Source of the DNA: a bacterium
Lineage (GTDB): Bacteria > Babelota > Babeliae > Babelales > JAUWHS01
Length of the DNA: 63,172 nt
Assembly (NCBI GenBank): GCA_043818275.1
Contig: JBDRFY010000062.1
Span: forward strand, 1-63,172
Direction of reading: 5' to 3'
In this document: positions 1 through 63,172 of the stretch, one piece after another
How positions within the stretch are numbered: position 1 is the first letter of the stretch
Layout of the letters: each line of letters begins with the position of its first letter
Program-made: the position numbers and the translations under genes
Notes under the pieces: generated by a model
What the model saw: the letters and a program-made list of their open reading frames with translations, nothing else
What the model was told of the DNA's origin: nothing
Databases searched by the model: none

Positions 1-58
1 GTAGGGACGAAAGTTATTAGTCAATCGTGTTTAAGTCAATTAATTAATTTTTTTGTTT

Positions 59-1042
59 TTAGCGAGAAATACAACATTTTCTATTGAGTTCCATTAATTT
101 CCATTTTTTATTTTTCATTAACATAATATTTAAGATAACAATTATTTTTCTCATTATAGCTACAATTGCAACCTTAAATGCCTTTCCTTTTTCTCTAAGC
201 CTATCATAAAATTCTTTCAATCTTGGATTGCATCTTATCGCAGAAAGAGCTGCCATATACAGCAACTTCCGTGGCTGATTCCTTCCATGATTTATTCTAG
301 CCCTTCCAACAAACTGACCGCTTTCATTTGTTTGTGGAGCTAAGCCAACAAGAGATGAAATTTTTTTGCTGTCAACAGAACCAATCTCCGGAAGACTCGC
401 AATTATTCCCTGAGCAGTTTCATTTCCTATGCCAGGCATAGATTCTAAAATTTCTTTTTTATTTTTAAGCGTATTATTTGCTTTAATAATATTTGTAATT
501 TCTTTATCAAGTTTTTCAATTTGACGATCAAGATATTTAACATGCTTTGTTATTTCCATTTTTATTTTCATATTCATCTTTTTTTCAAATCTGTTTTTTT
601 CAGAAGAACGTATAAATTTTAATTCTTGTTTTCTAATAAAGAGATCATTCAACTCTATGTTTCTTGTGTTTATTGGTTCAATGTTTTCAGAGCATTCATT
701 AGCAGAAAATCTTGCTATTAAAAGAGCATCTATTGCATCTGTTTTTGCGGCTCTTCCTTGAGCAAAACGAAAGTCGCGAATTCGTTTTGGATTAACCAAA
801 TAAACTTTATATCTTTCACCTAAAATAAAAATGGCTAAACGTTCATAACCACCAGATGCTTCAAGTGTAATTTTTACGACATCATAATCCATTAATTGCT
901 TTAAAAGGATATTGAGACCGTTTTTTGTATTTTCAATGCGAACCTTTTTGCTGCTTGGATAAAAGCAAATATCCAAATATTTCTTAGAAACATCGACTCC
1001 AACAAAAGTTTTTGTTATGTTTTTCATGGTATTTTTCCTCAT
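59..1042 (-). CDS. IS110-family transposase/recombinase (DEDD N-terminal domain plus C-terminal domain)
   Basis: 327 aa. The N-terminus VGVDVSKKYLDICF and the C-terminal LESMPGIGNETAQGIIASLPEIG ... GLAPQTNESG are typical of IS110/IS116/IS902 transposases. Confidence 0.85.
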   Translation of the reverse strand: MRKNTMKNITKTFVGVDVSKKYLDICFYPSSKKVRIENTKNGLNILLKQLMDYDVVKITLEASGGYERLAIFILGERYKVYLVNPKRIRDFRFAQGRAAKTDAIDALLIARFSANECSENIEPINTRNIELNDLFIRKQELKFIRSSEKNRFEKKMNMKIKMEITKHVKYLDRQIEKLDKEITNIIKANNTLKNKKEILESMPGIGNETAQGIIASLPEIGSVDSKKISSLVGLAPQTNESGQFVGRARINHGRNQPRKLLYMAALSAIRCNPRLKEFYDRLREKGKAFKVAIVAIMRKIIVILNIMLMKNKKWKLMELNRKCCISR

Positions 1043-1055
1043 GCTTGTAATGCGA

Positions 1056-1178
1056 TTTGAAAATCATTCAATCGTTCGAGGTAGAAATACTTACTGGTAG
1101 GTCTCTGACTAAGCGCGACATTTATTGTCAAGCCTCGGACGAGCTCCTACCAGCCCTATTAATTTAATGATTTCAAAA
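1056..1178 (-). ncRNA. Candidate structured RNA (bridge-RNA-like) in the IS110 non-coding end
   Basis: Nested inverted repeats lie directly upstream of the recombinase ATG. The outer pair is tttgaaaatcatt (1056-1068) with aatgatttcaaaa (1166-1178). The inner 8-bp stem is ctggtagg (1094-1101) with cctaccag (1146-1153). Confidence 0.3.
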
Positions 1179-1219
1179 TTTATATATCGTTACAATAATT
1201 TGATATAATGTACAACATA

Positions 1220-1452
1220 CAAGCCTCGGGTGAGGAGCGAAGCGACGTAACCGGTGGTATAAAAAAATCACCCCCATAACAAAGCCCCATTTATGGGGCG
1301 ACAAAATAAAGCGCTCAACGGCTTAAAAGCCGTTGTATCAGCGCGGAATTCTTCTGCATCCTTCGCATAAAGCTTCGGAGCACCCTGCGAAGTTTTACAC
1401 GAAGAAGGGGGAGCCAACCCTACTTCGCTAAAGCTTCGGAGGACAAGAAAGC
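1220..1452. repeat. Mosaic of GC-rich hairpin repeat modules
   Basis: agcctcgggt..aaccggtgg resembles the family-2 module. Hairpins are gccccatttatggggc and caacggcttaaaagccgttg. The words catccttcgc, cttcgctaaagcttcgg and gcttcggaggacaag recur elsewhere in the window (32771-32856, 45213-45450, 51483-51497, 58359-58374). Confidence 0.7.
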
Positions 1453-2247
1453 CTAGGGTATTCTGGCGAAGTAGAATAAAAAACTTTCGAAAAAGAAAAA
1501 CAGAACTGAACCTAAAGCTAAAAATGGGCCGAATGGAATTTTGGCCCGTTTGTTTTTTGCAAAAAAATATAAATAAATTGCTCCAATCAAAGTTCCGGTT
1601 AAAGATGCGATAAGTAAAGAAAACCAAACGGCAACGGGCCCTAAAAATGCTCCAATCATACATAAAAGTTCCATGTCACCAACGCCAAGGCCTTCTTTTT
1701 TTGTAAAAAATTTAAACAGTGTTGCAATAATCCATAAAATAAAATAACCAAAAATTGCGCCAATCAAACTTTGATAAAAATTAAGTTTCAAAAATCCTAA
1801 ATAAGAAAAAGTTAATGCAACAGGCACGAGCCAAAGAGAAAATAATTGCGGAATTACCATTGCCTGCAAATCAGTGCGGGTTGCAACAATTAATGCTGTA
1901 AAAAAAATAAAATACGAAATGAAATAAAAAACATTTTGCGGATAACTTAAATTCAAATTAATTGTATGAATTGTTAAGCCCAGCATTAAAATTAAAGTTA
2001 GCAATTCAATGAATGGATACAAAATCGAAATTCTTGTTTTGCATTTTCTGCATTTAGCGCGCAATAAAATCCAGGATAAAATTGGAATATTATCATAAAA
2101 AGCAATTTGATAATCACATTTTGGGCAATGTGAACGTTTTCGTAAAAAAGGTAAATCTGAAACAATTCTAAATGCTACAACGTTTAAAAATGATCCCCAA
2201 CAAAGAAATAAAAAAGAGAGAAAAATTAAAAAAATGATTTCAAACAT
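1453..2247 (-). CDS. pilD: Prepilin peptidase (type IV leader peptidase/N-methyltransferase, A24 family)
   Basis: Multi-TM protein with the CPKCDYQIAFYDNIPILSW...CRKCKTRIS zinc motif and the GVGDMELL aspartyl-protease motif. Confidence 0.8.
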   Translation of the reverse strand: MFEIIFLIFLSFLFLCWGSFLNVVAFRIVSDLPFLRKRSHCPKCDYQIAFYDNIPILSWILLRAKCRKCKTRISILYPFIELLTLILMLGLTIHTINLNLSYPQNVFYFISYFIFFTALIVATRTDLQAMVIPQLFSLWLVPVALTFSYLGFLKLNFYQSLIGAIFGYFILWIIATLFKFFTKKEGLGVGDMELLCMIGAFLGPVAVWFSLLIASLTGTLIGAIYLYFFAKNKRAKIPFGPFLALGSVLFFFFESFLFYFARIP

Positions 2248-2250
2248 AGC

Positions 2251-3270
2251 TTATTCTTTAATCCCGGCTTTGACTAAATCATGAATATGAACAAGGCCAA
2301 CAACTTTTTGCCCCTGCAAAACAACCAGACTTGTAATATTAAAATCTTCCATAATTTTTAATGCATGAAGCGCCAAACTTCCCGCCTGAATTGTTTTTGG
2401 ATTTTCATGCATGATATCACCGGCAGTGTTATCAAAAACTTTTTTGCCTTCAGCGCAAGCTCGACGTAAATCACCATCTGTTATTATTCCAAGCAAATTT
2501 TGTTGATCATCTGTAACAATTCCTGTTCCCAATTTTTTAGATGTGATTTTCAACACTAGATCAATAAATGAATCATTTTGATTAACCAATGGCAAACTTT
2601 TACCAGAATACATAAAAGAATTTATCGTCAATAAAAGACGTTTTCCCAGCGCGCCCGCCGGATGAAAACGAGCAAAATCATTTTTTGTAAAATTATTAAT
2701 TTTACTTACAACGACCGCCAAAGCATCACCAAAAGCCATCATCAAAGTTGAGCTACTTGTTGGCGCCAAATTTAATTCGCAGGCTTCTTTTTTAAAAGGA
2801 AGGACAACACGCATGTCAACCAGAGAAGAAAGTTTTCCTTCCCCGCAACAAATAAGGCATGATTTAATATTTTGCGAATGCAAAACTGAAATAATTATTT
2901 CAAGTTCAGAGCCAGTCCCACTTTTCGACAAAGCAATTAAAAAATCTCCCGGTTGAATTAAGCCAATATCGCCATGCAATGCTTCAGCCGGATGTAAAAA
3001 AATAGATGGGATTCCTAAACTGACAAAAGTTGCAACAAGCTTTTTACCAACATGTCCTGATTTTCCCATACCGGAAAAAACAATTCTTCCTGATGCGTTA
3101 ATAATTTTTTGAACTAAAATTTCAGATTCATCAGGAAGATTATTTGCAACGTAATTTATCGCTTCTGATTCGTTTAATAAAACAGAAATTAATTCATTTT
3201 TGATATTTAAAGATAAATTTGATTGTTTTTTTAAAACATTTTTTTGAAATATACCCTCAACTTTTTCCAC
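2251..3270 (-). CDS. kdsD: Arabinose-5-phosphate isomerase (KpsF/GutQ family; SIS domain plus two CBS domains)
   Basis: SIS motif GMGKSGHVGKKLVATFVSLGIPS..LHPAEALHGDIG, with a C-terminal CBS pair. Confidence 0.85.
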   Translation of the reverse strand: MEKVEGIFQKNVLKKQSNLSLNIKNELISVLLNESEAINYVANNLPDESEILVQKIINASGRIVFSGMGKSGHVGKKLVATFVSLGIPSIFLHPAEALHGDIGLIQPGDFLIALSKSGTGSELEIIISVLHSQNIKSCLICCGEGKLSSLVDMRVVLPFKKEACELNLAPTSSSTLMMAFGDALAVVVSKINNFTKNDFARFHPAGALGKRLLLTINSFMYSGKSLPLVNQNDSFIDLVLKITSKKLGTGIVTDDQQNLLGIITDGDLRRACAEGKKVFDNTAGDIMHENPKTIQAGSLALHALKIMEDFNITSLVVLQGQKVVGLVHIHDLVKAGIKE

Positions 3271-3277
3271 AAACGCC

Positions 3278-3661
3278 TCAATCCTCGTCTTCTTCCCCTA
3301 GCTCTTCATGAATTTTTTCTAACAACTCCTCCATCTTTTGGACCTTTTCCTGTTTCTCATCAAACCTGAAAACTAAATCGGGAGCGTATCGTAATTTTAA
3401 ACTTTTAGCTAACACAGAACGCATTGAAGGTTTGTAAAGTTTTAGAATTTCAAGAGCTTCATCGAAATCTTTTTTACCATTAAAACCGGCAAAATAAATA
3501 TAACAAATTCCGGAATCAGCCGAAAGCTCAACTCTTGTTACAAAAACTTTTAAGACTACTGGTTCATCCTGAGATATTTTTTGAATAAAAGAAGACACTT
3601 CCCTTAGGAAAAGTGCCTTTTTTTTCTCGCGTTTAATTTCGCTTAATCTGGTTCTATTCAT
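3278..3661 (-). CDS. rbfA: Ribosome-binding factor A
   Basis: 127 aa, RbfA-like sequence (VTRVELSADSGICYIYF) with an acidic tail. Confidence 0.75.
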   Translation of the reverse strand: MNRTRLSEIKREKKKALFLREVSSFIQKISQDEPVVLKVFVTRVELSADSGICYIYFAGFNGKKDFDEALEILKLYKPSMRSVLAKSLKLRYAPDLVFRFDEKQEKVQKMEELLEKIHEELGEEDED

Positions 3662-3690
3662 TAGAAATTATTAATTAATTAACGAATTAA

Positions 3691-3900
3691 TTAATTAAAC
3701 TCATTTGAAATTTGTTTAAGAACGGTATTTTTGATCGCGCGCATAAGACGTTTGCGTCTTTTTTGAGTTGGCGGTTCATGATAAACAAGACGTTTCATAT
3801 CACGAATAACACCTTCACGTTCAATTTTTTTCTTAAGCTGTCTCAAACTTTTTTCAATATTATCTGAAACCTGTATTTCTATGTTTACAGATTTTGTCAT
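3691..3900 (-). CDS. rpsU: 30S ribosomal protein S21
   Basis: 69 aa basic protein; SLRQLKKKIEREGVIRDMKRLVYHEPPTQKRRKR is typical of S21. Confidence 0.85.
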   Translation of the reverse strand: MTKSVNIEIQVSDNIEKSLRQLKKKIEREGVIRDMKRLVYHEPPTQKRRKRLMRAIKNTVLKQISNEFN

Positions 3901-3988
3901 TTAAATCGACCGCCTTCCAAAGCATTTTACGGGTTAAAAACGATTAACGAATGAACAAATCATAAGGGAAATGAGTTTTTTTGTCAAT

Positions 3989-4023
3989 CCTTCGAGACGC
4001 TTCGCTCCTCAGGATGAACGGAG
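3989..4023 (+). repeat. GC-rich family-1 module (CCTTCGAG...CTCAGGATGAACGG)
   Basis: ccttcgagacgcttcgctcctcaggatgaacggag. The same termini occur at 52360-52406, 58709-58755, 19484-19534 (reverse complement), 22598-22688 (reverse complement) and in the MITE arms at 7531/7671 and 57133/57272. Confidence 0.8.
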
Positions 4024-5538
4024 TTAAAAATTGAGTTTAACGGTTCCCATGATTGTTGTTGTACGATAAATTCTTATTCCACTCAACACAGTTTGAAAAG
4101 AGGCCGCAATCTCTATTCCTGGCGCGATTTGATAATCAAGCCCAGAAAAAATATTTAAAGTTCTCCAGCTTGATTCAATCCGATATTTTTCTTTTTCAAA
4201 TAAATCTTCATTTTTCTTGCCATCTGTACGATTTTCAGTAAAAGTTACTGAATCTTTTTCATGTTGTGTATGAATCAGATCAAAGTAAAAAGACAATGAA
4301 TCTAAAAAATTTTCCGCTTTAAATGAAGCATTTGCATACCATGTAACACCTGGTTGTTTTTTAATGTCAGCCACCCATGGATAAATTCCATACTGATATA
4401 AACTTTATGGAATATGAACATTTTTTAGTTCTCTATGGTTAAAAAATGCCGCGCCAAGACCAAATGCAAGTTGAACTGTACCAGGAAAATCCATATTTAA
4501 TGAACCTTGTAACGTCAAACCTGTATAACCATCGTTACCTGTAGCCAAAGAAAATAAATAATCCTCTTTCTTTTTAGCTCCAGTCGGCGCCCAAACACCA
4601 ATAGAAAAAATCGGAATAAATGACATAACATGATCGCCATCTTCGTCACTCAAATGAATTGGATAATTAAAATAAGCTTCAACATGTGTATCTTCCATGC
4701 AAGTTTTGCTATAGCTATCGGCATCTAAATTTACTTCCCCTAAAATATTTTTTAATTTTTGTTCGTTAGTTAAATAACGCTGAATCAAAATAATAGATGA
4801 ATCAGTTACAACTTGTTTACTGGTTTTATCATTAAAAGTTGGATCCTGATGATAATAACAAATGCCAGTTTTTAAATTCATTCCAAACCATTTAAAAAAA
4901 TCAAAATTAAACTTCGAACGTAAACCTAATTTTTCAAAATCAATTGGGACAGAAACGCGACCAAAATATTCACTTTCTTCAAAATTATCAACATCAGTAA
5001 AATTTGTATTTAATACAGGAATTGGTGAAGTCGCAGTTGAATTTGCCTGAGAATCATTATTTTCTAACGCTGTAAAAGGAGGACTTGCAACTTGCGTATT
5101 TGCATTTGCATCCAGAACAACATTTGCCAAAGCTAAAGTTTGATAATAAAGTCCAGCTCCAACATCAGTTCGCAAATTATAACCCGTAAATTGTAAATCA
5201 TAGGGTTTATCGACAGGAGATGAATTAGGAGATTTTTGTACACCATAAAACAATCCCAACATATTCCAGGTGCCAAGCCGATCGCCTTCACCTAACTTAA
5301 AATCACTGTCTTTTCTGTTTCCATTCAGACCACGGCAACCGGAAGAATGTTGATAATATGGAGATAACGCAAAACTAAACCAGGGTTGTTTTTTCTTTGA
5401 ATAATATTTATCTGTTCCTTTAAAATCATAAAAAATTGCGGAATCGTAATAACTGTTCATCGGAACAGAAAATAAATTGGGAAACAAAATAAAAAATAAA
5501 ATAAAAAATGTTATTTTTTTTAATAACTTAATTTTCAT
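4024..5538 (-). pseudogene. Outer-membrane beta-barrel protein paralog interrupted by one in-frame TAA (4405..4407)
   Basis: ORFs 4405..5538 and 4024..4374 share one frame and are collinear with the intact 515-aa paralog at 5898..7445. Compare HIP*SLYQYGIYPWVADIKKQPG with VPSSMYQYGIYPWKTDIKKQPG. Confidence 0.7.
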
Positions 5539-5608
5539 AAATCCCCCTTTCTCCAGAAAAACTCATGTTTGTCAATTAATCAAAGTTGCTATTTTTGAAA
5601 ATTCTAAC

Positions 5609-5826
5609 AAACCCCGTAGGGGTTATAGATAATAGCCTCGGGTTTTAACCAGTGGATATAAAGATACATCAATCTCCGCTCCACCCCATTTCATGGGGTG
5701 AAAGAAATATTTAAAACTTTTATCAAATAATTCTTTCGTACCATAAAATGGCACGATATTATATGGTTAAATTTTCAACCACGGGTTAAAACCCGAGGCT
5801 ATTATCTCCAGTCCCTAACGGGACTT
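5609..5826. repeat. Family-2 composite element: two about 46-nt GC-rich modules in inverted orientation flanking an AT-rich core
   Basis: The left module is aaccccgtaggggttatagataatagcctcgggttttaaccagtgg. The right module is ccacgggttaaaacccgaggctattatctccagtccctaacgggac. The interior carries the hairpins caccccatttcatggggtg and cgtaccataaaatggcacg. A second copy lies at 51256..51515. Confidence 0.8.
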
Positions 5827-5897
5827 AAGAATATTTTTTAAAGCACAACTAAACTTACAAACTAATATGGCGAATTTTGATATGAAAGGTAAATAAT

Positions 5898-7445
5898 CTA
5901 GAAATTAAGTGTCATTGACCCTAGGATGGTAGTAGTTCTGTAAACCCGGGCGCCGCTAATAAGAGACTGAAATGAAATGCCAATACTACAAGCCGGCGCA
6001 ACTTTATAATCAAGCCCCATAAAAATATGTTCCGCTCTCCAACTTGATTCATCTATCATTTTTTGTGGCTTAAAATATGCATTATCCTGTTTGAGCTCAA
6101 TTGTATCTTTTCGATGTTCTGTATGAATTAAATCAAAATAAAATGAAAAGCCTTCTATAAAAATTTGCCCCATCATAGAAAAATTTGCGTACCATGTAGC
6201 CCCTGGTTGTTTTTTAATATCTGTTTTCCATGGATAAATTCCATATTGATACATGCTTGATGGCACCCTCTGATTTTCCAAATCTTTTTTTTCAAAATAA
6301 GCGCCACCCAAACCAAAACCTAGCTGAATAGTTCCAGGAAAATCCAAATTTAATGAACCATCAACTGTCAAACCAAGAAATCCATCATTTCCGGTTGGCA
6401 AAGAAAAAGCATAATCCTGTTTAAAATTTGATCCTGATGGAGCCCAAACTCCAACAGCAAGAATAGGGATAAATGTAACCTCTAATTCGCTATCTTTTCC
6501 CTCTAGTTTAATTGGATAATTCATACTAAATTCAATATGTGTATCTTCCATCGCAGTTTTGCTATATCGGTTAACATCAAGGCCAACCTCATTTGCGATA
6601 GCTTCAATTTTTTCTTCATCGGTTAAATAAGTCTGAACTAAAGTTTTACTTTTTTCTGTTGCATTAGGAAAACTCTGATACCATTTACCTTGTTGTCCTG
6701 AAGTTTTATCAACAAATGTTGGTCGCTGCTTGTAATAACAAACACCTGTTTTTACATTCGCGCCAAAATATTGTCCAAAAACAAAATTCAGTTTTGAACG
6801 TAAACCAATTTTTTCAAAATCAATTGGAACAGAAAGTCTGCCAAATTTATCATCAACATCAAAATTTGTTTCATCCGTGAAATTATAAAGTATTTTATCC
6901 GCAGAATCCGGGCCTGTTGCTAAATCAACTTTATCTATTACAGACTCATCAATTTCTTTTTGGGTAAAAACGGTTAACGAAGTTGCATCATTTTTAATTT
7001 TTGTGGCAGTGTCACCATCTACAACAACTCCTGATAAAACTAAATCAGGATATCGCAAATAACGTTGATAATCTCCGGATGGAGGAGTATTAACTTCCAG
7101 TTCTCCCTGAATTAATTCAAATTTATTATCGGTTGGAGAAGCATCCCGACCGTAAAATAATCCCAGCATATTCCACCAACCCAAACGATCACCTTCTCCC
7201 CAATTATTATTATCCGCATCTTTTCTGGTTCCATTCCAACCACGACAGCCGGAAACACATTGCATGTAAGGAGAAATATCGAAAGTAAACCAGGGTTGTT
7301 TTTTGAAATAATATTTATCCACACCGCGAACATTATAAAAAATTGCCTGATCATAAAAATTGTTTAAAGGCAAAGAAAATAACTCTGAAACAATAAACGT
7401 TGAAAGAAATAAAACTAAACAGAAAGTTTTTTTAATGAACTTCAT
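5898..7445 (-). CDS. Outer-membrane beta-barrel protein (lineage-specific family, signal peptide, C-terminal Phe)
   Basis: 515 aa with an N-terminal signal peptide, alternating beta-strand-like segments and the terminal ...TTTILGSMTLNF. It is a paralog of 4024..5538. Confidence 0.6.
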   Translation of the reverse strand: MKFIKKTFCLVLFLSTFIVSELFSLPLNNFYDQAIFYNVRGVDKYYFKKQPWFTFDISPYMQCVSGCRGWNGTRKDADNNNWGEGDRLGWWNMLGLFYGRDASPTDNKFELIQGELEVNTPPSGDYQRYLRYPDLVLSGVVVDGDTATKIKNDATSLTVFTQKEIDESVIDKVDLATGPDSADKILYNFTDETNFDVDDKFGRLSVPIDFEKIGLRSKLNFVFGQYFGANVKTGVCYYKQRPTFVDKTSGQQGKWYQSFPNATEKSKTLVQTYLTDEEKIEAIANEVGLDVNRYSKTAMEDTHIEFSMNYPIKLEGKDSELEVTFIPILAVGVWAPSGSNFKQDYAFSLPTGNDGFLGLTVDGSLNLDFPGTIQLGFGLGGAYFEKKDLENQRVPSSMYQYGIYPWKTDIKKQPGATWYANFSMMGQIFIEGFSFYFDLIHTEHRKDTIELKQDNAYFKPQKMIDESSWRAEHIFMGLDYKVAPACSIGISFQSLISGARVYRTTTILGSMTLNF

Positions 7446-7530
7446 TACAATATCTCCTGAATAAATTTATCCTAACTCAACCGCTATAAGATTTAAGATA
7501 AATTAATATAAATCTATTAGAAAAAAACTT

Positions 7531-7702
7531 CCCCCCGCTCGCCCTGAGCGTAGTCGAAGGGTTTAATCAGCTACTTAGTCTAACCAGCCTTTTATTGAAT
7601 TGTAAATTTTTATTGCAGAGAAATTTACAACGTCAATAATTCTTATTGCTTTTCAATTACCGCTCGATATCCTTCGACTACGCTCAGGACGAGCGATTGG
7701 GG
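7531..7702. repeat. MITE-like element, about 170 bp, with GC-rich terminal inverted repeats made of family-1 modules
   Basis: The left arm is ccccccgctcgccctgagcgtagtcgaaggg. The right arm is ccttcgactacgctcaggacgagcgattgggg. The AT-rich interior shares ttattgaattNtaaatttttatt with the copy at 57133..57303. Confidence 0.8.
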
Positions 7703-7789
7703 TTAATATTCTAAGAATGAATTCAAAAGAAGCTTACTCGGCTTAAAAATAATACCTGTCTTTTATATCATTAGCAAAAACTTCCGGTC

Positions 7790-7827
7790 AACAATAAAAA
7801 GAAAAGGCGTTCGCAAATGCGAACGCC
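7790..7827 (-). terminator. Rho-independent terminator downstream of the permease gene
   Basis: A 10-bp stem, ggcgttcgca/tgcgaacgcc (7806-7827), is followed on the minus strand by a T-rich run. Confidence 0.7.
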
Positions 7828-7854
7828 CGAACAATTTAATTAATAAATTAAAAT

Positions 7855-9057
7855 TTAATTTAATAATCCTACAATTACTTCAAATGCACTCAATCCTGAA
7901 AAATAAATCATTATTCCACCGCCAAAAAGTGCGATCAAAGTAATAACAATATTCTGTTTTTTCTTTTTGGCAAACAATAAAGACATAATGGAAAGTGTAT
8001 AAGCGGGAACAATGAAAAAAGCAACAATTGCAACTAGACTTTCACCTCGCGCAAGAATTGCTGAAAGTAAAACTATGGCTGTGCAAACCAACACTGATAC
8101 TTTTTCATTCCAAAAACTCTTTTTAAATAAAGTTTTTACAAAACCAGCTTTTGTTTTTTGCAAAACACTGGTTAAAAGTTCACTTATTGCCCAGACAACC
8201 GAATGTAAAGTTCCAACAATTCCAAAAATTGCGCCCGTTGTTACAAGCCAGGCTAAAATTCTATATTTTGGATAAGCTGCCAGCAAAACATCAACAAGCG
8301 GAACATTAATTCCACCAGCAAAATATTGGCTTGGAATAGAATATAAAAAACCAAAAACGAATGTAAAATAAAGTATTCCTACCGCAATCACCGAATAAAT
8401 AAGAGCTTTTGGAACATTTTTTTGTGGATCTTTAACAATTGAATACAAGGAACAAACACATTCAAAACCCAAAAATGAAAATAATAAAGAAGGACCGGCT
8501 CTAAAAATTGGCATAATTCCATTTGGCGCAAAAGGAGTTAAAGTAGCGATATCAAAATTTAACCAGCCAAAAAGACCTGAAAGAAAAAGTCCTGTGATAA
8601 CCAACACAGCAATTAAATATTGCGCCCAGGATGAAGTTTTTGCCCCTGCCAAAATTAAAATCATTAAAATTAAAAGAATATAAATTCCAAGTGGCTGAAC
8701 AGGAATAAATGGAATAACTTTATGAACCCAAATTCCAGCCTGCTGAACTAAAACTCCCATAGCAAGCAAAAGACCGATAATGTATCCAAAAGAAGAAATT
8801 AATCCAACAATATGTCCACCCCAGGTTGATGGATAAAGATAACTCCATCCAGATCCAGGAAACGTTTCAGCTGCGCGTCCCAAAGACAAACCCATTGAAA
8901 TTACTAAAACAATACTTAAAAGAAGAGTTAAAATACTTGCGGGACCAACTAAAGAACTTAAAATTGCCGGCATCAGTAAAACACCAGCTCCAACCATAGC
9001 GTTAAAAGCTATAACCGCCGCCGCTGTCATACTTATTTTCTGCTCACCATTACTCAT
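7855..9057 (-). CDS. Amino acid permease (APC superfamily)
   Basis: 400 aa with about 11-12 predicted TM helices and an APC-like N-terminus (AAAVIAFNAMVGAGVLLMPA). Confidence 0.65.
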   Translation of the reverse strand: MSNGEQKISMTAAAVIAFNAMVGAGVLLMPAILSSLVGPASILTLLLSIVLVISMGLSLGRAAETFPGSGWSYLYPSTWGGHIVGLISSFGYIIGLLLAMGVLVQQAGIWVHKVIPFIPVQPLGIYILLILMILILAGAKTSSWAQYLIAVLVITGLFLSGLFGWLNFDIATLTPFAPNGIMPIFRAGPSLLFSFLGFECVCSLYSIVKDPQKNVPKALIYSVIAVGILYFTFVFGFLYSIPSQYFAGGINVPLVDVLLAAYPKYRILAWLVTTGAIFGIVGTLHSVVWAISELLTSVLQKTKAGFVKTLFKKSFWNEKVSVLVCTAIVLLSAILARGESLVAIVAFFIVPAYTLSIMSLLFAKKKKQNIVITLIALFGGGIMIYFSGLSAFEVIVGLLN

Positions 9058-9246
9058 AAAAACCTCTTAAGTTTTTGTGGTTAAAAAATGGAAACGCTTC
9101 ACAAGGTGCTACTATAGCAATTTATTGAAACAAAAACTATTAAAAATAATTTGTGAAATAAAATTTCACTGGATGTTTTTCAAAAATAGTGTAAAAAAAT
9201 AAGACCTTTTAATTTTTGAAAATATAAAAATTTATTTGGAGCTTAA

Positions 9247-10158
9247 ATGAAAAACTTTAAAAAATATTTGCTTGTTTTGTTCGCAATAACAATTTTTGCT
9301 AAAAATTTAAATAGCATGTATCAAGAACCACAATTAAATTTTCCATTTGATCCACGAGAATTTGACTGGCAAAATCCAGAACACATTCAAACACTAAAAG
9401 AACTTTATAACAATAATCTCAGAATGATCATAATTATTGCATGTAGCGTAAGAGACATAATACCTATTGAGGATGGCGCAGAAATCGAATTACATGAAGG
9501 GCAAAGAATTATTGCCTTACATAAAAGAAATAAAGTTGGTCAGCATCTTGTAGATGAATACGGAAAATCAATTACTCAAAATCATTTGATTGAAAAGCCT
9601 GATGAGTTCTTTTTAAACTTAATCGATAAATTAATGTTTTTAATAAAACAAACAACACCACAATTGTTTACTTACAATGACTTACTTACTCACAATAAAA
9701 AAATGGGACTAGTTAAAGGAGTCGATAGCTATCTTGATCAGGATCCTGCTCAAATTAGGGCTAATAATAATTTAACTACAAGAGATGGAAGGTGGGTATC
9801 TGGTCAAGGACAGGTAACGCGAGAAGTGGTAAATGTAAACACAAAGTTTAGACAATGCCTAAATAATCTTGAAACAATACTCGAGTTATTAAAAGCTTAT
9901 TTTTCTGAACAAGAAGGAGTTGTCAAAAAACAACTTGTCGTTTCACCTAAAACAACCATTGCCTTGCGAGAGGGAAGAATAAGAACTTCTTCTGGAAGCA
10001 AAATGATACAAATTAGAACCCAAACACAAAATCCTAAACAATCAGAAATATTGGAAACAATAAATAATTTATTAAATCAAATTTATAGCTTCTATAATCT
10101 ATATTCAACCCCTCCGGTAAGCCCACACTCTCCAAAAAGGCTTAAACCTTTTAAATAG
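9247..10158 (+). CDS. Hypothetical secreted protein
   Basis: Signal-peptide-like N-terminus (MKNFKKYLLVLFAITIFAKNLNS); no recognisable domain. Confidence 0.45.
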   Translation: MKNFKKYLLVLFAITIFAKNLNSMYQEPQLNFPFDPREFDWQNPEHIQTLKELYNNNLRMIIIIACSVRDIIPIEDGAEIELHEGQRIIALHKRNKVGQHLVDEYGKSITQNHLIEKPDEFFLNLIDKLMFLIKQTTPQLFTYNDLLTHNKKMGLVKGVDSYLDQDPAQIRANNNLTTRDGRWVSGQGQVTREVVNVNTKFRQCLNNLETILELLKAYFSEQEGVVKKQLVVSPKTTIALREGRIRTSSGSKMIQIRTQTQNPKQSEILETINNLLNQIYSFYNLYSTPPVSPHSPKRLKPFK

Positions 10159-10360
10159 CAGCCTTCTTAACTTTTTTCATTTTTCAGGTATATTATGAGC
10201 ATATCAAGCAAATTAACGCAGAAAAAGTTTCAGTTTGTCTTGAAATTTTGTTGTAAATATAAAAATTATTTAAAATCACAAAGACAATCTCAAAATTCGT
10301 TCATTTAAGTGCAAAATTAAACAATTCAATGTTTGTCATTGGTAAATAAGAGGTTTTTTA

Positions 10361-11590
10361 ATGAAAAGAAAACTAATTCCTTCAAATAAATTAATGTTAG
10401 CTGCTGTCATGCTTGGAATAGCTTCAGGACTTGCGGATATTTCTTATGTTTATGTTCTTGCATCCGGAATATCTAACGTTTTTATGAATCTATTAGAACT
10501 TATTAGTTTGCCAATTATTTTTCTTTCAATTGTGTCTACAATTTCCAGCATAGAAAATATTGATGAAATGAAAATATTAGGAAGAAAAGTAATAAAGTAT
10601 ACTCTTTTTACAACTATAGTAGCCTGTTTGATTGCTATTGGAATGTTTGCTCTCATAAATCCCTCAGGTACTCCTTTAAATTTTGCAACCGATTTGAATA
10701 AAACAGGAAATATTTCAAGTGTATTAGCCTTCCTGTCTCAAATTATTCCTTCAAATATAGTTCAGGCTTTTTCGAATAACAGCAATGTTTTATCTGTGGT
10801 ATTTATTGCCCTTCTTTTGGGTTTTGCAATTATTACGTTGCCCGATGATAAACAAAAATCATTAAGCGAACTTTTCTCAAATCTTTTTGAAGCAATTTTG
10901 CGAATCACAAATTTTATTGTTTATGCAATGCCAATAGGAATTTGGGCATTCGTTACAATTTTCACCAAAGACTTAAAAACAAACATCAGTATTTTAAATG
11001 AACTCTTTTTATTTACATCTGCAGTGCTAATAACCAATTTAATTCAGGGCGGAGTTGTTTTACCTTTAATGCTAAAATTTAAAAAATTAAAACCAATCAA
11101 AATGTTTAAAGCAATGTATCCGGCAATTATGTTTGGCGGAATTTCAAGATCCACAAGCGGAGCATTACCAATAACATTAAAATGCGCTGAAACAAAATTG
11201 GGAATTTCTTCAAAAGTTGCTAACTTTTCATTACCAATTTGCGCAACGATAAATATGAATGGTTGCGCAGTTTTCATGATCACAACAATAATGTTCATGG
11301 CGACTAACCATGGTCTTTCACTTTCAATTTACGACCTAATGTTGTGGGTTGTAATAGCAACTCTGGGCGCAATTGGAAATGCAAGCGTGCCTATGAGTTG
11401 TTACTTTTTGACAAGCGCTTTCGTTGCCAGCATGAATATTCCACTACATATTCTTGGTATAATTTTACCTATTTATTCTTTAATCGATATGGTTGCTACC
11501 GCACTTAATGTCTGGTCAGACTCAACAATCACTGCAATTATTGACCAGGAAATCAAACAAAGTGGTCAACTCGAGGAAACTTCCAAGTAA
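10361..11590 (+). CDS. Dicarboxylate/amino acid:cation symporter (DAACS/GltP-SstT family)
   Basis: 409 aa polytopic protein with the family-like motifs SGALPITL and ATINMNGCAVF. Confidence 0.7.
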   Translation: MKRKLIPSNKLMLAAVMLGIASGLADISYVYVLASGISNVFMNLLELISLPIIFLSIVSTISSIENIDEMKILGRKVIKYTLFTTIVACLIAIGMFALINPSGTPLNFATDLNKTGNISSVLAFLSQIIPSNIVQAFSNNSNVLSVVFIALLLGFAIITLPDDKQKSLSELFSNLFEAILRITNFIVYAMPIGIWAFVTIFTKDLKTNISILNELFLFTSAVLITNLIQGGVVLPLMLKFKKLKPIKMFKAMYPAIMFGGISRSTSGALPITLKCAETKLGISSKVANFSLPICATINMNGCAVFMITTIMFMATNHGLSLSIYDLMLWVVIATLGAIGNASVPMSCYFLTSAFVASMNIPLHILGIILPIYSLIDMVATALNVWSDSTITAIIDQEIKQSGQLEETSK

Positions 11591-11752
11591 AATTCCAACC
11601 TAAAAATCGCTATTTTGCAAAAGAATCAAAGAAACAAATTCTCATTCTTGACTTTATATAGCCACAATATGGTAAAATAATGACAGATAGAAATATTGCG
11701 TTGATATTTATTAAAAAAAAGCAAAAAAAATTCAAAAAATAAGGGGGCGGTC

Positions 11753-12400
11753 ATGAAAAATTTTAAATTTTTAACATTTTGGCTGATACCGTTAATTTTC
11801 ACTAGTCATTTGTTTAGCCAAAATGAACTCGAAGATCTCAAAAGATATACAAAAGAACTTGAAGAAGCTTTCAAGGCAAAAATTCAAATGGATGAATCAA
11901 TAACGCCAACATCTGTTCACAAAGAATTAAAAATTAATTTTGACAAGCTAAGCCCAAATGTTTTGGGAAAAATTAAAGGCGAAGCTAAAGGTAAATTATT
12001 CGATGTTCTTTCAGCCAATGAATTAACAACAAAAAATGAACTGGATAATGCTATAACAACCTCGCAGGAAGTTTTAATAAAATTAAAAGAAGAAAATCAA
12101 AAGGGACCAGAGCCACAAAGCCCAACACCTACCCCTCCTGCTCCTCTGCCCTTAATACCAGAACCAATAATTCCCCAAGGTCTTATGCCACCAGTTGCAA
12201 TGCCTGAACCAATTCCAGCACCTACTGAAATTCCACCAATGCCAACTCCATCACACGAAATAATACCTCCTCCAATGCCAGAACCATTACCAATCACTCC
12301 TGAACCTATACCAGCACCACCAACACCTGGAATTATTCCTCCATCATCAATGCCTGTAGAAATACCACCTCCACCTCCTAATTTAGCAATGCAACCTTAA
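11753..12400 (+). CDS. Secreted proline-rich low-complexity protein
   Basis: Signal peptide followed by a C-terminal half dominated by P-E-P-I-P-A-P type repeats. Confidence 0.5.
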   Translation: MKNFKFLTFWLIPLIFTSHLFSQNELEDLKRYTKELEEAFKAKIQMDESITPTSVHKELKINFDKLSPNVLGKIKGEAKGKLFDVLSANELTTKNELDNAITTSQEVLIKLKEENQKGPEPQSPTPTPPAPLPLIPEPIIPQGLMPPVAMPEPIPAPTEIPPMPTPSHEIIPPPMPEPLPITPEPIPAPPTPGIIPPSSMPVEIPPPPPNLAMQP

Positions 12401-12426
12401 TTTTTTTAAAAAAATATTTATAATTA

Positions 12427-12455
12427 AAAGAGCGCAAAATTTGCGCTCTTTTTTA
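12427..12455 (+). terminator. Rho-independent terminator
   Basis: aaaagagcgcaaaatttgcgctctttttt: a GC-rich palindrome flanked by an A-run and a T-run. Confidence 0.7.
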
Positions 12456-12474
12456 TTTACAAATAAGGACAAAA

Positions 12475-12714
12475 ATGTATAGCAAATATTATCAATCACA
12501 TGTTAAAAAAAGCAAAACATGGTTCATTATCGGAAGTCTGAAAAATGAAGAGAATCTCGCTTTTGTAAGAACACTTGATAAAAAACAAGGAATTTTAGAA
12601 TATTTTGTTCCAGAGTCGCATGAACAAAAATTTTTAAATTTAATGAATTATTTCATTCAAAAAAATTTAATTTTTAATTTAGAAGAAAAAAAAAACAGAT
12701 TGAAAATTCAATAA
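12475..12714 (+). CDS. Hypothetical small protein
   Basis: 79-aa ORF in an otherwise empty gap; no recognisable domain. Confidence 0.3.
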   Translation: MYSKYYQSHVKKSKTWFIIGSLKNEENLAFVRTLDKKQGILEYFVPESHEQKFLNLMNYFIQKNLIFNLEEKKNRLKIQ

Positions 12715-12737
12715 TAAACCGGGCAATACCCAGTTTA

Positions 12738-14162
12738 TTATTTAGTTAACCGTTTTTTAATTAAATCAGTATCCAACATTTCAAAAAGATCATGAATACC
12801 AATTCCGCTAAATTTACCAGTTAATAAATATCGAATTAATTTAAAAATATCACCGGTTTTTATTTTATTTTCTTTGCCATTCTGTTTTAATTTATTTAAA
12901 AATTTATCCGGCTCACGAATCAGTTCTAAATTTTTATTAATTAAATCCAAAATAAGTTTACTTAAATCAGTACTAAACTCTTCTTCAATTTTTATTTCAT
13001 CAACTTCAGGTTCCTGGAAACAAAAAGCTAATTCTTTTGTCATACCATGAAGAGTTTTTATATCTCCCCTTACCTTTTCAATCAAGAATTCTATTTTTTC
13101 ATCAGAAAAATCTTTGCTCATTGGATAAGCTTCATGTAAAAATGGTTTTATTCGTTCAACCAGTTCTTTTAAATCAAGTTTTGAAATCCATTTGTGGTTA
13201 AACCATAAAAGTTTATCAACATCAAATTTAATTGATCCGGTTGAATTAAGATTTGAAAAATCATATTTTTTTACAAGCTCATCCAGTCCTTGAAGTTCCT
13301 CGAGAAATGATGTGCCTATTATTGCCAAATAATTTAATATTGCTTCTTTAAGCACGCCCTCTTTTTTTAAATCTTCCAATTTGAAACCAAAATCGCGTTT
13401 AGACAATTTTTTACCATCGACATTACAAATCATAGGCAAATGCCAAAAGCGTGGCAAAGGGATGGCAAATGATTCAAAAAGAGCTGCCTGCATTGCTGAG
13501 TTGGTTAAATGATCTTCCCCCCGAATGACATGAGTAATTTTCATAAGCCAGTCATCAATAAAATTTGCAAACAAAAAAGTAAAACTTCCATCCGATCTTG
13601 TAAGCGCAAAATCAGAAAAGTTTTTCATATCAAACTTAACAGTCCCCCTGGCCATGTCATAAATTTCCTGTTCTTCATCTTCATTAATTTTAAACCGCCA
13701 AATAAATGGAATATTTTTTACTAGTTTTTCTTTTATTTGATCATCTGATAATGTGCGGCATCTTCTGTCGTATCGCGGAGGATTTCCTTGAGCAATTTGT
13801 TGCTTGCGCATATTCATCAATTCTTCTTCGGTGCAAAAACAACGATAGACTTTTTGATTTTCAATTAAATCATCGAGATTTTTTTGATATAAATCTTTTC
13901 TTTTTGATTGCAAATATGGTCCATATTTTCCACCAATTACCGGACCTTCATCATAAGCAAGACCCAAATGTTTTAAATCTTCAACTATTTCATAGCCAGC
14001 CTCATCCATGTTTCTGGCAACGTCTGTATCTTCAATACGAAGTACAAAAACTCCACTATTTTGTTTTGCAAAAAGATAATTCATTAAAGCAGCGCGAATA
14101 TTTCCTAAATGCATAAATCCTGTTGGAGATGGCGCGAATCTTACACGAACTTGTTTAGACAT
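12738..14162 (-). CDS. gltX: Glutamyl-tRNA synthetase
   Basis: RFAPSPTGFMHLGNIRAAL (HIGH region) and KLSKRD (KMSKS region). Confidence 0.9.
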   Translation of the reverse strand: MSKQVRVRFAPSPTGFMHLGNIRAALMNYLFAKQNSGVFVLRIEDTDVARNMDEAGYEIVEDLKHLGLAYDEGPVIGGKYGPYLQSKRKDLYQKNLDDLIENQKVYRCFCTEEELMNMRKQQIAQGNPPRYDRRCRTLSDDQIKEKLVKNIPFIWRFKINEDEEQEIYDMARGTVKFDMKNFSDFALTRSDGSFTFLFANFIDDWLMKITHVIRGEDHLTNSAMQAALFESFAIPLPRFWHLPMICNVDGKKLSKRDFGFKLEDLKKEGVLKEAILNYLAIIGTSFLEELQGLDELVKKYDFSNLNSTGSIKFDVDKLLWFNHKWISKLDLKELVERIKPFLHEAYPMSKDFSDEKIEFLIEKVRGDIKTLHGMTKELAFCFQEPEVDEIKIEEEFSTDLSKLILDLINKNLELIREPDKFLNKLKQNGKENKIKTGDIFKLIRYLLTGKFSGIGIHDLFEMLDTDLIKKRLTK

Positions 14163-14291
14163 TTAAACTCCTTTAAAATTTTAATTCTTATTAATAATAA
14201 AAATATACATTAATGTGGCACGAAAATAAAAAAATGTTAAAATACTGCTTCGTTTAACAATCATATTTAATCAAAAAAAGAGGATCTCGGA

Positions 14292-15242
14292 ATGAAAAAA
14301 TTCAAATCAATTCTTGAACTTATCGGCAATACACCGATGGCAAAATTGGATCTCAATACAAATGCAACATTTCTTGCAAAATTGGAATTTCTAAGCATTG
14401 GTGGAAGTATTAAAGACCGCTCTGCTCTTTTTATGATTGAACAGGCAGAAAAAAATGGTTTATTAAAACAGGGTGGAACAATAGTTGAAGCTTCTTCCGG
14501 AAATCAGGGAATAGCATTGGCATTAATTGGGGCTGTTAAAGGTTACAATGTAATAATAACGGTACCAGATAGAACAAGCATCGAAAAAATTGCAGTACTT
14601 AAAGCCTACGGCGCAAAAGTTTATATTTGCAAAAACACAGATACTCTGGACGATCCGGAAGGTTATCATGTAAAAGCTGAAATGTTACATAAAAGTATTC
14701 CGGGATCCTTTATGCCAAATCAATATTACAACAAAGCAAACATGATGGCACATTACTCTACAACAGGTCCTGAGATTTGGGAACAAACAGAAGGTAAAAT
14801 AACTCACCTTTTTGTTGGCGCAGGTTCATGTGGAACAATTTCCGGAGCAGGAAAATATTTAAAAGAAAAAAATCCAAACATAAAAATAATCGGCATTGAT
14901 TCTGAGCATTCAGTTTATTCAAGTAAAAATCCAAAGGCTTATGACTCTGAAGGAATTGGAATCGACGTTATAAGTGATAACCTGGATAAAAATTCTTTTG
15001 ATGAAATTTTAACCATTTCTGATGAGGATGCATTTGAAACAACAAGAAAAATTGCAAAACTTGGAATTCTTGGAGGAATTAGCAGCGGCGCCGTTATGCA
15101 TATTGCACTTGAATATGATAAAAAACTTAGTAAAAATGATTTGGCTGTTGTAATGATTGCTGATTCTGGAAGAGCTTATCTTAGTAAAGTTTTTGTTGAA
15201 AAAAAACTTGAAAAAAACAAAATTAATCAAGCAACTGTATAA
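14292..15242 (+). CDS. cysK: PLP-dependent cysteine synthase family protein (CysK/CysM/CBS-like)
   Basis: GGSIKDR (PLP lysine) and SSGNQGIALA motifs; 316 aa. Confidence 0.75.
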   Translation: MKKFKSILELIGNTPMAKLDLNTNATFLAKLEFLSIGGSIKDRSALFMIEQAEKNGLLKQGGTIVEASSGNQGIALALIGAVKGYNVIITVPDRTSIEKIAVLKAYGAKVYICKNTDTLDDPEGYHVKAEMLHKSIPGSFMPNQYYNKANMMAHYSTTGPEIWEQTEGKITHLFVGAGSCGTISGAGKYLKEKNPNIKIIGIDSEHSVYSSKNPKAYDSEGIGIDVISDNLDKNSFDEILTISDEDAFETTRKIAKLGILGGISSGAVMHIALEYDKKLSKNDLAVVMIADSGRAYLSKVFVEKKLEKNKINQATV

Positions 15243-15244
15243 AA

Positions 15245-16060
15245 ATGTTCGAATTCACAAAATGTCATTCTCTTGGAAATGATTTTATTCTTCTGGATTT
15301 TTATAAAAAATCCAAAAATGAACTAACAAAACTTATATCAAATACAAACTGGAAAAGCTTTGTAATTAAATCATGCGACAAACATTTTGGAGTAGGTGCC
15401 GACGGAATTTTAATTATTTCTCAAAATAACGAAATCTTAATTTTTAATGCTGATGGTTCACAGGCAGAATTGTGTTTAAATGGCCTTCGTTGTGCTGCTT
15501 ATTACTTATTTAAAAAATACAAATTACCCCCATTTTTTTCATGTATCATGGGAGGACAAAAAATTGATTGCGAAATTGATAATAAAAGTGTAATTAATCA
15601 AATAAAAATCAAGTCCTCAATTGAAGAAAAAACAATTAAAATAAGCGATCAAAAATTATCCGGTCATTTTTTACAAATTCCCAATCCACATTTTATAATT
15701 CAAAAAAAAATAACCAATAAAAATTTTCTTAAATTATCCCCATTAATTGAGAGTCATAAAAATTTTAAAAATAAAACAAATATCGAATTTATCTGGCATT
15801 CGAATGAAAACAATTATGAAATGTTAGTTTATGAAAGAGGCGTTGGCCCTACTCTTGCATGCGGTTCTGGAGCAACTGCGGTTTTTTATTTAATTTCTCA
15901 ACTAAATAAAATCAAATTAAATCAAAAAATTATCATTAAAATGCCTGGGGGAAAATTAACACTCTGGTTAGATAAAGATAAAAAAATAAATATGCAGGCA
16001 GAAGCAAATTTTATTTTCACAGCAAGCTTCAATAAAGATTTTCTTGAATTCTTGTTTTAA
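15245..16060 (+). CDS. dapF: Diaminopimelate epimerase
   Basis: FTKCHSLGNDFILLD, NADGSQAELCLNG and ACGSGA motifs. Confidence 0.8.
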   Translation: MFEFTKCHSLGNDFILLDFYKKSKNELTKLISNTNWKSFVIKSCDKHFGVGADGILIISQNNEILIFNADGSQAELCLNGLRCAAYYLFKKYKLPPFFSCIMGGQKIDCEIDNKSVINQIKIKSSIEEKTIKISDQKLSGHFLQIPNPHFIIQKKITNKNFLKLSPLIESHKNFKNKTNIEFIWHSNENNYEMLVYERGVGPTLACGSGATAVFYLISQLNKIKLNQKIIIKMPGGKLTLWLDKDKKINMQAEANFIFTASFNKDFLEFLF

Positions 16061-16114
16061 ATAAATCAAAACAATAAATTAAATGCATATTTAAAAATAA
16101 CAAAAGGGGAAAAT

Positions 16115-16561
16115 ATGAAAAAAATCTGTTTATTATTTTTAGCCATCTCTTTTAATTTAGCCAACGGTTTAGTTATTAAAAATCAGGCTAAAAAAACAAT
16201 TGTTGTGATAACCAATTATTCAAATGAACAGTTTTACAGAGCACATGAATTAAAACCAAGCATGCTAAACAGCCAACCAAGCATAAAAGCAAACATTGCA
16301 AATTTAGTTGAAATACAAATTTATGATAAAATTCCAACCAACTATAATACCGGTAAACAAATCGATATTAAACAAATAGAATCACTCAATGACACTTATC
16401 AAAATGTTTATAAAAAAATACCCAAAAATGAACCCGCTGAACTCTCAAGTCCAATTGTAGAAATTGATAAAAACGATTTAACTGATTCAGAATATGCAAT
16501 TATGCCTTCGCCTCAAGGCAAATTAACTTTCGTGGAAGTTGCTTCAAATATTAAAAGTTAA
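16115..16561 (+). CDS. Hypothetical secreted protein
   Basis: Signal peptide MKKICLLFLAISFNLANG; no recognisable domain. Confidence 0.4.
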   Translation: MKKICLLFLAISFNLANGLVIKNQAKKTIVVITNYSNEQFYRAHELKPSMLNSQPSIKANIANLVEIQIYDKIPTNYNTGKQIDIKQIESLNDTYQNVYKKIPKNEPAELSSPIVEIDKNDLTDSEYAIMPSPQGKLTFVEVASNIKS

Positions 16562-16651
16562 CTATAAATTGGGCTTTTTAGTTAAAGTAAATAATCTTTT
16601 ATGCTAAAATCAGACTTTATTATAAATATTTTTCAAACGAAAGGTTTTTGA

Positions 16652-18286
16652 ATGCAAGATACCTGGATTGTGTTAATCCCCCCTATTATTGTTATTGCAT
16701 TTGCTTTTTTAACCCACAGAATTTTCTTCGCTTTAATATTAGGTCTTTTAAGCGCAACATTTATAGCCACTGATTTTGCAATAATAGAATCATTTCATAT
16801 GGCAATTAAATATGTTTGGAATATTTCTGAATTACAAAACCTGTCTTCATTGAAATTATTTTTTGACAGTGACAATTTAATGCTTATTTTATTTTCATTT
16901 TTACTTGGAATAATAACAACTTTGATAATTAATACCGGTGGGGCAAAAGCGTATCAAACATTAATAAATAAAAGGGTTAAAGACAAAAAAGATGTTGAAA
17001 AAGCAACTCTAAATCTTTCATGGTTTTTCTTTCTGGATGATTATTTTGGAAGTTTAACCGTTGGTTCAGTCATGAGGCCAATAACAGATCAATTCAAAAT
17101 CCCAAGAATAAAATTATCTGTACTTGTAAATTCTATTGCCGGCCCATTGTGTCTTATTGTTCCAATTTCAAGCTGGGGCGCGGTTATAATGATGAATCTT
17201 GAAAAATCTGGTATCTCAAATGGAAACTTAAACCAAAACATTACAATACATGCTGATCCATTTTATCTTTATTTAAATTTTATACCTTTTATTTTTTATT
17301 CAATAATAATAATTGCTTCCACATGGTTTGCAGTATTAAAAAAAATATCATTTGGAATTATTTACAGACAGGAACAAATAGCGAAAAACACAGGAAATCT
17401 TTTTGGCGGCAAAATCCCAATCAATAGAAACAATTTTTTAAACAAAACACAAAGTAATCTCTTTGATTTTTTATTCCCAATAATTTCTTTAGTTATATCA
17501 ATCTTTTCTATGGTTCTTTATACAGGAAATTATCATCTTTTAGGTGGATCAAATAATTTTGTTGAAACATTAAAATCTGCTGAATTTATAAGATCATTAT
17601 TCATAGGCGGTTGTATTAGTTTTTTAGGAAGCTCAATTTTATATTTAAGCCGAAATAAAATAAGCTTAAAAAAATATCTATATTCGATTATTGAAGGAAT
17701 TGAATTAATTGGACCTTCTCTTGTTGTATTAATTCTTGCCTGGTCTTTAGCAGACATTTTAAATACTCAACTTTTCACTGGGCAATACCTGGCAAATTTA
17801 TTAGTTGGAAAAATAGGAATTCAACTTTTACCATTAATGTTTTTTGTCGTCACCGCAACAATTGCTATAGCAATAGGATCAGCCTGGGGGACTCTTGCAA
17901 TTATGATTCCTCTTGCAGTTCAAATGTTAATTTCGATGTTTAACCTAACCCCACCGGTAGAATTAAGCCAACTCCCAATAATTTATCCTGTTCTTGGCGC
18001 AATTTTATCCGGAGCTGTTACAGGAAATCATTTATCTCCAACCGCAGATACAATGGTTATGTCTTCAACAAGTACTGCCGCTTATCACATGGATCACGTT
18101 AAAGGACAGCATGTTTATGCAATTCCAGCATTAATCTCCACTGCAATTGCATTTTTATTTGCAGGATTCTTTATTAATTACAACACAAAAATAGTTTTGA
18201 TTTTTTCTCTGGGAATAGGAATAGCTATAAATTTTGCTCTTCTTACAATTTTGAATCAAATTAAAAATCATATTTCAGAAAATTAA
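16652..18286 (+). CDS. Na+/H+ antiporter NhaC-family membrane transporter
   Basis: 544 aa polytopic protein with an NhaC-like layout. The family assignment is by general resemblance only. Confidence 0.5.
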   Translation: MQDTWIVLIPPIIVIAFAFLTHRIFFALILGLLSATFIATDFAIIESFHMAIKYVWNISELQNLSSLKLFFDSDNLMLILFSFLLGIITTLIINTGGAKAYQTLINKRVKDKKDVEKATLNLSWFFFLDDYFGSLTVGSVMRPITDQFKIPRIKLSVLVNSIAGPLCLIVPISSWGAVIMMNLEKSGISNGNLNQNITIHADPFYLYLNFIPFIFYSIIIIASTWFAVLKKISFGIIYRQEQIAKNTGNLFGGKIPINRNNFLNKTQSNLFDFLFPIISLVISIFSMVLYTGNYHLLGGSNNFVETLKSAEFIRSLFIGGCISFLGSSILYLSRNKISLKKYLYSIIEGIELIGPSLVVLILAWSLADILNTQLFTGQYLANLLVGKIGIQLLPLMFFVVTATIAIAIGSAWGTLAIMIPLAVQMLISMFNLTPPVELSQLPIIYPVLGAILSGAVTGNHLSPTADTMVMSSTSTAAYHMDHVKGQHVYAIPALISTAIAFLFAGFFINYNTKIVLIFSLGIGIAINFALLTILNQIKNHISEN

Positions 18287-18298
18287 ATTTTTACCTAT

Positions 18299-18337
18299 AA
18301 AAAAATACCACGATAAATTTATCGTGGTATTTTTTAT
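18299..18337. terminator. Bidirectional Rho-independent terminator between convergent genes
   Basis: A 13-bp perfect stem, ataccacgataaa/tttatcgtggtat, is flanked by an A-run and a T-run. Confidence 0.8.
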
Positions 18338-18347
18338 TTAGTTTTTA

Positions 18348-18635
18348 TTATCTATGCAACGGACAATAAGGCAACAATGCCATTGAACGTGCAATTTTTA
18401 TATTTCTGGATAAATGTTTTTGATGATAAATACAATTACCTGAAACCCGTGAAGGTAAAATTTTAAAACGCTCTGTCATAAATCCTTTTAACAAATTAAC
18501 ATTTTTGTAATCCAAGTCTTTTTCCTGCTCAGGATTAGAACAAAAACGACAGTGCTTTTTAGTTAAAAAGGATTGTTTTCTTACTTTTTTCTTTAACAGA
18601 CGAGAACTTACTTTTAATTTAAATTTTTTTGACAT
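18348..18635 (-). CDS. rpsR: 30S ribosomal protein S18
   Basis: CRFCSN...[25 protein letters not shown]...[20 protein letters not shown]. Confidence 0.85.
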
Positions 18636-18646
18636 ATTTATATCCT

Positions 18647-19267
18647 TTAATTTTCCGTGATTTCTTCATCTGCTTCAGATTCAATTACTTCGTCTTTTTT
18701 CTCCCGATCATCCTGCTTGTCTTCCGAAGTGCCGCTATTTCGCGGTACGTAGGAGGAAGCTTGTCGAAGGGCTTCAATTTCAACTTCTATTTTTTCTTCA
18801 TTTTTAGATTCTTTATCTTCTTTATTAATTTCATCATTAATTTCCTTCCTTTCCTTTGGTTGGGACAAGAAGCTTTCCATTTTATTTTCTTTCAAAAAAG
18901 AATCTAAATTACCAACTCTAGGAGCTTCCAAAGCTTCTGGCTTAGAATAATCAATTGAAGAATTTGATTGCAAATTCACATCAACGTGACGTAAAACAAC
19001 ATCATTGAACTTAATTTTTAACAAATTATGAAGTTGTTTAAAAAATGAATTTAATGATTCTTTTGGAATCTCATAACGGGTAAGAATATAAATACCATAA
19101 TCATTCTTTTGAACAGGATAAGCAAGCCGACATTTACCCCATGGATCAAAAGTATTAATTCTACCCTTAGAATCCACAAGAATCTTATCAATGCCTTGTT
19201 CTATCTTTGAAATCTCATCGCCTGTTGCTTCTGAACGAAGAAGCATTAACGTTTCATAACGAATCAT
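18647..19267 (-). CDS. rpsF: 30S ribosomal protein S6 with a long acidic C-terminal extension
   Basis: [18 protein letters not shown]... The start is placed at the ATG at 19267, preceded by AGGAGA. The tail contains a GC-rich repeat module. Confidence 0.85.
18702..18773 (-). repeat. Family-1-like GC-rich module inside the rpsF C-terminal extension (sense orientation)
   Basis: The minus strand reads cccttcgacaagcttcctcctacgtaccgcgaaatagcggcacttcggaagacaagcaggatgatcggg and is translated as [24 protein letters not shown]. Confidence 0.65.
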
Positions 19268-19483
19268 AGAAGTGGTTCTCCTAAACATACGGTTTAAAAA
19301 AATTAAAAGGAGATAGCAGCAAAAGCTACTATTGGTACCTAAAACCCTTCAACCTCTCATCAAATTTGAGGCCCTGGGTAATCGGAATCTATTAAAAAAA
19401 TATTCAATCACACGAAAAATTATTGTAACAAAAAAACACTTTTAATCAAGTAAAAAACGATTTAAAAGCACCATTTAATAAGA

Positions 19484-19534
19484 AACGCCGTTCACTCTGA
19501 GAAGCCTTTAGGGCATCTCGAAGGGTACGGCGTT
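19484..19534 (-). repeat. Family-1 module embedded in an 8-bp outer stem
   Basis: aacgccgt...acggcgtt flanks the reverse complement of cccttcgagatgccctaaaggcttctcagagtgaacgg. Confidence 0.7.
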
Positions 19535-19570
19535 CGTTTAGTCATTATTCGATAATAATTGTCAAAAATA

Positions 19571-20269
19571 TTAAGCCATCATTTGATATCTATGAGTTAC
19601 CTTACCGATAACTCTGAAATTATCTTTGCCTCTAACCAAAGCAACTGGTGCTTTTTTGTGGTTTACAGATTCAAGAACAACAAAATCATCCATGTAGTTA
19701 ATTTGCATAATCTCTTTTTGAGGATTTTGCTCATCACCGTATTCAACAGCAACGATATCTCCTGATTTTGTCCATAAACCTGGGCAAATAACCAAATAGT
19801 CTCCATTGACAAATCTTGGAGCTAAAGAGTTATCTTTAATAGATAAACAGAACATTGCATCTGCGTCTTTATTTCCATCATCTGCAAAAACAGGCACGAA
19901 TTTATCTTTGTAACCTGTTGTAGCCTGTAAAACCTGGTTGTTGTAAGCAGATGGTTGACTTGGAATTTGACCAACTACAGGAACAACCTTGATTTGTAAA
20001 TTTGCATTTGTTGAATCAAGATCCTGACCAATAAACTGCAATCTACTATCAACGTTATCTGTTCTCTCTTTTCTAAAAGAAAAAAGATCTGTTGGTTCAA
20101 TTTCAAACGCCCTGGATAGTTTATCTAAAGCATCCTCATTCCAACGTCTTGTTCCGTTTTTAATGTGAGTCAAATAACTTTCAGACATACCGGTTTTTTC
20201 AGCTAAAACTTTGGTAGTCCATCGTCTTTCACGAAGAAGTTCTCTGACACGTAATGCTGTGGTTTTCAT
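19571..20269 (-). CDS. XRE-family HTH plus S24 (LexA/CI-like) peptidase-domain regulator, paralog 1
   Basis: The N-terminal HTH is LAEKTGMSESYLTHIKNGTRRW. The C-terminal S24-like part has DNSLAP...GDYLV...VIGKV. The start is at MKTT, preceded by GGAGG. Confidence 0.7.
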   Translation of the reverse strand: MKTTALRVRELLRERRWTTKVLAEKTGMSESYLTHIKNGTRRWNEDALDKLSRAFEIEPTDLFSFRKERTDNVDSRLQFIGQDLDSTNANLQIKVVPVVGQIPSQPSAYNNQVLQATTGYKDKFVPVFADDGNKDADAMFCLSIKDNSLAPRFVNGDYLVICPGLWTKSGDIVAVEYGDEQNPQKEIMQINYMDDFVVLESVNHKKAPVALVRGKDNFRVIGKVTHRYQMMA

Positions 20270-20691
20270 AATAACCTCCAATCTAAAATATTAGCTAATA
20301 CCAAAAATTGCTAAATTTACATAATTTTAGCTTTCAAAAACTACTCGTCAGCTAACTTCATTAATCTCCAAAGAACAAAGATTTTTGTTTGTTTTTACCG
20401 TATTTTTCAATCTTTGTAACTAAATCTTATACAATTGGAAAATCGTCGTCAAACGCCTGGGGCTGAAACCTGCCGGTTTAAAGCTAAATTCTTTGTTTTT
20501 ATAAAAAAATTAAATTTAATTTTCGATAAAAAAAGTAAAAATGAGTACTTTTATAGAAAAAACATCAAAAATATAGCTATTAATTGATTAATAACCAATT
20601 TGAAATTAGTTTCAAAAAGAATAGAATTTAAATAAAAATAACCAATTATATTTCAAAACAATATAAAATTATCTTATTAAGATTTTTTAAG

Positions 20692-20717
20692 CCGCACAAA
20701 TTGCGCGGATTTTTTTT
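20692..20717. terminator. GC hairpin plus T-run at the 3' end of paralog 2 (the T-run is on the plus strand)
   Basis: ccgcacaaattgcgcgg is followed by tttttttt on the plus strand and preceded by an A-rich stretch. Confidence 0.4.
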
Positions 20718-21392
20718 CTATACAAATCTTTGATATCTATGAATTAATTTGCCAATAACCCTGAAATGATCCTTGCCCTTAATTAAGGCAACCGGAGATT
20801 GCTTATGATTTACAGACTCCAAAACGATAAATTCATCCATATAGGTTATTTGCATTATGGTTCGTACTGTATTTTCATTTCCATATTCAACCGCGGCAAC
20901 ATCTCCAGATCTGGTCCATTCCATAGGAGAAAAAATTAAATAATCTCCTTTTACAAAATTAGGAGCCATTAAATTATTACCAACATGATAACAAAAAAGG
21001 GAATCATCCAAACTATTAAAAACAGGAACAAAAATATCCTTAAACCCTGTAGTTACCTGTGTTACCTGATTATTATAAGGAGAAGGATCGGCAGGAATTT
21101 CACCAACAATGGGAACAATTCTTAATTGAAGGTCTACATCAATTGCTTGTGCAATTGAAACAGATTTTTCAACATCATCAGTTCTACTCTTTTTTTGAAC
21201 AAAAAGATCAACAGGATGCGCCCCAAAAGCATCTGCCAATTTTCTTAGAGCATCTTCGTTCCAACGACGAGTTCCATTTTTAATATGAGTTAAATAACTT
21301 TCTGAAAGACCCGTTTTTTCGGCCAAAACCTTGGTTGTCCACCCACGTTCCCGTAACAATTCTTTAACTCTTAATGATGTTGAGGTCGCCAT
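20718..21392 (-). CDS. XRE-family HTH plus S24-like domain regulator, paralog 2
   Basis: Highly similar to paralog 1 (LRVKELLRERGWTTKVLAEKTGLSESYLTHIKNGTRRWNEDAL). The start is at MATST (ATG at 21392), preceded by AAGGAGGG. Confidence 0.7.
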   Translation of the reverse strand: MATSTSLRVKELLRERGWTTKVLAEKTGLSESYLTHIKNGTRRWNEDALRKLADAFGAHPVDLFVQKKSRTDDVEKSVSIAQAIDVDLQLRIVPIVGEIPADPSPYNNQVTQVTTGFKDIFVPVFNSLDDSLFCYHVGNNLMAPNFVKGDYLIFSPMEWTRSGDVAAVEYGNENTVRTIMQITYMDEFIVLESVNHKQSPVALIKGKDHFRVIGKLIHRYQRFV

Positions 21393-21579
21393 ATGACCAC
21401 CCTCCTTTTTAACATTTTTATTTTCAATAATGACAACAAATAATAATGCCAGCATCATAGATTCTGTCAAATAGAAAACATATTGTATTTTGTAGCCAAG
21501 ACTTTTTGCTTTAGTTATAATTTGCAAAATATTTTTAAAATTTTTCATAATTACTCAAAAGTAATTCGAATAATAAAAA

Positions 21580-22326
21580 ATGCTGAAAAAAAATAAAAAA
21601 CTTAAATACCCTAAAAATTATTTTGAAAAAAAAGCCTGGCAAGAAAATTTATATGTTTGTGGTATTGATGAGGTTGGTCGTGGATGCTTTGCCGGACCGC
21701 TTGTAGTTAGCGCTGCAATTTTACCAATTAATACAAAACATAAATTACTTAAAGATTCAAAAGTTTTAACAGAACAGGAACGTGAACTTGCATATGAATG
21801 GTTAATTAAAAGATGTTTTTATTCAACAGCAATTATAAGTAACCAACAAATTGATAAAATAAATATTTATCAGGCCACAAAACTGGCCATGAAAAAAACG
21901 TTCTATCAAATTTTGCAAACAATTCCTTTTGATTCAAAAAAATTAAAATCTCTTTTAATTGATGCCATCCCGGTAGACCTGGAACAAATTTATAAAAAAG
22001 AAAATCTTGAAGTTTTTTCGATGAATTATGGCGAAAGCATTTCGACTTCAATTGCAGCTGCTTCAATTATTGCAAAAGTTACACGTGATAATTTAATGAA
22101 AAAAATACATAAAATATTTCCCTCTTTTAAGCTTGATCAACATAAAGGTTATGGAACTCAATTACATAGAAATTTAATTATAAATAATGGAATAAGTATT
22201 ATTCACAGAAAAACGTTTGTCTCAAGTACCATAACTCAAAATACCGCCATTCAAGCTTGCTTAACACAAAATACTTCGGTAGCCCAAAAGGAAAAAAATG
22301 ACAAACAAACAAGCTTATTTCGCTGA
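21580..22326 (+). CDS. rnhB: Ribonuclease HII
   Basis: GIDEVGRGCFAGPLV active-site motif and the KGYGT motif. Confidence 0.85.
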   Translation: MLKKNKKLKYPKNYFEKKAWQENLYVCGIDEVGRGCFAGPLVVSAAILPINTKHKLLKDSKVLTEQERELAYEWLIKRCFYSTAIISNQQIDKINIYQATKLAMKKTFYQILQTIPFDSKKLKSLLIDAIPVDLEQIYKKENLEVFSMNYGESISTSIAAASIIAKVTRDNLMKKIHKIFPSFKLDQHKGYGTQLHRNLIINNGISIIHRKTFVSSTITQNTAIQACLTQNTSVAQKEKNDKQTSLFR

Positions 22327-22993
22327 AGTTATCGAAAGTTCACTTGATAATTTTCTCGCTCAGTGTTGGCAATGGGATTTTTTTCCAGAATTTGGCTCCC
22401 TAATTCAGGCACAAAACGAAGATATATTAACTTTAGGAGTTGTAACCCAAATTCAAACAGGGTCTATGGATCCCATGCGATATCCATTCGCATATCAAAA
22501 AACAGAAGAAGAATTAATAGAACAACAACCACAAATATTTGAATTTTTAAAAACAACTTTTAAAGTTCAAATAATTGGTTTTGCAAATTCTAAAAAATCT
22601 CCCGTTCGTCCTGCGTGCCCATCGAAGTCCCGTTTCGAGGCGGGACGAAGACTGGAGGAACCCAAGGGGCATCTCGAAGGATATTCCGAAAAAAATAATT
22701 TTTATTATCATCTTCCGTCAAAACCTTGTAAAATCCACAGTTTTATAAAAAAAGCTGATAAAGAATTAAGCTCCCTTTTTTTTAGCAACCCTGATTTTTT
22801 ACATATGCTTTTTGGTTATTCAAGCCAAATAACAAATCTGGATGAATTATTAATAACTATTTTAAAAAATCTGAAAATAAACAATGAACTTACTTCTTCA
22901 AACCTTAGTAATTTCTGTCAGACATTCTCTATTTTGACAAATAATGACTATAGAAGAATGAAGTCATTTTTATGCAGAATAGAAAGTTTATAA
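22298..22993 (+). CDS. Hypothetical protein carrying an in-frame GC-rich repeat insertion
   Basis: 231-aa ORF overlapping the rnhB 3' end. Its residues SPVRPACPSKSRFEAGRRLEEPKGHLEGYS are encoded by the GC-rich island. Confidence 0.45.
   Translation: MTNKQAYFAEVIESSLDNFLAQCWQWDFFPEFGSLIQAQNEDILTLGVVTQIQTGSMDPMRYPFAYQKTEEELIEQQPQIFEFLKTTFKVQIIGFANSKKSPVRPACPSKSRFEAGRRLEEPKGHLEGYSEKNNFYYHLPSKPCKIHSFIKKADKELSSLFFSNPDFLHMLFGYSSQITNLDELLITILKNLKINNELTSSNLSNFCQTFSILTNNDYRRMKSFLCRIESL
22598..22688 (-). repeat. Family-1 module (long variant) inside a CDS, antisense to the mRNA
   Basis: The plus strand reads cccgttcgtcctg...gtcccgtttcgaggcgggac...ggcatctcgaagg, with termini matching the reverse complement of CCCTTCGAG...CAGGATGAACGGG. 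Confidence 0.7.
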
Positions 22994-23051
22994 AAATATT
23001 ACACAATAAGCCTTATTAACTAAAATAAACCTAAAAAAACAGGAATCATAA

Positions 23052-23942
23052 ATGTTTGGTTTAATAAAAGACAAATTTCAAAAAATATATGACGGTTTTA
23101 CAAAAAAAGCATTTTCAATATTTTCAAATAATAAACTTGATGAAAAATTTATAACAGAGCTCTACGCCCTTTTAATTTCTGCTGACACAGGCGTTGAAAC
23201 TACAAATCAATTAATTGAAAAATTAAAAAATGACATAGCCAATCAAAAAATTAGAAGCCTTGAACAAGCAAAAGAAGAGCTTGAAAAATTATTAATAAAT
23301 CATTTAAAAATTCATACTTCTATTGAATTAGAACCTAAAATATTACTTTTAGTTGGTGTCAATGGAAGCGGTAAAACAACGTTTGCCGCAAAAATTGCCA
23401 ATAAATTAAAAGAAAAAAATAAAAAAGTTTTATTAGTGGCTGGGGACACATTTCGGGCAGCTGCCACAGAACAACTAGATAATTGGGGCAAAAAAATCGG
23501 TGTTGAAGTTTTTATTGGTAAACAAAATCAGGATCCGGCCTCTGTTATATTTGATGCCTGCACATATTTTGAAAAACAAAAATTTGATCATATAATTATA
23601 GACACTGCAGGCAGACTTCAATCAAAAACTAATTTGATGAAAGAATTAGAAAAAATAAAAAAAATAATTTCAAAAAAACTGCAAAATACAAAAACAAGCA
23701 CCTGGCTGACAATTGACAGTATGTTAGGTCAAAATTCTTTAGCTCAGGCAGAAATTTTTAATGATGCAACACAGTTATCAGGAATTGTATTAACCAAGCT
23801 TGACGGTACCGCAAAAGGTGGTATCGTATTTTCTGTAACACAAAACCTTAAACTCCCAATAACATATGTGACATTTGGAGAAAAACTTGATGATATTTCA
23901 AAATTCAAACCAGAAGAATTTGTAACAAGTTTATTTGAATAA
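23052..23942 (+). CDS. ftsY: Signal recognition particle receptor FtsY
   Basis: GVNGSGKTTFAAKIA, DTAGRL and TKLDGTAKGG motifs. Confidence 0.9.
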   Translation: MFGLIKDKFQKIYDGFTKKAFSIFSNNKLDEKFITELYALLISADTGVETTNQLIEKLKNDIANQKIRSLEQAKEELEKLLINHLKIHTSIELEPKILLLVGVNGSGKTTFAAKIANKLKEKNKKVLLVAGDTFRAAATEQLDNWGKKIGVEVFIGKQNQDPASVIFDACTYFEKQKFDHIIIDTAGRLQSKTNLMKELEKIKKIISKKLQNTKTSTWLTIDSMLGQNSLAQAEIFNDATQLSGIVLTKLDGTAKGGIVFSVTQNLKLPITYVTFGEKLDDISKFKPEEFVTSLFE

Positions 23943-23962
23943 AAAATAGAAGGAGAAGTTAA

Positions 23963-24898
23963 ATGGAAAAAAAAATTATCCTAATAATAATTCTTACAAT
24001 CTTCATCTCACATTCCGGTTTTGCAAGGGTTGGATCAATAGGATTACAAAAAACTAAAAATTCAGTTATTGACGCATTAAAAAATAGTCAAAAATTAGAT
24101 AAAAATGCTTTCACAAGATTCGTAGAAGACACAAAACAAAAAAAAGAAACCGATCCCAAAAATCAACTGGCTGACATTATAACTGCTTGTGAAGGATCTA
24201 CAATAAAAGGCCTTTCGGTGTACACATCAAAAATAGAAAAAGAAGCAACTGAGCAAATAGAATATTCTGAAGATTTAATTAATAATTTCATTAAACTGGC
24301 AAATCAATTTGCTTTAGTTGAATTAATGGAAAATGAAGAAATAAAAAGTAATTCAATTAATGCATTTTCCATCCTTAATGATTTAATTACACAAAATTAC
24401 AAAAACAAAGAAACATTTTTTACAGATTTTTCAAGTGATCTAAAGGAAGAACAACAAAACATAGAAGAGCAAATAAATATTCTAAACAAATTAAAAGATT
24501 TAAATGAAATTAAAGAAAACAATATAATTAATGAAAAATTACAAACCACTCTTTCAAGATTATATTTATTAAAAGATAATATTTATAAATTTATTGAAAA
24601 AGTAAATTTCCTTATAAGCAATTCTTTAAAACTTTTATCCGTCTGGTTAATGTTAAATAATCCAGAAACTAATGATAATATAAATGATAATATAATAGAA
24701 GAAGTTATTGATTCTGTTGTTGAAAATTTAATTGATGAAATCTCTGATACCCGTTCTATAAATATGCAAACAAAAACTATACAGGAACAAACAGAAGAAG
24801 ATATTCCAGAAATAATTTCAGGTTTACCACAAGAATCAAGTTCGACACCACCAATCGAGGCTGGAAATTCTTTAATGTTCAGACCATTTTATGCCTAA
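23963..24898 (+). CDS. Hypothetical secreted coiled-coil protein
   Basis: Signal peptide, then a charged, helical, low-complexity body. Confidence 0.4.
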   Translation: MEKKIILIIILTIFISHSGFARVGSIGLQKTKNSVIDALKNSQKLDKNAFTRFVEDTKQKKETDPKNQLADIITACEGSTIKGLSVYTSKIEKEATEQIEYSEDLINNFIKLANQFALVELMENEEIKSNSINAFSILNDLITQNYKNKETFFTDFSSDLKEEQQNIEEQINILNKLKDLNEIKENNIINEKLQTTLSRLYLLKDNIYKFIEKVNFLISNSLKLLSVWLMLNNPETNDNINDNIIEEVIDSVVENLIDEISDTRSINMQTKTIQEQTEEDIPEIISGLPQESSSTPPIEAGNSLMFRPFYA

Positions 24899-25784
24899 CC
24901 AAATAGCTTCAGAAATAAAAAATACATTATTAACTTGTAAATATTATCATGCATCTAATGCATCACAAGATGCGTGGTATCTTTTGCAGAAATTAACCGG
25001 TAAAAATAAAGCGCAATTATTAACAGAAACAATAATTAATCTGACACCAACACAAAAAAGAACATTATCAAAATGGCTAAAATTAATCACAAAAGATAAT
25101 AAACCTATTCAATACATCTTGGGTTCAATTCCATTTTGTAACGTTGAAATCCTGCTTAAACCGCCAATTTTAATTCCAAGACCCGAAACCGAATATATAT
25201 GCGACTGGATTATTAATAAATTAAAAAAAATAAATTTACAAAACTTACAAATTTTGGATCTGTGTTCCGGAACAGGTTGCATTGGTCTTGCAATTGCAAA
25301 AGAATTTAAAAATTATCAAATTACATGCACAGATATAAATCCAAAAGCAATTTCTTTAATTAAAAAAAATGCTATTCATAATAAAATAAAAAATGTAATA
25401 ATTATCAAATCTGATCTTTTTGAAAAATTAAAAAACAAAAAATATGACATTATAATAAGTAATCCACCATACATATCAGAAAAAGAGTGGCAAAACTTAG
25501 ATAAAAATATTACTTTATGGGAAGATAAAAACGCATTAGTTGCAAACCAAAATGGTTTGTTTATCATTAAAAAAATCATTAAAAATGCCCCTTTTCATAT
25601 TAAAAATAATGATTACTTACTAAAAAATAAAACTCCACAAATAATATTGGAAATTGGTCAGGATCAGGGCAAAGAAATAATTAAAATCATTCAGTCAGAA
25701 AAAACTTTAATAGCCAAAATATGCAAAGATTTGCAAAAAAATGACCGTTGGGTTGCAATTTCCTCTAAAAAAAGCTTTTTTTAG
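24891..25784 (+). CDS. prmC: Release-factor glutamine N5-methyltransferase (PrmC/HemK)
   Basis: LDLCSGTGCIGLA SAM motif and the NPPY catalytic motif. Confidence 0.8.
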   Translation: MPNQIASEIKNTLLTCKYYHASNASQDAWYLLQKLTGKNKAQLLTETIINLTPTQKRTLSKWLKLITKDNKPIQYILGSIPFCNVEILLKPPILIPRPETEYICDWIINKLKKINLQNLQILDLCSGTGCIGLAIAKEFKNYQITCTDINPKAISLIKKNAIHNKIKNVIIIKSDLFEKLKNKKYDIIISNPPYISEKEWQNLDKNITLWEDKNALVANQNGLFIIKKIIKNAPFHIKNNDYLLKNKTPQIILEIGQDQGKEIIKIIQSEKTLIAKICKDLQKNDRWVAISSKKSFF

Positions 25785-25957
25785 AATACCTCATTTTTGA
25801 CAATTCCAATTAATTCCTTTAGAGTTTTGTCTAACCTCAACTCAAACAAATTTGAATATCCAAAAGCTTTACAAAAAACAAAATACTTGATAAAAAAGCT
25901 TTTAAAATGTTATAAAAAATTAAAACTTAAAATTTAAAAATTAAAAAGGTAAATAGT

Positions 25958-26380
25958 ATGAAAATTGAAAGTAAGATTATAAATTCAACTTTTTTCGTTA
26001 TATTTATTGCTACAAGTTTAATAATAACTTCAAACATAAATTCAAAAAACAATTCCCCTTTCACATCAAAAATCAGCCTAATCTCTGATGCAAAACATGC
26101 TATTCAGGAAAAATTAGATTCCGAAAAAGATATTCATATGATTATTAGAACTTATGAATTAAAGGATGATAAAGTTCAGGCACAAACAAAGGTTCACTAT
26201 ACTTCTTACCGAAAAGAACCTTTATGTATATTTGAAGAAGTAAATGATTTGAGATTAGAAGGAAACAATTCAACTAAGTTTGTTTACAATAAATGTAAAA
26301 ACCCTAATCAAATAACACAGCTTTCTAAAAAATCAAAAAAACAACAATTTGCATTTGATGCACACGCTGATCACGCTTAA
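25958..26380 (+). CDS. Hypothetical secreted protein
   Basis: N-terminal hydrophobic signal or anchor; no recognisable domain. Confidence 0.4.
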   Translation: MKIESKIINSTFFVIFIATSLIITSNINSKNNSPFTSKISLISDAKHAIQEKLDSEKDIHMIIRTYELKDDKVQAQTKVHYTSYRKEPLCIFEEVNDLRLEGNNSTKFVYNKCKNPNQITQLSKKSKKQQFAFDAHADHA

Positions 26381-26397
26381 TTTTATTTTTAATAGTA

Positions 26398-26631
26398 ATG
26401 AAGACAAAAGATAATTACGAAGAAAAAAAAGTTTCAGATATTATACCCGCGTACATGTGTTCTGTATGCGGGTATCTTTATGATACAGAATCCGCACAAA
26501 GAGATCTTGAAAATAAAATCGTTCCGTTTCAGGATTTACCTACCGATTTTTTATGCCCTAATTGCGGTGTAAGAAGAGAACTCTTTGTTCCTGTCTATTC
26601 AGACAGAACTCCAGATATAATTAAAAAATAA
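26398..26631 (+). CDS. Rubredoxin-like protein
   Basis: YMCSVCGYLYD ... FQDLPTDFLCPNCG: two CxxC knuckles at rubredoxin spacing. Confidence 0.7.
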   Translation: MKTKDNYEEKKVSDIIPAYMCSVCGYLYDTESAQRDLENKIVPFQDLPTDFLCPNCGVRRELFVPVYSDRTPDIIKK

Positions 26632-26668
26632 TACAAAATCAATCTTATATATTTATAAAGGATCAGAA

Positions 26669-27625
26669 ATGAGTGAACAAAAAAACAATCGCCAGATTAC
26701 ATTTTGGGGAATTTTAAAAACATTATTTGTTTTAATGATAATTGTTCAATTTGTACCTATTCTTTTTTCTAATTTAAAAAAATCCCTGGAAGATACACTA
26801 AGCCCAAAACCTAAAATTGGTCATTTAACATTAAACGGTTTTATTGGAAACTCAACATTTTACGTAAAAAAAATTCGCTCATTTTTAAAAGATGAAGACA
26901 TTTTAGGTTTATTTATAAAAATTAGTTCTCCAGGAGGAGTTCCTGGCAGCAGTCAGGCAATTTTTAACGAACTAAAATTATTCAAAGCAAAAAAACCAAT
27001 TGTCATTTTAGTTGAAAATGTTTGTGCTTCTGCCGCATATTATGTTGCCGTTACAGGAAATACAATAATTTCACAACCTTCATCTTTGGTTGGAAGCATT
27101 GGAAGTTTTGCACAACTACCAAATATAAAAGGATTAATGGAGGACTGGAAAATAAAATTCAACTTCATTCAATCCGGAAAATACAAAACCGCGGGCAATC
27201 CATTCACAGAAACAACACCTCAAGAAAAAGAATACCTGCAACAAATATCTGATGATATATATCAACAATTTATTAATGATGTTGCTACATCAAGAAATCT
27301 TGACATAAAAGAAATTAATAAATGGGCTGACGGAAAAGTGTTTACAGGAACTCAGGCTTTAAAACTTAAACTTATTGATAAAATAGGATCCATGACAGAC
27401 GCAGTTGAGGAAATTAAAAAATTGGCCAAAATTCCGGAAACAGAAGAAATTAAATTTATAAAACAAAAGCCTCCTTCAGGAATTTTAAAATATTTGCAAA
27501 TGAAAGAAGAAGAAACTGATGATGAAGTAAATTTCTCAAATTCTTTTGCAAATTTTATCAATAATGTTTTAGATAAAGTATCTGAAAAACAACAAATAAA
27601 AGCCCAGACTCTTCATATTGGTTAA
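26669..27625 (+). CDS. sppA: Signal peptide peptidase SppA (36K type)
   Basis: N-terminal TM helix, ISSPGG and ASAAYYVA motifs, and a ClpP/crotonase-like S49 fold signature. Confidence 0.8.
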   Translation: MSEQKNNRQITFWGILKTLFVLMIIVQFVPILFSNLKKSLEDTLSPKPKIGHLTLNGFIGNSTFYVKKIRSFLKDEDILGLFIKISSPGGVPGSSQAIFNELKLFKAKKPIVILVENVCASAAYYVAVTGNTIISQPSSLVGSIGSFAQLPNIKGLMEDWKIKFNFIQSGKYKTAGNPFTETTPQEKEYLQQISDDIYQQFINDVATSRNLDIKEINKWADGKVFTGTQALKLKLIDKIGSMTDAVEEIKKLAKIPETEEIKFIKQKPPSGILKYLQMKEEETDDEVNFSNSFANFINNVLDKVSEKQQIKAQTLHIG

Positions 27626-27626
27626 T

Positions 27627-27660
27627 AAAAAAAGCCGGTAACTTTTACCGGCTTTTTTTA
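27627..27660. terminator. Bidirectional terminator between sppA and the Fis-type gene
   Basis: aaaaaagccggtaacttttaccggcttttttt. The hairpin overlaps the stop codon of the minus-strand gene. Confidence 0.75.
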
Positions 27661-27890
27661 TTATTTGCGATACCTAATTCTTCAATTTTTCGATATAAAG
27701 TACTACGACTTATACCTAAAACTTTGGCCGCTATAAAATAATTATTTTTAGTTTCATCTAAAACAACATCTATTAAATATTTTTCAACTTCTTTCATAAT
27801 TAAAGGATGAATATTCCCCTTTTGGTTTTTATCAATTGCCTCAACCATTTTTTTTACATTTCGCTTTAAAATTTCTTGCAAAGATGACAC
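27645..27890 (-). CDS. Fis-family helix-turn-helix DNA-binding protein
   Basis: 81 aa with the C-terminal AAKVLGISRSTLYRKIEELGI. Confidence 0.65.
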   Translation of the reverse strand: MSSLQEILKRNVKKMVEAIDKNQKGNIHPLIMKEVEKYLIDVVLDETKNNYFIAAKVLGISRSTLYRKIEELGIANNKKSR

Positions 27891-27903
27891 TTCACCATCT
27901 CCC

Positions 27904-28884
27904 TTAAGAATTAAGAAAGTGATTTAAATAAAAAAGATCTAACGAAAAAAAGGATGACCCTTTTTTAATCGAAAAATCAATGGTAAATAAAAAATCATAC
28001 GAATTTACTAAATTATTCAAATCAAACTGCTTATAATCTCTTTTTATAAAATTTGCGGGTAAACGAAAGCTCATTTTTCTCGCATTAATAAAATCTTTTT
28101 GATTTAAATATTTAACAACATAATATGCCCGCCAAATCTGATCCGACCAATAAAAAATCCAAAACATATCTGTGTAATCATTTCTCAAATCTTGCCAAAG
28201 ATTTAAAAATTCTTTTTCTTTTTTAGCAAAAAAAGCTTCTGACAAAAAATATAGTGATGGATTAGAACCAACAATCAAGGATATATATTCATTAAATTCT
28301 TTTAAGTCACGTATATTAATCAACTCAAGGTAATTAATCAGCATGCAAATAGAATCTAAAGAATGTGTTGAATTAGCAAAAAATTGACTGCTAACAATCT
28401 CTAATTTTTGAAAAGCAATTTTTTTATCAAACAAATCTAAAATTTTTAAAAAAACATCAAAATCAACATCCTGGATAATATCAATAAATTCAACAGTATC
28501 TGAATTAATTTGATTAATAACCTTTTCATCCTGAGAAAGAAATAATGATATAACGTGAGGACCCTGATAATTTGATAAAAAATCTAAAATCTCAATTTTA
28601 TTTTTTGCTGTCAGCTTATCTGAAAAATTAGACAGCCAGTAAAAATTACTTTGCCCCAAAAAACTTTGTTTTAATTCTGAGTAAAATAATGATTTATCTT
28701 TTAAATTCAAATCAATGTTTTTTAATGGAAATGGCAAATTATTTTGATTTTTTAATAAATCAAATAAATAACAAAAAAATAAAATTGGGTACTCTTGCCC
28801 AATAAAACAAAAAATTTTTTTATGTGATTTAAAAAAATTTTTCTTAGCTTTTCTTATAAAATCTTCAAATTTGATCAGTTTCAT
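27904..28884 (-). CDS. holA: Putative DNA polymerase III delta subunit
   Basis: 326 aa. Called mainly from its position directly downstream of an LptE-like lipoprotein gene, the conserved lptE-holA arrangement. Sequence recognition is weak. Confidence 0.35.
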   Translation of the reverse strand: MKLIKFEDFIRKAKKNFFKSHKKIFCFIGQEYPILFFCYLFDLLKNQNNLPFPLKNIDLNLKDKSLFYSELKQSFLGQSNFYWLSNFSDKLTAKNKIEILDFLSNYQGPHVISLFLSQDEKVINQINSDTVEFIDIIQDVDFDVFLKILDLFDKKIAFQKLEIVSSQFFANSTHSLDSICMLINYLELINIRDLKEFNEYISLIVGSNPSLYFLSEAFFAKKEKEFLNLWQDLRNDYTDMFWIFYWSDQIWRAYYVVKYLNQKDFINARKMSFRLPANFIKRDYKQFDLNNLVNSYDFLFTIDFSIKKGSSFFSLDLFYLNHFLNS

Positions 28885-29401
28885 ACGTTAAAAAATATTT
28901 CCTAAAATACTGTTCGACCTTTATCGCTGCTCTATAAGCCAATTTTTTATAACTTACGGTATAAAAATTTGAATTTAAAATAGGATCCCTTGGTTTAAAG
29001 ACTGCTGTTGAAACCTGAAATTCTTTTTCCTTTATCAATTTATTATTTTCATTAAATAAAGAACAGGCTAATTCCAATTTTAAATTAAATCCATAGGATA
29101 AAATATCCGGAGAAATAATTTTACCAAAAGCATCCAGTTTTTTAACTTCTATTTTTAAAATAAATTTAGGATTATTTTTCTCATCTAAATTAAAACCAAC
29201 CCTAACAAAATGATCATAAAAAGCTTTATAAATAATTGGTGAAATATTTTCAAAAACCAATCTGTTTTTAGGCATATCAATTAATACTGTAGTAGAATTA
29301 AGCTTTGATAAAGATTTTTTCCTTGTTGACGGTTCATGCGCGCAAGAAGAGAACAATAAAAGAAAAATTACCAGATAAGCTTTAACTCGATGAAAAAACA
29401 T
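28865..29401 (-). CDS. Putative LPS-assembly lipoprotein (LptE-like)
   Basis: Signal peptide with a Cys (LLFSSC), a size of 178 aa, and synteny with the holA-like gene. Confidence 0.35.
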   Translation of the reverse strand: MFFHRVKAYLVIFLLLFSSCAHEPSTRKKSLSKLNSTTVLIDMPKNRLVFENISPIIYKAFYDHFVRVGFNLDEKNNPKFILKIEVKKLDAFGKIISPDILSYGFNLKLELACSLFNENNKLIKEKEFQVSTAVFKPRDPILNSNFYTVSYKKLAYRAAIKVEQYFRKYFLTYETDQI

Positions 29402-29420
29402 TAGAAATATTCCAATTTTC

Positions 29421-30272
29421 TTAAATAGATTTTTCAGATACCCGATTTTGCAAACTAAAAAAAGACTGTTTTTTATGCGAATCCTTTTTTGATTTTATTT
29501 GATATTCTTCCTTGTCAGATAAATCTTTTGCCATGGCAATATCGTTTAATTTTTTAAGTTCATCCTTTTCAACAACAAAAATATCTTCGATACCTTTAAT
29601 CGCCAGTTTTTTTAATTCTTCAAATAAATTCCATTCCAACGGTTCTTTTTCAGATGTTCCCTGAATTTCAATTATTTTACCGGATTTGGTCAAAATAAAA
29701 TTAAAATCAGAATTAGCCTGACTATCTTCTTCATAAGATAAATCCAAAATTGGTTGTTCCTGAACTAAACCAACAGAAATTGCGGCAATAGAATCTTTTA
29801 AAATATTTTTTTGAATTAAACCTGCATTGAACCATCTTTTTTCTGCTAATTTTAAAGCTAAATTTGCAGCAGTTATACAGGCAACTCTAGTTCCACCATC
29901 CGCCTGCAAAACATCACAATCAACAATGATTGTTTTTTCTCCAAAACAAGTTAAATCAACAACAGTTCTTAAACTTCTTCCAATTAATCTTGAAATTTCC
30001 ACACTACGGGAATTTTTTTGAATTTGATTAGAATCTCTTATCGTTCTTTTTTGAGTAGCACAAGGAAGCATCGCATATTCAGCGGTTAACCAACCAGTAT
30101 TACTTCCTTTTAAAAAAGGTGGTACTTTATTTTGAAAACTAACAGCTACAAAAACTTTTGTATTTCCAATTTCTAATAGAACAGATGCATCAGCATAACC
30201 CAATGCGTCAAATTTTAAATTTATGGGGCGAACAGAATCAAACGTTCGCCCATCAATTCTTTCAAATTTCAT
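29421..30272 (-). CDS. rph: Ribonuclease PH with a C-terminal extension of about 40 aa
   Basis: RIDGRTFDSVRPINLKFDALGYADASVLLEIGNTKV... and DCDVLQADGGTR. Confidence 0.85.
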   Translation of the reverse strand: MKFERIDGRTFDSVRPINLKFDALGYADASVLLEIGNTKVFVAVSFQNKVPPFLKGSNTGWLTAEYAMLPCATQKRTIRDSNQIQKNSRSVEISRLIGRSLRTVVDLTCFGEKTIIVDCDVLQADGGTRVACITAANLALKLAEKRWFNAGLIQKNILKDSIAAISVGLVQEQPILDLSYEEDSQANSDFNFILTKSGKIIEIQGTSEKEPLEWNLFEELKKLAIKGIEDIFVVEKDELKKLNDIAMAKDLSDKEEYQIKSKKDSHKKQSFFSLQNRVSEKSI

Positions 30273-30274
30273 AT

Positions 30275-32377
30275 TTATTTTTTAGCTTTTGGAGATAATT
30301 CTGGAGCAATCAAACGAATTTTTCCAGAATATTTATCATAATCAAGAACTTTAACAGTTAACTTATCACCCGTTTTATATTTTTTAGTCAAAGTTTTTAG
30401 TAAATCTTTATCAATAGCAGAAATATGAATTAATCCCGATTTACCTGGAATTAAATCAACAAAAATTCCAAAATCGGCAAATCCTGCAATTGTTCCATCC
30501 CAAACAGAACCTACTTCAATATCACCAACTAAAGTCTTAATCCATTTAATTGCCGCATCTGCAGACTCGGATGTTTTTGCATAAACATTGACAATTCCAT
30601 TATCTTCTATATCAATCTCCGCTCCTGTTGTAGCAATTATTTCTTTGATATTTTTTCCACCAGGCCCAATAATTGCGCCAATTTTATCCGGTTCAACAGA
30701 AAAGGACGTAATTTGTGGCGCCAATTTTGATATTTCTTTTCTTGGAGATGCCAACACTTCATTCATCTTACTTAAAATATGTAATCTTGCATCCTTAGCT
30801 TGCTTTAAAGCTTGAGTCAAAATATCTTTGGTTAATCCGGATTTCGCTTTAACATCCATCTGAATAGCCATAATACCGTTTTTTGATCCTGAAACTTTAA
30901 AATCCATTAAACCTAAGCCATCTTCCATTCCCAAAATATCTGTCAAAACATAAAATTTTCCAGCTGAATCTTTCATCAAACCCATAGCAATACCACTAAT
31001 GCTCTCTTTAATCGGAACACCCGCGTCCATTAAAGATAAAGTTGTTGAACAAACAGTAGCCATGGAAGAAGAGCCATTGGATTCCAAAACATCACAAATA
31101 GATCTAATTGTATATGGAAAAGCTTCGTGTTCAGGCAAAACATTTTTAAATGAAATTTGAGCAAGATGACCATGGCCAATTTCTCTTCTGCTTACTCCAC
31201 GCATTGGTTTAATTTCTCCTGTTGCAAAAGGTGGAAAATTATAATGAATCATAAAAGATTGTTTTATTTCTTGACCAATCAGAGGTTCAATTATTTGTGC
31301 ATCCTGAGAAGTACCCAACGTCAAACTGGATAAAACCTGAGTTTCTCCTCTTTGGAAAAGAGAAGAACCATGAACACATGGTAAAGTTCCAACTTCTGAA
31401 TAAATTGAACGAACTTCATTAAGTTTTCTACCATCAACCCGAATATTTTTTCTTGCAATTAAATCTGGAATTATTTCTTTTAATTCTGAATCAAAAAGGA
31501 ATAAAACAACAGCATAAGAAATTTTTCCATTCTTTAATTCATCTGAAAAAAATTCATACAAACCATTTCTTAAGTTGTCTATAGCTTTATTTCTTTCTTT
31601 TTTGTCAGCAATAAATAGTGAGTCAACCAATTCAGGTTTTAAATATTCTTTAACTCTGTCTTCCCAATAAGACCAATCAATTGGATCTTCAATCGAGATT
31701 TTTTCTATATTTAATTCTTTTGCTATATCTAATTGCCAATCAATTTGTTTTTTTATTTCTACTTCAGCTTTTAACAATAATTCAATAAATTTTTCTTCTG
31801 ATAAATTATTACCGTATCCTTCAACCATACAAATACCATCTTTTGTTCCGGCAATAACAATATTAGCATCAGATTTAAAAACATCTTCAGAACTTACATT
31901 AAATTGCCATTCGCCATTTATCTTTGTAATCTGAACTGCTCCAACAGGGCCTAAAAATGGAATTGTAGATATTGTAAAGGCTAAGGAAGTTCCAATAAGG
32001 GCTAAAACATCTGTTGGAAATTTTCCATCAGAAGAAAAAATGGTAGACAAAGATTGAAGTTCATGAAAAAAATATTTGGGAAACAATGGTCTTATTGGAC
32101 GATCAATTAATCTTGATGATAAAATTTCATTTTCACTTAAACGCCCTTCTCTTTTTATAAATCCACCAGGAATTTTTCCTGCGGCAGATGTTCTTTCTCT
32201 ATATTCAATTGTCAATGGTAAAAAGCCCATAAATTCTTTGGCTTCTTTTGACATAACTACGGTAGAAAGAACAATATTTTTCCCATTTTTAAGCCAAACA
32301 GCTCCATCTGCCTGACGGGCAAATTTGCCTATTTCAACCTCAAAACCCAGTTCTGAGGATTTAAATGTTTTCTGCAT
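30275..32377 (-). CDS. pnp: Polyribonucleotide nucleotidyltransferase (PNPase)
   Basis: Two PH domains followed by KH and S1 domains (IGPGGKNIKEI; GFADFGIFVDL). Confidence 0.95.
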   Translation of the reverse strand: MQKTFKSSELGFEVEIGKFARQADGAVWLKNGKNIVLSTVVMSKEAKEFMGFLPLTIEYRERTSAAGKIPGGFIKREGRLSENEILSSRLIDRPIRPLFPKYFFHELQSLSTIFSSDGKFPTDVLALIGTSLAFTISTIPFLGPVGAVQITKINGEWQFNVSSEDVFKSDANIVIAGTKDGICMVEGYGNNLSEEKFIELLLKAEVEIKKQIDWQLDIAKELNIEKISIEDPIDWSYWEDRVKEYLKPELVDSLFIADKKERNKAIDNLRNGLYEFFSDELKNGKISYAVVLFLFDSELKEIIPDLIARKNIRVDGRKLNEVRSIYSEVGTLPCVHGSSLFQRGETQVLSSLTLGTSQDAQIIEPLIGQEIKQSFMIHYNFPPFATGEIKPMRGVSRREIGHGHLAQISFKNVLPEHEAFPYTIRSICDVLESNGSSSMATVCSTTLSLMDAGVPIKESISGIAMGLMKDSAGKFYVLTDILGMEDGLGLMDFKVSGSKNGIMAIQMDVKAKSGLTKDILTQALKQAKDARLHILSKMNEVLASPRKEISKLAPQITSFSVEPDKIGAIIGPGGKNIKEIIATTGAEIDIEDNGIVNVYAKTSESADAAIKWIKTLVGDIEVGSVWDGTIAGFADFGIFVDLIPGKSGLIHISAIDKDLLKTLTKKYKTGDKLTVKVLDYDKYSGKIRLIAPELSPKAKK

Positions 32378-32433
32378 TCGAATAACCTCTTAAAACATGA
32401 AAGCAACAAATATTGTTACTATTGCTATTAAAT

Positions 32434-32697
32434 TTACTTAACATTTATTAATGATTTTATATTGTTTAAACTTTGAACATCATTCTTTTTAAGGTAATTT
32501 AAAAATTTTTTTCTTTTTCCAACAAGCATTAAAAGACCTCTTCTGGAATGATAATCTTTTGGATAGTTTTTTAAATGTTCAGATATATCATTAATTCTTT
32601 CAGTCAAAATTCCAATTTGAACTTCTGAAGAACCTGTGTCTTTTGCAGATTTAGCAAATTTTTCTATAACCTTATTTTTTATCTCTTTATTTAACAT
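32434..32697 (-). CDS. rpsO: 30S ribosomal protein S15
   Basis: [50 protein letters not shown]. Confidence 0.9.
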
Positions 32698-32770
32698 ATC
32701 AACAAAACTCCAACTGAAAACAACCTTATTAATTTATACAATTTATTCTTTTAAAAAATTCAATCTTAAA

Positions 32771-32856
32771 CTGGCCGTGCCATCCGAAGCTTTTTCTCTT
32801 TCGCTAAAGCTTCAAAGAATATCCTCCGAAGTTTTAACGAAGGAGGAAGCGAAGGA
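32771..32856. repeat. GC-rich repeat island directly abutting the tRNA-Val 3' end
   Basis: The minus strand reads CCA|tccttcgcttcctccttcgttaaaacttcggagga...gctttagcgaaag. It shares the words catccttcgc, ttcgttaaaacttcg and cgctaaagcttc with 1358-1440 and 45226-45450. Confidence 0.7.
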
Positions 32857-32932
32857 TGGTAGGCACGAGCGGATTTGAACCGCTGACCCTTGCTACGTCA
32901 AAGCAATGCTCTACCAACTGAGCTACGCGCCT
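32857..32932 (-). tRNA. tRNA-Val (anticodon GAC)
   Basis: Hand-folded cloverleaf: acceptor AGGCGCG/CGTGCCT, anticodon stem TTGCT/AGCAA, loop TTGACGT, T-arm AGCGG TTCAAAT CCGCT, encoded CCA. Confidence 0.9.
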
Positions 32933-32946
32933 GTTAAAAATCAATC

Positions 32947-35900
32947 TTAACTTAGAGATATATTATCTAAACCTATCTCTAATTCTTCTTCGCGACGAGC
33001 TTTTTCTTCTAACGAAGAAACATCTTCACCTAAATATTTCAACTTGAATGAAGGAACTCCTGTACCGGCAGGTATGAGTTTACCAATTACAACATTTTCT
33101 TTCAAGCCATACAAGTAATCAATTTGACCAACAATTGAAGCCTCAGTTAATACTCTGGTCGTTTCCTGGAAAGAGGCCGCTGATATAAAGCTTTCTGTTC
33201 CAAGAGATGCTTTGGTTATACCCATTAAAATAGGTTTAGCTGTTGCTATTTTTTTACCTTCTTTCATAAGAAGATTATTAACAAATTGCAATTGCAACTT
33301 ATCAACTCTATCACCTGCAACAAAGCTTGTGTCTCCAGGCTCAACAATACGCACCTTTCTTAACATTTGTTTAACAATAATTTCTATATGTTTATCGTTA
33401 ATCTCTACACCCTGAAGTTTATAAATTTCCTGAACTTCATTAACAATATAACTTTGAGCTTCATCCGGGCCTAAAATTCTTAAAATATCATGTTGGTTTG
33501 GAATACCCGAAGTTAACAGATCGCCTGATTTTACTTGTTCACCATCTTCAATATTTAAGTGTTTACTCCTTGGAATACTATATTCAAAAACTTCCCCATC
33601 ATCAGACGTAATAGTAACCCTACGCTGCCCCCTATGAAGACCACCAAATTTTAATACTCCATCAACCTCACTAATCAAAGCAATATCCTTTGGAACTCGC
33701 GCTTCAAATAATTCTGCAATCCTTGGTAATCCTCCTGTAATATCTTTAGTTCTTGTACTTTCCCTAGGAAGTCTTGCAAGGACATCGCCTGGCAAAACCG
33801 CAGCATTATCATCAACCGCTATAACAGCACCGGTAGGCAAGAAATATCGAGCTTCTTCATTTCCTTGATTATCTTCAACTACTAAGCACGGTTGGCGTTT
33901 TTCATCCCGTCTCTCGAGAACAATTCTTTGTGACTGACTTGTTACTTCATCATATTGTACCCGATAAGTAACATTCTCTATCAAATCAACATACTTAACG
34001 CTACCAGATTTTTCAGTTAATATAACTTGTAGCGAGCCCCATTCAGCAACTATATCACCAACTTTAACTTCAGAGGCATCCTGAAGAAGAACTTTAGAAC
34101 CATATTCTAAATTATATTCTTCTAACTCTCTTCCATCATCAACAACAATTGCAATTCTGGCTTTTCTGTTTACAACAATCCAATCACCATCTCTATTTTG
34201 AACAATATGTACACCTTTATATTTTACTTTTCCATTAAAGTGTACTTTATGCGAATTTTGTTCAACTAAACCTGTTGCAGTACCTCCAATATGAAAAGTT
34301 CTCATGGTAAGCTGAGTTCCTGGTTCGCCAATTGATTGTGCTGCAATAATTCCAACAGCAACGCCAATATCTACCAATCTACTTGTAGATAAATCCATAC
34401 CATAACATTTAGCACAAACACCTCTTCTTGATTGACAAGTAAGAGTAGATCTCACAGCAACTTCGGTTACAGCAGAATCTCTAACCTTTTCTACAACGAT
34501 ATCTGTTACCATTTCATCTCTGGCAACAATTAATTTTCCTGAAACTGGGTCTTTTACATCTTCCGCTAAAATACGTCCCAAAATTCTATCTGCAACAGAT
34601 AACAAAACTTCCCCTGATTCTTTCAGATCTTTTAATTTAATGTAGCCCAATGAATTACAATCATTTTTAGTGATTACAACATCCTGTGAAACATCAACTA
34701 ATCTTCTCGTTAAATACCCTGAATCTGCAGTTTTTAATGCTGTATCAGCCAAACCTTTTCTTGCACCATGCGTAGAAACAAAATATTCAAAAACATTTAA
34801 ACCTTCTTTAAAATTAGCCAGAACTGGAGTTTCTAAAATTTCTCCTGATGGTTTAGCCATTAAACCTCTCATTGCAGCCAATTGTCTAATTTGCTGTCTG
34901 GAACCACGAGCACCAGAATCTAACATCATAAAAACAGGATTAAATGGTTTATTTTTTTTATCTTTGTTATCTCCAGCAATCCGATCTTGCTCTTCTAAAT
35001 CTTTAATCATCCCATTGGCAACTTCTTCTGTCGTTCTACCCCAAATTTGAATTACATTATTGTAACGCTCACCGTTAGTAATAGCACCTTCTTTATAAAG
35101 ATTTTCAATTTTTTCAACAGAAGTTTTAGCCTTATCAACAATAAATTTTTTATCTACAGGTATAATTAAATCTTCCATAGATAAAGAAAGACCAGCAGTA
35201 GTTGCATTCGAAAAGCCCAAAGATTTAATTTTATCTAAAGCTGCAACCGTTTCTTCCATACCAAATGTTTTATAAATTCGGCTGATCAGTTTGGTTACAT
35301 CTTTTTTCTTTATTGCTTTATTTATCCATTCAAATACTGAATCTTCAGGTAATGCTTCATATAATAAAGCTCTCCCAACAGTTGTATGAACAATACGACC
35401 AGATTTTAGTCGTAATTTAATGAGGGCCTGAATATTAACATTGCCACATTGATAAGCAAGAACCAATTCGGATAAATTAGAAAAATGTAAGCCTTCACCT
35501 TTTACATTCTTACGCCCTTTTGTCAAAAAATACAATCCTAAAACCATATCCTGACTAGGAATTGTCAAAGGTTTCCCGCTTGATGGCGATAAAATATTCT
35601 TAGTTGAAAGCATTAATTTTTCAGCTTCCAGACATGCTTTTTTACTTAATAAAACGTGAACAGCCATTTGATCACCATCAAAGTCGGCGTTAAATGCAGA
35701 ACAAACTAATGGGTGAATTTTTATAGCTTTACCTTCAACCAAAATTGGAAAAAACGCCTGAATACCAAGTCTATGCAATGTTGGAGCACGATTTAAAAGA
35801 ACCGGTCTATCCTGAACTACAGATTCAAGGGCTTCCCAAACTTCCGGCAACATTTCTTCAACCATTCTTTTTGCTACCCTTAAATTGGTTGCTAATTCTC

Positions 35901-37071
35901 TTCTTTGAAGTTCAACGTAGACAAATGGTTTAAATAATTCTAAAGCCATTAACTTTGGCAACCCACATTGGCTAAGATGTAATTCTGGATCAACAACAAT
36001 TACGGATCTGCCAGAATAGTCTACACGTTTACCTAAAAGATTCTGCCTAAATCTTCCTTGTTTACCTCTTAGCATTTCACTTAATGATTTAAGTGGTCTT
36101 TTATTCGAACCCTTAACAGGCTGTCCTCTTCTACCGTTATCAATTAATGCGTCTACAGATTCCTGAAGCATACGTTTTTCATTTTTAACAATGACGTCTG
36201 GAGCCTGAAGTTCAATTAATCTTTTTAATCGGATATTTCTATTCAATACTCTTCGATATAAATCATTTAAATCAGAGCTAGCAAATCTTCCACCTTCTAG
36301 TGGAACTAATGGTCTTAAATCTGGTGGAAGAACTGGTAATACTTCCAAAATTACCCATTCTGGTCTTATGTTTGCTCTGAGCATACCCAATAAAACTTTA
36401 TAACGTTTGGCTAATTTAAGTTTTATTGCAACAGAAGTTGATTGCGCATATTCCTGCTCAATTTTTCTAACTTCAAAATTAAGATCTATCATTGAAAGAA
36501 GTATTCTTATAGCCTCTGCGCCCATTTCAACTTTAAAAACAGTATCATCCGGATGAGCATTAACATAATCTTCGTATTCTTGTGCGGATAATAAAGTTTT
36601 TTGTGAATAAGGAGAACTTCCCTGATGTATAACAATGTAACTATCAAAATAAATAACTCTTTCTAAATCCTTAACAGTCATCCCTAAAATCAAACTCAAG
36701 TAACTAGGAATTCCTTTAAGATACCAAATGTGACACACTGGCGAAACCAGATTAATGTGACCCATTCGCTCTCTTCTAACTTTAGACTGAATTACTTCCA
36801 CACCGCATTTTTCACAAGTTACACCCCTGTGCTTCATTCGTTTATATTTTCCGCAATTGCATTCCCAGTCTTTTACTGGACCAAAAATGCGCGCGCAAAA
36901 TAATCCATCTCTTTCTGGTTTTAACGTTCTGTAATTAATAGTTTCTATCTTTTTAACTTCACCATAAGAAAGAGATTTTATTTTTTCAGGAGAAGCAATA
37001 CTTAATTTAATAGCATTAAATTGAGTTGCGTTTATGTATTCTTTAAATCGTTCTAATATTCTGTTACTCAC
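32947..37071 (-). CDS. rpoC: DNA-directed RNA polymerase beta' subunit
   Basis: Carries the NADFDGD motif and an N-terminal zinc motif [20 protein letters not shown]. The start is proposed at the GTG at 37071, preceded by AAGGAG. The ORF track extends to a TTG at 37104. Confidence 0.95.
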
Positions 37072-40000
37072 CGACCTGCTCCTTATTCGCTTTAAATAAG
37101 TCAAATTGTAATGCCAAACTTTGAAGTTCTTTTACAAAAACATTAAACGATTCCGGAATTCCTGGTTCAGGAACTTCATCGCCCCTAACGATCGCTTCAT
37201 ATGTCTTTATACGCCCATTTACATCGTCTGACTTAATTGTTAACATTTCTTGCAAAGTATAAGCAGCACCATAAGCGTAAAGAGCCCACACTTCCATTTC
37301 ACCTAATCTTTGTCCTCCGAACTGAGCTTTACCACCTAACGGTTGTTGAGTAATCAAGGAGTACGGACCAACGGATCTGGCATGCAATTTGTCATCTGCA
37401 AGGTGATTAAGTTTCATCATATAAATATAACCAACTGTAACATCCTGATCAAAAGACTGCCCCGTTCTTCCATCAAACAATTGATATGCCCCATTTTCAG
37501 GTAAATTTGTTTGTTTTAAAAGCGGCTTTATCTCGTTTTCATAGCTAGCACCATCAAAAATAGGAGTGCTCATAGAAACACCCGTTTCAATTGTTTTTTG
37601 TGCTAAATTATTTAAAGCTTCTTTTCCATAAGATTTTTGTAATAAAGATATAATCTCATCTCCATAATATTCACTTAATTTACTCTTAATTTTTTCTTCA
37701 CTTAATTCATTTATATCCTTAGCTAAATCAATCCCCATTTGTCGGCCAGCCATACCTAATAATGTTTCTAAAATTTGTCCCAGATTCATACGACTTGGTA
37801 CACCCAGTGGATTAAGAACAATATCAACCGGTGTACCATCTTTCATATACGGCATATCTTCAACATTAACAATTCTTGAAATAACACCCTTATTACCATG
37901 ACGACCAGCAACTTTATCACCAACAGATAAATGTCGTTTAGCTGCAACATAAACCTTAATCATTTTAATAACACCGGATGGTAATTCATCACCTTTTCTT
38001 AATTTACCTATTTTATCTTCTTTAAGCGCAGTTAAAACATGAATCTGATTTTTCCAAATTTCTTTATATTCTTTCAATTTTAAATTTTTAGCATTTTTAA
38101 CAATTTTGATATCAAAAATTTTATCCAAATCAATTTTTTCTAATTTACTTTCAGACAATTTACCTTTAATAACAGAACCTGAATCTATTGTCTCACCATC
38201 AAGAATTTTAATTAATTTTTCTTTAAATCTTTGATTCAAAATTGAAACATGATAATTAAAATCTTCTTCAATTTTTTGAGCTTCTCTGGCAACAATATCT
38301 TTATATCTTTTATCTTTTCTGATACCACTTCTGGAAAAAACTTTAACATCCATCACTGTCGCTTCAACTCCAGGCGGCACCCGCAATGAAGTATCCCTAA
38401 CTTCTCTGGATTTTTCACCAAACATAGCACGAAGAAGTTTTTCTTCCGGAGAAACTTGGACATCTCCTTTTAAAGTAACTTTTCCAACTAAAATATCTCC
38501 AGGTTTGACTCTTGTTCCAACTTTTACAATTCCATCTTCATCAAGAGCAGCTAAATCTTTTTCACTAACATTTGGAATATCTTTTGTAATTTCTTCGGCA
38601 CCTAATTTAGTTTCACGAGCTTCAACAACAAATTCTTCAATATGAACCGAACTAAAAATATCTTCGCTAACTAAACGCTTACTGACAACAATGGCATCTT
38701 CAAAGTTGTATCCTTGCCAAGGCATAAACGCAACCAAAATATTATTACCCAAAGCAAGTTCACCATTTTGAATGGCTGCACCATCCGCAATAACATCACC
38801 TTTTTCAACTCTTTGTCCAACTTGTACAATAGGAGTATTGTGAATCCAGGTGTTGTGACTGGATCTGGCAAACTGTTTTAATTTATAAATATCAACCGGC
38901 TTGGAAACCCAACTGGTATCATCTTCATTTTTTCCATCAAGCCTGATAATAATTTTGTCTGCAGCAACATATTCAATCAAACCAGAATTTTTAGTAATAA
39001 TGCTTCCACCTTCAGCAGATCCAATATCTTTTTCCATGCCAGTTCCAATAATTGGTGCCTGACATTTAATTAAAGGAACAGCCTGACGTTGCATGTTAGA
39101 CCCCATAAGCGCACGGTTAGCGTCATCATGTTCCAAAAATGGTATCAAAGCTGTTGCTACAGAAACTAATTGTTTTGGAGAAGCGTCAACGTAAGAAACA
39201 TCTTTTGAATTATCTAAAATAATGTTTCCATCTTTTCTAACCAAAACTTTTTCTTCTTTAATTTTATTTTTAGAATCTACAGGAACAGATGCCTGAGCTA
39301 TAGCTTTATTTATTTCCTGAAATGCATCCAAATATAAAACATCATCCTGAATCACACCATCCTTAACAGGACGATATGGAGTCTCTATAAAACCTAAATC
39401 ATTAACTTTAGCATAAGTAGAAAGAGAAGAAATAAGACCAATGTTTTGACCCTCAGGTGTTTCAATCGGACAAATTCTTCCATAGTGTGAACTATGAACG
39501 TCCCGAACTTCAAATGTTGCTCTTTCTCTAGTTATACCACCAGGCCCCAAAGCAGATAATCTTCTTTTGTGAGCCATTTCAGCTAATGGATTTGTCTGAT
39601 CCATAAACTGTGATAATTGACCAGTTCCAAAAAATTCACGTAACACTGCTGCTAAAGGTTTTACATTTAAAAAATCATACGGCATTAAAGCGGTATAATT
39701 TTCCTGTAACCTGAATCGTTCTTTTATAATTCTTTCTATTCTTGCAAAACCAACATAAATTTGACTTTGCAACAATTCACCAACTAATCTGACGGAACGA
39801 TTTCCTAAATGATCAATATCGTCAAGCTCTCCCTCTCCACGCTCCTTTAATCCTATTAAATATTTAATGGTCGCAACAATATCTTCCCGGGTTAAATAAG
39901 TAATTGATTTATCAATATTTAATCCTAATTTTCTATTTGCACGAATACGCCCAACAATAGTCAAATCATAAAAGCGTGGATTAAAAAATAAATTATTAAT

Positions 40001-41386
40001 GTATTCCTTCATTGCATCAAGAGTTGGAACGTCACCTGGACGTAATTTACAATAAACCTCTTTTAACGCATCTTCATATGAAGAAACATTATCCTGAGCA
40101 AGCGTAAGAGCAATAGTAGGCTGAAAAACATACCCGGAAGATTGAATAAAACTCAATGTTCTATTCCCCAAAGAAACAATATGATCCAACAATTCTTCAG
40201 TTAGAACTTCTCCCTGAGAAATCAAAATTTCTCCTGTTTCATCATCAACAATATCTTCTGCTAAAATTCTATTAATTAAACTATTTGTTCTAACATTTAA
40301 AGAATTAATTCCCTTTTTCTTCAAAATAGAAATTAATTCTTTGTTAAATCTTCGACCAATACCAATTTCTTTTTCCAGTGTTTTTGTTGGAAGAGCACCG
40401 CTTTCTAATCTTTGACTAATTAAATTATCATCTACATGCCGGAAAAATTTTTCATTTTCAAGTTCAACCTTGTCAAATTTATAAAACAAAGAAAGAATAT
40501 TATCTCTTTGTATTCCAAGAGCCTGTAAAAAGGTTGTTGCCAGAATTTTTTTCTTTTTGTCGATTCTGACATTTAAAACTTCATTACTATCAAATTCAAA
40601 ATCCAGCCAGGAGCCCCTGTTTGGAATAATTCTGGCAATATGAGATGGTTGACCTCTAAAATCTTTAGTTTTTTTACTTAATGCAAATATTACACCAGGA
40701 GATCTATGCAATTGACTTACAACAACTCGATCTACACCATTTATAAGAAAAGTTCCCTGACTTCCCAAATAAAATTTTCCTGAATTATCCTGATATAAAT
40801 CAACCATAACAGGAAGATCCGCAAAAAATACTTCTTGTTCTTTAATATCTTTAATTAATTTTGTTGAAGCTTCTTGATCGGTATCCCAGGTAACTAACTG
40901 CATCTTCACTTTTAACGGCAAAGAATAAGTTTTCCCACTATATCTGCTTTCATCAACACCAGAATCAATTTTTATAATCACACGAGAAAAACATTTTTTA
41001 CATGTTATATAGGAAGCGGTTTTTTTACCACACTTCGGACAGACACAAGAATCTTGTAATGTTCCCACTCCACTTTTTTTACATGAAGAACAAGTCCATT
41101 TATAACGATTCTCCATTCCTTTTAACAAACCACAAACACACTCCCAGTTTCCAAGTTCATAACTTAAATATTCTAAAGATATGTGTTCATTATGTTCGAC
41201 AGGAAAAATATCTCTTAAAACTTTTTCCAGCCCAATATTTTTCCTTTCAGAAGGTAAAACATCCAATTGTGAAAAATTATTGAAAGATTTTGATTGAATC
41301 TCTATCAAATTTGGAAGAGATACAACCTGTTTTATTTTTCCGAAATTTTTTCGGATAGTTTCTCTTTTGCTTAGGAACTGAAACAT
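37064..41386 (-). CDS. rpoB: DNA-directed RNA polymerase beta subunit (with a Cys-rich N-terminal insertion)
   Basis: Conserved blocks VSQLHRSPGV, GDKVAGRHGNKGV and FGGQRLGEMEVWAL. The start is proposed at the ATG at 41386, preceded by GGGGAG. Confidence 0.95.
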   Translation of the reverse strand: MFQFLSKRETIRKNFGKIKQVVSLPNLIEIQSKSFNNFSQLDVLPSERKNIGLEKVLRDIFPVEHNEHISLEYLSYELGNWECVCGLLKGMENRYKWTCSSCKKSGVGTLQDSCVCPKCGKKTASYITCKKCFSRVIIKIDSGVDESRYSGKTYSLPLKVKMQLVTWDTDQEASTKLIKDIKEQEVFFADLPVMVDLYQDNSGKFYLGSQGTFLINGVDRVVVSQLHRSPGVIFALSKKTKDFRGQPSHIARIIPNRGSWLDFEFDSNEVLNVRIDKKKKILATTFLQALGIQRDNILSLFYKFDKVELENEKFFRHVDDNLISQRLESGALPTKTLEKEIGIGRRFNKELISILKKKGINSLNVRTNSLINRILAEDIVDDETGEILISQGEVLTEELLDHIVSLGNRTLSFIQSSGYVFQPTIALTLAQDNVSSYEDALKEVYCKLRPGDVPTLDAMKEYINNLFFNPRFYDLTIVGRIRANRKLGLNIDKSITYLTREDIVATIKYLIGLKERGEGELDDIDHLGNRSVRLVGELLQSQIYVGFARIERIIKERFRLQENYTALMPYDFLNVKPLAAVLREFFGTGQLSQFMDQTNPLAEMAHKRRLSALGPGGITRERATFEVRDVHSSHYGRICPIETPEGQNIGLISSLSTYAKVNDLGFIETPYRPVKDGVIQDDVLYLDAFQEINKAIAQASVPVDSKNKIKEEKVLVRKDGNIILDNSKDVSYVDASPKQLVSVATALIPFLEHDDANRALMGSNMQRQAVPLIKCQAPIIGTGMEKDIGSAEGGSIITKNSGLIEYVAADKIIIRLDGKNEDDTSWVSKPVDIYKLKQFARSSHNTWIHNTPIVQVGQRVEKGDVIADGAAIQNGELALGNNILVAFMPWQGYNFEDAIVVSKRLVSEDIFSSVHIEEFVVEARETKLGAEEITKDIPNVSEKDLAALDEDGIVKVGTRVKPGDILVGKVTLKGDVQVSPEEKLLRAMFGEKSREVRDTSLRVPPGVEATVMDVKVFSRSGIRKDKRYKDIVAREAQKIEEDFNYHVSILNQRFKEKLIKILDGETIDSGSVIKGKLSESKLEKIDLDKIFDIKIVKNAKNLKLKEYKEIWKNQIHVLTALKEDKIGKLRKGDELPSGVIKMIKVYVAAKRHLSVGDKVAGRHGNKGVISRIVNVEDMPYMKDGTPVDIVLNPLGVPSRMNLGQILETLLGMAGRQMGIDLAKDINELSEEKIKSKLSEYYGDEIISLLQKSYGKEALNNLAQKTIETGVSMSTPIFDGASYENEIKPLLKQTNLPENGAYQLFDGRTGQSFDQDVTVGYIYMMKLNHLADDKLHARSVGPYSLITQQPLGGKAQFGGQRLGEMEVWALYAYGAAYTLQEMLTIKSDDVNGRIKTYEAIVRGDEVPEPGIPESFNVFVKELQSLALQFDLFKANKEQVGE

Positions 41387-41533
41387 TAAATCGCTCCCCA
41401 ACCATAAACAGAAAAAATTTAACCAACCATCTACTTATAAAAAGATATTCGTAAAGCTAAGAAATGGATGCCGCCCTAAATAACAATTCAAGACGGAATC
41501 CATAAATTATTCAAAAGGATGTAGAACTTTACC

Positions 41534-41911
41534 TTAGGAAAGTTCAACTTTAGCCCCCGCAGCTTCCAAAGTTTCCTTCATTTTTTTAGCATCTTCCTTT
41601 GATGCAGCCTCAGCAATAACTGCTGGCGCACCCTCTACCATGTCTTTTGCGTCTTTTAATGAAAGACTTGTGACAGATCTTAAAGCCTTAATAACTTTAA
41701 TCTTTTCTCCACCACCATCCTTTAGGGTAACTTTAAATTCAGTTTTTTCCTCTTCAGCTGAGGCAGCTTGACTTGCCACCGGTGCGGCAGCTACAGCCGC
41801 GACTGGCGCAGCAGCAGAAACACCAAATTTACCTTCCAAAGCTTTTACAAGTTCTGCAAGCTCCATTACTGATAACTTACCTATTTCCTCAATGATTCCT
41901 TCAATTGCCAT
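41534..41911 (-). CDS. rplL: 50S ribosomal protein L7/L12
   Basis: [24 protein letters not shown] ... [22 protein letters not shown]. Confidence 0.95.
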
Positions 41912-42006
41912 AAAAATCTCCCACGTCTAACAAAAATTAATACTCGTAATATAATCATTTCCCAATCAAAATCAAGCCACTAAAAACAATTTATATCCCT
42001 TAAAAA

Positions 42007-42525
42007 TCATTGTTTTTTAGCCGCAACTTCCTTTAAACCATAAAGTAAACGAAGAATCATCATATTCAATAATCTTGCCAGTCCAGACATAGGTGCTTGT
42101 AATGTGCCTACAAGTTGTGACAATAGAACTTCTCTTGAAGGAAGACTAGCAAGTAAATTAATTTCTTTTTTAGATAAAACTTTTGATTCAAAGAAACCGG
42201 ATACTATTTCCAAAGGTATCCCATTTCCCGCAAATTCAACTAATTTTTTAGCTGTAGGCTGAACTTCATTTTTTGCAAAAACTAAAGCAATCTGATCATG
42301 AAAAAAATCTTTTAAACCATCAACACCTTCCACATCCTGAACTGCTAACCTCATTAATCTTGCTTTAGTTACTTTCACTAAACCATCAACTTCACGAAGG
42401 GTTCGTCTTAGGTCTTGCATTTGAGAAACAGTCATTCCTTTGTAACTAACTAAAAAAGCACCCCTAGAATCTGAAAATAAATCTTTAAAATCACTAACAA
42501 CAACTTCTTTTTGCTGACGATTCAT
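42007..42525 (-). CDS. rplJ: 50S ribosomal protein L10
   Basis: 172 aa, L10-like, positioned between rplA and rplL. Confidence 0.9.
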   Translation of the reverse strand: MNRQQKEVVVSDFKDLFSDSRGAFLVSYKGMTVSQMQDLRRTLREVDGLVKVTKARLMRLAVQDVEGVDGLKDFFHDQIALVFAKNEVQPTAKKLVEFAGNGIPLEIVSGFFESKVLSKKEINLLASLPSREVLLSQLVGTLQAPMSGLARLLNMMILRLLYGLKEVAAKKQ

Positions 42526-42543
42526 ATTAATCCACCCTTTAAA

Positions 42544-43242
42544 CTATATACTTAAAATTTCTTCTGGCGTAACTTCTAATCCAACACCCATAGTTGAAGA
42601 AATGTTAATTTTTTTCAAAAATTTTCCCTTTGAAGATGCTGGCTTACTTGACTGAATAGCTTTAATCAAAGCAACAAGATTTTCTTTTAATTTATCTGCG
42701 CCAAAAGAAACTTTTCCAAAAGATGCATGAATTATTCCACCTTTATCATTTTTATAGGCAACGCGTCCCTTTTTTAACTCTTCTATAACAGGACCAACCT
42801 CAAAGGTGACAGTTCCAACTTTTTTATTTGGAAGCAATCCTCTGGGACCTAAAATTTTAGCCACTTTACCAATTTGTCCCATTAAATCTGGAGTAGCAAC
42901 AGCAGCATCAAAGTCCATCCAGCCGCCTTCAATTTTTTCAATTAAATCTTCCATTCCAACAAAATCTGTCCCAGCTTTTTTTGCTTCTTCCTCATGATCC
43001 CCTTTTGCAAAAGCAACAACGCGTGTTTTTTTGCCAGTTCCATGAGGTAATAATACCGCTCCTCTAACAGTTTGTTCACCCTTAGAAGGGTCAATACCTA
43101 AAAGCACAGCAACCTCAACAGATTCATCAAATTTAGATTTTGCATTGTTAACCACAAATTCCAAAGATTCTTTTAAGTTGGATGGATTTTGATCTTTTAC
43201 AGCCTCAACGGCTTGTTTATATTTTTTGCTAACTTTACTCAT
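42544..43242 (-). CDS. rplA: 50S ribosomal protein L1
   Basis: VRGAVLLPHGTGKKTRVVAFA ... KILGPRGLLPNKKVGTVT. Confidence 0.95.
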   Translation of the reverse strand: MSKVSKKYKQAVEAVKDQNPSNLKESLEFVVNNAKSKFDESVEVAVLLGIDPSKGEQTVRGAVLLPHGTGKKTRVVAFAKGDHEEEAKKAGTDFVGMEDLIEKIEGGWMDFDAAVATPDLMGQIGKVAKILGPRGLLPNKKVGTVTFEVGPVIEELKKGRVAYKNDKGGIIHASFGKVSFGADKLKENLVALIKAIQSSKPASSKGKFLKKINISSTMGVGLEVTPEEILSI

Positions 43243-43265
43243 TTAAAATTCTCTCTCAATAATCA

Positions 43266-43691
43266 TTAATCAATAACATTCAGCCCCATACTTCTTGCAC
43301 TTCCAGCGACAACTTTTTTAGCGGCTTCTACGTCATAAGCATTTAAATCAGGCATTTTTATTTTTGCTATTTCTTCAACATCTGACCATTTTACAGAACC
43401 AGCTGAAGTAGATCCTGGCGTACCTGACCCCTTTTGAATATTTGCTTTTCCTCGTAACAACTCAGAAACAGGAGAAGTCTTTGTAATAAAAGTAAAAGTT
43501 CTATCTTTGTAAACAGTAATAAGAACAGGAACTGTTTCAGCTTTCCGATTCGCAGTTTGTGCGTTAAATTGCTTGCAAAAATCCATTATACTAACCCCAT
43601 GTTGCCCCAAGCTTGAACCAACGGGAGGGGCTGGAGTAGCACTTCCACCACGAATTTGAAGTTTAATTTTTGCTTTCACTTCTTTTGCCAT
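43266..43691 (-). CDS. rplK: 50S ribosomal protein L11
   Basis: KLQIRGGSATPAPPVGSSLGQHGVSIMDFCKQFN. Confidence 0.95.
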   Translation of the reverse strand: MAKEVKAKIKLQIRGGSATPAPPVGSSLGQHGVSIMDFCKQFNAQTANRKAETVPVLITVYKDRTFTFITKTSPVSELLRGKANIQKGSGTPGSTSAGSVKWSDVEEIAKIKMPDLNAYDVEAAKKVVAGSARSMGLNVID

Positions 43692-43709
43692 AATGACACC
43701 ACCTAATTT

Positions 43710-44234
43710 TTATTTTTTAACCTGATCAAAACCTAATTCAACAGGAGTAAGTCTTCCAAAAATACTTACCATAACAGTCAGTCTTTCTCTTTCTTCATCA
43801 ACTTTGTCAATAATCCCGACAAAGCCCGAAAAAGGCCCACTTGAAACGTGAACTTCTGCACCCTCAACAAACGGAGATTCTTCTCCACCCAAAGAAATTT
43901 TGCCCTCTATTTGAGAAAAGATTCTTTCAACTTCTTTATCAGAAATTGCAACAGGATCTTTACCACCCAAAAACCTTGAAACCCGAGGAGTTGAAGTCAC
44001 AACCCTGAAAGACTCAGGAGCCATTTCCATATGAACTAATAAATACCCTGGAAAAATTTTCTCTTTTTTGGACTCAGCGCTTTGAAAAAAGCTTACAAGT
44101 TCACCAGTAGGAATCAAAACCTCAGTTATAAGGTCTTGTATACCTTCTTCTTCGATTCTTTTTTCTAAATCTTTTTTAACGACGTCTTCAAAACCGGTAA
44201 AAACCTGAACAACATACCAACGTTTCATAAACAA
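43710..44234 (-). CDS. nusG: Transcription termination/antitermination factor NusG
   Basis: KRWYVVQVFTGFE N-terminal NGN domain, a C-terminal KOW domain, and secE-nusG-rplK synteny. Confidence 0.9.
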   Translation of the reverse strand: MFMKRWYVVQVFTGFEDVVKKDLEKRIEEEGIQDLITEVLIPTGELVSFFQSAESKKEKIFPGYLLVHMEMAPESFRVVTSTPRVSRFLGGKDPVAISDKEVERIFSQIEGKISLGGEESPFVEGAEVHVSSGPFSGFVGIIDKVDEERERLTVMVSIFGRLTPVELGFDQVKK

Positions 44235-44266
44235 ACCAAATTAAAAAAACCCTAAAATACCACCCA

Positions 44267-44452
44267 TTAATAACTAATAAGTTTTTTAATTAATGTACTA
44301 AAAACAGCATCCATGCCCCCAAGGATTACCGCAAAAATTGCAACCAAAATACATACAATAATTGCTGTTCCAATTAAATCTTCCCTGCTGGGCCAGGACA
44401 CTTTTCTTAATTCATTTCTAACTTCATTAATGAATGCAACAACTTTATTCAT
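44267..44452 (-). CDS. secE: Preprotein translocase subunit SecE
   Basis: 61 aa, with FINEVRNELRKVSWPSREDL followed by a single TM helix. Confidence 0.85.
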   Translation of the reverse strand: MNKVVAFINEVRNELRKVSWPSREDLIGTAIIVCILVAIFAVILGGMDAVFSTLIKKLISY

Positions 44453-44482
44453 AAATTAACCTTATTTAATCATACTCGCAAA

Positions 44483-44559
44483 TGGCGGGTCAGGAGGGAT
44501 TCGAACCCCCAACACGCGGTTTTGGAGACCGCCGCTCTACCAGTTGGAGCTACTGACCC
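44483..44559 (-). tRNA. tRNA-Trp (anticodon CCA)
   Basis: Hand-folded: acceptor GGGTCAG/CTGACCC, anticodon loop CTCCAAA, T-arm GGGGG TTCGAAT CCCTC, encoded CCA. Confidence 0.9.
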
Positions 44560-44569
44560 TTCCTTCCTC

Positions 44570-44728
44570 TTATTTAGTTTCTTTGTGTTCACTATGTTTT
44601 CTGCAACCAGAACAATATTTACTCAAAGACAATTTTTCAAAAGCTCTTTTCTTAGAAACTCTTTTACTATAATTTCTTAATTTACATTCTTTGCATTCCA
44701 AGTGAACAATCGTTCTATTCTTTGCCAT
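44570..44728 (-). CDS. rpmG: 50S ribosomal protein L33 (52 aa; below the ORF-track cutoff)
   Basis: Manual translation gives [52 protein letters not shown], with the classic position upstream of secE. Confidence 0.85.
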
Positions 44729-44757
44729 ATCAAAACTCTTTATTTATATGAAAAACA

Positions 44758-44833
44758 TGGAGCCCGCGACCGGGATTGAACCGGTGACCTCTCCCTTACC
44801 AAGGAAGTGCTCTACCAACTGAGCTACGCGGAC
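44758..44833 (-). tRNA. tRNA-Thr (anticodon GGT)
   Basis: Hand-folded: acceptor GTCCGCG/CGCGGGC, anticodon loop TTGGTAA, T-arm ACCGG TTCAATC CCGGT, encoded CCA. Confidence 0.9.
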
Positions 44834-44969
44834 GTTTTAATCGCTTAATAATTTTTCGTCCGCAAATACTCAACAACAAAAATTTTCAAACATTAAAAGA
44901 CAATGAAGCCTTTATATTAAATTAAACGCAAAAAAAAGCAAAAACTTATTGAAAAAAAATAAAATTAAA

Positions 44970-45045
44970 TGGAGCTGGCAACTGGACTCGAACCAGCGAC
45001 CTGCTGATTACAAATCAGCTGCTCTACCAACTGAGCTATGCCAGC
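44970..45045 (-). tRNA. tRNA-Thr (anticodon TGT)
   Basis: Hand-folded: acceptor GCTGGCA/TGCCAGC, anticodon loop TTTGTAA, T-arm GCTGG TTCGAGT CCAGT, encoded CCA. Confidence 0.9.
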
Positions 45046-45135
45046 AGAAATTTCAGTCCGTCTACGTTACACTTCGACGCGACATTCGTTTTACCCTAAA
45101 ATCATTGCATCGTAGCTCGTAAGAGCGAAGACGAA
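45046..45135. repeat. GC-rich CGAAG/CTTCG-type spacer island between tRNA-Gly and tRNA-Thr
   Basis: cgtctacgttacacttcgacgcgacattcg ... cgtagctcgtaagagcgaagacgaa, abutting the tRNA-Gly CCA end. Confidence 0.55.
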
Positions 45136-45212
45136 TGGAGCGGGAAACGGGGCTCGAACCCGCAACCTACAGCTTGGAAGGCTGTCGCTCTAGCCAATTG
45201 AGCTATTCCCGC
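45136..45212 (-). tRNA. tRNA-Gly (anticodon TCC)
   Basis: Hand-folded: acceptor GCGGGAA/TTCCCGC, anticodon loop CTTCCAA, T-arm GCGGG TTCGAGC CCCGT, encoded CCA. Confidence 0.9.
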
Positions 45213-45450
45213 AAAAATTTCAATTCTGCTTCGTTAAAACTTCGCAGAACAAGTCCTTAAACTTGCTGTAAAAGAACTTTTTTTATCTAAAAAACTTTTT
45301 CTTAAAAACTGGCTTGCCAGTCCTCCGTAGCCTTGGCGTAGGAGGACAACCTTCGCGCAATTTTTCTATCAATATCAATCATTTAAAAAGATTGCTTGCC
45401 AACCGAAGCCCATACAACTTTTGCTAAGCTTCGAAAGTAAGGGCGAAGGA
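45213..45450. repeat. GC-rich repeat mosaic between tRNA-Tyr and tRNA-Gly
   Basis: Contains ctgcttcgttaaaacttcgcag (45226-45247), gccagtcctccgtagccttggcgtaggaggac, and gcttgccaaccgaagcc...ttgctaagcttcgaaagtaagggcgaagga directly abutting the tRNA-Tyr CCA. Confidence 0.65.
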
Positions 45451-45535
45451 TGGTGGGGAGAACAGGATTCGAACCTGTGAAGGCTGAGCCAACGGATTTA
45501 CAGTCCGTCCCCTTTGACCGCTCGGGAATCTCCCC
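45451..45535 (-). tRNA. tRNA-Tyr (anticodon GTA, long variable arm)
   Basis: Hand-folded: acceptor GGGGAGA/TCTCCCC, anticodon loop CTGTAAA, long variable arm, T-arm ACAGG TTCGAAT CCTGT, encoded CCA. Confidence 0.9.
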
Positions 45536-45734
45536 TGAAAAATCAAATATATCAAATTGAATAAAAATTTGTAGTAAGCAAGTTTAAACAATGCAAATAA
45601 AAGAAATTAAAACTTAAATCATATAAAAAAAGCTGTGAAAATTAGAATAGATGTTTTGGTTAGAATTTCAACTTTTTTTGTAAAAATTTTATATTTTTTA
45701 ATCAATTTCTCTATTTAGCCCAACAATTCTATAT

Positions 45735-47861
45735 TTAATTCACTATATCCATCTTAATTGTTTTTTCTTCACTTAAATCAGGAACTCTATTCTGAATCAA
45801 ATATTCACGAACCTTTGCATCCAGTTCTCTCCAAATACTAATCATCTTGTTTTTCGTTTTTTCATCACAATTCTTATTATCAAGTAAATTATCTTTTTCT
45901 TTCAACGCTAAAACAATAAAAATAAATTCTTCCAAATCAATCTTAAGTTTATTTATATCATACAATTTTAATGTTGCATCTTTATATTGGATTAACACTT
46001 TTGATCCATCAGCAGAAAAGGCTACTGAACTAACTTTAAAGGCTACTTTATATTGGATTAACACTTTTGATCCATCAGCAGATGAACTAACTTTATCAAA
46101 GTCTTGAATCACCACCCCTGTATTTGAATCATATAATCTTGCGTTACCATTATCATATTTTACCAGCAATATTGATTCATTTGGTGAAAACGTACGATCA
46201 ACAATACCATAATAATTAATATCATAAAAATCTCTAATTAAGGCATCAATTAAAGCATCTGGATGTGGATAACCTTCAAAAAGTTCTTCTTCTTTTTTAT
46301 CTTGTTCTGGCATTGTATCTTTAGTAACATCAATTTCCTTACCAACATCAGGGCTATTTGACATGCCATTTTCAGAAATATTATTAATTTTTTCACCTGT
46401 ATCAGAGTTATATGATACTTTTTGTTCATCTTGATACGATATAAATATTTTTGAGCTGTTATCAGAAAAATTAGCCGTAGAAACATTATTAAATCTTTTG
46501 ATTATATCCCCACTATTCATATCACATAACGCAGCCATATTATTTCTGTCTATTATAAATACGTTTGAATTGTCAAAAGAAAAAATGGCTGTAGAGATAT
46601 TAAACGATAGAAGTCTATTTCCAGTATCAACATCATATAATTCAACGGCTTCTCCAAAATGCTCTATAAATATTTTTGATTCATCCGGAGAAAATCTATA
46701 CCTAGAAACATCATCAAATACTTTTATTTCGTCACCTGTAGCAGTATCAAATAATACTAAGTTTGAATTACCTAAATATCTTACTAATATTTTTAATCCA
46801 TCTACAAAAAAATGACACTCTTGAATACCATCAAATATCTTAATTTCATTTCCCGTATTTACATCATATAATATCGCTCTATGGTCTCTATATTCTACTA
46901 ATATTTTTAATCCATCTGGCGAGAAAGAAGATAACCTAACATTATGAAAGCTTCTTATTTCAGAAAGGTTGAAAATTTCTACCGGATAACTCTTCAAAAA
47001 CTTAATATCTTCTCGAGGTTTTTCAATTAAAGAACATAAGTCCTGACTAGATAATTCAAATATGCTTTGCTGTAAAAGTTCTTTACTTACTACTTCAAAT
47101 TCATCACAAGCAATATAAGATGAAATTCTAAGGAGTTTTGCATACTCATCAATATAATTTGGATAACTTTTTTCTGGTTTTGTCGCTTGGAGTCTAAATT
47201 TTTTTATTTTTGTTTTTGATCTCCCACCAACATTTTTTTTAATTTTCATTTTTATAGGATTAATAATTATACGACGAAGGAACTCTTTATCCAACCTTAA
47301 CTCATTTATGTTTTGCATTATATATTTATCAATATCAACTTCACCATCGTGAAAAAATTTTCCAATTTTAGGCACAAACTCTTCTAATCTTTTAATTAAT
47401 AGCTCTTGTTTTTTCTTTTGGGAAACTTCTTTTTCTCTTTTGAAATCGTCATCAATTTCTTTTTTACAGATAATTACATCTTGACTGATATAATCAAAAT
47501 ACTGCTTATAAATAAGTACAATTATGTCTTTAACATCAGTAAGTACTTTTTTAGCAATTTTTTTGTCTAATCTAGTTGGAAAAAATTCAGTTAAATTACT
47601 ATAATTTTTACCTTTTTCCTTTTGCCAATCTTGTTTTATTTTTCTAAACAAATCAGAAACAACAATATATTTATCCGGAATTTCGACCGAAGCAACAATA
47701 TCTTCTTTTGGAGGTTCTTTTTCCAGAAAACTATCATTCTTTGTCTTCTCAATATATTCATCGGGAAGTTTTTTAGTAACAATTAATCTGAATGCATCAA
47801 TATTTAAAAATACAAACAAAGCACAAAAAATAATTGTACAAATTTGTCTAAAATTTCTCAT
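45735..47861 (-). CDS. Large secreted or membrane-anchored protein with WD40-like/beta-propeller repeats
   Basis: N-terminal hydrophobic segment. At least 7 degenerate repeats of about 40 aa follow the pattern FSPDG.K(I/V)L..Y......LYD..TG..I..F. Confidence 0.6.
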   Translation of the reverse strand: MRNFRQICTIIFCALFVFLNIDAFRLIVTKKLPDEYIEKTKNDSFLEKEPPKEDIVASVEIPDKYIVVSDLFRKIKQDWQKEKGKNYSNLTEFFPTRLDKKIAKKVLTDVKDIIVLIYKQYFDYISQDVIICKKEIDDDFKREKEVSQKKKQELLIKRLEEFVPKIGKFFHDGEVDIDKYIMQNINELRLDKEFLRRIIINPIKMKIKKNVGGRSKTKIKKFRLQATKPEKSYPNYIDEYAKLLRISSYIACDEFEVVSKELLQQSIFELSSQDLCSLIEKPREDIKFLKSYPVEIFNLSEIRSFHNVRLSSFSPDGLKILVEYRDHRAILYDVNTGNEIKIFDGIQECHFFVDGLKILVRYLGNSNLVLFDTATGDEIKVFDDVSRYRFSPDESKIFIEHFGEAVELYDVDTGNRLLSFNISTAIFSFDNSNVFIIDRNNMAALCDMNSGDIIKRFNNVSTANFSDNSSKIFISYQDEQKVSYNSDTGEKINNISENGMSNSPDVGKEIDVTKDTMPEQDKKEEELFEGYPHPDALIDALIRDFYDINYYGIVDRTFSPNESILLVKYDNGNARLYDSNTGVVIQDFDKVSSSADGSKVLIQYKVAFKVSSVAFSADGSKVLIQYKDATLKLYDINKLKIDLEEFIFIVLALKEKDNLLDNKNCDEKTKNKMISIWRELDAKVREYLIQNRVPDLSEEKTIKMDIVN
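45980..46082. repeat. In-frame 66-bp tandem duplication inside the propeller-repeat gene
   Basis: ctttatattggattaacacttttgatccatcagcaga occurs at 45980-46016 and again at 46046-46082. The protein reads SADGSKVLIQYK twice, 22 aa apart. Confidence 0.85.
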
Positions 47862-47872
47862 CTCCCTCTCCT

Positions 47873-48310
47873 TTATTGAATTTCTAAGAATCTTTCTCTT
47901 CCATTGCCAGGAAGATGTTTTAAAACAACATTGAAAACTTTGTTTTTCAAATCATTGCTTTCAAGTAAATTTTCAATAACGCTTGGCCATTCGATTAGAT
48001 TGAATTCATTTGGATTATTTAAAAATTCATCAAATCCGGTTGCTATAAAATCATCTATTGAATTAATCCGATATAAATCAAAATGATTAAAAACTTGGCC
48101 TTGTTTGTTTTTATATGTATTTACATAATTAAAAGTCGGGCTTGTTATATTATCTGTCACACCGCAATGCCTTAAAAAACTTTTAATCAACGTTGTTTTC
48201 CCTGTGCCAAGCGGACCATAAAATGCAAATATTTTATATTTGTTCAAAGCTGGCATTAAATACTTTTCTACAATTTCATCAATTTGATTTATATTAAATT
48301 TTATTTCCAT
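47873..48310 (-). CDS. tsaE: tRNA t6A37 biosynthesis ATPase TsaE
   Basis: YGPLGTGKTTLIK P-loop, SPTFNYV, and HFDLYR motifs. The start is placed at MEIKF (48310), which removes the overlap with the upstream gene. Confidence 0.75.
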   Translation of the reverse strand: MEIKFNINQIDEIVEKYLMPALNKYKIFAFYGPLGTGKTTLIKSFLRHCGVTDNITSPTFNYVNTYKNKQGQVFNHFDLYRINSIDDFIATGFDEFLNNPNEFNLIEWPSVIENLLESNDLKNKVFNVVLKHLPGNGRERFLEIQ

Positions 48311-48317
48311 ATTCTCT

Positions 48318-48953
48318 CTATAATTTTTTAATTTTTGATTTATATCGTTTTTCTTTTTTTGGAGTTGTTTTTTCTTTACCTTTTTTTTGTTCATCTTTTA
48401 AATAAAAATCATCTTTTTCAAAATCCGGATGATTCAAACTTGCCTCTTCCATTAATAAATCCAAAGCCTTAGTATCAATATTTGTATCAAAATCTTCAAT
48501 AATTTTATAATCTGGCGCTTGTTTTTTTATTTGAGTTTCAGGAAATACAAAATTTTTCATTGCATCATCTTGTAATGTATTTTGTAAAATTTTATAAAAT
48601 TCAAAGACATCAACTGAATCAACGTTATATTTTTTAACATTATCTTTTAATTCTCGATCAAGAGAAACCAAAAGCATTTCTTGATTTTTATGTTTTTCAA
48701 CATAATTTAAAATCCAAGTATCAGCACTTTCTCTCTGACCTGAAAAAATTACAACTATTCCATTTTTAATTTCGCGCGTTGCATGTCCAAATAAACCGCC
48801 ATCAAAAACAATTATTATATTTTTAATTTTAGGCTTTTTATTTTTGTAATATCCAAGTTCTTTTATTAATTGCTGGCGTTGTTTATCCAGTTTACCCTTA
48901 ACTTTATGAAAAACTTGTCTTAATAAATTATATCCATCAATTAAAACAATCAT
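48318..48953 (-). CDS. NYN-domain (YacP/Rae1-like) predicted RNase
   Basis: MIVLIDGYNLL... N-terminus with downstream VVFDG, typical of the YacP-like NYN family. Confidence 0.65.
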   Translation of the reverse strand: MIVLIDGYNLLRQVFHKVKGKLDKQRQQLIKELGYYKNKKPKIKNIIIVFDGGLFGHATREIKNGIVVIFSGQRESADTWILNYVEKHKNQEMLLVSLDRELKDNVKKYNVDSVDVFEFYKILQNTLQDDAMKNFVFPETQIKKQAPDYKIIEDFDTNIDTKALDLLMEEASLNHPDFEKDDFYLKDEQKKGKEKTTPKKEKRYKSKIKKL

Positions 48954-49061
48954 GTGTTAAGCCCTCAAACTTTCAAAAAAGCAATTCATTGAAAAATTAA
49001 TTTATAAAAAGTAATCTGTATTTACAAATAAATCTGCAAACCCAATGAAAGAAAGAAGAAA

Positions 49062-49922
49062 ATGGCCGAATTAACTCTGCTGCGAAAAAAAATTCAGTCT
49101 ATAAAAACAACTAAAAAAATTACACATGCGGTAAGACTAGTATCAATGTCTTTATATTCTAGGCTGGAAAAGCAACGAGAAACTTTACAAAATTATCAAA
49201 ATACAATTTTTAAGCTTTTTTGTTACACTCAAATTCAAAATCCTGAATGGAAAAATAAAATTTTAATTCCCGGAGATATCCTGGATTCAAAACCATTATT
49301 CATAATTATATCTACCAGTAAAGGATTATGTGGTAGCCTAAATTCAAATTTATTAAGATATCTGCAAAAAACATTAACATTAGAACCCCATCAAGAAGCA
49401 GAAATTATAACAATTGGACACAAAGCTCAGAAATTTTTGCCCGATTTAATTTTACCCAAAAATACCCGTTCCATTTTAGGATTTAACGAACTAACTTCCA
49501 GTAACTATCAAAAAATAAGCAAGGATATAATAGATATAATATACAGACCTAAAAAACCATATTCTTCTGTCGTATTTTTTAGTAACAAAATAAAAAACTT
49601 CTTTGTACAAAATCCAAGCAAAACAACAATTATTCCTGCCACACTAAAAACAGAAGAAGAAATTAAACAAAAAGATTTAATCTGGACAGAAAATAGTGAC
49701 ATCATCATGAATTCTTTAGCAAAACTATATTTAAAAAGCTCAATTTTCGACGTTTTATTTCAGGCAATTTTGGCAGAACAGGCTGCCAGATTTATAGCTA
49801 TGGATAATGCAACAAATAACGCTGAAAATTATCTGGATCTATTAACCTTGCAATTTAATAAAACCCGCCAGGCATTAATAACAAAAGAGGTTTCTGAATT
49901 ATCTTCAGGATTGCAAGATTAA
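49062..49922 (+). CDS. atpG: F-type ATP synthase gamma subunit
   Basis: The N-terminus is LRKKIQSIKTTKKITHAVRLVSMS. The C-terminus is EQAARFIAMDNATNNAENYLDLLTLQFNKTRQALITKEVSEL. Confidence 0.85.
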   Translation: MAELTLLRKKIQSIKTTKKITHAVRLVSMSLYSRLEKQRETLQNYQNTIFKLFCYTQIQNPEWKNKILIPGDILDSKPLFIIISTSKGLCGSLNSNLLRYLQKTLTLEPHQEAEIITIGHKAQKFLPDLILPKNTRSILGFNELTSSNYQKISKDIIDIIYRPKKPYSSVVFFSNKIKNFFVQNPSKTTIIPATLKTEEEIKQKDLIWTENSDIIMNSLAKLYLKSSIFDVLFQAILAEQAARFIAMDNATNNAENYLDLLTLQFNKTRQALITKEVSELSSGLQD

Positions 49923-51182
49923 TGTTATATCTGCCCCTAAAGTATTTAATTTTTTTTCAAGTTTATCGTATCCACGTTTCAAATGCTGAACTCCCGTAAT
50001 TTTAGTTTCCCCATTTGCAACTAAACCTGCAATTAACAATGCGCAACCGGCTCTGATATCTGTTGCAATTACTTCTGTTCCATAAAATTCATCAACTTTT
50101 CTTATTGTTGCCTTATTTCCCTCAACCGTTATTTGCGCTCCAAGTTTATTTAATTCTTTTACATGCAATAATCTATTTTCAAAAACTGTTTCCTCAACCA
50201 CACTTACTCCATCAGCAAAACATAAAGCTGTCATCATTGGAGCTTGAAGATCGGTTGGAAAGCCCGGATACGGGCAAGTTTTAAAATTTACAGCCTGCGG
50301 ATTTTTTGTCGCTGTAAATTTTATTCCTTTATTTTCATCTTCCTCAATTTCGTGTCCCATTTCTCTTAATTTTTCCAAAAAAACATCCAAGTGATTTACA
50401 TTCGCATCAGGCAAATAAATTTGCCCACCCGAAACAGCGGCTGCAAGTAAAAGCGAGCCTGCCTCTAATCTATCTGGAATAACTTTATGTTTTATTGGAT
50501 TAAGTTTATTTACACCTGAAATTTTTAAAGTTGCCGGAACACAAATGTCTATATCAGCCCCCATTTTTTTTAGCACTTCAATCAAATCCAAAACTTCCGG
50601 TTCAAAAGAAGCATTTACAATTGTCGTTTGTCCATCATTTAAAATAGCTAGCATTATTAAATTTTCAGTAGCTCCAACACTTGGGTATTCAAGAATAATT
50701 TTATTTTCTTTTTTTTCATTACCTAAAAAAGAAGCTTGCAGAAAATGATTTTCCTGTAAAAATTTAACGCCTAGTTTTTCAAAATTTTTCAAATGAATAT
50801 CAATCGGTCTTGCCCCAATCAGACAACCTCCGGGTAATGCAACCGTGGCTTTTTTAAATCGGGAAAGAAGAGGCCCCATAACCAAAATTGATGCGCGCAT
50901 TTTATTCATAATTTCCGGACACACTTCAAACTTATTAACATTTGTTGTATCCACTGTTAAAAAATTCTTTGATTCATCAAAAAAAACATCTGCTCCCAAA
51001 CTTTGTAACAATTTGATCATTTGGGCAACATCTGCCGAATCAGGAACATTGCTGATTTCTGATTTTCCGTTTGTTAAAAGTAAAGAGGCCATGATTACAA
51101 GAACAGCGTTCTTGGCCCCTGAAAGATTCACGGTACCATTTAAATTTAATGATTGTTTTACAAGAAAATATTCATTTGACAT
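49905..51182 (-). CDS. murA: UDP-N-acetylglucosamine 1-carboxyvinyltransferase
   Basis: GAKNAVL, the LPGGCLIGARPID active-site Cys loop, and a 425-aa length. Confidence 0.9.
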   Translation of the reverse strand: MSNEYFLVKQSLNLNGTVNLSGAKNAVLVIMASLLLTNGKSEISNVPDSADVAQMIKLLQSLGADVFFDESKNFLTVDTTNVNKFEVCPEIMNKMRASILVMGPLLSRFKKATVALPGGCLIGARPIDIHLKNFEKLGVKFLQENHFLQASFLGNEKKENKIILEYPSVGATENLIMLAILNDGQTTIVNASFEPEVLDLIEVLKKMGADIDICVPATLKISGVNKLNPIKHKVIPDRLEAGSLLLAAAVSGGQIYLPDANVNHLDVFLEKLREMGHEIEEDENKGIKFTATKNPQAVNFKTCPYPGFPTDLQAPMMTALCFADGVSVVEETVFENRLLHVKELNKLGAQITVEGNKATIRKVDEFYGTEVIATDIRAGCALLIAGLVANGETKITGVQHLKRGYDKLEKKLNTLGADITLILQS

Positions 51183-51215
51183 TTATTAACCTATTTTTAA
51201 ATTTCTCCAATACAA

Positions 51216-51515
51216 CCGTACCCTAAGGGCACGGAACCTATGTTAATTATTCAATCCACGGGTTAAAACCCGAGGCTAATAACTATAACCCCTAACGGGG
51301 TTTTAAACACTTTGCATTTTAAACAATCAAACAATTTTCAAAACATATAAAGAGAAGTATAATACAGAACAATTCAACAAAATTAAATAAAATAAAACCA
51401 AATTTATAACCTTTGAAATTTAAATTAACCCTGCTAAGGGTTATAGTTAATAGCCTTCAGCCTACGCATCGCAAATAGCCGTGCTTCGGCGGACAGGCTG
51501 GGTTTTAACCCGTGG
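51216..51515. repeat. Second family-2 composite element (modules in the opposite relative arrangement; the right module is interrupted by a nested GC-rich insert)
   Basis: The left module is ccacgggttaaaacccgaggctaataactataacccctaacggggtt (51256-51302). The right module is aaccctgctaagggttatagttaatagcc[ttcagcctacgcatcgcaaatagccgtgcttcggcggacaggc]tgggttttaacccgtgg (51427-51515). An upstream hairpin ccgtaccctaagggcacgg lies at 51216-51234. Confidence 0.8.
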
Positions 51516-51552
51516 ACATTAAAACAAAATTAAATATTAAGAAAGAACAAAA

Positions 51553-52320
51553 ATGATTAACAAAAAAATTATATGTATCATTCCTGCAAGATTACAATCA
51601 ACACGATTTCCGGAAAAAATGCTTGCTCTGTTAAACGGTAAACCATTAATTCAGTATGCCTGGCAGGCAGCTGTAAATACAAAAATATTTGATGATGTAA
51701 TTATCGCTCTTGATTCTGAAAAAACGGCAACCGTTGTTAAAAGTTTTAACGCTAATTTTTTAATGACATCTCAAAGTTGTCAATCAGGAACAGAACGTTT
51801 AGTTGAAATAATGAAATCAAAAAAAATTAGTAGTGATATCTGGGTTAACTGGCAAGGTGATGAACCTTTTATAAATAAAGAAATGATTCAAACATTATTA
51901 CAATCAATTAATGATGATTCAGATATTTGGACATTAAAAAAAAGAATTACAAATCAGGAAGAAATAAATAATCCTAATTTCGCAAAAGTTGTCTGTGACG
52001 TTGCAGGAAGTGCAATTTACTTTTCACGCAGCCCAATACCTTTTTATCGGGATGAAAAAGATTTTGAAAAACAGAAATATTATAAACACGTAGGAATTTA
52101 TGCCTACACAACCAAAGCTTTGCAAAAAATCGCTCAGTCAAAAATCAGTTATCTTGAAGATGCTGAAAAATTGGAACAACTAACTTTCATTGCCAACAAT
52201 TTAAAAATAAAAATTCACAAAACGGATCAGGAAGTTATCGGAATTGATACACCACAAGATTTAAAAAAAGCCGAAATTAGATTGAAAAAAGAAGAAAAAG
52301 GCTCAGAAGTTTGCATATAA
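51553..52320 (+). CDS. kdsB: 3-deoxy-manno-octulosonate cytidylyltransferase (CMP-KDO synthetase)
   Basis: IIPARLQSTRFPEKML, QGDEPF and HVGIYAY motifs. Confidence 0.85.
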   Translation: MINKKIICIIPARLQSTRFPEKMLALLNGKPLIQYAWQAAVNTKIFDDVIIALDSEKTATVVKSFNANFLMTSQSCQSGTERLVEIMKSKKISSDIWVNWQGDEPFINKEMIQTLLQSINDDSDIWTLKKRITNQEEINNPNFAKVVCDVAGSAIYFSRSPIPFYRDEKDFEKQKYYKHVGIYAYTTKALQKIAQSKISYLEDAEKLEQLTFIANNLKIKIHKTDQEVIGIDTPQDLKKAEIRLKKEEKGSEVCI

Positions 52321-52359
52321 ATAAATAATCAATAAAATATTTGGACTAAAATTTAATAA

Positions 52360-52406
52360 CCCTTCGAGACGAAATTTTTTCAAAATTTCTCCTCAGGGTG
52401 AACGGG
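52360..52406 (+). repeat. Family-1 module with an AT-rich hairpin interior
   Basis: cccttcgagacgaaattttttcaaaatttctcctcagggtgaacggg. Confidence 0.75.
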
Positions 52407-52435
52407 ATGAGTTATTTAAAAAAATTGGATAATTT

Positions 52436-53665
52436 ATGATAAAAAAACTTTTCATATTGCTCACTTTGATTACAAATCTAAACGCGCAATACTCCTGGTA
52501 CCTAAACAATCAAGTTGAATATGCTCAAAAAGAATTAAACGCTAATTACTCAAAATTAATCAAAACTGGTTTAATTGATAAATCATTAACAATAAATGTA
52601 AATCCAACCAAAAGATGCTTTAAATCCGAAGGCTTAAAACTTTTAGAATTAATTCAAATTTTGCAGGATAATCCAACAGAGCAATCAATAAAAGTTTTAG
52701 ATAAATTACATAATTTGTATTACCTGGAATTTTATAAGTTCATAAATAATCTAAAAATCACACAAGAAGAAAAAATTAAACTCTCTTCCACTTTAAGTGA
52801 TCTGTTTTTACCTAATTTGAAAAAAATAGATTTGCAAACATTTAATATCAGAAACATACTGACAAAATCTTTCATTCAAATGATTATAATTAATAAAACC
52901 TTAAGCCTTCATAAAACAAGAAAAGATTCAATCCAACTTTTATTTAATTTGGCAAAACAAGAAATTTTAAATGAAAAAGAAAATTTAAATAAAAAAAACT
53001 TGGATAAATTCATTAGTATTTTAGAACTAAATGCCGCGCAACCGCTTGTTGGAAAATGGACAAAACGATTAATAATTGTAACAACTATTGTATTAACAAT
53101 TACTGTGATCATAATTTTCACATGGGATCCATACATCAAACCTGGAATAGAAAAAATCAAAACAAAAATCGGTGAAACATACACATCTTTAATAGACAAA
53201 TTAATTCAGGATGCAAGTCGAATATCAACAGAAACTCTTAATAACGCTGACTTACAAAACAGAGTGTCTCAAATCGCACAACAAGCAATAAACAACCTAA
53301 ATCTTCCTGAAAAAATTGACGAATTAAATTTAAATGAAAGACTTTCTCAAGCTATTAATCAAGCTGTTGAAAATTTAAATTTACCGGAAAACATAGATAA
53401 TCTAAATTTAAATGAAAGATTATCTCAAGCTATTAACCATGCGATTGACAATCTAAACTTAACACCACAAATTCAACAAGCTGTACAAACAGCTTTAAAT
53501 CAAGCAAGAGAAGAAATGGGAAATAGTTTTGGCGGAAGATTACTATTTGAACAACGAACAGAAAATAATGGCGATCAAAATAATGGTGGTGGAAATGGAA
53601 GTAATTGGAACCCTTTAAACTGGTTTGTAAGACAACCACAACAACCACAAAATCAAACTGAATAA
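52436..53665 (+). CDS. Hypothetical membrane protein with a tandem 26-aa repeat and a Q/N/G-rich tail
   Basis: Signal peptide, an internal TM helix (LIIVTTIVLTITVIIIF), and NLNLPE.ID.LNLNERLSQAIN.A.. repeated. Confidence 0.45.
   Translation: MIKKLFILLTLITNLNAQYSWYLNNQVEYAQKELNANYSKLIKTGLIDKSLTINVNPTKRCFKSEGLKLLELIQILQDNPTEQSIKVLDKLHNLYYLEFYKFINNLKITQEEKIKLSSTLSDLFLPNLKKIDLQTFNIRNILTKSFIQMIIINKTLSLHKTRKDSIQLLFNLAKQEILNEKENLNKKNLDKFISILELNAAQPLVGKWTKRLIIVTTIVLTITVIIIFTWDPYIKPGIEKIKTKIGETYTSLIDKLIQDASRISTETLNNADLQNRVSQIAQQAINNLNLPEKIDELNLNERLSQAINQAVENLNLPENIDNLNLNERLSQAINHAIDNLNLTPQIQQAVQTALNQAREEMGNSFGGRLLFEQRTENNGDQNNGGGNGSNWNPLNWFVRQPQQPQNQTE
53294..53470 (+). repeat. 78-bp tandem coding repeat, about 2.3 copies
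   Basis: Units at 53294-53371 and 53372-53449, plus a partial third unit. They are near-identical at the nucleotide level. Confidence 0.85.
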
Positions 53666-53746
53666 TTTTTATCTTCACAAAAAAACAAGTTTGTTCTAAT
53701 TTTGAAAACTGAATGTATTTTAAAAATTTTAAAAAGGGGCAAACCT

Positions 53747-54388
53747 ATGGAAAATAAAAAAGGAAGTCTGGAAATTATTTGCGGCTCTATGTTTTCCGGA
53801 AAAACTGAAGAATTAATGCGCAGATTAATCAGAACAGAATACGCCAAACAAAAAGTTTTGACAATCAAACATCAAATCGATAAACGTCGAAGTCAGACAA
53901 AAATTTCTTCCCATGACGGAAAAGAAAAACATGCTTTTTCAATTGATAATGATGCAAATAGTCTTAACAAAATCCTGGAACTTGCCAACAAAAATATCCA
54001 AGTTGTTGGAATTGATGAAATTCAATTTTTTCCAAAAGAAATAATTAGCATTGTTAAAAAACTAATTGATGATGGTAAAAAAGTAATTGCAGCAGGACTT
54101 GATATGGATTTTCGTGGAGAGCCTTTCGGAATCATGCCAACTTTAATGTCACTTGCCGATGATGTAACAAAATTAAAAGCAATTTGTGTTGTATGCGGAA
54201 AAGATGCGCATCACACACAAAGAATAATTAATGGTAAACCTGCAAAATATGATGACCCAATAATTTTGGTTGGCGCTAGTGAATGTTATGAAGCAAGATG
54301 CAGGGATTGTTTTAAAATTGAAAACGCGCCACAAGAAGAATTAACTTTAAACATTTCGCAAAACAAAACTTCTCAAGTTCAAATTTAG
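53747..54388 (+). CDS. tdk: Thymidine kinase
   Basis: GSMFSGKTEELMRR P-loop, VGIDEIQFF, and the C-terminal zinc motif CVVCGKDAHHTQR...CYEARCRDC. The start is placed at MENKK (53747). Confidence 0.85.
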   Translation: MENKKGSLEIICGSMFSGKTEELMRRLIRTEYAKQKVLTIKHQIDKRRSQTKISSHDGKEKHAFSIDNDANSLNKILELANKNIQVVGIDEIQFFPKEIISIVKKLIDDGKKVIAAGLDMDFRGEPFGIMPTLMSLADDVTKLKAICVVCGKDAHHTQRIINGKPAKYDDPIILVGASECYEARCRDCFKIENAPQEELTLNISQNKTSQVQI

Positions 54389-54396
54389 GATTCTTT

Positions 54397-54723
54397 ATGG
54401 AAAAAAATATAAAAGAAATAATCGAATATGCAAAAAACAAACTCATCGAGGCTTATGATCCATTAGAAATTTATTTATTTGGATCTTACGCTTGGGGAAA
54501 TCCAACCAAAGATAGTGACTTGGATTTTTTTATTGTTGTTGAAAAATCAGATTTAAAAAAATATAAAAGGTCTCTAGCTGGATATGAAGCATTAATACGA
54601 TTCGAATTTCCAAATGACATAATTGTGTATACAAAAGAAGAATTTGACGAACTCTCAAATTTGGTTGAAACATTTTGTCATAAAATAAAGGATAAAGGTG
54701 AAAAAATATACGCGAGAGCATGA
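54397..54723 (+). CDS. Nucleotidyltransferase-domain protein (MNT-type antitoxin)
   Basis: LFGSYAWGNPTKDSDLDFFIVV minimal NTase motif; 108 aa. Confidence 0.75.
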   Translation: MEKNIKEIIEYAKNKLIEAYDPLEIYLFGSYAWGNPTKDSDLDFFIVVEKSDLKKYKRSLAGYEALIRFEFPNDIIVYTKEEFDELSNLVETFCHKIKDKGEKIYARA

Positions 54724-55138
54724 CTATAAAGTATGGCTAAAAATTGCCAATGAAGACCTAGCCAGCGCAAAAGGATTACTCAAATTAGAGCTTTTTGGAA
54801 CAATGTCATTTCACTGTCAACAATGCGCAGAAAAAATCCTAAAGGCATATCTTGTTTATAGAAAAGTTGAAATCCAAAAAACACATGACTTAGTTTCATT
54901 ATTATTGCGATGTATAAAACTCGATCAAACATTTGAAAACATCCTTTATGATTGTAAGGACTTAAAACCGTATGCTGTTGCTTTTAGATATCCAAGTGAA
55001 TACGATGTTCCAGATGCAAAAGATATGCAAATCGCTTTAGATAAAACAATAAAAATATACAATTTTGTAAAAAGAAAAATATATGAATTCGAAAAAGAAA
55101 AAAAATTAACAAAATATCAAAAAACAATAGATGAATAA
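54698..55138 (+). CDS. HEPN-domain protein (toxin partner of MNT)
   Basis: Helical protein of 146 aa with CQQCAEKILKAYL...KTHDLVSLL and AFRYP. It overlaps the NTase gene by 26 nt. Confidence 0.7.
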   Translation: MKKYTREHDYKVWLKIANEDLASAKGLLKLELFGTMSFHCQQCAEKILKAYLVYRKVEIQKTHDLVSLLLRCIKLDQTFENILYDCKDLKPYAVAFRYPSEYDVPDAKDMQIALDKTIKIYNFVKRKIYEFEKEKKLTKYQKTIDE

Positions 55139-56480
55139 ACAAAAAACAAATTTTAAATGTACAAATTGTGATTACGCAACTGTTAAATGGATTGGACAAT
55201 GTCCAACATGCAATGAATGGAATAGTTTTGTTGAACAAAATATTTCAACATCATTGTTTAAAGGTTCACAAAAAACCACTAACTCAAATGTTCAATTTTT
55301 CAAATTAAACGAAATTGAAACAACAACGCAACAACGAATGTTATCAGGAATAAAGGAATGGGATCAGGTTGTTGGAAATGGAATTTTACCGGGATCATTT
55401 TCAATTCTAACCGGTGATCCAGGCATTGGAAAATCAACATTGTTATTACAAGTTGCAGATAAAATCGCAGATACAAAAAATGTTATCTATTTCTCAACCG
55501 AAGAATCGTTACAGCAATTAAAAAACAGAGCAACTAGATTAAATTTAAATGAAACAAATTTATTATTTTGTGATGAATCAAATTTGGAAAATATACTTTC
55601 GATTTGTCAGAATCCAAAACCGGATTTAATAATTATTGATTCTATTCAAAGTTGTTATTTGTCAAATCAATCAACAGTAATTCCTGGTACAATCGGTCAA
55701 CTGCGCGAAGCATCTTTTCATCTTCTTCGTTTTGCAAAAGAAAATAATGTAGCAATTTTTATAACCGGTCACATTACAAAGGATGGACAAATTGCGGGAC
55801 CAAAACTTTTGGAACACATGGTCGACGGAGTTTTTTATCTTCAGGGTGAAGATCGTTGGCATACAAGAATTTTAAGATCTGTAAAAAACAGGTTCGGCGC
55901 GATAAATGAAATCGGTTTTTTTGAAATGCAGGAAGATGGTTTAGTTGAAATCAATGACATAAACCAGCAACTTTTAAATGAAAGTTCATCTGCCCCTGGT
56001 TCATCTTTAATTTGCTGTCTTGAAGGCAGAAGACCAATTTTACTCGAACTTCAGGCATTATGCGTTACATCAAAATTTGGCATTCCACAACGGGTCGTTA
56101 CGGGAATTGATCCGAAAAGAATAATTTTAATTGCTGCAATTCTGGAAAAATATTTGCATATAAAATTTAGTTCGCAAGACATTTTTTTTAAAGTCAGCAC
56201 GGGAGTTAAAATTAAAGAAAGCTCGATTGATATTGGAATCGCGCTCGCATTACTTTCAAGTTATTTTCAAAAAACATTGCCTACAAAAATATTAACTTTG
56301 GGTGAGATCAGCTTGACAGGTCAAGTTAAACCAACAAATCAGGCACAAATAAGAATTAATGAAGCAGAAAAATTTGGCATCAATTCTTTTTTAATTTCTG
56401 CCAATCAACAAATCAAAACACAATGCCAGACAATTAGACTTAAAAATATTTATGAATTACTCAAATTGTTCCCAGAATAA
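55131..56480 (+). CDS. radA: DNA repair protein RadA/Sms
   Basis: N-terminal zinc finger CTNCDY...CPTCNEWNSF, GDPGIGKSTLLLQ Walker A, KNRFG, and a Lon-like C-terminal domain. Confidence 0.9.
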   Translation: MNKQKTNFKCTNCDYATVKWIGQCPTCNEWNSFVEQNISTSLFKGSQKTTNSNVQFFKLNEIETTTQQRMLSGIKEWDQVVGNGILPGSFSILTGDPGIGKSTLLLQVADKIADTKNVIYFSTEESLQQLKNRATRLNLNETNLLFCDESNLENILSICQNPKPDLIIIDSIQSCYLSNQSTVIPGTIGQLREASFHLLRFAKENNVAIFITGHITKDGQIAGPKLLEHMVDGVFYLQGEDRWHTRILRSVKNRFGAINEIGFFEMQEDGLVEINDINQQLLNESSSAPGSSLICCLEGRRPILLELQALCVTSKFGIPQRVVTGIDPKRIILIAAILEKYLHIKFSSQDIFFKVSTGVKIKESSIDIGIALALLSSYFQKTLPTKILTLGEISLTGQVKPTNQAQIRINEAEKFGINSFLISANQQIKTQCQTIRLKNIYELLKLFPE

Positions 56481-56547
56481 TTTTTTAAAAAATTCATGAT
56501 TCAAACACTCTTTTAAAAGGGTTTCATTCTTCAAATCACATAAAAAA

Positions 56548-57084
56548 TCATAAAAAGATTCTCCTGTTTTTTTTGATTTCTGAACCTGAATATTTTTTTA
56601 ATTTTATTTCTACATTTGAAACTCTTTCAAAAAAGAAATTATCCATTGCGTCAAGCAAACGATTTAAATAATAGATCGCAAGTTCTAAATTTTCATTTAA
56701 AAAAAACTGTATACACAATAAGCAATTTTCAACAGATATAATTTCGGTAAATTTTTTTTCATTAATTTGTAACATTAACGGTTTCTTAAAACATTTTTTT
56801 AATTCATCAATAAAAAAACAACCTTCTGGTTCTGAATTAACATATTCACTAGAAGTTAAACTTGAATGTCTTTCTCGATGTCCATCTATTTCATCGGCAT
56901 CCAAAAATTCGTCTTCTTGGCTAAAATATTTTTCATTGATAATCCTACTGCGTTTTTTATTCATTTTTATGTTAAATTTTGCGTTTTTAACGGCATCTGA
57001 CAGTCTTTGAAACGGATTGCAAAAATTTTGTGAGATAAAAAAGAAACAAAATAAGAATAAAATACTTTTTTTAAATTTGAACAT
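56548..57084 (-). CDS. Hypothetical secreted protein
   Basis: Signal peptide MFKFKKSILFLFCFFFISQNFC; no recognisable domain. Confidence 0.4.
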   Translation of the reverse strand: MFKFKKSILFLFCFFFISQNFCNPFQRLSDAVKNAKFNIKMNKKRSRIINEKYFSQEDEFLDADEIDGHRERHSSLTSSEYVNSEPEGCFFIDELKKCFKKPLMLQINEKKFTEIISVENCLLCIQFFLNENLELAIYYLNRLLDAMDNFFFERVSNVEIKLKKYSGSEIKKNRRIFL

Positions 57085-57132
57085 TCCCTTCCCCCCAGAA
57101 AAACATTTGTTTATGTTTTTTGCTTAAATCCA

Positions 57133-57303
57133 CCCTCTTCCGCTCGCCCTGAGCGTAGTCGAAGGGTTTCAAACAATAAACGATTAAAAATCGCCTATTG
57201 AATTATAAATTTTTATTACATCTATTTTTACATATAAAATAATTTTTATTGCCATTGACAATTATTCTCAACCCTTCGACTTCGCTCAGGGCGAGCGGAA
57301 AAG
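57133..57303. repeat. Second copy of the about 170-bp MITE-like element with family-1 terminal inverted repeats
   Basis: The left arm is ccctcttccgctcgccctgagcgtagtcgaaggg. The right arm is cccttcgacttcgctcagggcgagcggaaaag. The interior is similar to the copy at 7531..7702. Confidence 0.8.
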
Positions 57304-57341
57304 AAATTATTTGATTGTTAATATACGAAATTTATCACCAA

Positions 57342-63172: not shown

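What the first reader, a model, noticed from the sequence alone, without database searches (positions are those of the whole stretch)
7531..7702. About 170-bp MITE-like element built from inverted family-1 modules, upstream of the OMP gene
The element has GC-rich arms around an AT-rich core. The left arm is ccccccgctcgccctgagcgtagtcgaaggg and the right arm is ccttcgactacgctcaggacgagcgattgggg. The core contains a 10-bp hairpin, ttgtaaattt/aaatttacaa.

A second copy lies at 57133..57303, with near-identical arms and a shared core motif ttattgaattNtaaatttttatt. Both copies sit immediately 5' of minus-strand genes for signal-peptide proteins. They could therefore supply or disturb promoters.

No transposase is associated with either copy.
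Basis: seen in the sequence. Interest (0 to 1): 0.65.

Follow-up and report, generated by a model that had tools for sequence, protein, structure and literature searches.

The report
Gene-less copy of GIY-YIG hairpin element
The 170-bp palindrome is real: it is one of at least 12 gene-less copies of a tiny selfish DNA element whose full 426-bp version, elsewhere in the same Dependentiae genome, carries only a 91-residue GIY-YIG nuclease gene between the same hairpin ends, a kind of mobile element that has been suspected in print but not shown to move.

Summary
Both copies exist, at about 7514-7715 and 57123-57316 once the AT-rich outer ends are included. The 1.33-Mb, 31% GC genome holds at least 12 full short copies, with unrelated flanks, so this is not a segmental duplication.

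The arms are GC-rich hairpin modules of the form CCGCTCG-Y-CCTGAG-CGNAG-TCGAAGG-R-TTACGAGCGG. The Y/R pair forms a standard pair in 96 of 96 modules genome-wide.

The main new result is a 426-bp element on contig C75 with the same roughly 60-nt ends. It encloses an intact 91-aa single-domain GIY-YIG nuclease gene of the UPF0213/YazA-like type. The short copies keep about 100 nt from each end of this element, including a relic of the start-codon region.

The module-gene-inverted-module layout recurs in other Dependentiae families, an Ignavibacteriales MAG, Hyphomonas and Sphingomonas. Both window copies and the gene-bearing copy are missing from the matching sites of a same-genus genome. That genome has only a truncated nuclease gene and one module.

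The Y1 (RAYT-like) transposases in the genome show no link to the modules.

The closest published system is Ssn/NTS (Chenal 2025). These modules fail its SRM pattern, and the nuclease falls outside the NTS-linked clade. How the element is copied is inferred, not shown.

The parts
7514..7715 (.). Copy 1 of the short, gene-less element, full extent about 200 bp
   Evidence: Aligns end to end with 9 other short copies and with both ends of the gene-bearing element C75:30723-31148. ssDNA fold -42.1 kcal/mol, z = -8.2. Absent at the matching site in G001.
7514..7534 (+). Left outer terminus, a degenerate form of CTTAGAATwTTAACCCCAcc
   Evidence: Consensus of ends; coordinates.
7535..7561 (+). Left GC-rich module CCGCTCG-C-CCTGAG-CGTAG-TCGAAGG-G. 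The 3' half of the outer stem (TTACGAGCGG) is lost.
   Evidence: It does not fold as a complete module.
7593..7614 (+). Core motif TATTGAATTGTAAATTTTTATT, a relic of the leader and first codons of the nuclease gene (ATTATGACTTTTTACGTTTACA in the gene-bearing copy)
   Evidence: Alignment. Similarity of the gene-bearing copy's left interior to the short-copy consensus: z = 5.2-5.4, P about 0.0003-0.0007.
7600..7630 (.). Inner 10-bp hairpin TTGTAAATTT ... AAATTTACAA
   Evidence: It is part of the palindromic core seen in most copies.
7660..7695 (-). Right GC-rich module, complete on the minus strand: CGCTCG-T-CCTGAG-CGTAG-TCGAAGG-A-TAT-CGAGCGG
   Evidence: Folds as the module hairpin, -7.9 kcal/mol.
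7696..7715 (-). Right outer terminus ATTGGGGTTAATATTCTAAG
57123..57316 (.). Copy 2 of the short element. The outer ends are decayed, so the limits are approximate.
   Evidence: Absent at the matching site in G001, which has an unrelated palindrome there.
57140..57166 (+). Copy 2 left module (inner stem half lost)
57196..57217 (+). Copy 2 core motif TATTGAATTATAAATTTTTATT
57272..57298 (-). Copy 2 right module (inner stem half lost)
5898..7445 (-). Neighbour, not part of the element: 515-aa protein with a signal-peptide-like N-terminus and C-terminal Phe. Its start codon lies 69 nt from copy 1.
   Evidence: No Pfam family.
7805..7828 (-). Neighbour: intrinsic-terminator-like hairpin after the amino-acid permease gene (7855-9057, minus strand), separate from the element
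56548..57084 (-). Neighbour: 178-aa ORF with a signal-peptide-like N-terminus. Its start lies about 35 nt from copy 2. The 3' end of glmS (57342-59276, minus strand) lies about 25 nt from the other side.

Best explanation
The feature is a non-autonomous, gene-less derivative of a miniature hairpin-ended element. The full form, G000 contig C75:30723-31148 (426 bp), encodes one protein: a 91-aa single-domain GIY-YIG nuclease of the UPF0213/YazA-like type.

Shown here:
- The same roughly 60-nt inverted ends flank the nuclease gene in the full form and an AT-rich, roughly 90-nt palindromic core in the short form. Each end consists of an AT-rich tip plus a GC-rich hairpin module of the CCTGAG...TCGAAGG class.
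- The short form has lost the ORF but keeps its leader and start region.
- The family is multi-copy and confined to intergenic spacers.
- It is missing from the matching sites of a same-genus genome.
- The hairpin modules are far better conserved than the rest of the element.

Inferred, by analogy with the SsnA/NTS system: the nuclease recognises the module as a single-stranded DNA hairpin and nicks beside it. Because the two modules are inverted, each strand carries one cleavable end. Copying to new sites then follows, either by excision and re-insertion of a single strand or by break-induced copying from another module-bearing locus. This would leave no target-site duplication.

The two copies in the window are old and partly decayed (three of four arms damaged), so they are probably immobile relics. 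Any effect on the downstream genes, whether through the hairpin or by displacing a promoter, would be a side effect.
For: Family and structure:
- At least 12 short copies.
- 96 CCTGAG-N(0-60)-TCGAAGG modules in the genome against about 1 in shuffles.
- The base before CCTGAG and the base after TCGAAGG form a standard pair in 96 of 96 modules (T-A 45, C-G 41, T.G 10, C-A 0). In 134 instances from other phyla, 124 pair; 108 are Watson-Crick against 58 when shuffled.

Link to the gene-bearing copy:
- A gene-bearing copy has the same ends.
- In the alignment the short copies match positions about 1-100 and the last roughly 90 nt of that copy.
- The relic of the start region is significant (z = 5.2-5.4).

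Link to the nuclease:
- Both class A GIY-YIG genes in G000 have a module within 34 nt. The chance for a random 300-nt interval to lie within 50 nt of a module is 0.024. None of six Y1 genes has a module within 3.6 kb.
- In 40 related genomes, 15 of 21 class A loci have a module within about 200 nt. In the seven loci with modules on both sides, the upstream one is in + and the downstream one in - orientation. None of 9 class-B-like loci has one (P = 3.5e-4).
- Genome-wide module count correlates with class A gene copy number (Spearman 0.52, P = 4.5e-4). Module-rich genomes are enriched for the gene (Fisher P = 0.029). Y1 shows no such link (P = 0.71).
- The same layout occurs outside the phylum: an Ignavibacteriales MAG, Hyphomonas atlantica and Sphingomonas parapaucimobilis.

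Signs of mobility:
- G001 (same genus) lacks both window copies.
- At the gene-bearing locus the two flanking genes are 4 nt apart in G001 against 598 nt in G000.
- G001 has a truncated nuclease gene without modules, and only 1 module genome-wide.
- The nuclease gene is multi-copy, with pseudogenes, in G023, G025, G027 and G032.
- Two G032 copies are nearly identical from the outer edge of one module to the outer edge of the other, and diverge beyond.

Constraint on the modules:
- Mean pairwise identity among the short copies is 80-83% in the modules, 52% in the core and 36-43% in the outer tips, in a 31% GC genome.

Biochemical precedent:
- SsnA is a 94-aa single-domain GIY-YIG nuclease that cuts only single-stranded DNA beside its flanking hairpin repeat (PMC11893778).
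Against: - No biochemistry exists for this nuclease clade, and GIY-YIG enzymes are hydrolytic, so no strand-transfer step is known.
- Five module-rich relatives (G012, G018, G022, G034, G037) show no class A gene. These are incomplete MAGs, and repeats can outlive their enzyme, so this is not decisive.
- Seven relatives have the gene but few strict-pattern modules.
- The short copies are only about 70-80% identical to each other, so there is no sign of recent activity.
- The G001 sites are too diverged (about 77% identity) to define insertion junctions. Loss in G001 cannot be strictly excluded for the two window copies.
- No polymorphic empty site was found in public metagenome runs.
- The gene could in principle be a secondary invader of one copy of a pre-existing repeat.
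Confidence: 0.6

Rival explanations
1. The nuclease gene is a passenger. On this view a free-standing GIY-YIG homing-endonuclease-like gene invaded one copy (or the hairpin loop) of a pre-existing palindromic repeat family. The repeats themselves spread by another route, such as recombination, replication template switching or an unidentified enzyme.
For: - Only one gene-bearing copy with these exact ends exists in G000, against 12 short ones.
- Modules tolerate insertions of 4-60 nt between CCTGAG and TCGAAGG, so nested insertion into modules does occur.
- Five module-rich relatives lack the gene.
Against: - The short copies retain a relic of the gene's leader and start codon region. This argues that they descend from a gene-bearing form.
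- The module-gene-inverted-module layout is conserved across several Dependentiae families and three other lineages, with different module interiors.
- Two G032 copies share the whole unit, bounded by the modules.
Confidence: 0.15
2. The element is a REP/REPIN-like doublet, mobilised by the Y1 (IS200-like/RAYT-like) transposases encoded in the genome.
For: - G000 has five intact Y1_Tnp genes. Four are of a 150-160-aa type, and the one scanned also hits the REP-tyrosine-transposase model weakly (30 bits, below its cut-off of 80).
- Inverted hairpin doublets without a target-site duplication are what REPINs look like.
Against: - No Y1 gene has a module within 3.6 kb.
- Across 40 relatives, Y1 presence is unrelated to module richness (P = 0.71).
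- None of 120 cross-phylum module loci holds a Y1 homologue.
- The protein scanned fits IS200 (81.5 bits) better than RAYT.
Confidence: 0.05
3. The element is a classical MITE, derived from an insertion sequence and moved in trans by a DDE transposase that recognises the AT-rich outer tips (CTTAGAAT...).
For: - The element has long terminal inverted repeats, small size, many copies and an intergenic location.
I did not check that claim.
Against: - No consistent target-site duplication.
- Every genomic CTTAGAATwTTAAC end that continues into the conserved sequence is followed by the module, and none bounds a transposase gene.
- The only longer element with these ends encodes the GIY-YIG protein.
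- The outer tips are the least conserved part of the element (36-43% identity).
Confidence: 0.07
4. The element is host-serving: a bidirectional transcription barrier, mRNA-stabilising hairpin or promoter module kept by selection in intergenic spacers. On this view the link to the nuclease is incidental.
For: - All 13 copies are intergenic, and most lie between the 3' end of one gene and the 5' end of the next.
- The whole element forms a very stable hairpin.
- The modules are conserved against the genome's AT bias.
Against: - The same-genus genome does without the element at all three sites compared.
- No promoter or terminator signal is seen clearly above shuffles inside the element.
- The copies in the window are decaying.
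- No Rfam family matches.
Confidence: 0.1

Closest known systems
Ssn nucleases with NTS/SRM hairpin repeats (Chenal et al. 2025, Nat Commun 16:2388, PMC11893778)
   Same: Both involve a single-domain GIY-YIG protein of about 90-100 aa whose gene is flanked on both sides by inverted copies of a hairpin repeat, and that repeat is also dispersed through the genome. The authors themselves note that NTS-ssnA-NTS looks like an insertion sequence. I recovered that layout from metagenome contigs (L189, L208). In many lineages the modules even share the GTCAY 5' box with NTS.
   Different: - The repeat has a different sequence class: CCT-GA...GA-AGG stems with a variable interior. None of the 96 modules, and no site in the genome, fits the published SRM search pattern.
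- The nuclease is 34-39% identical to NTS-flanked proteins. In a small tree it falls outside their clade (support 100/94) and is unresolved with UPF0213 proteins BH0048 and EF2693. Its homologues include B. subtilis YazA.
- A roughly 200-bp gene-less derivative with long inverted ends and empty sites in a congener was not described for Ssn.
- The Ssn work links its function to natural transformation in Neisseria. That is unknown here.
REP/REPIN elements with RAYT (Y1/HUH) transposases; IS200/IS605 peel-and-paste elements
   Same: Both are hairpin repeats recognised as single-stranded DNA, occur as inverted doublets, leave no target-site duplication, and have a small enzyme gene flanked by its own repeats (established knowledge; also discussed in PMC11893778).
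   Different: The enzyme here would be a hydrolytic GIY-YIG nuclease, not an HUH/Y1 enzyme. The Y1 genes of this genome are not linked to the modules.
Bacterial MITEs (Correia elements of Neisseria, RUP, ERIC and others)
   Same: Both are small, non-coding, multi-copy, have terminal inverted repeats, sit in intergenic regions, and derive from a longer coding element by internal deletion.
   Different: There is no target-site duplication, and the coding partner has no DDE transposase.
Rickettsia palindromic elements (RPE) and GC clusters of yeast mitochondrial DNA
   Same: Both are GC-rich or palindromic selfish modules invading an AT-rich, reduced genome. The bare module, though not this 200-bp element, is also found in frame inside glmS in this window.
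   Different: All 13 full-length copies of this element are intergenic. RPEs have no known enzyme partner.

Membership tests
Classical MITE (IS-derived, DDE transposase in trans) | Terminal inverted repeats, small size, no coding capacity, many copies | tested here: met
   Inverted ends of about 60 nt, length about 200 bp, at least 12 copies.
Classical MITE (IS-derived, DDE transposase in trans) | Target-site duplication flanking each copy | tested here: not met
   No consistent direct repeat at the ends of 6 copies with two defined termini. The AT-rich flanks limit the power of this test.
Classical MITE (IS-derived, DDE transposase in trans) | A parent insertion sequence with the same ends that encodes a transposase | tested here: not met
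   The only longer element with these ends encodes a GIY-YIG nuclease.
Ssn / SRM system (Chenal 2025) | Single-domain GIY-YIG gene of about 90-100 aa, flanked 5' and 3' by inverted hairpin repeats that are also dispersed in the genome | tested here: met
   C75:30723-31148 and C18:20491-20781 in G000. 15 of 21 loci in relatives.
Ssn / SRM system (Chenal 2025) | Repeats fit the SRM search pattern HGTCWYN(0-2)YYVSBRHN(0-5)WNVSBRGN(0-2)RNCYNB | tested here: not met
   0 matches in G000 (shuffles 0.95). 0 of 96 modules match.
Ssn / SRM system (Chenal 2025) | Nuclease belongs to the cd10448 / SsnA clade | tested here: inconclusive
Against NTS-flanked proteins from metagenomes: 34-39% identity, E about 1e-8. 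They form a separate clade (100/94) in an 18-sequence tree of 88 columns. The nearest solved structures are UPF0213 proteins.
Ssn / SRM system (Chenal 2025) | Site-specific cleavage of single-stranded DNA only, beside the hairpin | not testable with these tools
   Needs purified protein and oligonucleotides.
REP/REPIN-RAYT | Y1/HUH transposase gene flanked by the repeats and co-occurring with them | tested here: not met
   The nearest module to any Y1 gene is at least 3.6 kb away. No co-occurrence across relatives (P = 0.71).
REP/REPIN-RAYT | Hairpin repeats arranged as inverted doublets | tested here: met
Rickettsia palindromic element-like in-frame inserts | Element inserted in frame within protein-coding genes | tested here: not met
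   All 13 full copies are intergenic under a simple ORF call (C12 lies inside one likely spurious ORF). Only bare modules occur inside genes.
GIY-YIG superfamily, UPF0213-like (YazA/YhbQ/BH0048) | PF01541 domain and sequence similarity to UPF0213 structures | tested here: met
   PF01541, 63.5 bits. 1zg2 BH0048 at E = 7.8e-13 and 1ywl EF2693 at E = 5.1e-10. B. subtilis yazA hit at 39.5% identity. The GIY (FYVY), YIG (FYIG), Arg, Glu-His and Glu (AERK) motifs are present in the sequence.

The most novel reading that the evidence does not exclude
CCTGAG...TCGAAGG hairpin modules and their UPF0213-like mini GIY-YIG nuclease may form a pan-bacterial class of transposable element in which a roughly 90-aa hydrolytic nuclease is the only element-encoded protein. 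On this reading there are autonomous forms of about 0.4 kb, MITE-like foldback derivatives such as the two in this window, and solo hairpins that can even be read through in essential genes. Movement would rely on single-stranded DNA nicking at hairpins plus host repair or replication, a mechanism distinct from DDE, HUH/Y1, serine and tyrosine recombinases.
Probability: 0.35. Interest if true: 0.85.

Novelty: new variant of a known kind. Interest (0 to 1): 0.66.

Why it matters
Chenal et al. (2025) showed that small GIY-YIG proteins cut single-stranded DNA beside their flanking hairpin repeats. They only raised the idea that the repeat-gene-repeat unit was once a mobile element.

This locus family supplies what a mobile-element claim needs:
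- a gene-bearing form and a deletion derivative with the same ends in one genome;
- many dispersed copies;
- empty sites in a congener whose nuclease gene is dead;
- multi-copy and pseudogenised nuclease cassettes in relatives.

It also extends the partnership to a second repeat grammar and a different nuclease clade (UPF0213/YazA/YhbQ, of unknown function and present in model bacteria).

If the nuclease is confirmed as the mobilising enzyme, three things would follow. It would add a new enzymatic class to prokaryotic transposition. It would give a function to a very large family of 'GIY-YIG nuclease family protein' annotations. It would explain the GC-rich hairpins that litter AT-rich reduced genomes and produce spurious or in-frame peptide segments. 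New sequence-specific ssDNA nucleases also have uses as laboratory tools.

Tried and rejected
- RAYT/REPIN idea. This was my first hypothesis after finding five Y1_Tnp genes. I rejected it on distance and co-occurrence tests.
- Published SRM pattern: no match.
- Rfam. Nothing lies at the element at gathering threshold. At E <= 1 there are only far-sub-threshold eukaryotic miRNA/snoRNA matches, typical of any long hairpin.
- Promoter donation: the consensus scan is not clearly above shuffles.
- Target-site duplications: none found.
- Exact junctions from the congener. The flanks are too diverged for the two window copies. At the C75 locus the whole 598-nt spacer is absent, which shows presence versus absence but not the exact ends.
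- Polymorphic empty sites in public runs. Four groundwater or biofilm metagenomes hold only depth-2 fragments, with no joints.
- Literature search by sequence for six variants of the 17-mer: no paper. Searches for Dependentiae plus palindromic repeat, and for GIY-YIG plus hairpin plus Ssn, returned only Chenal 2025 as relevant. The paper's supplements are not held.
- The cross-phylum 18-mer scan alone is weak. My arithmetic gives about 70 chance hits expected in 596 Gb, so I relied on the non-random flanks and the pairing statistics instead.
- The simple contiguous-stem model beyond the -1/+1 pair is not supported across phyla. Offsets 2-10 are at background, because the stems are offset by bulges and differ by lineage.
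Full report
**1. Observation**

The sequence is as described. The arms CCCCCCGCTCGCCCTGAGCGTAGTCGAAGGG and CCTTCGACTACGCTCAGGACGAGCGATTGGGG lie at 7531-7561 and 7671-7702. They enclose an AT-rich core with the 10-bp hairpin at 7600-7609 and 7621-7630. The second copy is at 57133-57303.

The repeat finder reports both arm pairs independently (I3 and I4). The arm 17-mer, with up to 3 mismatches, occurs four times in the window against 0.03 expected.

The window is contig C62 of a 1.33-Mb, 30.8% GC assembly of 92 contigs. Earlier notes of this scan call it Dependentiae. I did not verify the taxon name, but the genome's properties and its relatives are consistent with it.

**2. A family, not a duplication**

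The genome holds 53 arm-like 17-mers. These form 12 arm pairs spaced about 125 nt apart on nine contigs, all with unrelated flanks. Further partial copies sit at contig ends (C1, C20, C59, C60), so the true number is higher.

Copy 1 is therefore 7514-7715 and copy 2 about 57123-57316. Conservation stops at the C of CTTAG, and no consistent target-site duplication is visible.

Under a simple ORF call all copies lie in intergenic spacers, mostly between the 3' end of one gene and the 5' start of the next (one copy, on C12, falls inside a probably spurious ORF). That placement explains why both window copies lie just upstream of a gene.

**3. The arms are hairpin modules**

Each arm reads CCGCTCG-Y-CCTGAG-CGNAG-TCGAAGG-R-TTA-CGAGCGG and can fold on itself.

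Generalising to CCTGAG-N(0-60)-TCGAAGG gives 96 modules in the genome against about 1 in shuffles. They share a 5' box CCG-Y-TC-R-Y and have interiors from 4 nt to 50-nt sub-hairpins.

The base before CCTGAG and the base after TCGAAGG always pair: T-A 45, C-G 41, T.G 10, never C-A. In two elements (copy 1 here, and C90) the left and right arms carry different pair types, yet each arm stays internally matched. The constraint therefore acts on the single arm. This points to a folded single strand rather than duplex recognition.

A module next to the second nuclease gene shows a compensatory CCT/AGG to CCC/GGG change.

My reading of the minimal interior, a C-G pair closing a GNA triloop flanked by tandem G.A pairs, is an inference from the pattern of conservation. 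Only N varies freely across phyla (A 67, G 34, C 21, T 12).

Whole elements also fold as one long hairpin (-42.1 kcal/mol, z = -8.2).

**4. The partner gene**

I first suspected REP/RAYT, because the genome has five intact Y1_Tnp genes. Notes from earlier agents pointed instead to small GIY-YIG genes, so I tested both ideas.

PF01541 finds six small GIY-YIG ORFs plus UvrC. One of them, C75:30799-31074, lies exactly between two arms whose outer ends are the same CTTAGAAT...CCGCTCGTCCTrAGCGTAGTCGAAGGAT...CGAGCGGTA termini as in the short elements. This makes a 426-bp unit, C75:30723-31148.

The protein is MTFYVYMLRCADGSFYIGHTDNLENRRYEHQ...AERKLKGWMRKKK. It has the GIY, YIG, Arg, Glu-His and Glu motifs and matches PF01541 at 63.5 bits. 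It is closest to the UPF0213 structures BH0048 and EF2693 and to B. subtilis YazA.

A second gene of this class (C18) is bracketed by inverted modules of a different interior type. Four 80-aa GIY-YIG genes of another class sit next to tRNA genes, or the hairpin leader that follows them, and are not linked to these modules.

**5. The short copies derive from the gene-bearing form**

In a joint alignment the short copies match the first roughly 100 nt and the last roughly 90 nt of the 426-bp element. They lack the roughly 225 nt in between, which is essentially the whole ORF.

This is significant against shuffles (z = 5.2-5.4).

Both halves of the palindromic core resemble the left interior of the long element more than its right interior (z = 5.4 and 3.0, against 3.2 and 0.75). 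The progenitor of the short family may therefore have been a foldback of the left end. This is suggestive only.

All short copies share the same deletion limits, so one deleted progenitor multiplied.

**6. Enzyme association**

Within G000 both class A genes have a module within 34 nt. A random 300-nt interval lies within 50 nt of a module with probability 0.024. No Y1 gene has a module within 3.6 kb.

In 40 related genomes:
- 15 of 21 class A loci have a strict-pattern module within about 200 nt. In the seven loci with modules on both sides, the upstream one is in + and the downstream one in - orientation. None of 9 weaker, class-B-like loci has one (P = 3.5e-4).
- Module counts range from 0 to 247 per genome.
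- Counts correlate with class A copy number (Spearman 0.52, P = 4.5e-4).
- Module-rich genomes are enriched for the gene (8 of 13 against 7 of 28, P = 0.029). For Y1 the figures are 6 of 13 against 14 of 28 (P = 0.71).

The five module-rich genomes without the gene count against the model. They may reflect MAG gaps or orphaned repeats.

**7. Beyond the phylum**

By my arithmetic about 70 hits would occur by chance in 596 Gb. However, the 5' flanks are strongly non-random (GCCTGC, TGTCAC, TGTCAT, GCTCAT...) and the -1/+1 pair is kept in 124 of 134 instances.

Two of those loci carry a class A homologue beside the module: an Ignavibacteriales MAG, flanked on both sides, and Hyphomonas atlantica. 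None carries a Y1 gene.

In Sphingomonas parapaucimobilis YK209 an annotated 'GIY-YIG nuclease family protein' (48.8% identical) sits between nrdR and an RNA methyltransferase gene. It has GCTGAGCGAAGTCGAAGC modules upstream, and its C-terminus is read out of a module-like sequence.

**8. Signs of mobility**

The same-genus genome G001 has no copy of the element and one strict module.

- At the copy 1 site, G001 has about 30 nt where G000 has about 290 nt.
- At the copy 2 site, G001 has an unrelated perfect palindrome.
- At the gene-bearing site, the two flanking genes are 4 nt apart in G001 (TAA-TCTT-ATG). In G000 they are 598 nt apart, and the spacer consists of the 426-bp element, a further module and AT-rich spacer.
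- G001's only class A homologue is truncated before the C-terminal KGWsRkKK segment and has no modules.

In other relatives the cassette is multi-copy with pseudogenes (G023, G025, G027, G032). Two G032 copies are nearly identical from GTCATCCTGAG to CTCAGGATGAC and diverge outside. Their two arm types are swapped, as expected if the inverted arms recombine.

**9. Age and constraint**

The short copies are old. Mean pairwise identity is 52% in the core and 36-43% in the outer tips, but 80-83% in the modules.

In a 31% GC genome, keeping GC-rich modules needs selection, gene conversion among the roughly 96 modules, or renewal triggered by the nuclease.

Three of the four arms in the window have lost the inner stem half. 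These two copies are therefore probably inert relics.

**10. Mechanism**

Shown: the anatomy, the common descent of the long and short forms, the association with the nuclease gene, the structural constraint on the hairpin, and presence versus absence between congeners.

Inferred: the nuclease binds the module as a single-stranded DNA hairpin and nicks beside it, as SsnA does about 3 nt 5' of NTS (PMC11893778). Because the two arms are inverted, each strand carries one cleavable end.

How a hydrolytic nuclease leads to a new copy is unknown. The two options I consider are re-insertion of an excised single strand with host ligation, or break-induced copying templated by another module-bearing locus. 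Both fit the absence of target-site duplications and the frequent nesting of inserts inside modules.

**11. Comparison with the known**

The closest published system is Ssn/NTS/SRM. The layout is the same, and I recovered it from metagenome contigs (CGTCATTCCCGCGAAAGCGGGAATCC-ATG...).

Two defining features do not carry over:
- No module fits the SRM pattern.
- The NTS-flanked proteins (REKQLKKWNRAWK type) are only 34-39% identical to this nuclease. They form their own clade (100/94) in a small tree, where the present nuclease is unresolved with UPF0213 proteins. CDD assignment could not be run.

I therefore file this as working like Ssn/NTS but as a different variant. It adds a clear MITE-like derivative, which the paper did not describe. 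The paper only raised the idea that NTS-ssnA-NTS was a domesticated mobile element.

No other paper in the library describes these sequences.

**12. Effects on neighbouring genes**

Nothing in the scans shows a promoter or terminator inside the element clearly above chance. A separate terminator hairpin follows the permease gene at 7805-7828.

Whether a 200-bp hairpin 35-70 nt upstream of a start codon alters expression remains open.

**Verdict**

The real identity is a decayed, gene-less copy of a GIY-YIG hairpin element.

My confidence that it is a dispersed repeat family is about 0.97. That it shares descent with the nuclease cassette, about 0.85. That the nuclease is what mobilises or maintains it, about 0.6.

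Noticed in passing
window 58707-58755 and 58347-58389 (inside glmS, 57342-59276 minus strand): Two GC-rich inserts are read in frame in glmS. One is a CCTGAG-CGAGCAAATGCGAG-TCGAAGG module giving PVHPERANASRRAGE. The other is a GCCAAGGCTTCGCC-type module giving FAKASPDKRENE.
   Followed up: partly
window 5598-5662, 5772-5822 and 51239-51313: A second, unrelated palindromic repeat family (CCCCGTAGGGGTTATAG..GCCTCGGGTTTTAACC). An inverted pair lies between the two paralogous signal-peptide genes 4405-5538 and 5898-7445, and a third copy lies at 51.2 kb (I1, I2, D16).
   Followed up: no
window 3989-4013 (minus strand), 1231-1270, 52361-52397 (minus strand), 22596-22680: Further CCTGAG..TCGAAGG modules of other subfamilies, with interiors GAGCGAAGCGTC and GAGAAATTTTGAAAAAATTTCGTC.
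   Followed up: no
G000 contigs C6:25451-25568, C27:11391-11515 and 23232-23350, C30:6247-6365, C50:25493-25611, C71:3859-3987, C36:42926-43076, C89:10760-11015: A second MITE-like doublet family: two inverted CCGTTCGY-CCTGAG-GAG[hairpin]GTC-TCGAAGG modules about 80 nt apart, with conserved GTAATCCAAATA / ATATTCCTTATA inner flanks. At least 8 copies.
   Followed up: no
G000 C50:67836-68078, C18:26387-26629, C21:10479-10721, C6:11626-11898: Four 80-90-aa GIY-YIG genes of a different class (MFYVYIIQS...). Three lie directly downstream of tRNA genes, and C18 has the same hairpin leader. None is linked to the CCTGAG modules.
   Followed up: partly
G023 (same order), genome-wide: 247 strict modules in 1.2 Mb, many as inverted CCTGAGCTTGTCGAAGG doublets spaced about 72 nt apart, together with class A nuclease matches at six places, some with stop codons. 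This would be a good genome for finding young copies and exact insertion junctions.
   Followed up: no
G001 C29, about 14.9 kb (orthologue of the spacer between the signal-peptide ORF and glmS): A perfect 30-bp palindrome, GATCAGCATAGTCAATTGACTATGCTGATC, occupies the place where G000 has copy 2.
   Followed up: no
window 4405-5538 and 5898-7445: Tandem paralogous genes for signal-peptide proteins, 71-79% identical at the DNA level over several blocks (D1-D3, D9, D10). Neither matches any Pfam family.
   Followed up: no
L309 (Sphingomonas parapaucimobilis NZ_CP155752.1:295828-296148): The annotated GIY-YIG protein ends in ...SERALRLRSGRTRE. This looks like translation running into a hairpin module, so the annotated C-terminus is probably an artefact of the repeat.
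   Followed up: no

Follow-up and report, generated by a model that had tools for sequence, protein, structure and literature searches.

In-frame palindromic insertions are a textbook oddity of Rickettsia genomes, and to our knowledge it has never been settled how they move. The 63,172-nucleotide contig analysed here (hereafter the window), from the genome of a Babeliales bacterium of the phylum Dependentiae, raises a similar question: how did a GC-rich island with repeat-like termini come to lie, stop-free and in frame, inside a gene of an AT-rich genome? We consider it likely that a GC-rich, non-autonomous hairpin repeat, most likely derived from a nuclease-encoding cassette, was built into a functional gene by two in-frame steps as a predicted disordered loop.

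A GC-rich island inside a conserved gene

The island extends over approximately 22599-22687 and stands out by composition, with 54% GC in 22600-22699 against about 25% in its flanks (0.21-0.35); within the host ORF it reaches 54-68% GC, compared with 32% for the gene. The features of the locus are as follows.

21580..22326, plus strand: rnhB (RNase HII), upstream neighbour (Pfam PF01351, E = 1e-30)
22298..22993, plus strand: host gene, 231 aa, between rnhB and ftsY, encoding a HAS-barrel plus helical-domain protein
22599..22687, minus strand (antisense to the gene): whole insert, a composite family-1 element, delimited by sequence and composition; predicted peptide approximately SPVRPACPSKSRFEAGRRLEEPKGHLEGYS
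22601..22612, minus strand: R terminus of the primary module, reverse complement of AGGACGAACGGG, with a CGTC tag at 22607-22610
22613..22654, minus strand: nested inner hairpin module of 42 nt (CAGTCTTCGTCCCGCCTCGAAACGGGACTTCGATGGGCACGC on the sense strand) at CTC^AGG of the primary module; +14 codons
22627..22646, no strand assigned: innermost hairpin GTCCCG-TTTCGAGG-CGGGAC, arms 22627-22632 and 22641-22646 (6 bp)
22655..22687, minus strand: remainder of the primary module, with the L terminus CTCGAAGGA and the flank TATTCC that other copies share; this part runs colinear with the module of 39 nt in contig L177
23052..23942, plus strand: ftsY, downstream neighbour (Pfam SRP54, E = 4e-74)

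The sequence quoted in the original prediction was located at 22601-22681, and the anatomy claimed for it was borne out. The start of the island, CCCGTTCGTCCTG (22601-22613), is the reverse complement of CAGGACGAACGGG; its end, CTCGAAGGA (22673-22681), is the reverse complement of TCCTTCGAG and is followed by TATTCC; and the internal 6-bp hairpin gtcccg/cgggac lies where the arms are listed above. The codons of the R terminus, CCC GTT CGT CCT, read P-V-R-P, and ORF 22298-22993 stays open across the whole island (...KKSPVRPACPSKSRFEAGRRLEEPKGHLEGYSEK...), in agreement with the claim that a family-1 module is read through in frame inside a gene. The flank motif GGAATA is common to the island and five other family-1 copies. 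Folding of the whole island was no better than that of shuffled sequence (z = -0.7 as DNA, -0.4 as RNA).

The host ORF is a genuine gene. Each of the 41 related genomes searched contains an orthologue, 1,199 homologues were found in a large protein collection, and the order rnhB - host gene - ftsY is conserved, being the same in contigs L177 and L178. Comparison with the same-genus orthologue over 197 codons gave dN/dS = 0.13, which indicates that the gene is under purifying selection. A Pfam search returned a weak match to the HAS-barrel. An AlphaFold2 model built from 71 sequences (pLDDT 88, pTM 0.82) contains a beta-barrel at residues 9-97 and a C-terminal strand-plus-helix domain, and its best Foldseek matches are the N-terminal regions of HerA (HAS-barrel and helical part), so that the modelled protein would resemble HerA reduced to its N-terminal part, with the ATPase missing. 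In the same model, residues ~99-133 of the insert form a coil with pLDDT 49-56 between flanking domains at pLDDT >90, and the insert thus appears to occupy a loop position compatible with the fold. The linker is predicted to gain about 30 disordered residues from the island.

Ten family-1 copies lie in the window, and the pattern CCCGTTCRTCCTG has 8 matches there at no more than 2 mismatches, compared with 0.49 expected. Those that bear on the argument are the following.

7535..7696, no strand assigned: inverted pair (doublet) of family-1 modules of 27 nt, without a gene; the other such doublet of the window is at 57140-57298
18704..18771, minus strand: 68-nt long family-1 copy, in sense, inside ORF 18647-19288 (minus strand)
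19488..19525, minus strand: 38-nt short copy, intergenic, sharing its subtype with the primary module (CCCTTCGAGATG...CTCAGAGTGAACGG)
58715..58750, plus strand (antisense to the gene): copy in glmS (57342-59276, minus strand), PVHPERANASRRAGE

The glmS copy is entered through CCC GTT CAT CCT (PVHP), and the island indeed shares its orientation and entry frame, as originally described: both are antisense and both read CCC GTT C[GA]T CCT as PV(R/H)P. Their exit frames differ, with SRR in the glmS copy and LEG in ORF 22298-22993. Alignment with E. coli GlmS (4amv) leaves a gap of 9-10 residues at the element, glmS is 10 codons longer here than in genomes G001, G027 and G040, and the native KDYEDR loop can no longer be made out at that position. 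From these comparisons, the native GlmS loop seems to have been replaced by the element, not simply interrupted.

The repeat family and a candidate enzyme

We followed the family through the whole genome, which comprises the window and the rest of a 1.33-Mb assembly at 30.8% GC. The family-1 termini, YCCTTCGAS...CAGGRYGARCGG, gave 133 paired hits against 0 in a reversed-sequence control, and 124 non-redundant copies remained after removal of overlaps. The stem-side tag CRYC reads CGTC in 38 of the 124, CGCC in 33, CATC in 27 and CACC in 16, and 67 copies are paired, mostly in -/+ arrangement with gaps of at most 200 nt. By long-ORF calls, which are reliable at 31% GC and give a coding fraction of 0.89, 70 of the 124 copies are intergenic; intergenic DNA makes up 11% of the genome, and this corresponds to an approximately 10-fold enrichment. 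Folding comparison of intragenic with intergenic copies revealed no meaningful difference in stability. A regular expression for the inner-module family was too strict, with 3 hits. Across 41 Babeliales genomes the exact family-1 pattern is patchy, with 65 matches in this genome, 110 in G023, 35 in G012, 9 in G032, 5 in G038, few in others and none in some, including the same-genus G001. A literature search on palindromic repeats in Dependentiae returned nothing relevant.

A candidate for the enzyme that moves these repeats is found beside them. In this genome, each of the two UPF0213-type GIY-YIG genes stands between family-1 modules, antisense upstream and sense downstream, in a cassette of ~0.4 kb that encodes a UPF0213/YhbQ-type GIY-YIG nuclease of ~90 aa.

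C18:20439-20871: GIY-YIG cassette with family-1 ends, inverted modules on both sides
C75:30741-31129: GIY-YIG cassette with family-1 ends, inverted modules on both sides; nuclease of ~91 aa encoded at 30799-31074

The cassette proteins match the UPF0213 structures PDB 1zg2 and 1ywl. When one nuclease locus per Babeliales genome was considered (the C75 cassette and 11 homologous loci elsewhere), a family-1-like hairpin adjoined the nuclease gene at 12 of 12 loci and lay on both sides at 7 of 12; the inner sequences of these hairpins are genome-specific and their termini conserved. The two gene-less doublets of the window are arranged like the ends of the GIY-YIG cassettes. We infer from this adjacency that family-1 may be mobilised by the GIY-YIG nuclease, and gene-less doublets and singlets are most likely non-autonomous derivatives of the nuclease cassette. 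Family-1 repeats form the terminal inverted hairpins of that cassette, and recognition of the hairpin by the nuclease may spread or maintain the solo copies, by analogy with the NTS/SRM repeats and their Ssn GIY-YIG single-strand nucleases described by Chenal et al. 2025 (PMC11893778).

The likeness to the NTS/Ssn system lies in the arrangement of a hairpin, a small single-domain GIY-YIG gene and an inverted hairpin, in the tens to hundreds of solo copies, and in the covariation of repeat and nuclease between genomes (PMC11893778). Family-1 is nonetheless not a member of the SRM motif class, an assignment we rejected when the motif HGTCWYN(0-2)YYVSBRHN(0-5)WNVSBRGN(0-2)RNCYNB (PMC11893778) was found in 0 of the 124 copies and had 0 matches genome-wide. 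The enzymes may also differ, since the solved structures closest to the family-1 nuclease are UPF0213 proteins and the clade named for Ssn is cd10448, and in-frame coding copies are unmentioned in the description of the system (PMC11893778). REP/REPIN-RAYT systems are likewise similar in their short hairpins, inverted doublets and small gene flanked by repeats; in contrast to these, family-1 carries no GTAG tag, and the flanked gene encodes a GIY-YIG nuclease with a different chemistry.

It is also possible, though in our estimate rather unlikely, that the repeats are moved by another agent, either a Y1 (RAYT/IS200-like) or an IS4-type transposase, or spread by recombination or gene conversion only. 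The genome holds five intact Y1_Tnp genes (six Y1_Tnp matches), GTAG-type REPs are moved by RAYTs (PMC3733652), and inverted repeats of an IS4-type transposase border some composite elements. At the C75 cassette, longer inverted repeats (CTTAGAATT...) reach beyond the hairpins. The genome-level link between repeat and nuclease is loose, since G012 has 35 copies and only weak nuclease homologues, and several genomes possess the nuclease gene and lack the exact family-1 pattern. Against a Y1 enzyme, all six Y1_Tnp matches are more than 3 kb away from the nearest family-1 copy, and other hairpins flank the Y1 genes, whereas every one of the 12 UPF0213-type loci has an adjoining hairpin. Y1/RAYT as the partner enzyme was rejected for this lack of adjacency. 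Mobilisation by the GIY-YIG nuclease offers a concrete and cheaply testable candidate enzyme for family-1.

Reading frames of intragenic copies

The original prediction took the shared orientation and frame of the island and the glmS copy as a sign of selection for stop-free insertions, and proposed that intragenic copies across the genome would be biased to the one orientation and frame that lacks stop codons. We examined the 40 copies located deep within ORFs of 150 aa or more. Frames were counted at the conserved R terminus; counting from the L terminus was dropped, because internal lengths vary and the sense-strand bias was thereby masked. A census based on the R terminus alone was also dropped: native codons, such as those for QDERSQ in a release factor, match the motif and are themselves frame-biased.

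Five of the six frames of family-1 are stop-free, the closed one being antisense offset 2 (CC-TGA-G), and each of the five is open in 55-59 of the 70 intergenic copies; the T-variants (CAGGRTGA) have one more closed frame. Both orientations are used, with 26 intragenic copies in sense and 14 in antisense (21.5 and 18.5 expected). Within each orientation one frame predominates. Sense copies are distributed 20/2/4 over the three frames at the R terminus, the favoured one being CAG|GRY|GAR|CGG (Q-G/D-E/D-R), and antisense copies 2/12/0, in favour of xCC|GYT|CRY|CCT (P-x-R/H-P). Together the two favoured frames hold 32 of the 40 copies, compared with 18.4 expected from the copies' own open frames (Monte Carlo p < 5e-6), a bias that rests mainly on one genome and in which not all events are independent, some of the 40 host genes being paralogous. 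A frame bias is thus present among the intragenic copies, and it goes beyond the avoidance of stops; the expected restriction to a single stop-free orientation and frame is not what we find. For the island as for the glmS copy, the frame used is the favoured antisense one, and their agreement is therefore the norm of the family and not a coincidence.

Other genomes are in part concordant. In G012 antisense copies favour the same direction, 6 to 2, and with sense copies numbering only 3 the sense bias is not reproduced; in G023, 3 of 9 strict copies are in the favoured frames, in a genome where naive ORF calls are unreliable at 47% GC and the copies are mostly intergenic doublets.

The favoured frames are those with the most hydrophilic translations. 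Their mean Kyte-Doolittle values are -1.41 and -1.67, compared with -0.68, -0.39 and +0.46 for the others, and for 32 of the 40 copies (20 expected) the frame used ranks first or second in hydrophilicity. It therefore seems that the peptide itself, and not stops alone, is under selection. Intragenic copies would persist mainly when the R terminus reads Q-[GD]-[ED]-R in sense or P-x-[RH]-P in antisense, with purifying selection on the encoded loop acting as the filter on insertions. Such selection would be an indirect sign that the inserts are translated.

Could the bias instead arise at insertion, from a target motif with a fixed codon phase? Intragenic insertions are located in A-rich, Glu/Lys-rich stretches, in which GAA and AAA codons are phase-biased, and the short module in L177 is flanked by a direct repeat of 9-10 nt (TCCGAAAAAT / TCCGAAAAT). 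Genome-wide, however, flanking repeats or target-site duplications are no more frequent than in shuffled flank pairs. Of the features of a classical MITE, the family shows termini that share CC[CG]TTCG in inverted orientation, and the direct repeat is seen in L177. In addition, the favoured sense and antisense frames would place the same R terminus in different junction phases. One target phase cannot give both, which is why we attribute the bias to selection on the peptide that is translated. The exact coincidence of the favoured pair with the two most hydrophilic frames also speaks against a fixed-phase target, and we consider this explanation unlikely.

Pure stop avoidance, in which one stop-free orientation and frame would account for the bias, we regard as quite improbable. 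The closed frame never occurs inside a long ORF and is seen only where a gene ends in the element, and the T-variants lose a second frame to a stop; the absence of the closed frame is nevertheless a circular argument, because ORFs define what is intragenic. With five of six frames open in most copies and orientations at 26 to 14, stop avoidance predicts 18.4 of 40 copies in the favoured pair, whereas 32 were observed.

Insertion history at the linker and its meaning

We made the comparison with orthologues proposed in the original prediction. Between the invariant G94 and P140, the linker measures 11 aa in 60 of 80 orthologues and 35 at most, compared with 45 in the window, and tblastn matches to 41 of 41 relatives split around query residues 99-127. 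The gene is thus shared by all 41 relatives, and the segment is missing from the same-genus genome G001, from contig L178 and from 80 other orthologues in that comparison (more than 120 in all), with G001 and L178 retaining an empty site.

L177, a Logan contig assembled independently and with identical synteny, retains an intermediate state. A short family-1 module of 39 nt, TCC GTT CGC CCT GAG GAG CCC AAC CGG CGT CTC GAA GGG, which reads SVRPEEPNRRLEG, occupies exactly this site there, with the orientation and frame of the island. The window is colinear with this module and identical at 32 of its 39 bases, and the sole block difference is a clean 42 nt at 22613-22654, between CCT and GAGG. 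This is the CTC^AGG core (sense strand), the position of the inner hairpin module in all long family-1 copies. In a three-gene tree, window and L177 are sisters (support 88/80) within a clade that also contains G001 and L178 (100/100), and the short form has been kept in frame across ~24% protein divergence. The comparison shows that the insert was built up in two successive in-frame steps. The most parsimonious order is from the empty site to the short module (~18 codons) and from there to the long form (+14 codons).

In this history, a short family-1 module of ~39-44 nt first landed antisense in the 11-residue linker that joins the HAS-barrel to the C-terminal domain, before the L177 lineage and that of the window organism separated. 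The window lineage later gained the 42-nt inner hairpin module at the CTC^AGG core, where a long copy could have served as donor in a gene conversion or a nested insertion could have occurred, and both steps preserved the frame. In L179, which belongs to a different lineage, an independent family-1-like insertion occupies the same linker in the opposite orientation and reads T-R-D-E-R, the favoured sense frame; the linker is thus a permissive site. The two-step nest, the short form in the sister lineage and the link to a GIY-YIG gene had gone unnoticed in the original prediction.

That the insert is present in the gene does not by itself place it in the mature protein. GC-rich mobile clusters occur in AT-rich yeast mitochondrial genes, where bypass in translation is possible, and in principle the island might be excised from the mRNA or skipped by the ribosome, or the gene might be a pseudogene. 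This we hold to be very improbable: the two separate events, one of 54 nt and one of 42 nt, left the frame intact and brought in no stop, the short form stayed in frame through the divergence noted above, the host gene is under purifying selection, and a family-wide preference for hydrophilic frames makes sense only with translated copies. That the segment is ancestral and was lost elsewhere, or is an assembly artefact, is extremely improbable, for although the window comes from a metagenome-assembled genome in which no read spans the site, and public sequence data yielded sparse low-coverage DNA metagenome contigs with none across the insert, and no RNA, more than 120 orthologues are without the segment, it matches a 124-copy family, it is 54-68% GC in a 32% GC gene, and an independent assembly carries the short form at the same site.

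Among known elements the closest in kind are the Rickettsia palindromic elements (RPEs; Ogata et al. 2000/2002, summarised in PMC10969869 and PMC3733652), dispersed palindromic repeats of a reduced, AT-rich genome that lie in frame in housekeeping genes and whose extra peptide segments are compatible with the fold of the host protein. The likeness to an RPE-type pattern, noted originally, stands: family-1 and the RPEs are both dispersed, palindromic and in frame in unrelated genes of an AT-rich intracellular bacterium, and the island is read stop-free within a real gene. A CGTC tag at one end of the RPEs recalls the CGTC of the island copy at 22607-22610. Family-1 is found in Dependentiae in units of 26-80 nt, whereas RPE units measure ~100-150 nt, and because phylum and unit length differ it is unlikely that the family belongs to RPE-1 to RPE-10 proper. 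Family-1 is, moreover, modular, nested, read in both orientations and linked to a nuclease gene, and we know of no description of such a nuclease-gene link for RPEs.

A second comparison is with the CGTC-tagged REPs, to which Rickettsia RPE-4 and RPE-6 were assigned (Di Nocera, De Gregorio & Rocco 2013, PMC3733652). These are hairpins of 20-40 nt with a stem-side tetranucleotide tag, mostly in head-to-head dimers, with intragenic copies that encode 20-30 residues and without a known dedicated transposase (PMC3733652). The island copy has the CGTC tag, and the pairing of 67 of 124 family copies corresponds to the dimer feature; in contrast to these REPs, the family-1 tag is degenerate (CRYC, with CGTC in 38 of 124).

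Set beside the known kinds, namely RPEs, intragenic REPs and Ssn/NTS, the island is a genuine, well-documented RPE-type insertion, in frame, from a new phylum. The same phenomenon as in Rickettsia is thus met in an unrelated phylum of intracellular bacteria, here with a preserved intermediate, and because that intermediate was kept in a sister lineage, the growth of a linker by two repeat insertions becomes visible. A frame bias that exceeds stop avoidance and tracks hydrophilicity is an indirect pointer to inserts that are translated and selected. The individual island copy is probably neutral or nearly so, and we propose no function of its own for it. For annotators, GC-rich islands in the AT-rich genes of such genomes are to be read as repeat-derived loops and not as errors.

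More tentatively, and with somewhat less than even confidence, we suggest that minimal UPF0213/YhbQ-type GIY-YIG nucleases may be the partners of CRYC/CGTC-tagged hairpins, perhaps including RPE-like elements, which have long lacked a mobilising enzyme, and that selection in reduced genomes may filter such hairpins into frames that encode hydrophilic loops, from which new protein segments could grow stepwise by nesting. If true, the passage from an empty site to a 39-nt module and on to an 81-nt nest would represent a case, at one linker, in which this process has been caught in the act.

The host protein and further insertions in genes

The protein that carries the in-frame family-1 copy (window 22298-22993, plus strand; orthologues L016-L095) is about 200 aa long and conserved Dependentiae-wide, with 1,199 homologues, and its gene is constantly flanked by rnhB and ftsY on either side. 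Its structural model contains no ATPase domain, and its resemblance to HerA is confined to the HAS-barrel and helical portion at the N-terminus of that protein. The same linker of an orthologue from another lineage (L179:955-1050; ENA ERZ23498652) holds an independent family-1-like insertion in the sense orientation, translated as ...PLDTIFSKEKITRDERSAVSAKSNG...

At glmS (window 58700-58760), a family-1 copy accounts for 10 extra codons relative to the related genomes G001, G027 and G040. Because the six-residue native loop (KDYEDR in G001) is unrecognisable at this copy, the change looks like a replacement of the loop and not a simple insertion.

Two genes on other contigs of the same genome end within an antisense family-1 copy:
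C46:13179-13230, gene end within an antisense copy
C81:4836-4904, gene end within an antisense copy
Each terminates at the TGA of CCTGAG, and both the stop codon and the new C-terminus come from the element.

GIY-YIG genes with and without family-1 hairpins

Two complete cassettes of about 0.4 kb, in which a UPF0213-type GIY-YIG nuclease gene lies between hairpins, are found outside the window:
C18:20439-20871, hairpin, GIY-YIG gene, hairpin
C75:30741-31129, hairpin, GIY-YIG gene, hairpin
Four further small GIY-YIG genes (C50:67836, C18:26387, C21:10479 and C6:11626) have tRNA genes upstream and a hairpin of a type other than that of the cassettes.

Duplicated genes and other repeat systems

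Upstream of rnhB, two tandem paralogous HTH and peptidase S24 (LexA/CI-like) repressor genes occupy window 19582-21548 and share 77% identity (direct repeats D4 and D6); the same pair is present at the empty-site locus L178. A coding sequence of about 1.3 kb is likewise duplicated in tandem (4121-5475 and 5995-7382), with 71-82% identity and a spacing of about 1,853-1,910 nt (repeats D1-D3, D8, D9, D17 and D18).

A second GC-rich repeat family, unrelated to family-1, forms inverted pairs (…CCCCGTAGGGGTTATAG…AGCCTCGGGTTTTAACC…) in the window:
5598-5662, GC-rich repeat
5772-5822, GC-rich repeat
51239-51313, GC-rich repeat

Elsewhere, at C36:2766-3294, a Y1 (IS200/RAYT-like) transposase gene lies between inverted hairpins of its own (AAGTCCCGCAGCGGGGCGA / TCGCCCCGCAAGCGGGACTT), and together these may constitute a separate REP/RAYT-type system residing in the same genome as family-1.

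Follow-up and report, generated by a model that had tools for sequence, protein, structure and literature searches.

The RNA polymerase beta subunit (RpoB) of Dependentiae carries a cysteine-rich insert in its N-terminal part that is real, conserved, homologous between phyla, and located in the beta1-lobe. As a whole, the insert is best explained as a small, independently folded surface domain of RNA polymerase beta that is predicted to bind metal, a reading to which we give a probability of about 0.55.

The insert was studied in a window of 63,172 nucleotides (the whole stretch of DNA that was analysed), where rpoB is encoded next to rpoC (Table 1). The open reading frame at 37064-41401 on the minus strand translates into RpoB with Pfam Rpb2 domains 1, 2, 3, 45, 6, and 7. 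Translation of 40952-41149 on the plus strand yields nonsense; the coding strand is the minus strand. The start codon is the ATG at 41386, where all relatives begin, and the TTG at 41401 would add five residues that are absent from relatives. Residue numbers in the text (C88 to R140) follow the TTG-started frame. The insert runs from NWECVCG to CFSRV and lies between a strand ending in LEYLSYELG and a helix/strand (VDESRYSGKTYSLPLKVK), blocks that sit four residues apart in E. coli beta. A HMMER comparison with 46 solved beta sequences pairs query positions 80 and 144 with E. coli beta positions 77 and 82, leaving about 59 extra residues; a preliminary description had reported roughly 55. That description had placed the insert at 40952-41149; the end is correct, but the start takes in nine flanking residues (IIKIDSGVD). 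Nine of the 12 cysteines of RpoB are in the insert (9 of 57 residues, compared to 3 of 1389 elsewhere; Fisher p 2e-11), arranged as CxC...CxxC...CxCxxC...CxxC, exactly as first noted.

Table 1. Coordinates of rpoB, its inserts, and related features in the window.
Feature	Position	Strand	Remarks
rpoB (RNA polymerase beta)	37064..41386	minus	1440 aa counted from ATG
Cys-rich insert, 57 residues	40979..41149	minus	ORF residues 85-141 (TTG numbering), 80-136 from ATG
Knuckle 1, CVC (C88, C90)	41132..41140	minus	First half of proposed outer zinc site; resembles beta' zinc-binding domain (WECxCG)
Knuckle 2, CSSC (C104, C107)	41081..41092	minus	First half of proposed inner zinc site
Knuckle 3, CPKC (C121, C124)	41030..41041	minus	Second half of proposed inner site; adjacent C119 not conserved
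Knuckle 4, CKKC (C134, C137)	40991..41002	minus	Second half of proposed outer site; invariant; followed by invariant R140
Second insert, 13 residues (DLYQDNSGKFYLG)	40763..40801	minus	Just after beta1 strand 4
Canonical beta' zinc-binding domain, adjacent rpoC	36805..36861	minus	Nearest known relative, by sequence, of the outer knuckles

When 201 Dependentiae genomes were searched with a query spanning the insert, 196 matched, and the insert was covered in every match listed. It is therefore not the assembly artefact that had initially been allowed for; three cases that looked split are frameshifted assemblies. The insert has a GC content (0.36) like that of rpoB (0.33) and is thus not one of the GC-rich repeat insertions that occur elsewhere in the window, and its low dN/dS (0.05-0.24) indicates purifying selection. 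An origin as an artefact or recent mobile insertion (mis-assembly, translated repeat element, or intein remnant) is already refuted by this GC content and selection, by the in-frame presence of the insert across the phylum and in hundreds of metagenome proteins, and by its homologues in other phyla. Insert identity among relatives is 40-84%, and ten columns are invariant in Dependentiae (W86, C88, C90, G95, R99, W102, Y131, C134, C137, and R140). The insert is strongly basic, with a charge of +8 in the window and a mean of +7.2 in Dependentiae. Because the corresponding insert of Acidobacteriota is only weakly basic (mean +2), the charge in Dependentiae may be compositional and may merely reflect the Lys-rich proteins of an AT-rich genome.

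Structure prediction is consistent with a folded module. The AF2 model of the insert alone (pLDDT 90) is a small beta-rich module with short strands flanking the knuckles, and the insert keeps a pLDDT of 71-80 within a model of the N-terminal 600 aa that is moderate as a whole (pLDDT 65.7, pTM 0.52). The top structural matches to the insert model are all zinc ribbons (Rpb12, MCM, TFIIE-alpha, and eL43), and they are weak (Foldseek E of at least 0.2, TM about 0.46-0.57; VIA Z 2-3.3). Pfam zinc-ribbon models match the insert at E 0.06-0.7, below cut-offs. In the model, two pairs of CxxC/CxC knuckles lie at beta-hairpin turns, which is how zinc ribbons are recognized, and the initial term "zinc-ribbon-like" appears appropriate for the modelled fold.

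Acidobacteriota are abundant in soil, and some strains have been cultured. RpoB proteins of this phylum (Bryobacteraceae, Acidobacteriaceae, Pyrinomonadaceae, and Aminicenantes) have a homologous insert with eight cysteines, and its profile matches that of the Dependentiae insert over 56 columns (hhalign, probability 96.9%, E 1.9e-10). The two share their site and four knuckles and are similar in length (58-61 aa in Acidobacteriota, 57 in Dependentiae), but the first spacer has 12 residues in Acidobacteriota and 13 in Dependentiae, and the motifs GLHHLR and CGDPV stand where Dependentiae have GI.NRY.W and C.SRV. Nitrospina has a 26-residue form with four cysteines at the site. These two forms show that confinement of the insert to Dependentiae, which was considered, is wrong. 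The lead to Acidobacteriota came from RpoB fragments in the ESM Atlas (score 0.86). An HMM of the Dependentiae insert only, run against 1.84e9 representatives, did not reach Acidobacteriota at E<=1e-3; its 16 matches were Dependentiae RpoB and fragments, a Streptomyces fusion family, and two fn3-repeat false positives. Searches for homologous proteins with the insert region, the Dependentiae alignment, or the Streptomyces region returned only Dependentiae or only Streptomyces.

Of 80 metagenomic rpoB loci sampled, 35 lack the insert, as do all 46 of the solved beta sequences with a match, which have a short loop there. As an extra core domain that is restricted to certain clades, the insert belongs with the lineage-specific insertions of RNA polymerase beta. 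The preliminary description had considered such a module unusual at this site and had raised the question of its commonness in well-studied beta subunits; among the solved sequences the Cys block is indeed missing throughout (0 of 46), but the module is not private to one lineage. In an RpoB tree built without the insert columns, Dependentiae are on a long branch apart from Acidobacteriota, and a single clade of the two was not rejected by the AU test (p 0.244). The insert, patchily distributed over Dependentiae, Acidobacteriota, and Nitrospina, represents a rare genomic change and could help to place the parasitic phylum Dependentiae, and the cultured Acidobacteriota make the module open to experiment.

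Fusions of beta and beta' of about 1250 aa, annotated as hypothetical proteins in Streptomyces and Saccharothrix (for example, WP_405827451.1 and MEU9658726.1), also carry the Dependentiae-type insert with eight cysteines. They share its beta N-terminal context (BLASTP, 32% identity over 150 aa, E 2e-24), the insert profiles of the two groups match over 56 columns (hhalign, E 3.1e-15), and all eight cysteines are invariant in the fusions. In four sequences inspected by eye, other residues stand in place of the beta' NADFDGD and beta GRHGNKG motifs, and the fusions end just after the beta' double-psi barrel. Going by their sequences, the Streptomyces fusions are evidently catalytically dead and not polymerases. 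The fusion genes are high in GC and are paired with a gene encoding an XRE-HTH/STAND NTPase.

The zinc-binding domain (ZBD) of beta' is a further, probable relative of the insert. In E. coli, the ZBD cysteines are C70, C72, C85, and C88. The Nitrospina insert is identical to the beta' ZBD encoded in the window at 13 of 28 positions (46%) with no gap (E 4e-8). Profile comparison with the ZBD gave a probability of 95% for the Acidobacteriota insert (E 1.8e-8) and 47% for the Dependentiae insert, the latter over 15 columns (E 1.9e-4). Shared with the ZBD are a WECxCG first knuckle and a CxxC...V second knuckle (NWECVCG...CKKCFSRV in the window). The outer knuckles of the insert are most likely a copy of the ZBD encoded by the next gene, as their sequence suggests; convergence is possible, as the stretch of similarity is short and consists mainly of Cys and Gly. 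The four-cysteine form of Nitrospina would be close to the ZBD copy, and the eight-cysteine form of Acidobacteriota and Dependentiae would be such a copy with a second ribbon added. This resemblance suggests that a domain was copied between two adjacent subunit genes.

Eight of the cysteines are conserved in Dependentiae as four knuckles, which upholds the early proposal that there are enough for two Zn(Cys)4 sites, although the ninth, C119, is not conserved. C1, C2, C7, and C8 never vary, and knuckle 1 is invariant in all 55 aligned Dependentiae sequences and also in Acidobacteriota, Nitrospina, and the Streptomyces fusions. At least 4-6 Dependentiae lineages have lost C3-C6 jointly (families f6 and f19, and part of each of f5, f13, f17, and f20), and in these C1C2 and C7C8 are still about 37 residues apart. 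This joint loss beside invariant outer cysteines argues that an inner zinc ribbon is nested in the outer site, and the insert probably binds two zinc ions in this arrangement. An outer Zn(Cys)4 site (C88, C90, C134, and C137) would clasp a dispensable inner zinc ribbon (C104, C107, C121, and C124). Two independent tandem ribbons (C1C2 with C3C4, and C5C6 with C7C8), the first being the homologue of the beta' ZBD, would fit the hhalign alignment, which puts the four ZBD cysteines on C1-C4 of Acidobacteriota with the same 12-residue spacer; C5 to C8 alone also resemble a short CxxCG...CxxCG ribbon. However, tandem ribbons are unlikely given that C3C4 and C5C6 vanish together, since the half-sites orphaned by this loss would not be expected to stay conserved unless paired with each other. 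In addition, the second knuckle of the Nitrospina form corresponds to C7C8 by its relation to the downstream flank. Under the nested arrangement, repeated loss of the inner site is a natural experiment on which half of the module matters.

Alignment of its N-terminal flank with the crystallised beta1 constructs 3MLQ and 4XAX places the insert in the beta1-lobe (the "protrusion" of Rpb2), where it lies in the link from strand 2 to strand 3 of a four-stranded sheet. The strand order of beta1 and the edge that binds the RID have been described (PMC3001067). The beta1-lobe adjoins the upstream transcription bubble and the template-strand tunnel (PMC4593161, PMC4593229), and CarD and the Mfd RID are known to dock on its sheet (PMC3001067, PMC4593161). 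A second, 13-residue insert is present in all eight aligned Dependentiae and in none of 78 other RpoB sequences compared; it was not found in Acidobacteriota RpoB by sequence comparison. From the topology of the sheet, it should emerge at the same end as the zinc module. Sharing of this second insert by the Streptomyces fusions was considered and was not borne out by MAFFT.

By analogy with the beta' zinc domain on the other pincer, the module may be an extra knob contacting nucleic acid near the upstream fork. This is the weakest part of our explanation and is proposed tentatively. It could instead be an inert structural staple whose zinc sites rigidify an enlarged beta1 loop or buttress the 13-residue insert, making no contact with nucleic acid or partners. 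A staple would agree with the repeated loss of the inner site while the module is retained, with a charge that is not conserved between phyla (+7 compared to +2), and with the many lineage-specific RNA polymerase insertions that have no known function (bioRxiv 10.1101/2021.06.06.447298). Yet the non-Cys surface residues R99, W102, Y131, and R140 are invariant across the phylum, the module has long been kept in at least two phyla, and the dead-polymerase family retains all eight cysteines, which suggests more than filler and makes a staple rather unlikely. Docking of a protein partner (CarD/CdnL, a sigma-factor region, or a lineage-specific factor) on a beta1-lobe surface extended by the module is improbable in our view. 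The sheet already hosts CarD and the Mfd RID (PMC3001067, PMC4593161), other beta insertions are platforms for factors, such as beta-In5 with PcrA (bioRxiv 10.1101/2021.06.06.447298), and the fusions that bear the module are non-catalytic and hence candidates for binding roles. Of RID proteins, the genome has a single CarD-like one (201 aa), and none of Mfd size was found. Against docking, the insert appears from sheet topology to exit two strands from the RID-binding edge, no candidate partner gene was noticed close to rpoB, and CarD occurs in many phyla that lack the insert. A simple replacement of CarD by the insert was rejected, as the genome has the CarD-like RID protein.

A broader history of the module is quite unlikely as a whole. 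The beta' finger may have been copied from rpoC to rpoB early in a lineage including Nitrospinota, Acidobacteriota, and Dependentiae, later becoming a nested two-zinc module that grips DNA at the upstream fork or in the spacer, or else guides the template strand. If so, a second zinc finger on the opposite pincer (the beta1-lobe) would alter promoter opening with no additional factor. As a phylogenetic marker, the indel would then link Dependentiae, which are hard to place, with Acidobacteriota, and a source resembling Dependentiae would be indicated for the dead beta-beta' "decoy" proteins that are paired with STAND NTPases in Streptomyces.

The insert can be compared with several known zinc modules. 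Both it and the beta' ZBD are small Cys4 modules on the pincers of RNA polymerase. However, the insert is in the beta1-lobe, whereas the genuine ZBD, encoded separately in rpoC, adjoins the RNA exit channel at the N-terminus of beta'. In the window, 43 residues lie between the ZBD-like knuckles of the insert, among them a second Cys4 set; the beta' ZBD, by contrast, is a 12-residue hairpin with a single Cys4 site, and a 12-residue distance between knuckles is seen in the beta insert only in Nitrospina. The beta' ZBD is 90-100% identical across 40 relatives compared, much more than the insert in its relatives. In structure, the insert model comes closest, though weakly, to the zinc ribbons of Rpb12/RpoP, TFIIE-alpha, and the MCM N-terminal domain, with no significant sequence or structure match. 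Each of these is a single Cys4 ribbon in a subunit or domain of its own, and none is an insertion in the protrusion of the second-largest subunit.

The catalogue of Lane and Darst reportedly includes lineage-specific beta insertions such as beta-In4/SI1 and beta-In9/SI2. Five sites of beta insertion (in uD2, uD3, uD5, and uD4) have been listed, none of them in the N-terminal part of beta-uD1, and the text of that work does not contain "zinc", "cysteine", or "ribbon" (PMC11515920). The present site (equivalent to E. coli 77-82, within beta-uD1, 1-152) is outside these five. A zinc module in bacterial beta is not described in the literature searchable here, and no BEAN-containing chain was among the structural matches of the insert model (Foldseek and VIA). 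Like the catalogued beta insertions, the insert is a clade-restricted domain in a surface loop of the conserved core and follows phylogeny. The catalogued inserts have BEAN/BBM2 folds of about 100 residues, whereas this one is a Cys-rich mini-domain of 57 aa. Compared to the few non-metal folds at five sites catalogued previously (PMC11515920), it would be a new kind of insertion.

The RNA polymerase beta subunit (RpoB) encoded in the window carries a conserved, selected and confidently folded eight-cysteine (C1-C8) mini-domain in its beta1-lobe, the Rpb2 "protrusion." The window is AT-rich (GC 0.31), and GC is alike in insert (0.36) and gene (0.33). The gene is encoded on the minus strand; the plus-strand translation of 40952-41149 is riddled with stops. 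RpoB has 1440 residues counted from the methionine encoded at 41386. The TTG at 41401, called as start by the ORF tool, is probably not the one used, because all relatives begin at an ATG five codons downstream (MFQF.../MSQF...). HMMER alignments to solved beta subunits break in two here, with query residues 80 and 144 opposite E. coli 77 and 82, and the query therefore has about 59 extra residues. None of the solved beta subunits with a match (46 distinct sequences) has them. The preliminary description had counted about 55 residues in excess of E. coli beta and nine cysteines; 9 of the 57 insert residues are cysteine, versus 3 of 1389 in the rest of the protein (Fisher p 2e-11). Its span was correct at the upper end, but at the lower end it took in nine flanking residues. 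An artefact as the origin of the insert was excluded.

Coordinates of the insert and of features discussed with it
Feature	Position	Strand	Remarks
rpoB ORF	37064-41401	-	RpoB; Pfam Rpb2 domains 1, 2, 3, 45, 6, 7
Cys-rich insert, NWECVCG...CFSRV	40979-41149	-	ORF residues 85-141
Second insert, 13 residues (DLYQDNSGKFYLG)	40763-40801	-	After strand 4, between ...DLPVMV and GTFLINGVDRV
CarD_TRCF_RID match (L086)	G000 contig C46:3812-3982		Genome of the window
Stops/frameshifts, rpoB N-terminus	G128:C4:197633-197981		Dependentiae assembly
Stops/frameshifts, rpoB N-terminus	G165:C1:598642-599020		Dependentiae assembly
Stops/frameshifts, rpoB N-terminus	G177:C1:516170-516550		Dependentiae assembly
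Example fusion gene	L095:10001-13816	+	Upstream gene L095:8477-9997 (+)

The source names of close homologues place the organism in Dependentiae/Babeliales, also called TM6. A search with 130 residues spanning the insert found matches in 41 of 41 relatives and in 196 of the 201 genomes sampled across the phylum (21 family codes); each match listed ran the full length of the query, in 119-130 codons. Completeness is 82-92% in the five genomes that gave no match. Where three genomes showed "two matches," the assemblies are single-contig but frameshifted, and the insert is still present. The breaks in rpoB of G128, G165 and G177, which are near-complete assemblies of one to few contigs, are probably long-read indel errors and not pseudogenes. 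W86, C88, C90, G95, R99, W102, Y131, C134, C137 and R140 are invariant in a 55-sequence alignment, and the ninth cysteine of the insert, C119, is not conserved there. The insert is under purifying selection (dN/dS 0.05-0.24 between close pairs), 2-4 times looser than on the 70 codons upstream. NCBI assigns to an "Epsilonproteobacteria bacterium" a 1445-residue RpoB (P0045) with 63% identity across the insert region; judged by its sequence it is a Dependentiae RpoB, and the MAG is probably mislabelled.

For the 57-residue module (43-sequence alignment), AF2 predicted short strands and one helical turn at a mean pLDDT of 90. In a 600-residue context the secondary structure of the insert was unchanged (pLDDT 71-80; whole fragment moderate, 65.7). 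The best Foldseek and VIA-align rows for the model, none significant, were all zinc ribbons (Rpb12/RpoP, MCM, TFIIE-alpha, eL43, Nob1 and rubredoxin-type proteins). Cysteine conservation and the AF2 fold support the initial reading of a zinc-ribbon-like insertion in the N-terminal region of beta.

The pairing of the cysteines is best indicated by natural variation among Dependentiae. In reduced forms of the insert, substitutions and a 6-7-residue deletion have removed C104/C107 and C121/C124. All sampled members of families f6 and f19 have such a form, as do some genera, though not all, of f5, f13, f17 and f20. If the family codes are natural groups, this scatter requires at least 4-6 independent events. 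The two inner knuckles vanish together in every reduced form (a lone C3 is kept in one f13 group), and C88/C90 and C134/C137 are invariant even there, still about 37 residues apart. Two ribbons in tandem would be the rival topology. Because orphaned half-sites would not stay conserved, the outer four cysteines are better read as one site and the inner four as the other. The insert would then bind two zinc ions in a nested arrangement, to which we assign a probability of about 0.7.

An insert-only profile searched against 1.84 billion representatives (E<=1e-3) gave only 16 hits: RpoB and RpoB fragments from Dependentiae, high-GC proteins of about 1250 residues, and two false positives from fn3-repeat proteins. 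Confinement of the insert to Dependentiae, as read from this search, was rejected on finding a same-site 8-Cys insert in Acidobacteriota. Universal patterns (DDIDHLGN, EFFGTGQL) were used to sample 80 metagenome rpoB loci, which were aligned at the insert site. Two were Dependentiae with the 8-Cys insert; 42 were high-GC, with an 8-Cys insert of 58-61 residues at exactly the same position (NWECKCG.L.GLHHLR..C.NCG...C..CGT.N.N....C..CGDPV); one had a 4-Cys insert of 26 residues, and 35 had none. Exact-sequence look-up placed 8-Cys carriers in Bryobacteraceae, Edaphobacter/Terracidiphilus, Pyrinomonadaceae and Aminicenantes (all Acidobacteriota) and the 4-Cys carrier in Nitrospina sp. In hhalign, the insert profiles of Dependentiae and Acidobacteriota match over their whole length (56 columns, probability 96.9%, E 1.9e-10), demonstrating homology between the phyla at the profile level. 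In a tree of the RpoB N-terminus with insert columns removed, the Acidobacteriota carriers all fall in one clade and Dependentiae elsewhere on a long branch. An AU test left a clade uniting all 8-Cys rows unrejected (p 0.244), so the 8-Cys insert may, but need not, have had one origin. The Nitrospina sp. contig Ga0233449_1000028 (L147) has a further insert of about 50 residues in the beta1 strand 3-strand 4 loop, beside the CarD/Mfd docking strand.

The neighbouring rpoC codes for a normal beta' zinc-binding domain (ZBD), with 90-100% identity across the 40 relatives compared. The Nitrospina 4-Cys insert is identical to the beta' ZBD at 13 of 28 positions without a gap (E 4e-8). The Acidobacteriota insert profile aligns to it over 30 columns (probability 95.4%, E 1.8e-8) and the Dependentiae profile over 15, NWECVCGLLKGMENR being aligned to the ZBD (E 1.9e-4). 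On the simplest reading, a ZBD-like ribbon would have been copied into beta and a second ribbon gained later; we consider the odds of derivation from the beta' ZBD about even. The counterpart of the second ZBD knuckle is ambiguous, C3C4 by spacing and C7C8 by relation to the downstream flank.

The beta1 domain is a four-stranded antiparallel sheet in which strand 3 precedes edge strand 4, and strand 4 pairs with the RID of Mfd and CarD (PMC3001067). The beta1-lobe lies beside the upstream part of the transcription bubble (PMC4593161), and the tunnel taken by template strand -9 to -5 has this lobe as one of its walls (PMC4593229). On its N-terminal side, the flank of the insert can be aligned with the beta1 domains crystallised as 3MLQ and 4XAX, and the strand 4 I-K-E motif reads LIKDIKEQEV in this RpoB. 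By sequence, the insert takes the place of the short strand 2-strand 3 connection. All eight aligned Dependentiae sequences have the 13-residue second insert; E. coli and the other solved beta subunits lack it, as do Acidobacteriota, Nitrospina and all other sampled rpoB. Antiparallel topology suggests that this second insert should leave the sheet at the zinc module's end. The window's genome (94% complete) encodes one CarD/CdnL-like RID protein of 201 residues and gave no second, Mfd-sized RID match; it may be missing the transcription-repair coupling factor.

The beta' ZBD contacts DNA and RNA. These contacts, the beta1 location and the strong positive charge in Dependentiae (+8 in this RpoB, +7.2 on average) underlie the tentative proposal that the insert might serve as an extra knob that contacts DNA or RNA close to the upstream fork, for which we would give somewhat worse than even odds. 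The charge argument is weak, since Acidobacteriota inserts average only +2. The insert could instead be an inert structural staple or a docking platform for a protein partner.

The profile hits other than RpoB are "hypothetical proteins" of about 1250 residues from some 15 Streptomyces species and one Saccharothrix (loci L087-L100; Streptomyces spp. and Saccharothrix sp. ST-888). They join a beta N-terminal block with a Dependentiae-type insert, in which all eight cysteines are invariant, to a degenerate beta flap and barrel and to beta' residues 1 to ~490. The N-terminal block matches this RpoB at BLASTP E 2e-24, and its insert aligns by hhalign to Dependentiae at E 3.1e-15 and to Acidobacteriota over only 14 columns. 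Four sequences inspected by eye have other residues in place of the catalytic NADFDGD motif and the beta GRHGNKG motif, and the family is probably catalytically dead. An XRE-HTH and STAND/NACHT NTPase gene precedes the fusion gene, stop and start overlapping, in 13 of 14 loci, with no other conserved neighbour around it in the 14. In PADLOC the NTPase had only weak hits, to Avs1b/STAND_TPR, and the fusion protein had no hit. We hypothesize only that the two genes may form a sensor cassette containing a polymerase decoy.

Full-text searches of the literature turned up no description of the module; earlier mention in insertion surveys outside that text is possible. A 2024 survey described five sites of lineage-specific beta insertions, all BEAN-type, but none in the N-terminal part of beta-uD1 (E. 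coli 1-152), and its text is without "zinc," "cysteine" or "ribbon" (PMC11515920). Its "PANNAM" supergroup, which places Dependentiae, Acidobacteria, Nitrospinae and Aquificae together (PMC11515920), fits the observed insert distribution. Among lineage-specific RNAP insertions, both the fold type and the site of this module are new, and it is common to at least two phyla.

Follow-up and report, generated by a model that had tools for sequence, protein, structure and literature searches.

tRNA operon spacers of a Dependentiae genome probably hold gene-less copies of a nuclease-linked hairpin element that sits directly after the encoded CCA

The repeat-filled spacers behind several tRNA genes of the window (63,172 nucleotides, positions 1 to 63,172 of contig JBDRFY010000062.1, assembly GCA_043818275.1) are probably gene-less, MITE-like copies of a small selfish, nuclease-linked hairpin element that abuts the encoded CCA of a tRNA or tmRNA gene on its 3' side. 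The full element consists of a first hairpin (hairpin 1), a TGGC-N3-GCCA hairpin, an AT-rich spacer, a distal arm and an inverted second hairpin (hairpin 2), which is followed by a nuclease gene. The explanation rests on direct observations of this anatomy, of the near-exclusive location at tRNA ends, of the link to the gene across phyla, of gene decay by deletion, of turnover among relatives and of exact insertion without duplication.

The operon that contains the filled spacers reads, on the minus strand, tRNA-Tyr, tRNA-Gly(tcc), tRNA-Thr(tgt), tRNA-Thr(ggt), rpmG, tRNA-Trp and secE. The original prediction, made from the letters of the window, was that repeat islands begin exactly at the CCA ends of the tRNAs, and the three junctions on which it was based are as quoted: the CCA is followed by TCCTTCGCCC at tRNA-Tyr (45451-45535, minus strand), by TTCGTCTTCGCTC at tRNA-Gly-tcc (45136-45212, minus strand) and by TCCTTCGCTTCC at tRNA-Val-gac (32857-32932, minus strand, with the boundary at 32856/32857). 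The spacers had been called GC-rich, which they are only moderately, with 37-47% GC versus 31% for the window.

The Tyr-to-Gly spacer holds a gene-less long form (45304..45450, on the minus strand like all parts of the operon described below), whose left junction is the encoded CCA of tRNA-Tyr (gta; 45451..45535, called by ARAGORN and Rfam). Its parts, namely hairpin 1, a degenerate TGGC..GCCA hairpin, an AT-rich spacer, a distal arm A' and hairpin 2 with a TGGC-AA-GCCA tail, follow one another in the same order as in the full cassettes on C50, C18 and C21 of the assembly. Hairpin 1 (TCC-TTCGC ... GCTTC-GGT-TGG, 45399..45450) contains one T.T mismatch, its left end being TCC where both partners predict ACC, and its 3' arm pairs with the CCA of the tRNA as well. 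Nested in its loop is a 33-nt module (45410..45442) that recurs as an insert in the trailers of Ile, Leu-caa, Phe and Leu-cag. The degenerate hairpin, TGGC..GC(C)A with TTTTT after it, occupies 45385..45401. With one mismatch, the distal arm A' (GCGAAGGTTG, 45347..45356) is complementary in reverse to CA and the 8 nt that open the element, and the resulting long-range helix is part of the RNA minimum-energy fold. Hairpin 2 (TCCTCC-TACGC-CAAG-GCTAC-GGAGGA) is found at 45321..45346, and in full copies this hairpin lies just upstream of the GIY-YIG start codon. The AT-rich stretch at 45248..45303 corresponds to the position of the nuclease gene in full copies, and no remnant of the gene was detected there by tblastn. 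It is followed by a small module of the same grammar (CTG-CGAAG-TTTTAA-CGAAG-CAG, 45226..45247), of which approximately 19 copies exist genome-wide and whose loop recurs in hairpin 2 of foreign cassettes. The last 13 positions of the spacer (45213..45225), just 5' of tRNA-Gly, are retained original spacer with the motif ATTGAAAT, which precedes tRNA-Gly in relatives both with and without the element.

Behind tRNA-Gly (tcc; 45136..45212, ARAGORN and Rfam), the spacer to the next tRNA contains a compact, decayed copy (45056..45135) that has no TGGC..GCCA part. This copy begins with a 6-nt variant start, TTCGTC-TTCGC, in a truncated hairpin 1 (45110-45135), continues with a distal arm that pairs with CA+TTCGT (45083-45092) and ends in hairpin 2 (45056-45083); the corresponding site of a same-genus genome is empty. 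No element is present behind tRNA-Thr (tgt; 44970..45045, minus strand). The copy behind tRNA-Val-gac (32771..32856, minus strand) has a hairpin 1 with TCC/GGA arms, two nested modules (32822-32847 and 32794-32819) and the end TGGC-ACG-GCCA, and here too the congener's site is empty. The recurrence of the 15-nt core TTCGTTAAAACTTCG at 32822-32847 was predicted correctly; the correction is that this copy lies on the opposite strand to that at 45230-44, and the two are therefore inverted relative to their tRNAs. A looser third copy of the core is indeed present, at 1383-1411. It falls within a dispersed composite of same-grammar modules (1357..1444, plus strand) that adjoins no tRNA, lacks the CCA...TGG and TGGC..GCCA features, and recurs nested in the Leu-cag and Met trailers. 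The word catccttcgc, which had been noted in this region, is there, one base before its predicted place (1357-1366, not 1358-1367).

The assembly that holds the window (G000; Dependentiae, 1.33 Mb in 92 contigs, 30.8% GC) contains 44 tRNA genes, 42 of them with an encoded CCA end. The pentamer TWCGC is found at +4 to +8 after the CCA in 20 of these 42 tRNAs, as compared with 0.03 expected from its genome frequency (binomial P ~1e-50). The predicted enrichment of the motif 3' of tRNAs throughout the genome is thereby borne out, and the contrary outcome, in which other tRNAs lack the motif and its occurrences fit chance, is not what is seen. The complete module consists of the CCA followed by NNN-TWCGC-loop-GCTWC-N'N'N'-TGGC-N3-GCCA, in which NNN and N'N'N' covary. 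In a slightly relaxed spelling, it is present behind 24 tRNAs and the tmRNA (25 parsed copies). The strict module after a CCA has 21 matches. Annotated tRNA or tmRNA ends account for 19 of them, and in front of each of the other two stands a 9-nt stump with the exact sequence of a tRNA 3' end, that of tRNA-Asn in one case and that of tRNA-Thr in the other. Approximately 39 further modules with the same grammar and without the CCA/TGG features are located elsewhere in the genome, including that at 1357-1444, as compared with none in a shuffled genome.

The two matches away from tRNA genes lie at C73:31545-31600 and C5:9360-9401 (minus strand), and their stumps read GGGGAGCCA (the tRNA-Asn end) and CCAGCTCCA (the tRNA-Thr-tgt end). 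The stumps are either remnants of lost tRNA copies or an indication that the element sometimes carries a tRNA end along. It was also observed that the internal GCCA of the element is often directly abutted by a new NNN-TTCGC module, as in GCCA followed by ATCTTCGC or by TTCTTCGT. Such modules occur in the trailers of Ile (C5), Phe (C69), Glu-ctc (C79) and Lys (C6) in G000, in the foreign locus L021 and behind Ser-gga of the congener; the internal CCA may itself be a target, or these cases may represent a fixed longer variant.

The order of parts after the CCA is NNN, TWCGC, a loop or nested module, GCTWC, N'N'N' and TGG, the last of which is able to pair with the CCA of the tRNA, and then C-N3-GCCA, which closes the small hairpin. 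Long forms additionally possess an AT-rich stretch of 30-50 nt, a 10-nt distal arm and a second hairpin in which the motif is inverted. In sequence, the distal arm is CA plus the element's opening 8 bases in reverse complement, with 0-1 mismatch in 11 tRNA trailers. The element is always oriented as the tRNA is.

The proposed covariation check was performed on 79 parsed copies, 25 from G000 and 54 foreign, in all of which the module begins at offset 0 after the CCA. The variable pairs NNN:N'N'N' are Watson-Crick in 95% of cells, as compared with 61-65% in shuffles (maximum 79%), and all four pair types are present at two of the three variable positions. Among the 237 variable-pair cells, just three are G.T and one is A.C; in the CCA:TGG helix, a further four A.C cells fall at its A:T pair. 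TGG stands opposite the CCA in 75 of the 79 copies, and TG stands opposite CA in the distal arm. Such strict complementarity, in this small sample of sequences, looks more like a DNA inverted repeat than a selected RNA helix. In one Chthoniobacteraceae MAG (L060), the tRNA end reads CCC instead of CCA and its partner GGA instead of TGG, which is possibly a compensatory exchange of the A:T pair in the CCA helix; this is a single case with an uncertain call of the tRNA end.

The nuclease genes tied to the element all lie outside the window. G000 contains six small GIY-YIG genes, four of which are located 150-300 nt behind a same-strand tRNA with element parts in between. These belong to the four full copies, behind Arg-cct, Arg-tct, Asp and Glu-ttc, in which the gene for an 80-81-residue GIY-YIG protein begins approximately 20 nt after hairpin 2 on the strand of the tRNA. 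The encoded proteins match the Pfam GIY-YIG family with E values of 1e-12 to 1e-16, and the catalytic motifs are conserved in the 80-residue protein (Y3, Y5, Y17, G19, R27, H31, N32 and E63). Among solved structures, SLX1 and UPF0213 are closest to them, and none of the chains returned bore the name Ssn. A second kind of small GIY-YIG gene, of 91-109 residues with an FYVYML..GYT motif and only approximately 30% identity to the tRNA-linked kind, is present at C18:20539-20781 and C75:30799-31071, in neither case behind a tRNA.

Species-representative genomes were scanned with the four proteins, and more than 500 relatives were found. The best 80 foreign loci with an 80-residue relative were examined. 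At 62 of them, a tRNA or tmRNA on the same strand ends no more than 400 nt upstream and has the same parts abutting its CCA; of the remaining 18, seven have too little upstream sequence to judge. The tRNAs are of many kinds, and the hosts, CPR groups among them, include members of Dependentiae, Alpha- and Gammaproteobacteria, Verrucomicrobiota, Saccharimonadia, Peribacteria, Doudnabacteria, Cloacimonadota and Bdellovibrionota. In the nuclease tree, phyla are mixed within well-supported clades and the four copies of G000 fall in three places, although some of this mixing could be bin contamination. The element is also carried by cultured bacteria, namely Asticcacaulis taihuensis, Sneathiella, Nitratireductor rhodophyticola, Pelagibius and Marinibaculum pumilum, so that its mechanism is directly testable. 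At one foreign locus (L050, a Rhodospirillales MAG), the GIY-YIG gene is preceded by a complete tRNA-Ser, then by a partial, CCA-ended 3' fragment of a tRNA and then by the element, an arrangement in which an older tRNA end appears to have been displaced.

Two loci of G000 reveal how the gene is lost. The Asn trailer retains the last 17 codons of the nuclease gene directly after hairpin 2, and at C6:11653-12017, behind tRNA-Glu-ttc, residues 47-80 of a second copy (its 3' half) come after an intact gene, which indicates that the gene-less forms are deletion products of gene-bearing ones. The arrangement on C6 also points to a site where the element either inserted more than once or decayed in tandem. 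Gene-less copies outnumber gene-bearing ones in G000 by about 21 to 4; as in MITEs, they have their ends in common with the gene-bearing element, are the more numerous form and carry internal deletions. Among the loci compared, no conserved right-end structure was found 3' of the nuclease gene, and the Arg-cct site of the congener gives no right boundary because synteny ends there. Some foreign loci contain a second, partial copy of hairpin 1 3' of the gene, which may be an older element pushed downstream.

Turnover of the element was followed at orthologous tRNAs. Among 17 relatives with the operon, the Tyr-to-Gly spacer is short and free of the element in eight (7-45 nt), filled in seven and AT-rich with no recognisable element in two; in the seven filled spacers, the element abuts the CCA and differs in its triplet or start (GTC, TAC, ATC, GTT and TTCGCC). 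The Gly-to-Thr spacer measures 9-33 nt in 15 of 18 relatives. The same-genus genome (G001) has tRNAs that are mostly 93-100% identical to those of G000. A clear module is present in G000 and not in G001 behind Gly-tcc, Val-gac, Phe, Met, Asn, Arg-tct and Leu-cag; an eighth tRNA, His, has a variant start in G000 and an empty site in G001. Ser-cga, Thr-cgt and Lys-ctt are filled only in G001, and Tyr, Asp, Pro, Ser-gga, Val-tac and Arg-cct carry different variants in the two genomes. At Phe and Met, the downstream flank of the congener resumes directly after the insert and shows no duplication, which places the insertion exactly after the CCA, without target duplication. In metagenome contigs of four DNA runs that were compared with the operon, no empty allele of the organism of G000 was found; the matches were confined to tRNA parts, which are conserved, and to a single contig with short spacers that belongs to another organism (L016 type).

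A wider survey of 251 Dependentiae genomes used the junction pattern of a T-arm, 15 nt, CCA, NNN and TWCGC, for which the reversed control gave approximately 0. The number of copies ranges from 0 to 29 per genome, 199 of the 251 genomes having 1-29, and several genomes that are 97-99% complete have none. The variant triplet is largely uniform within some genomes, and one dominant triplet per genome is expected after a burst from one master copy. The suggestion in the original prediction that the elements target tRNA 3' ends is supported by the near-exclusive location, the presence or absence at orthologous tRNAs and the insertion exactly after the CCA.

The same prediction offered processing or termination structures as the other possibility. 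In its full form, this would make the trailers functional RNA parts of the tRNA precursors, in which the helix sequesters the CCA and directs 3' processing, the TGGC..GCCA hairpin with its T-run terminates transcription, and selection acts on the RNA. The fixed orientation, the start exactly at the CCA and the covarying helix would all agree with such a role, as would the fold of the Tyr trailer with its long-range CA+8 helix, which is somewhat better than that of shuffles (z = -2.1), and the T-run after the small hairpin in 10 of 22 G000 copies. However, the same tRNAs are without the element in the congener and in many other relatives, and several genomes that are nearly complete have no copy at all; such gain and loss among close relatives make a required tRNA-processing signal unlikely. 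The T-run is found in just 7 of 48 foreign copies. Two of the window's trailers are internal to an operon, and a terminator scan returned nothing terminator-like in any of the trailers, with no structure that qualifies as an intrinsic terminator. The three G.T cells among the 237 variable pairs are unlike typical RNA helices, and the fold of the Gly trailer is no better than that of shuffles (z = -0.3). There is no Rfam family for the trailers, the search against Rfam 15, at gathering score and with E up to 10, having returned only tRNAs and noise. On the strength of turnover, fold, terminator and Rfam results, the element can be explained with no role in processing or termination, and we consider this alternative improbable as the reason for its existence. 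Some RNA-level role is nevertheless possible, with room left for it by the strict orientation and the co-transcription with tRNAs.

Somewhat less probable still is a REP-like nature of the modules, in which the Y1 (IS200/RAYT-type) transposases of the genome would move them in trans and the GIY-YIG gene would be just a frequent neighbour. G000 does encode five intact Y1 transposases (C36:2823-3164, C59:425-766, C76:3903-4241, C60:13535-13876 and C33:18482-18841) and one interrupted by a stop, and a fixed short target, the lack of duplication, hairpin ends and fixed orientation are the behaviour of IS200/IS605 and REP sequences. However, the repeats beside the Y1 genes are not TWCG modules but belong to a different family, with hairpins of the GGGTTAAAACCC type and the CACCCC..GGGGTG type, which makes the Y1 products unlikely drivers, and at 62 loci from a range of phyla the hairpin architecture accompanies the GIY-YIG gene. 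Four of the Y1 genes are 149-residue paralogues flanked by this second family, which is present in the window as well, at 1200-1330, where it adjoins TWCG modules.

That the 5' part of the element is a self-cleaving ribozyme, which cuts at its own first base and releases a finished CCA like the theta/HDV-like ribozymes behind phage tRNAs, is very improbable, since the start at the base after the CCA and the internal-loop motifs (TWCG twice) conserved across phyla are outweighed by the lack of any ribozyme family match, theta/HDV-like and hatchet included, in Rfam 15 even with E up to 10, a first base that can be T, G, C or A, a cleavage site that would fall within a Watson-Crick helix, and decayed copies that persist behind tRNA genes such as Gly-tcc.

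A selfish, nuclease-linked element thus remains the preferred explanation; such an element appears to be mobile, and we infer its way of moving from the sequences compared. In the proposed mechanism, the nuclease would recognise the TWCG hairpins as single-stranded DNA, hairpin 1 on one strand and hairpin 2 on the other, and would nick at the boundary between the CCA and NNN. The internal TGG (or TG) may pick the CCA target by pairing, in the manner of IS200/IS605 guide sequences, and host repair enzymes would complete the move. The strong tRNA promoters upstream probably give the nuclease gene its transcription, and effects on the tRNA transcript, such as CCA pairing and the occasional T-run, would be by-products. 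GIY-YIG enzymes are DNA hydrolases that form no covalent intermediates and cannot alone join strands, which leaves the joining step of this mechanism unexplained; the Y1 transposases encoded in the genome could act on the element in trans. A bolder version, in which the element would be a transposon that is autonomous and belongs to a mechanistic class of its own, with an 80-residue GIY-YIG protein acting on single-stranded hairpin DNA and a guide N'N'N'-TGG that pairs with the target and directs duplication-free insertion after the CCA, is put forward only tentatively and is, in our estimation, doubtful. If the guide sets the target, the element would be a very small, re-addressable insertion machine.

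A literature search that covered few subscription journals returned no description of a tRNA-end GIY-YIG element, and the element is apparently undescribed so far. The closest parallel is provided by the Ssn proteins, single-strand-specific GIY-YIG nucleases that are accompanied by NTS/SRM hairpin repeats (Chenal et al. 2025, PMC11893778) and whose authors note a likeness to insertion sequences (PMC11893778). In both systems, a tiny single-domain GIY-YIG protein adjoins hairpin repeats, the repeats are amplified genome-wide, and gene-less repeats far outnumber genes (PMC11893778). However, tRNA is nowhere mentioned in PMC11893778, whereas the tRNA-end element has a defined target, the CCA end, and its hairpins lie upstream of the gene, whereas those of Ssn lie on both sides (PMC11893778). 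Ssn proteins are defined as single-domain GIY-YIG proteins of approximately 90-100 residues in the cd10448 clade, and the tRNA-linked protein has 80-81 residues. A further mark of the Ssn system is a site-specific cut in single-stranded DNA beside the hairpin. The SRM consensus (HGTCWY..YYVSBRH..WNVSBRG..RNCYNB) has no match in G000, and 0-2 matches are obtained in Markov-1 simulated genomes.

The element resembles IS200/IS605 and the REP/REPIN-RAYT systems in its hairpin ends, in its many gene-less derivatives and in the way it inserts, namely immediately after a short fixed sequence, on the 3' side, always in the same orientation and without target duplication. Its internal TGG, complementary to the flanking CCA, also resembles the IS200/IS605 guides, the guiding function being putative here. 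The enzyme is nevertheless different, a GIY-YIG hydrolase and not an HUH tyrosine transposase, and no Y1 gene lies in or beside the element. The Seg and Mob genes of phage T4 are free-standing GIY-YIG homing endonuclease genes, and segB lies in the T4 tRNA cluster, so that a selfish GIY-YIG gene among tRNA genes has a precedent. Those proteins, however, are at least approximately 200 residues long, possess a DNA-binding domain of their own beside the catalytic one and home between alleles, as compared with 80 residues here, and the same variant behind many different tRNAs is not obtainable by homing via flanking homology. The palindromic elements of Rickettsia and the GC-rich palindromes that flank tRNA genes in fungal mitochondria are likewise GC-rich palindromic repeats in AT-rich, reduced genomes, some near tRNAs and some nested or inside genes, but neither an associated nuclease gene nor a base-exact CCA junction is known for them.

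The element would account for recurrent 'structured tRNA trailers' that are open to being mistaken for RNA motifs, and it would present a natural case of target choice, maybe via base pairing, by a very small protein, as well as of tRNA operon spacers in reduced genomes shaped by selfish DNA. Nuclease-linked hairpin repeats as such are known from REP/RAYT and Ssn/SRM; the apparently new part is that tRNA and tmRNA genes of many bacterial phyla are hit base-exactly at their CCA.
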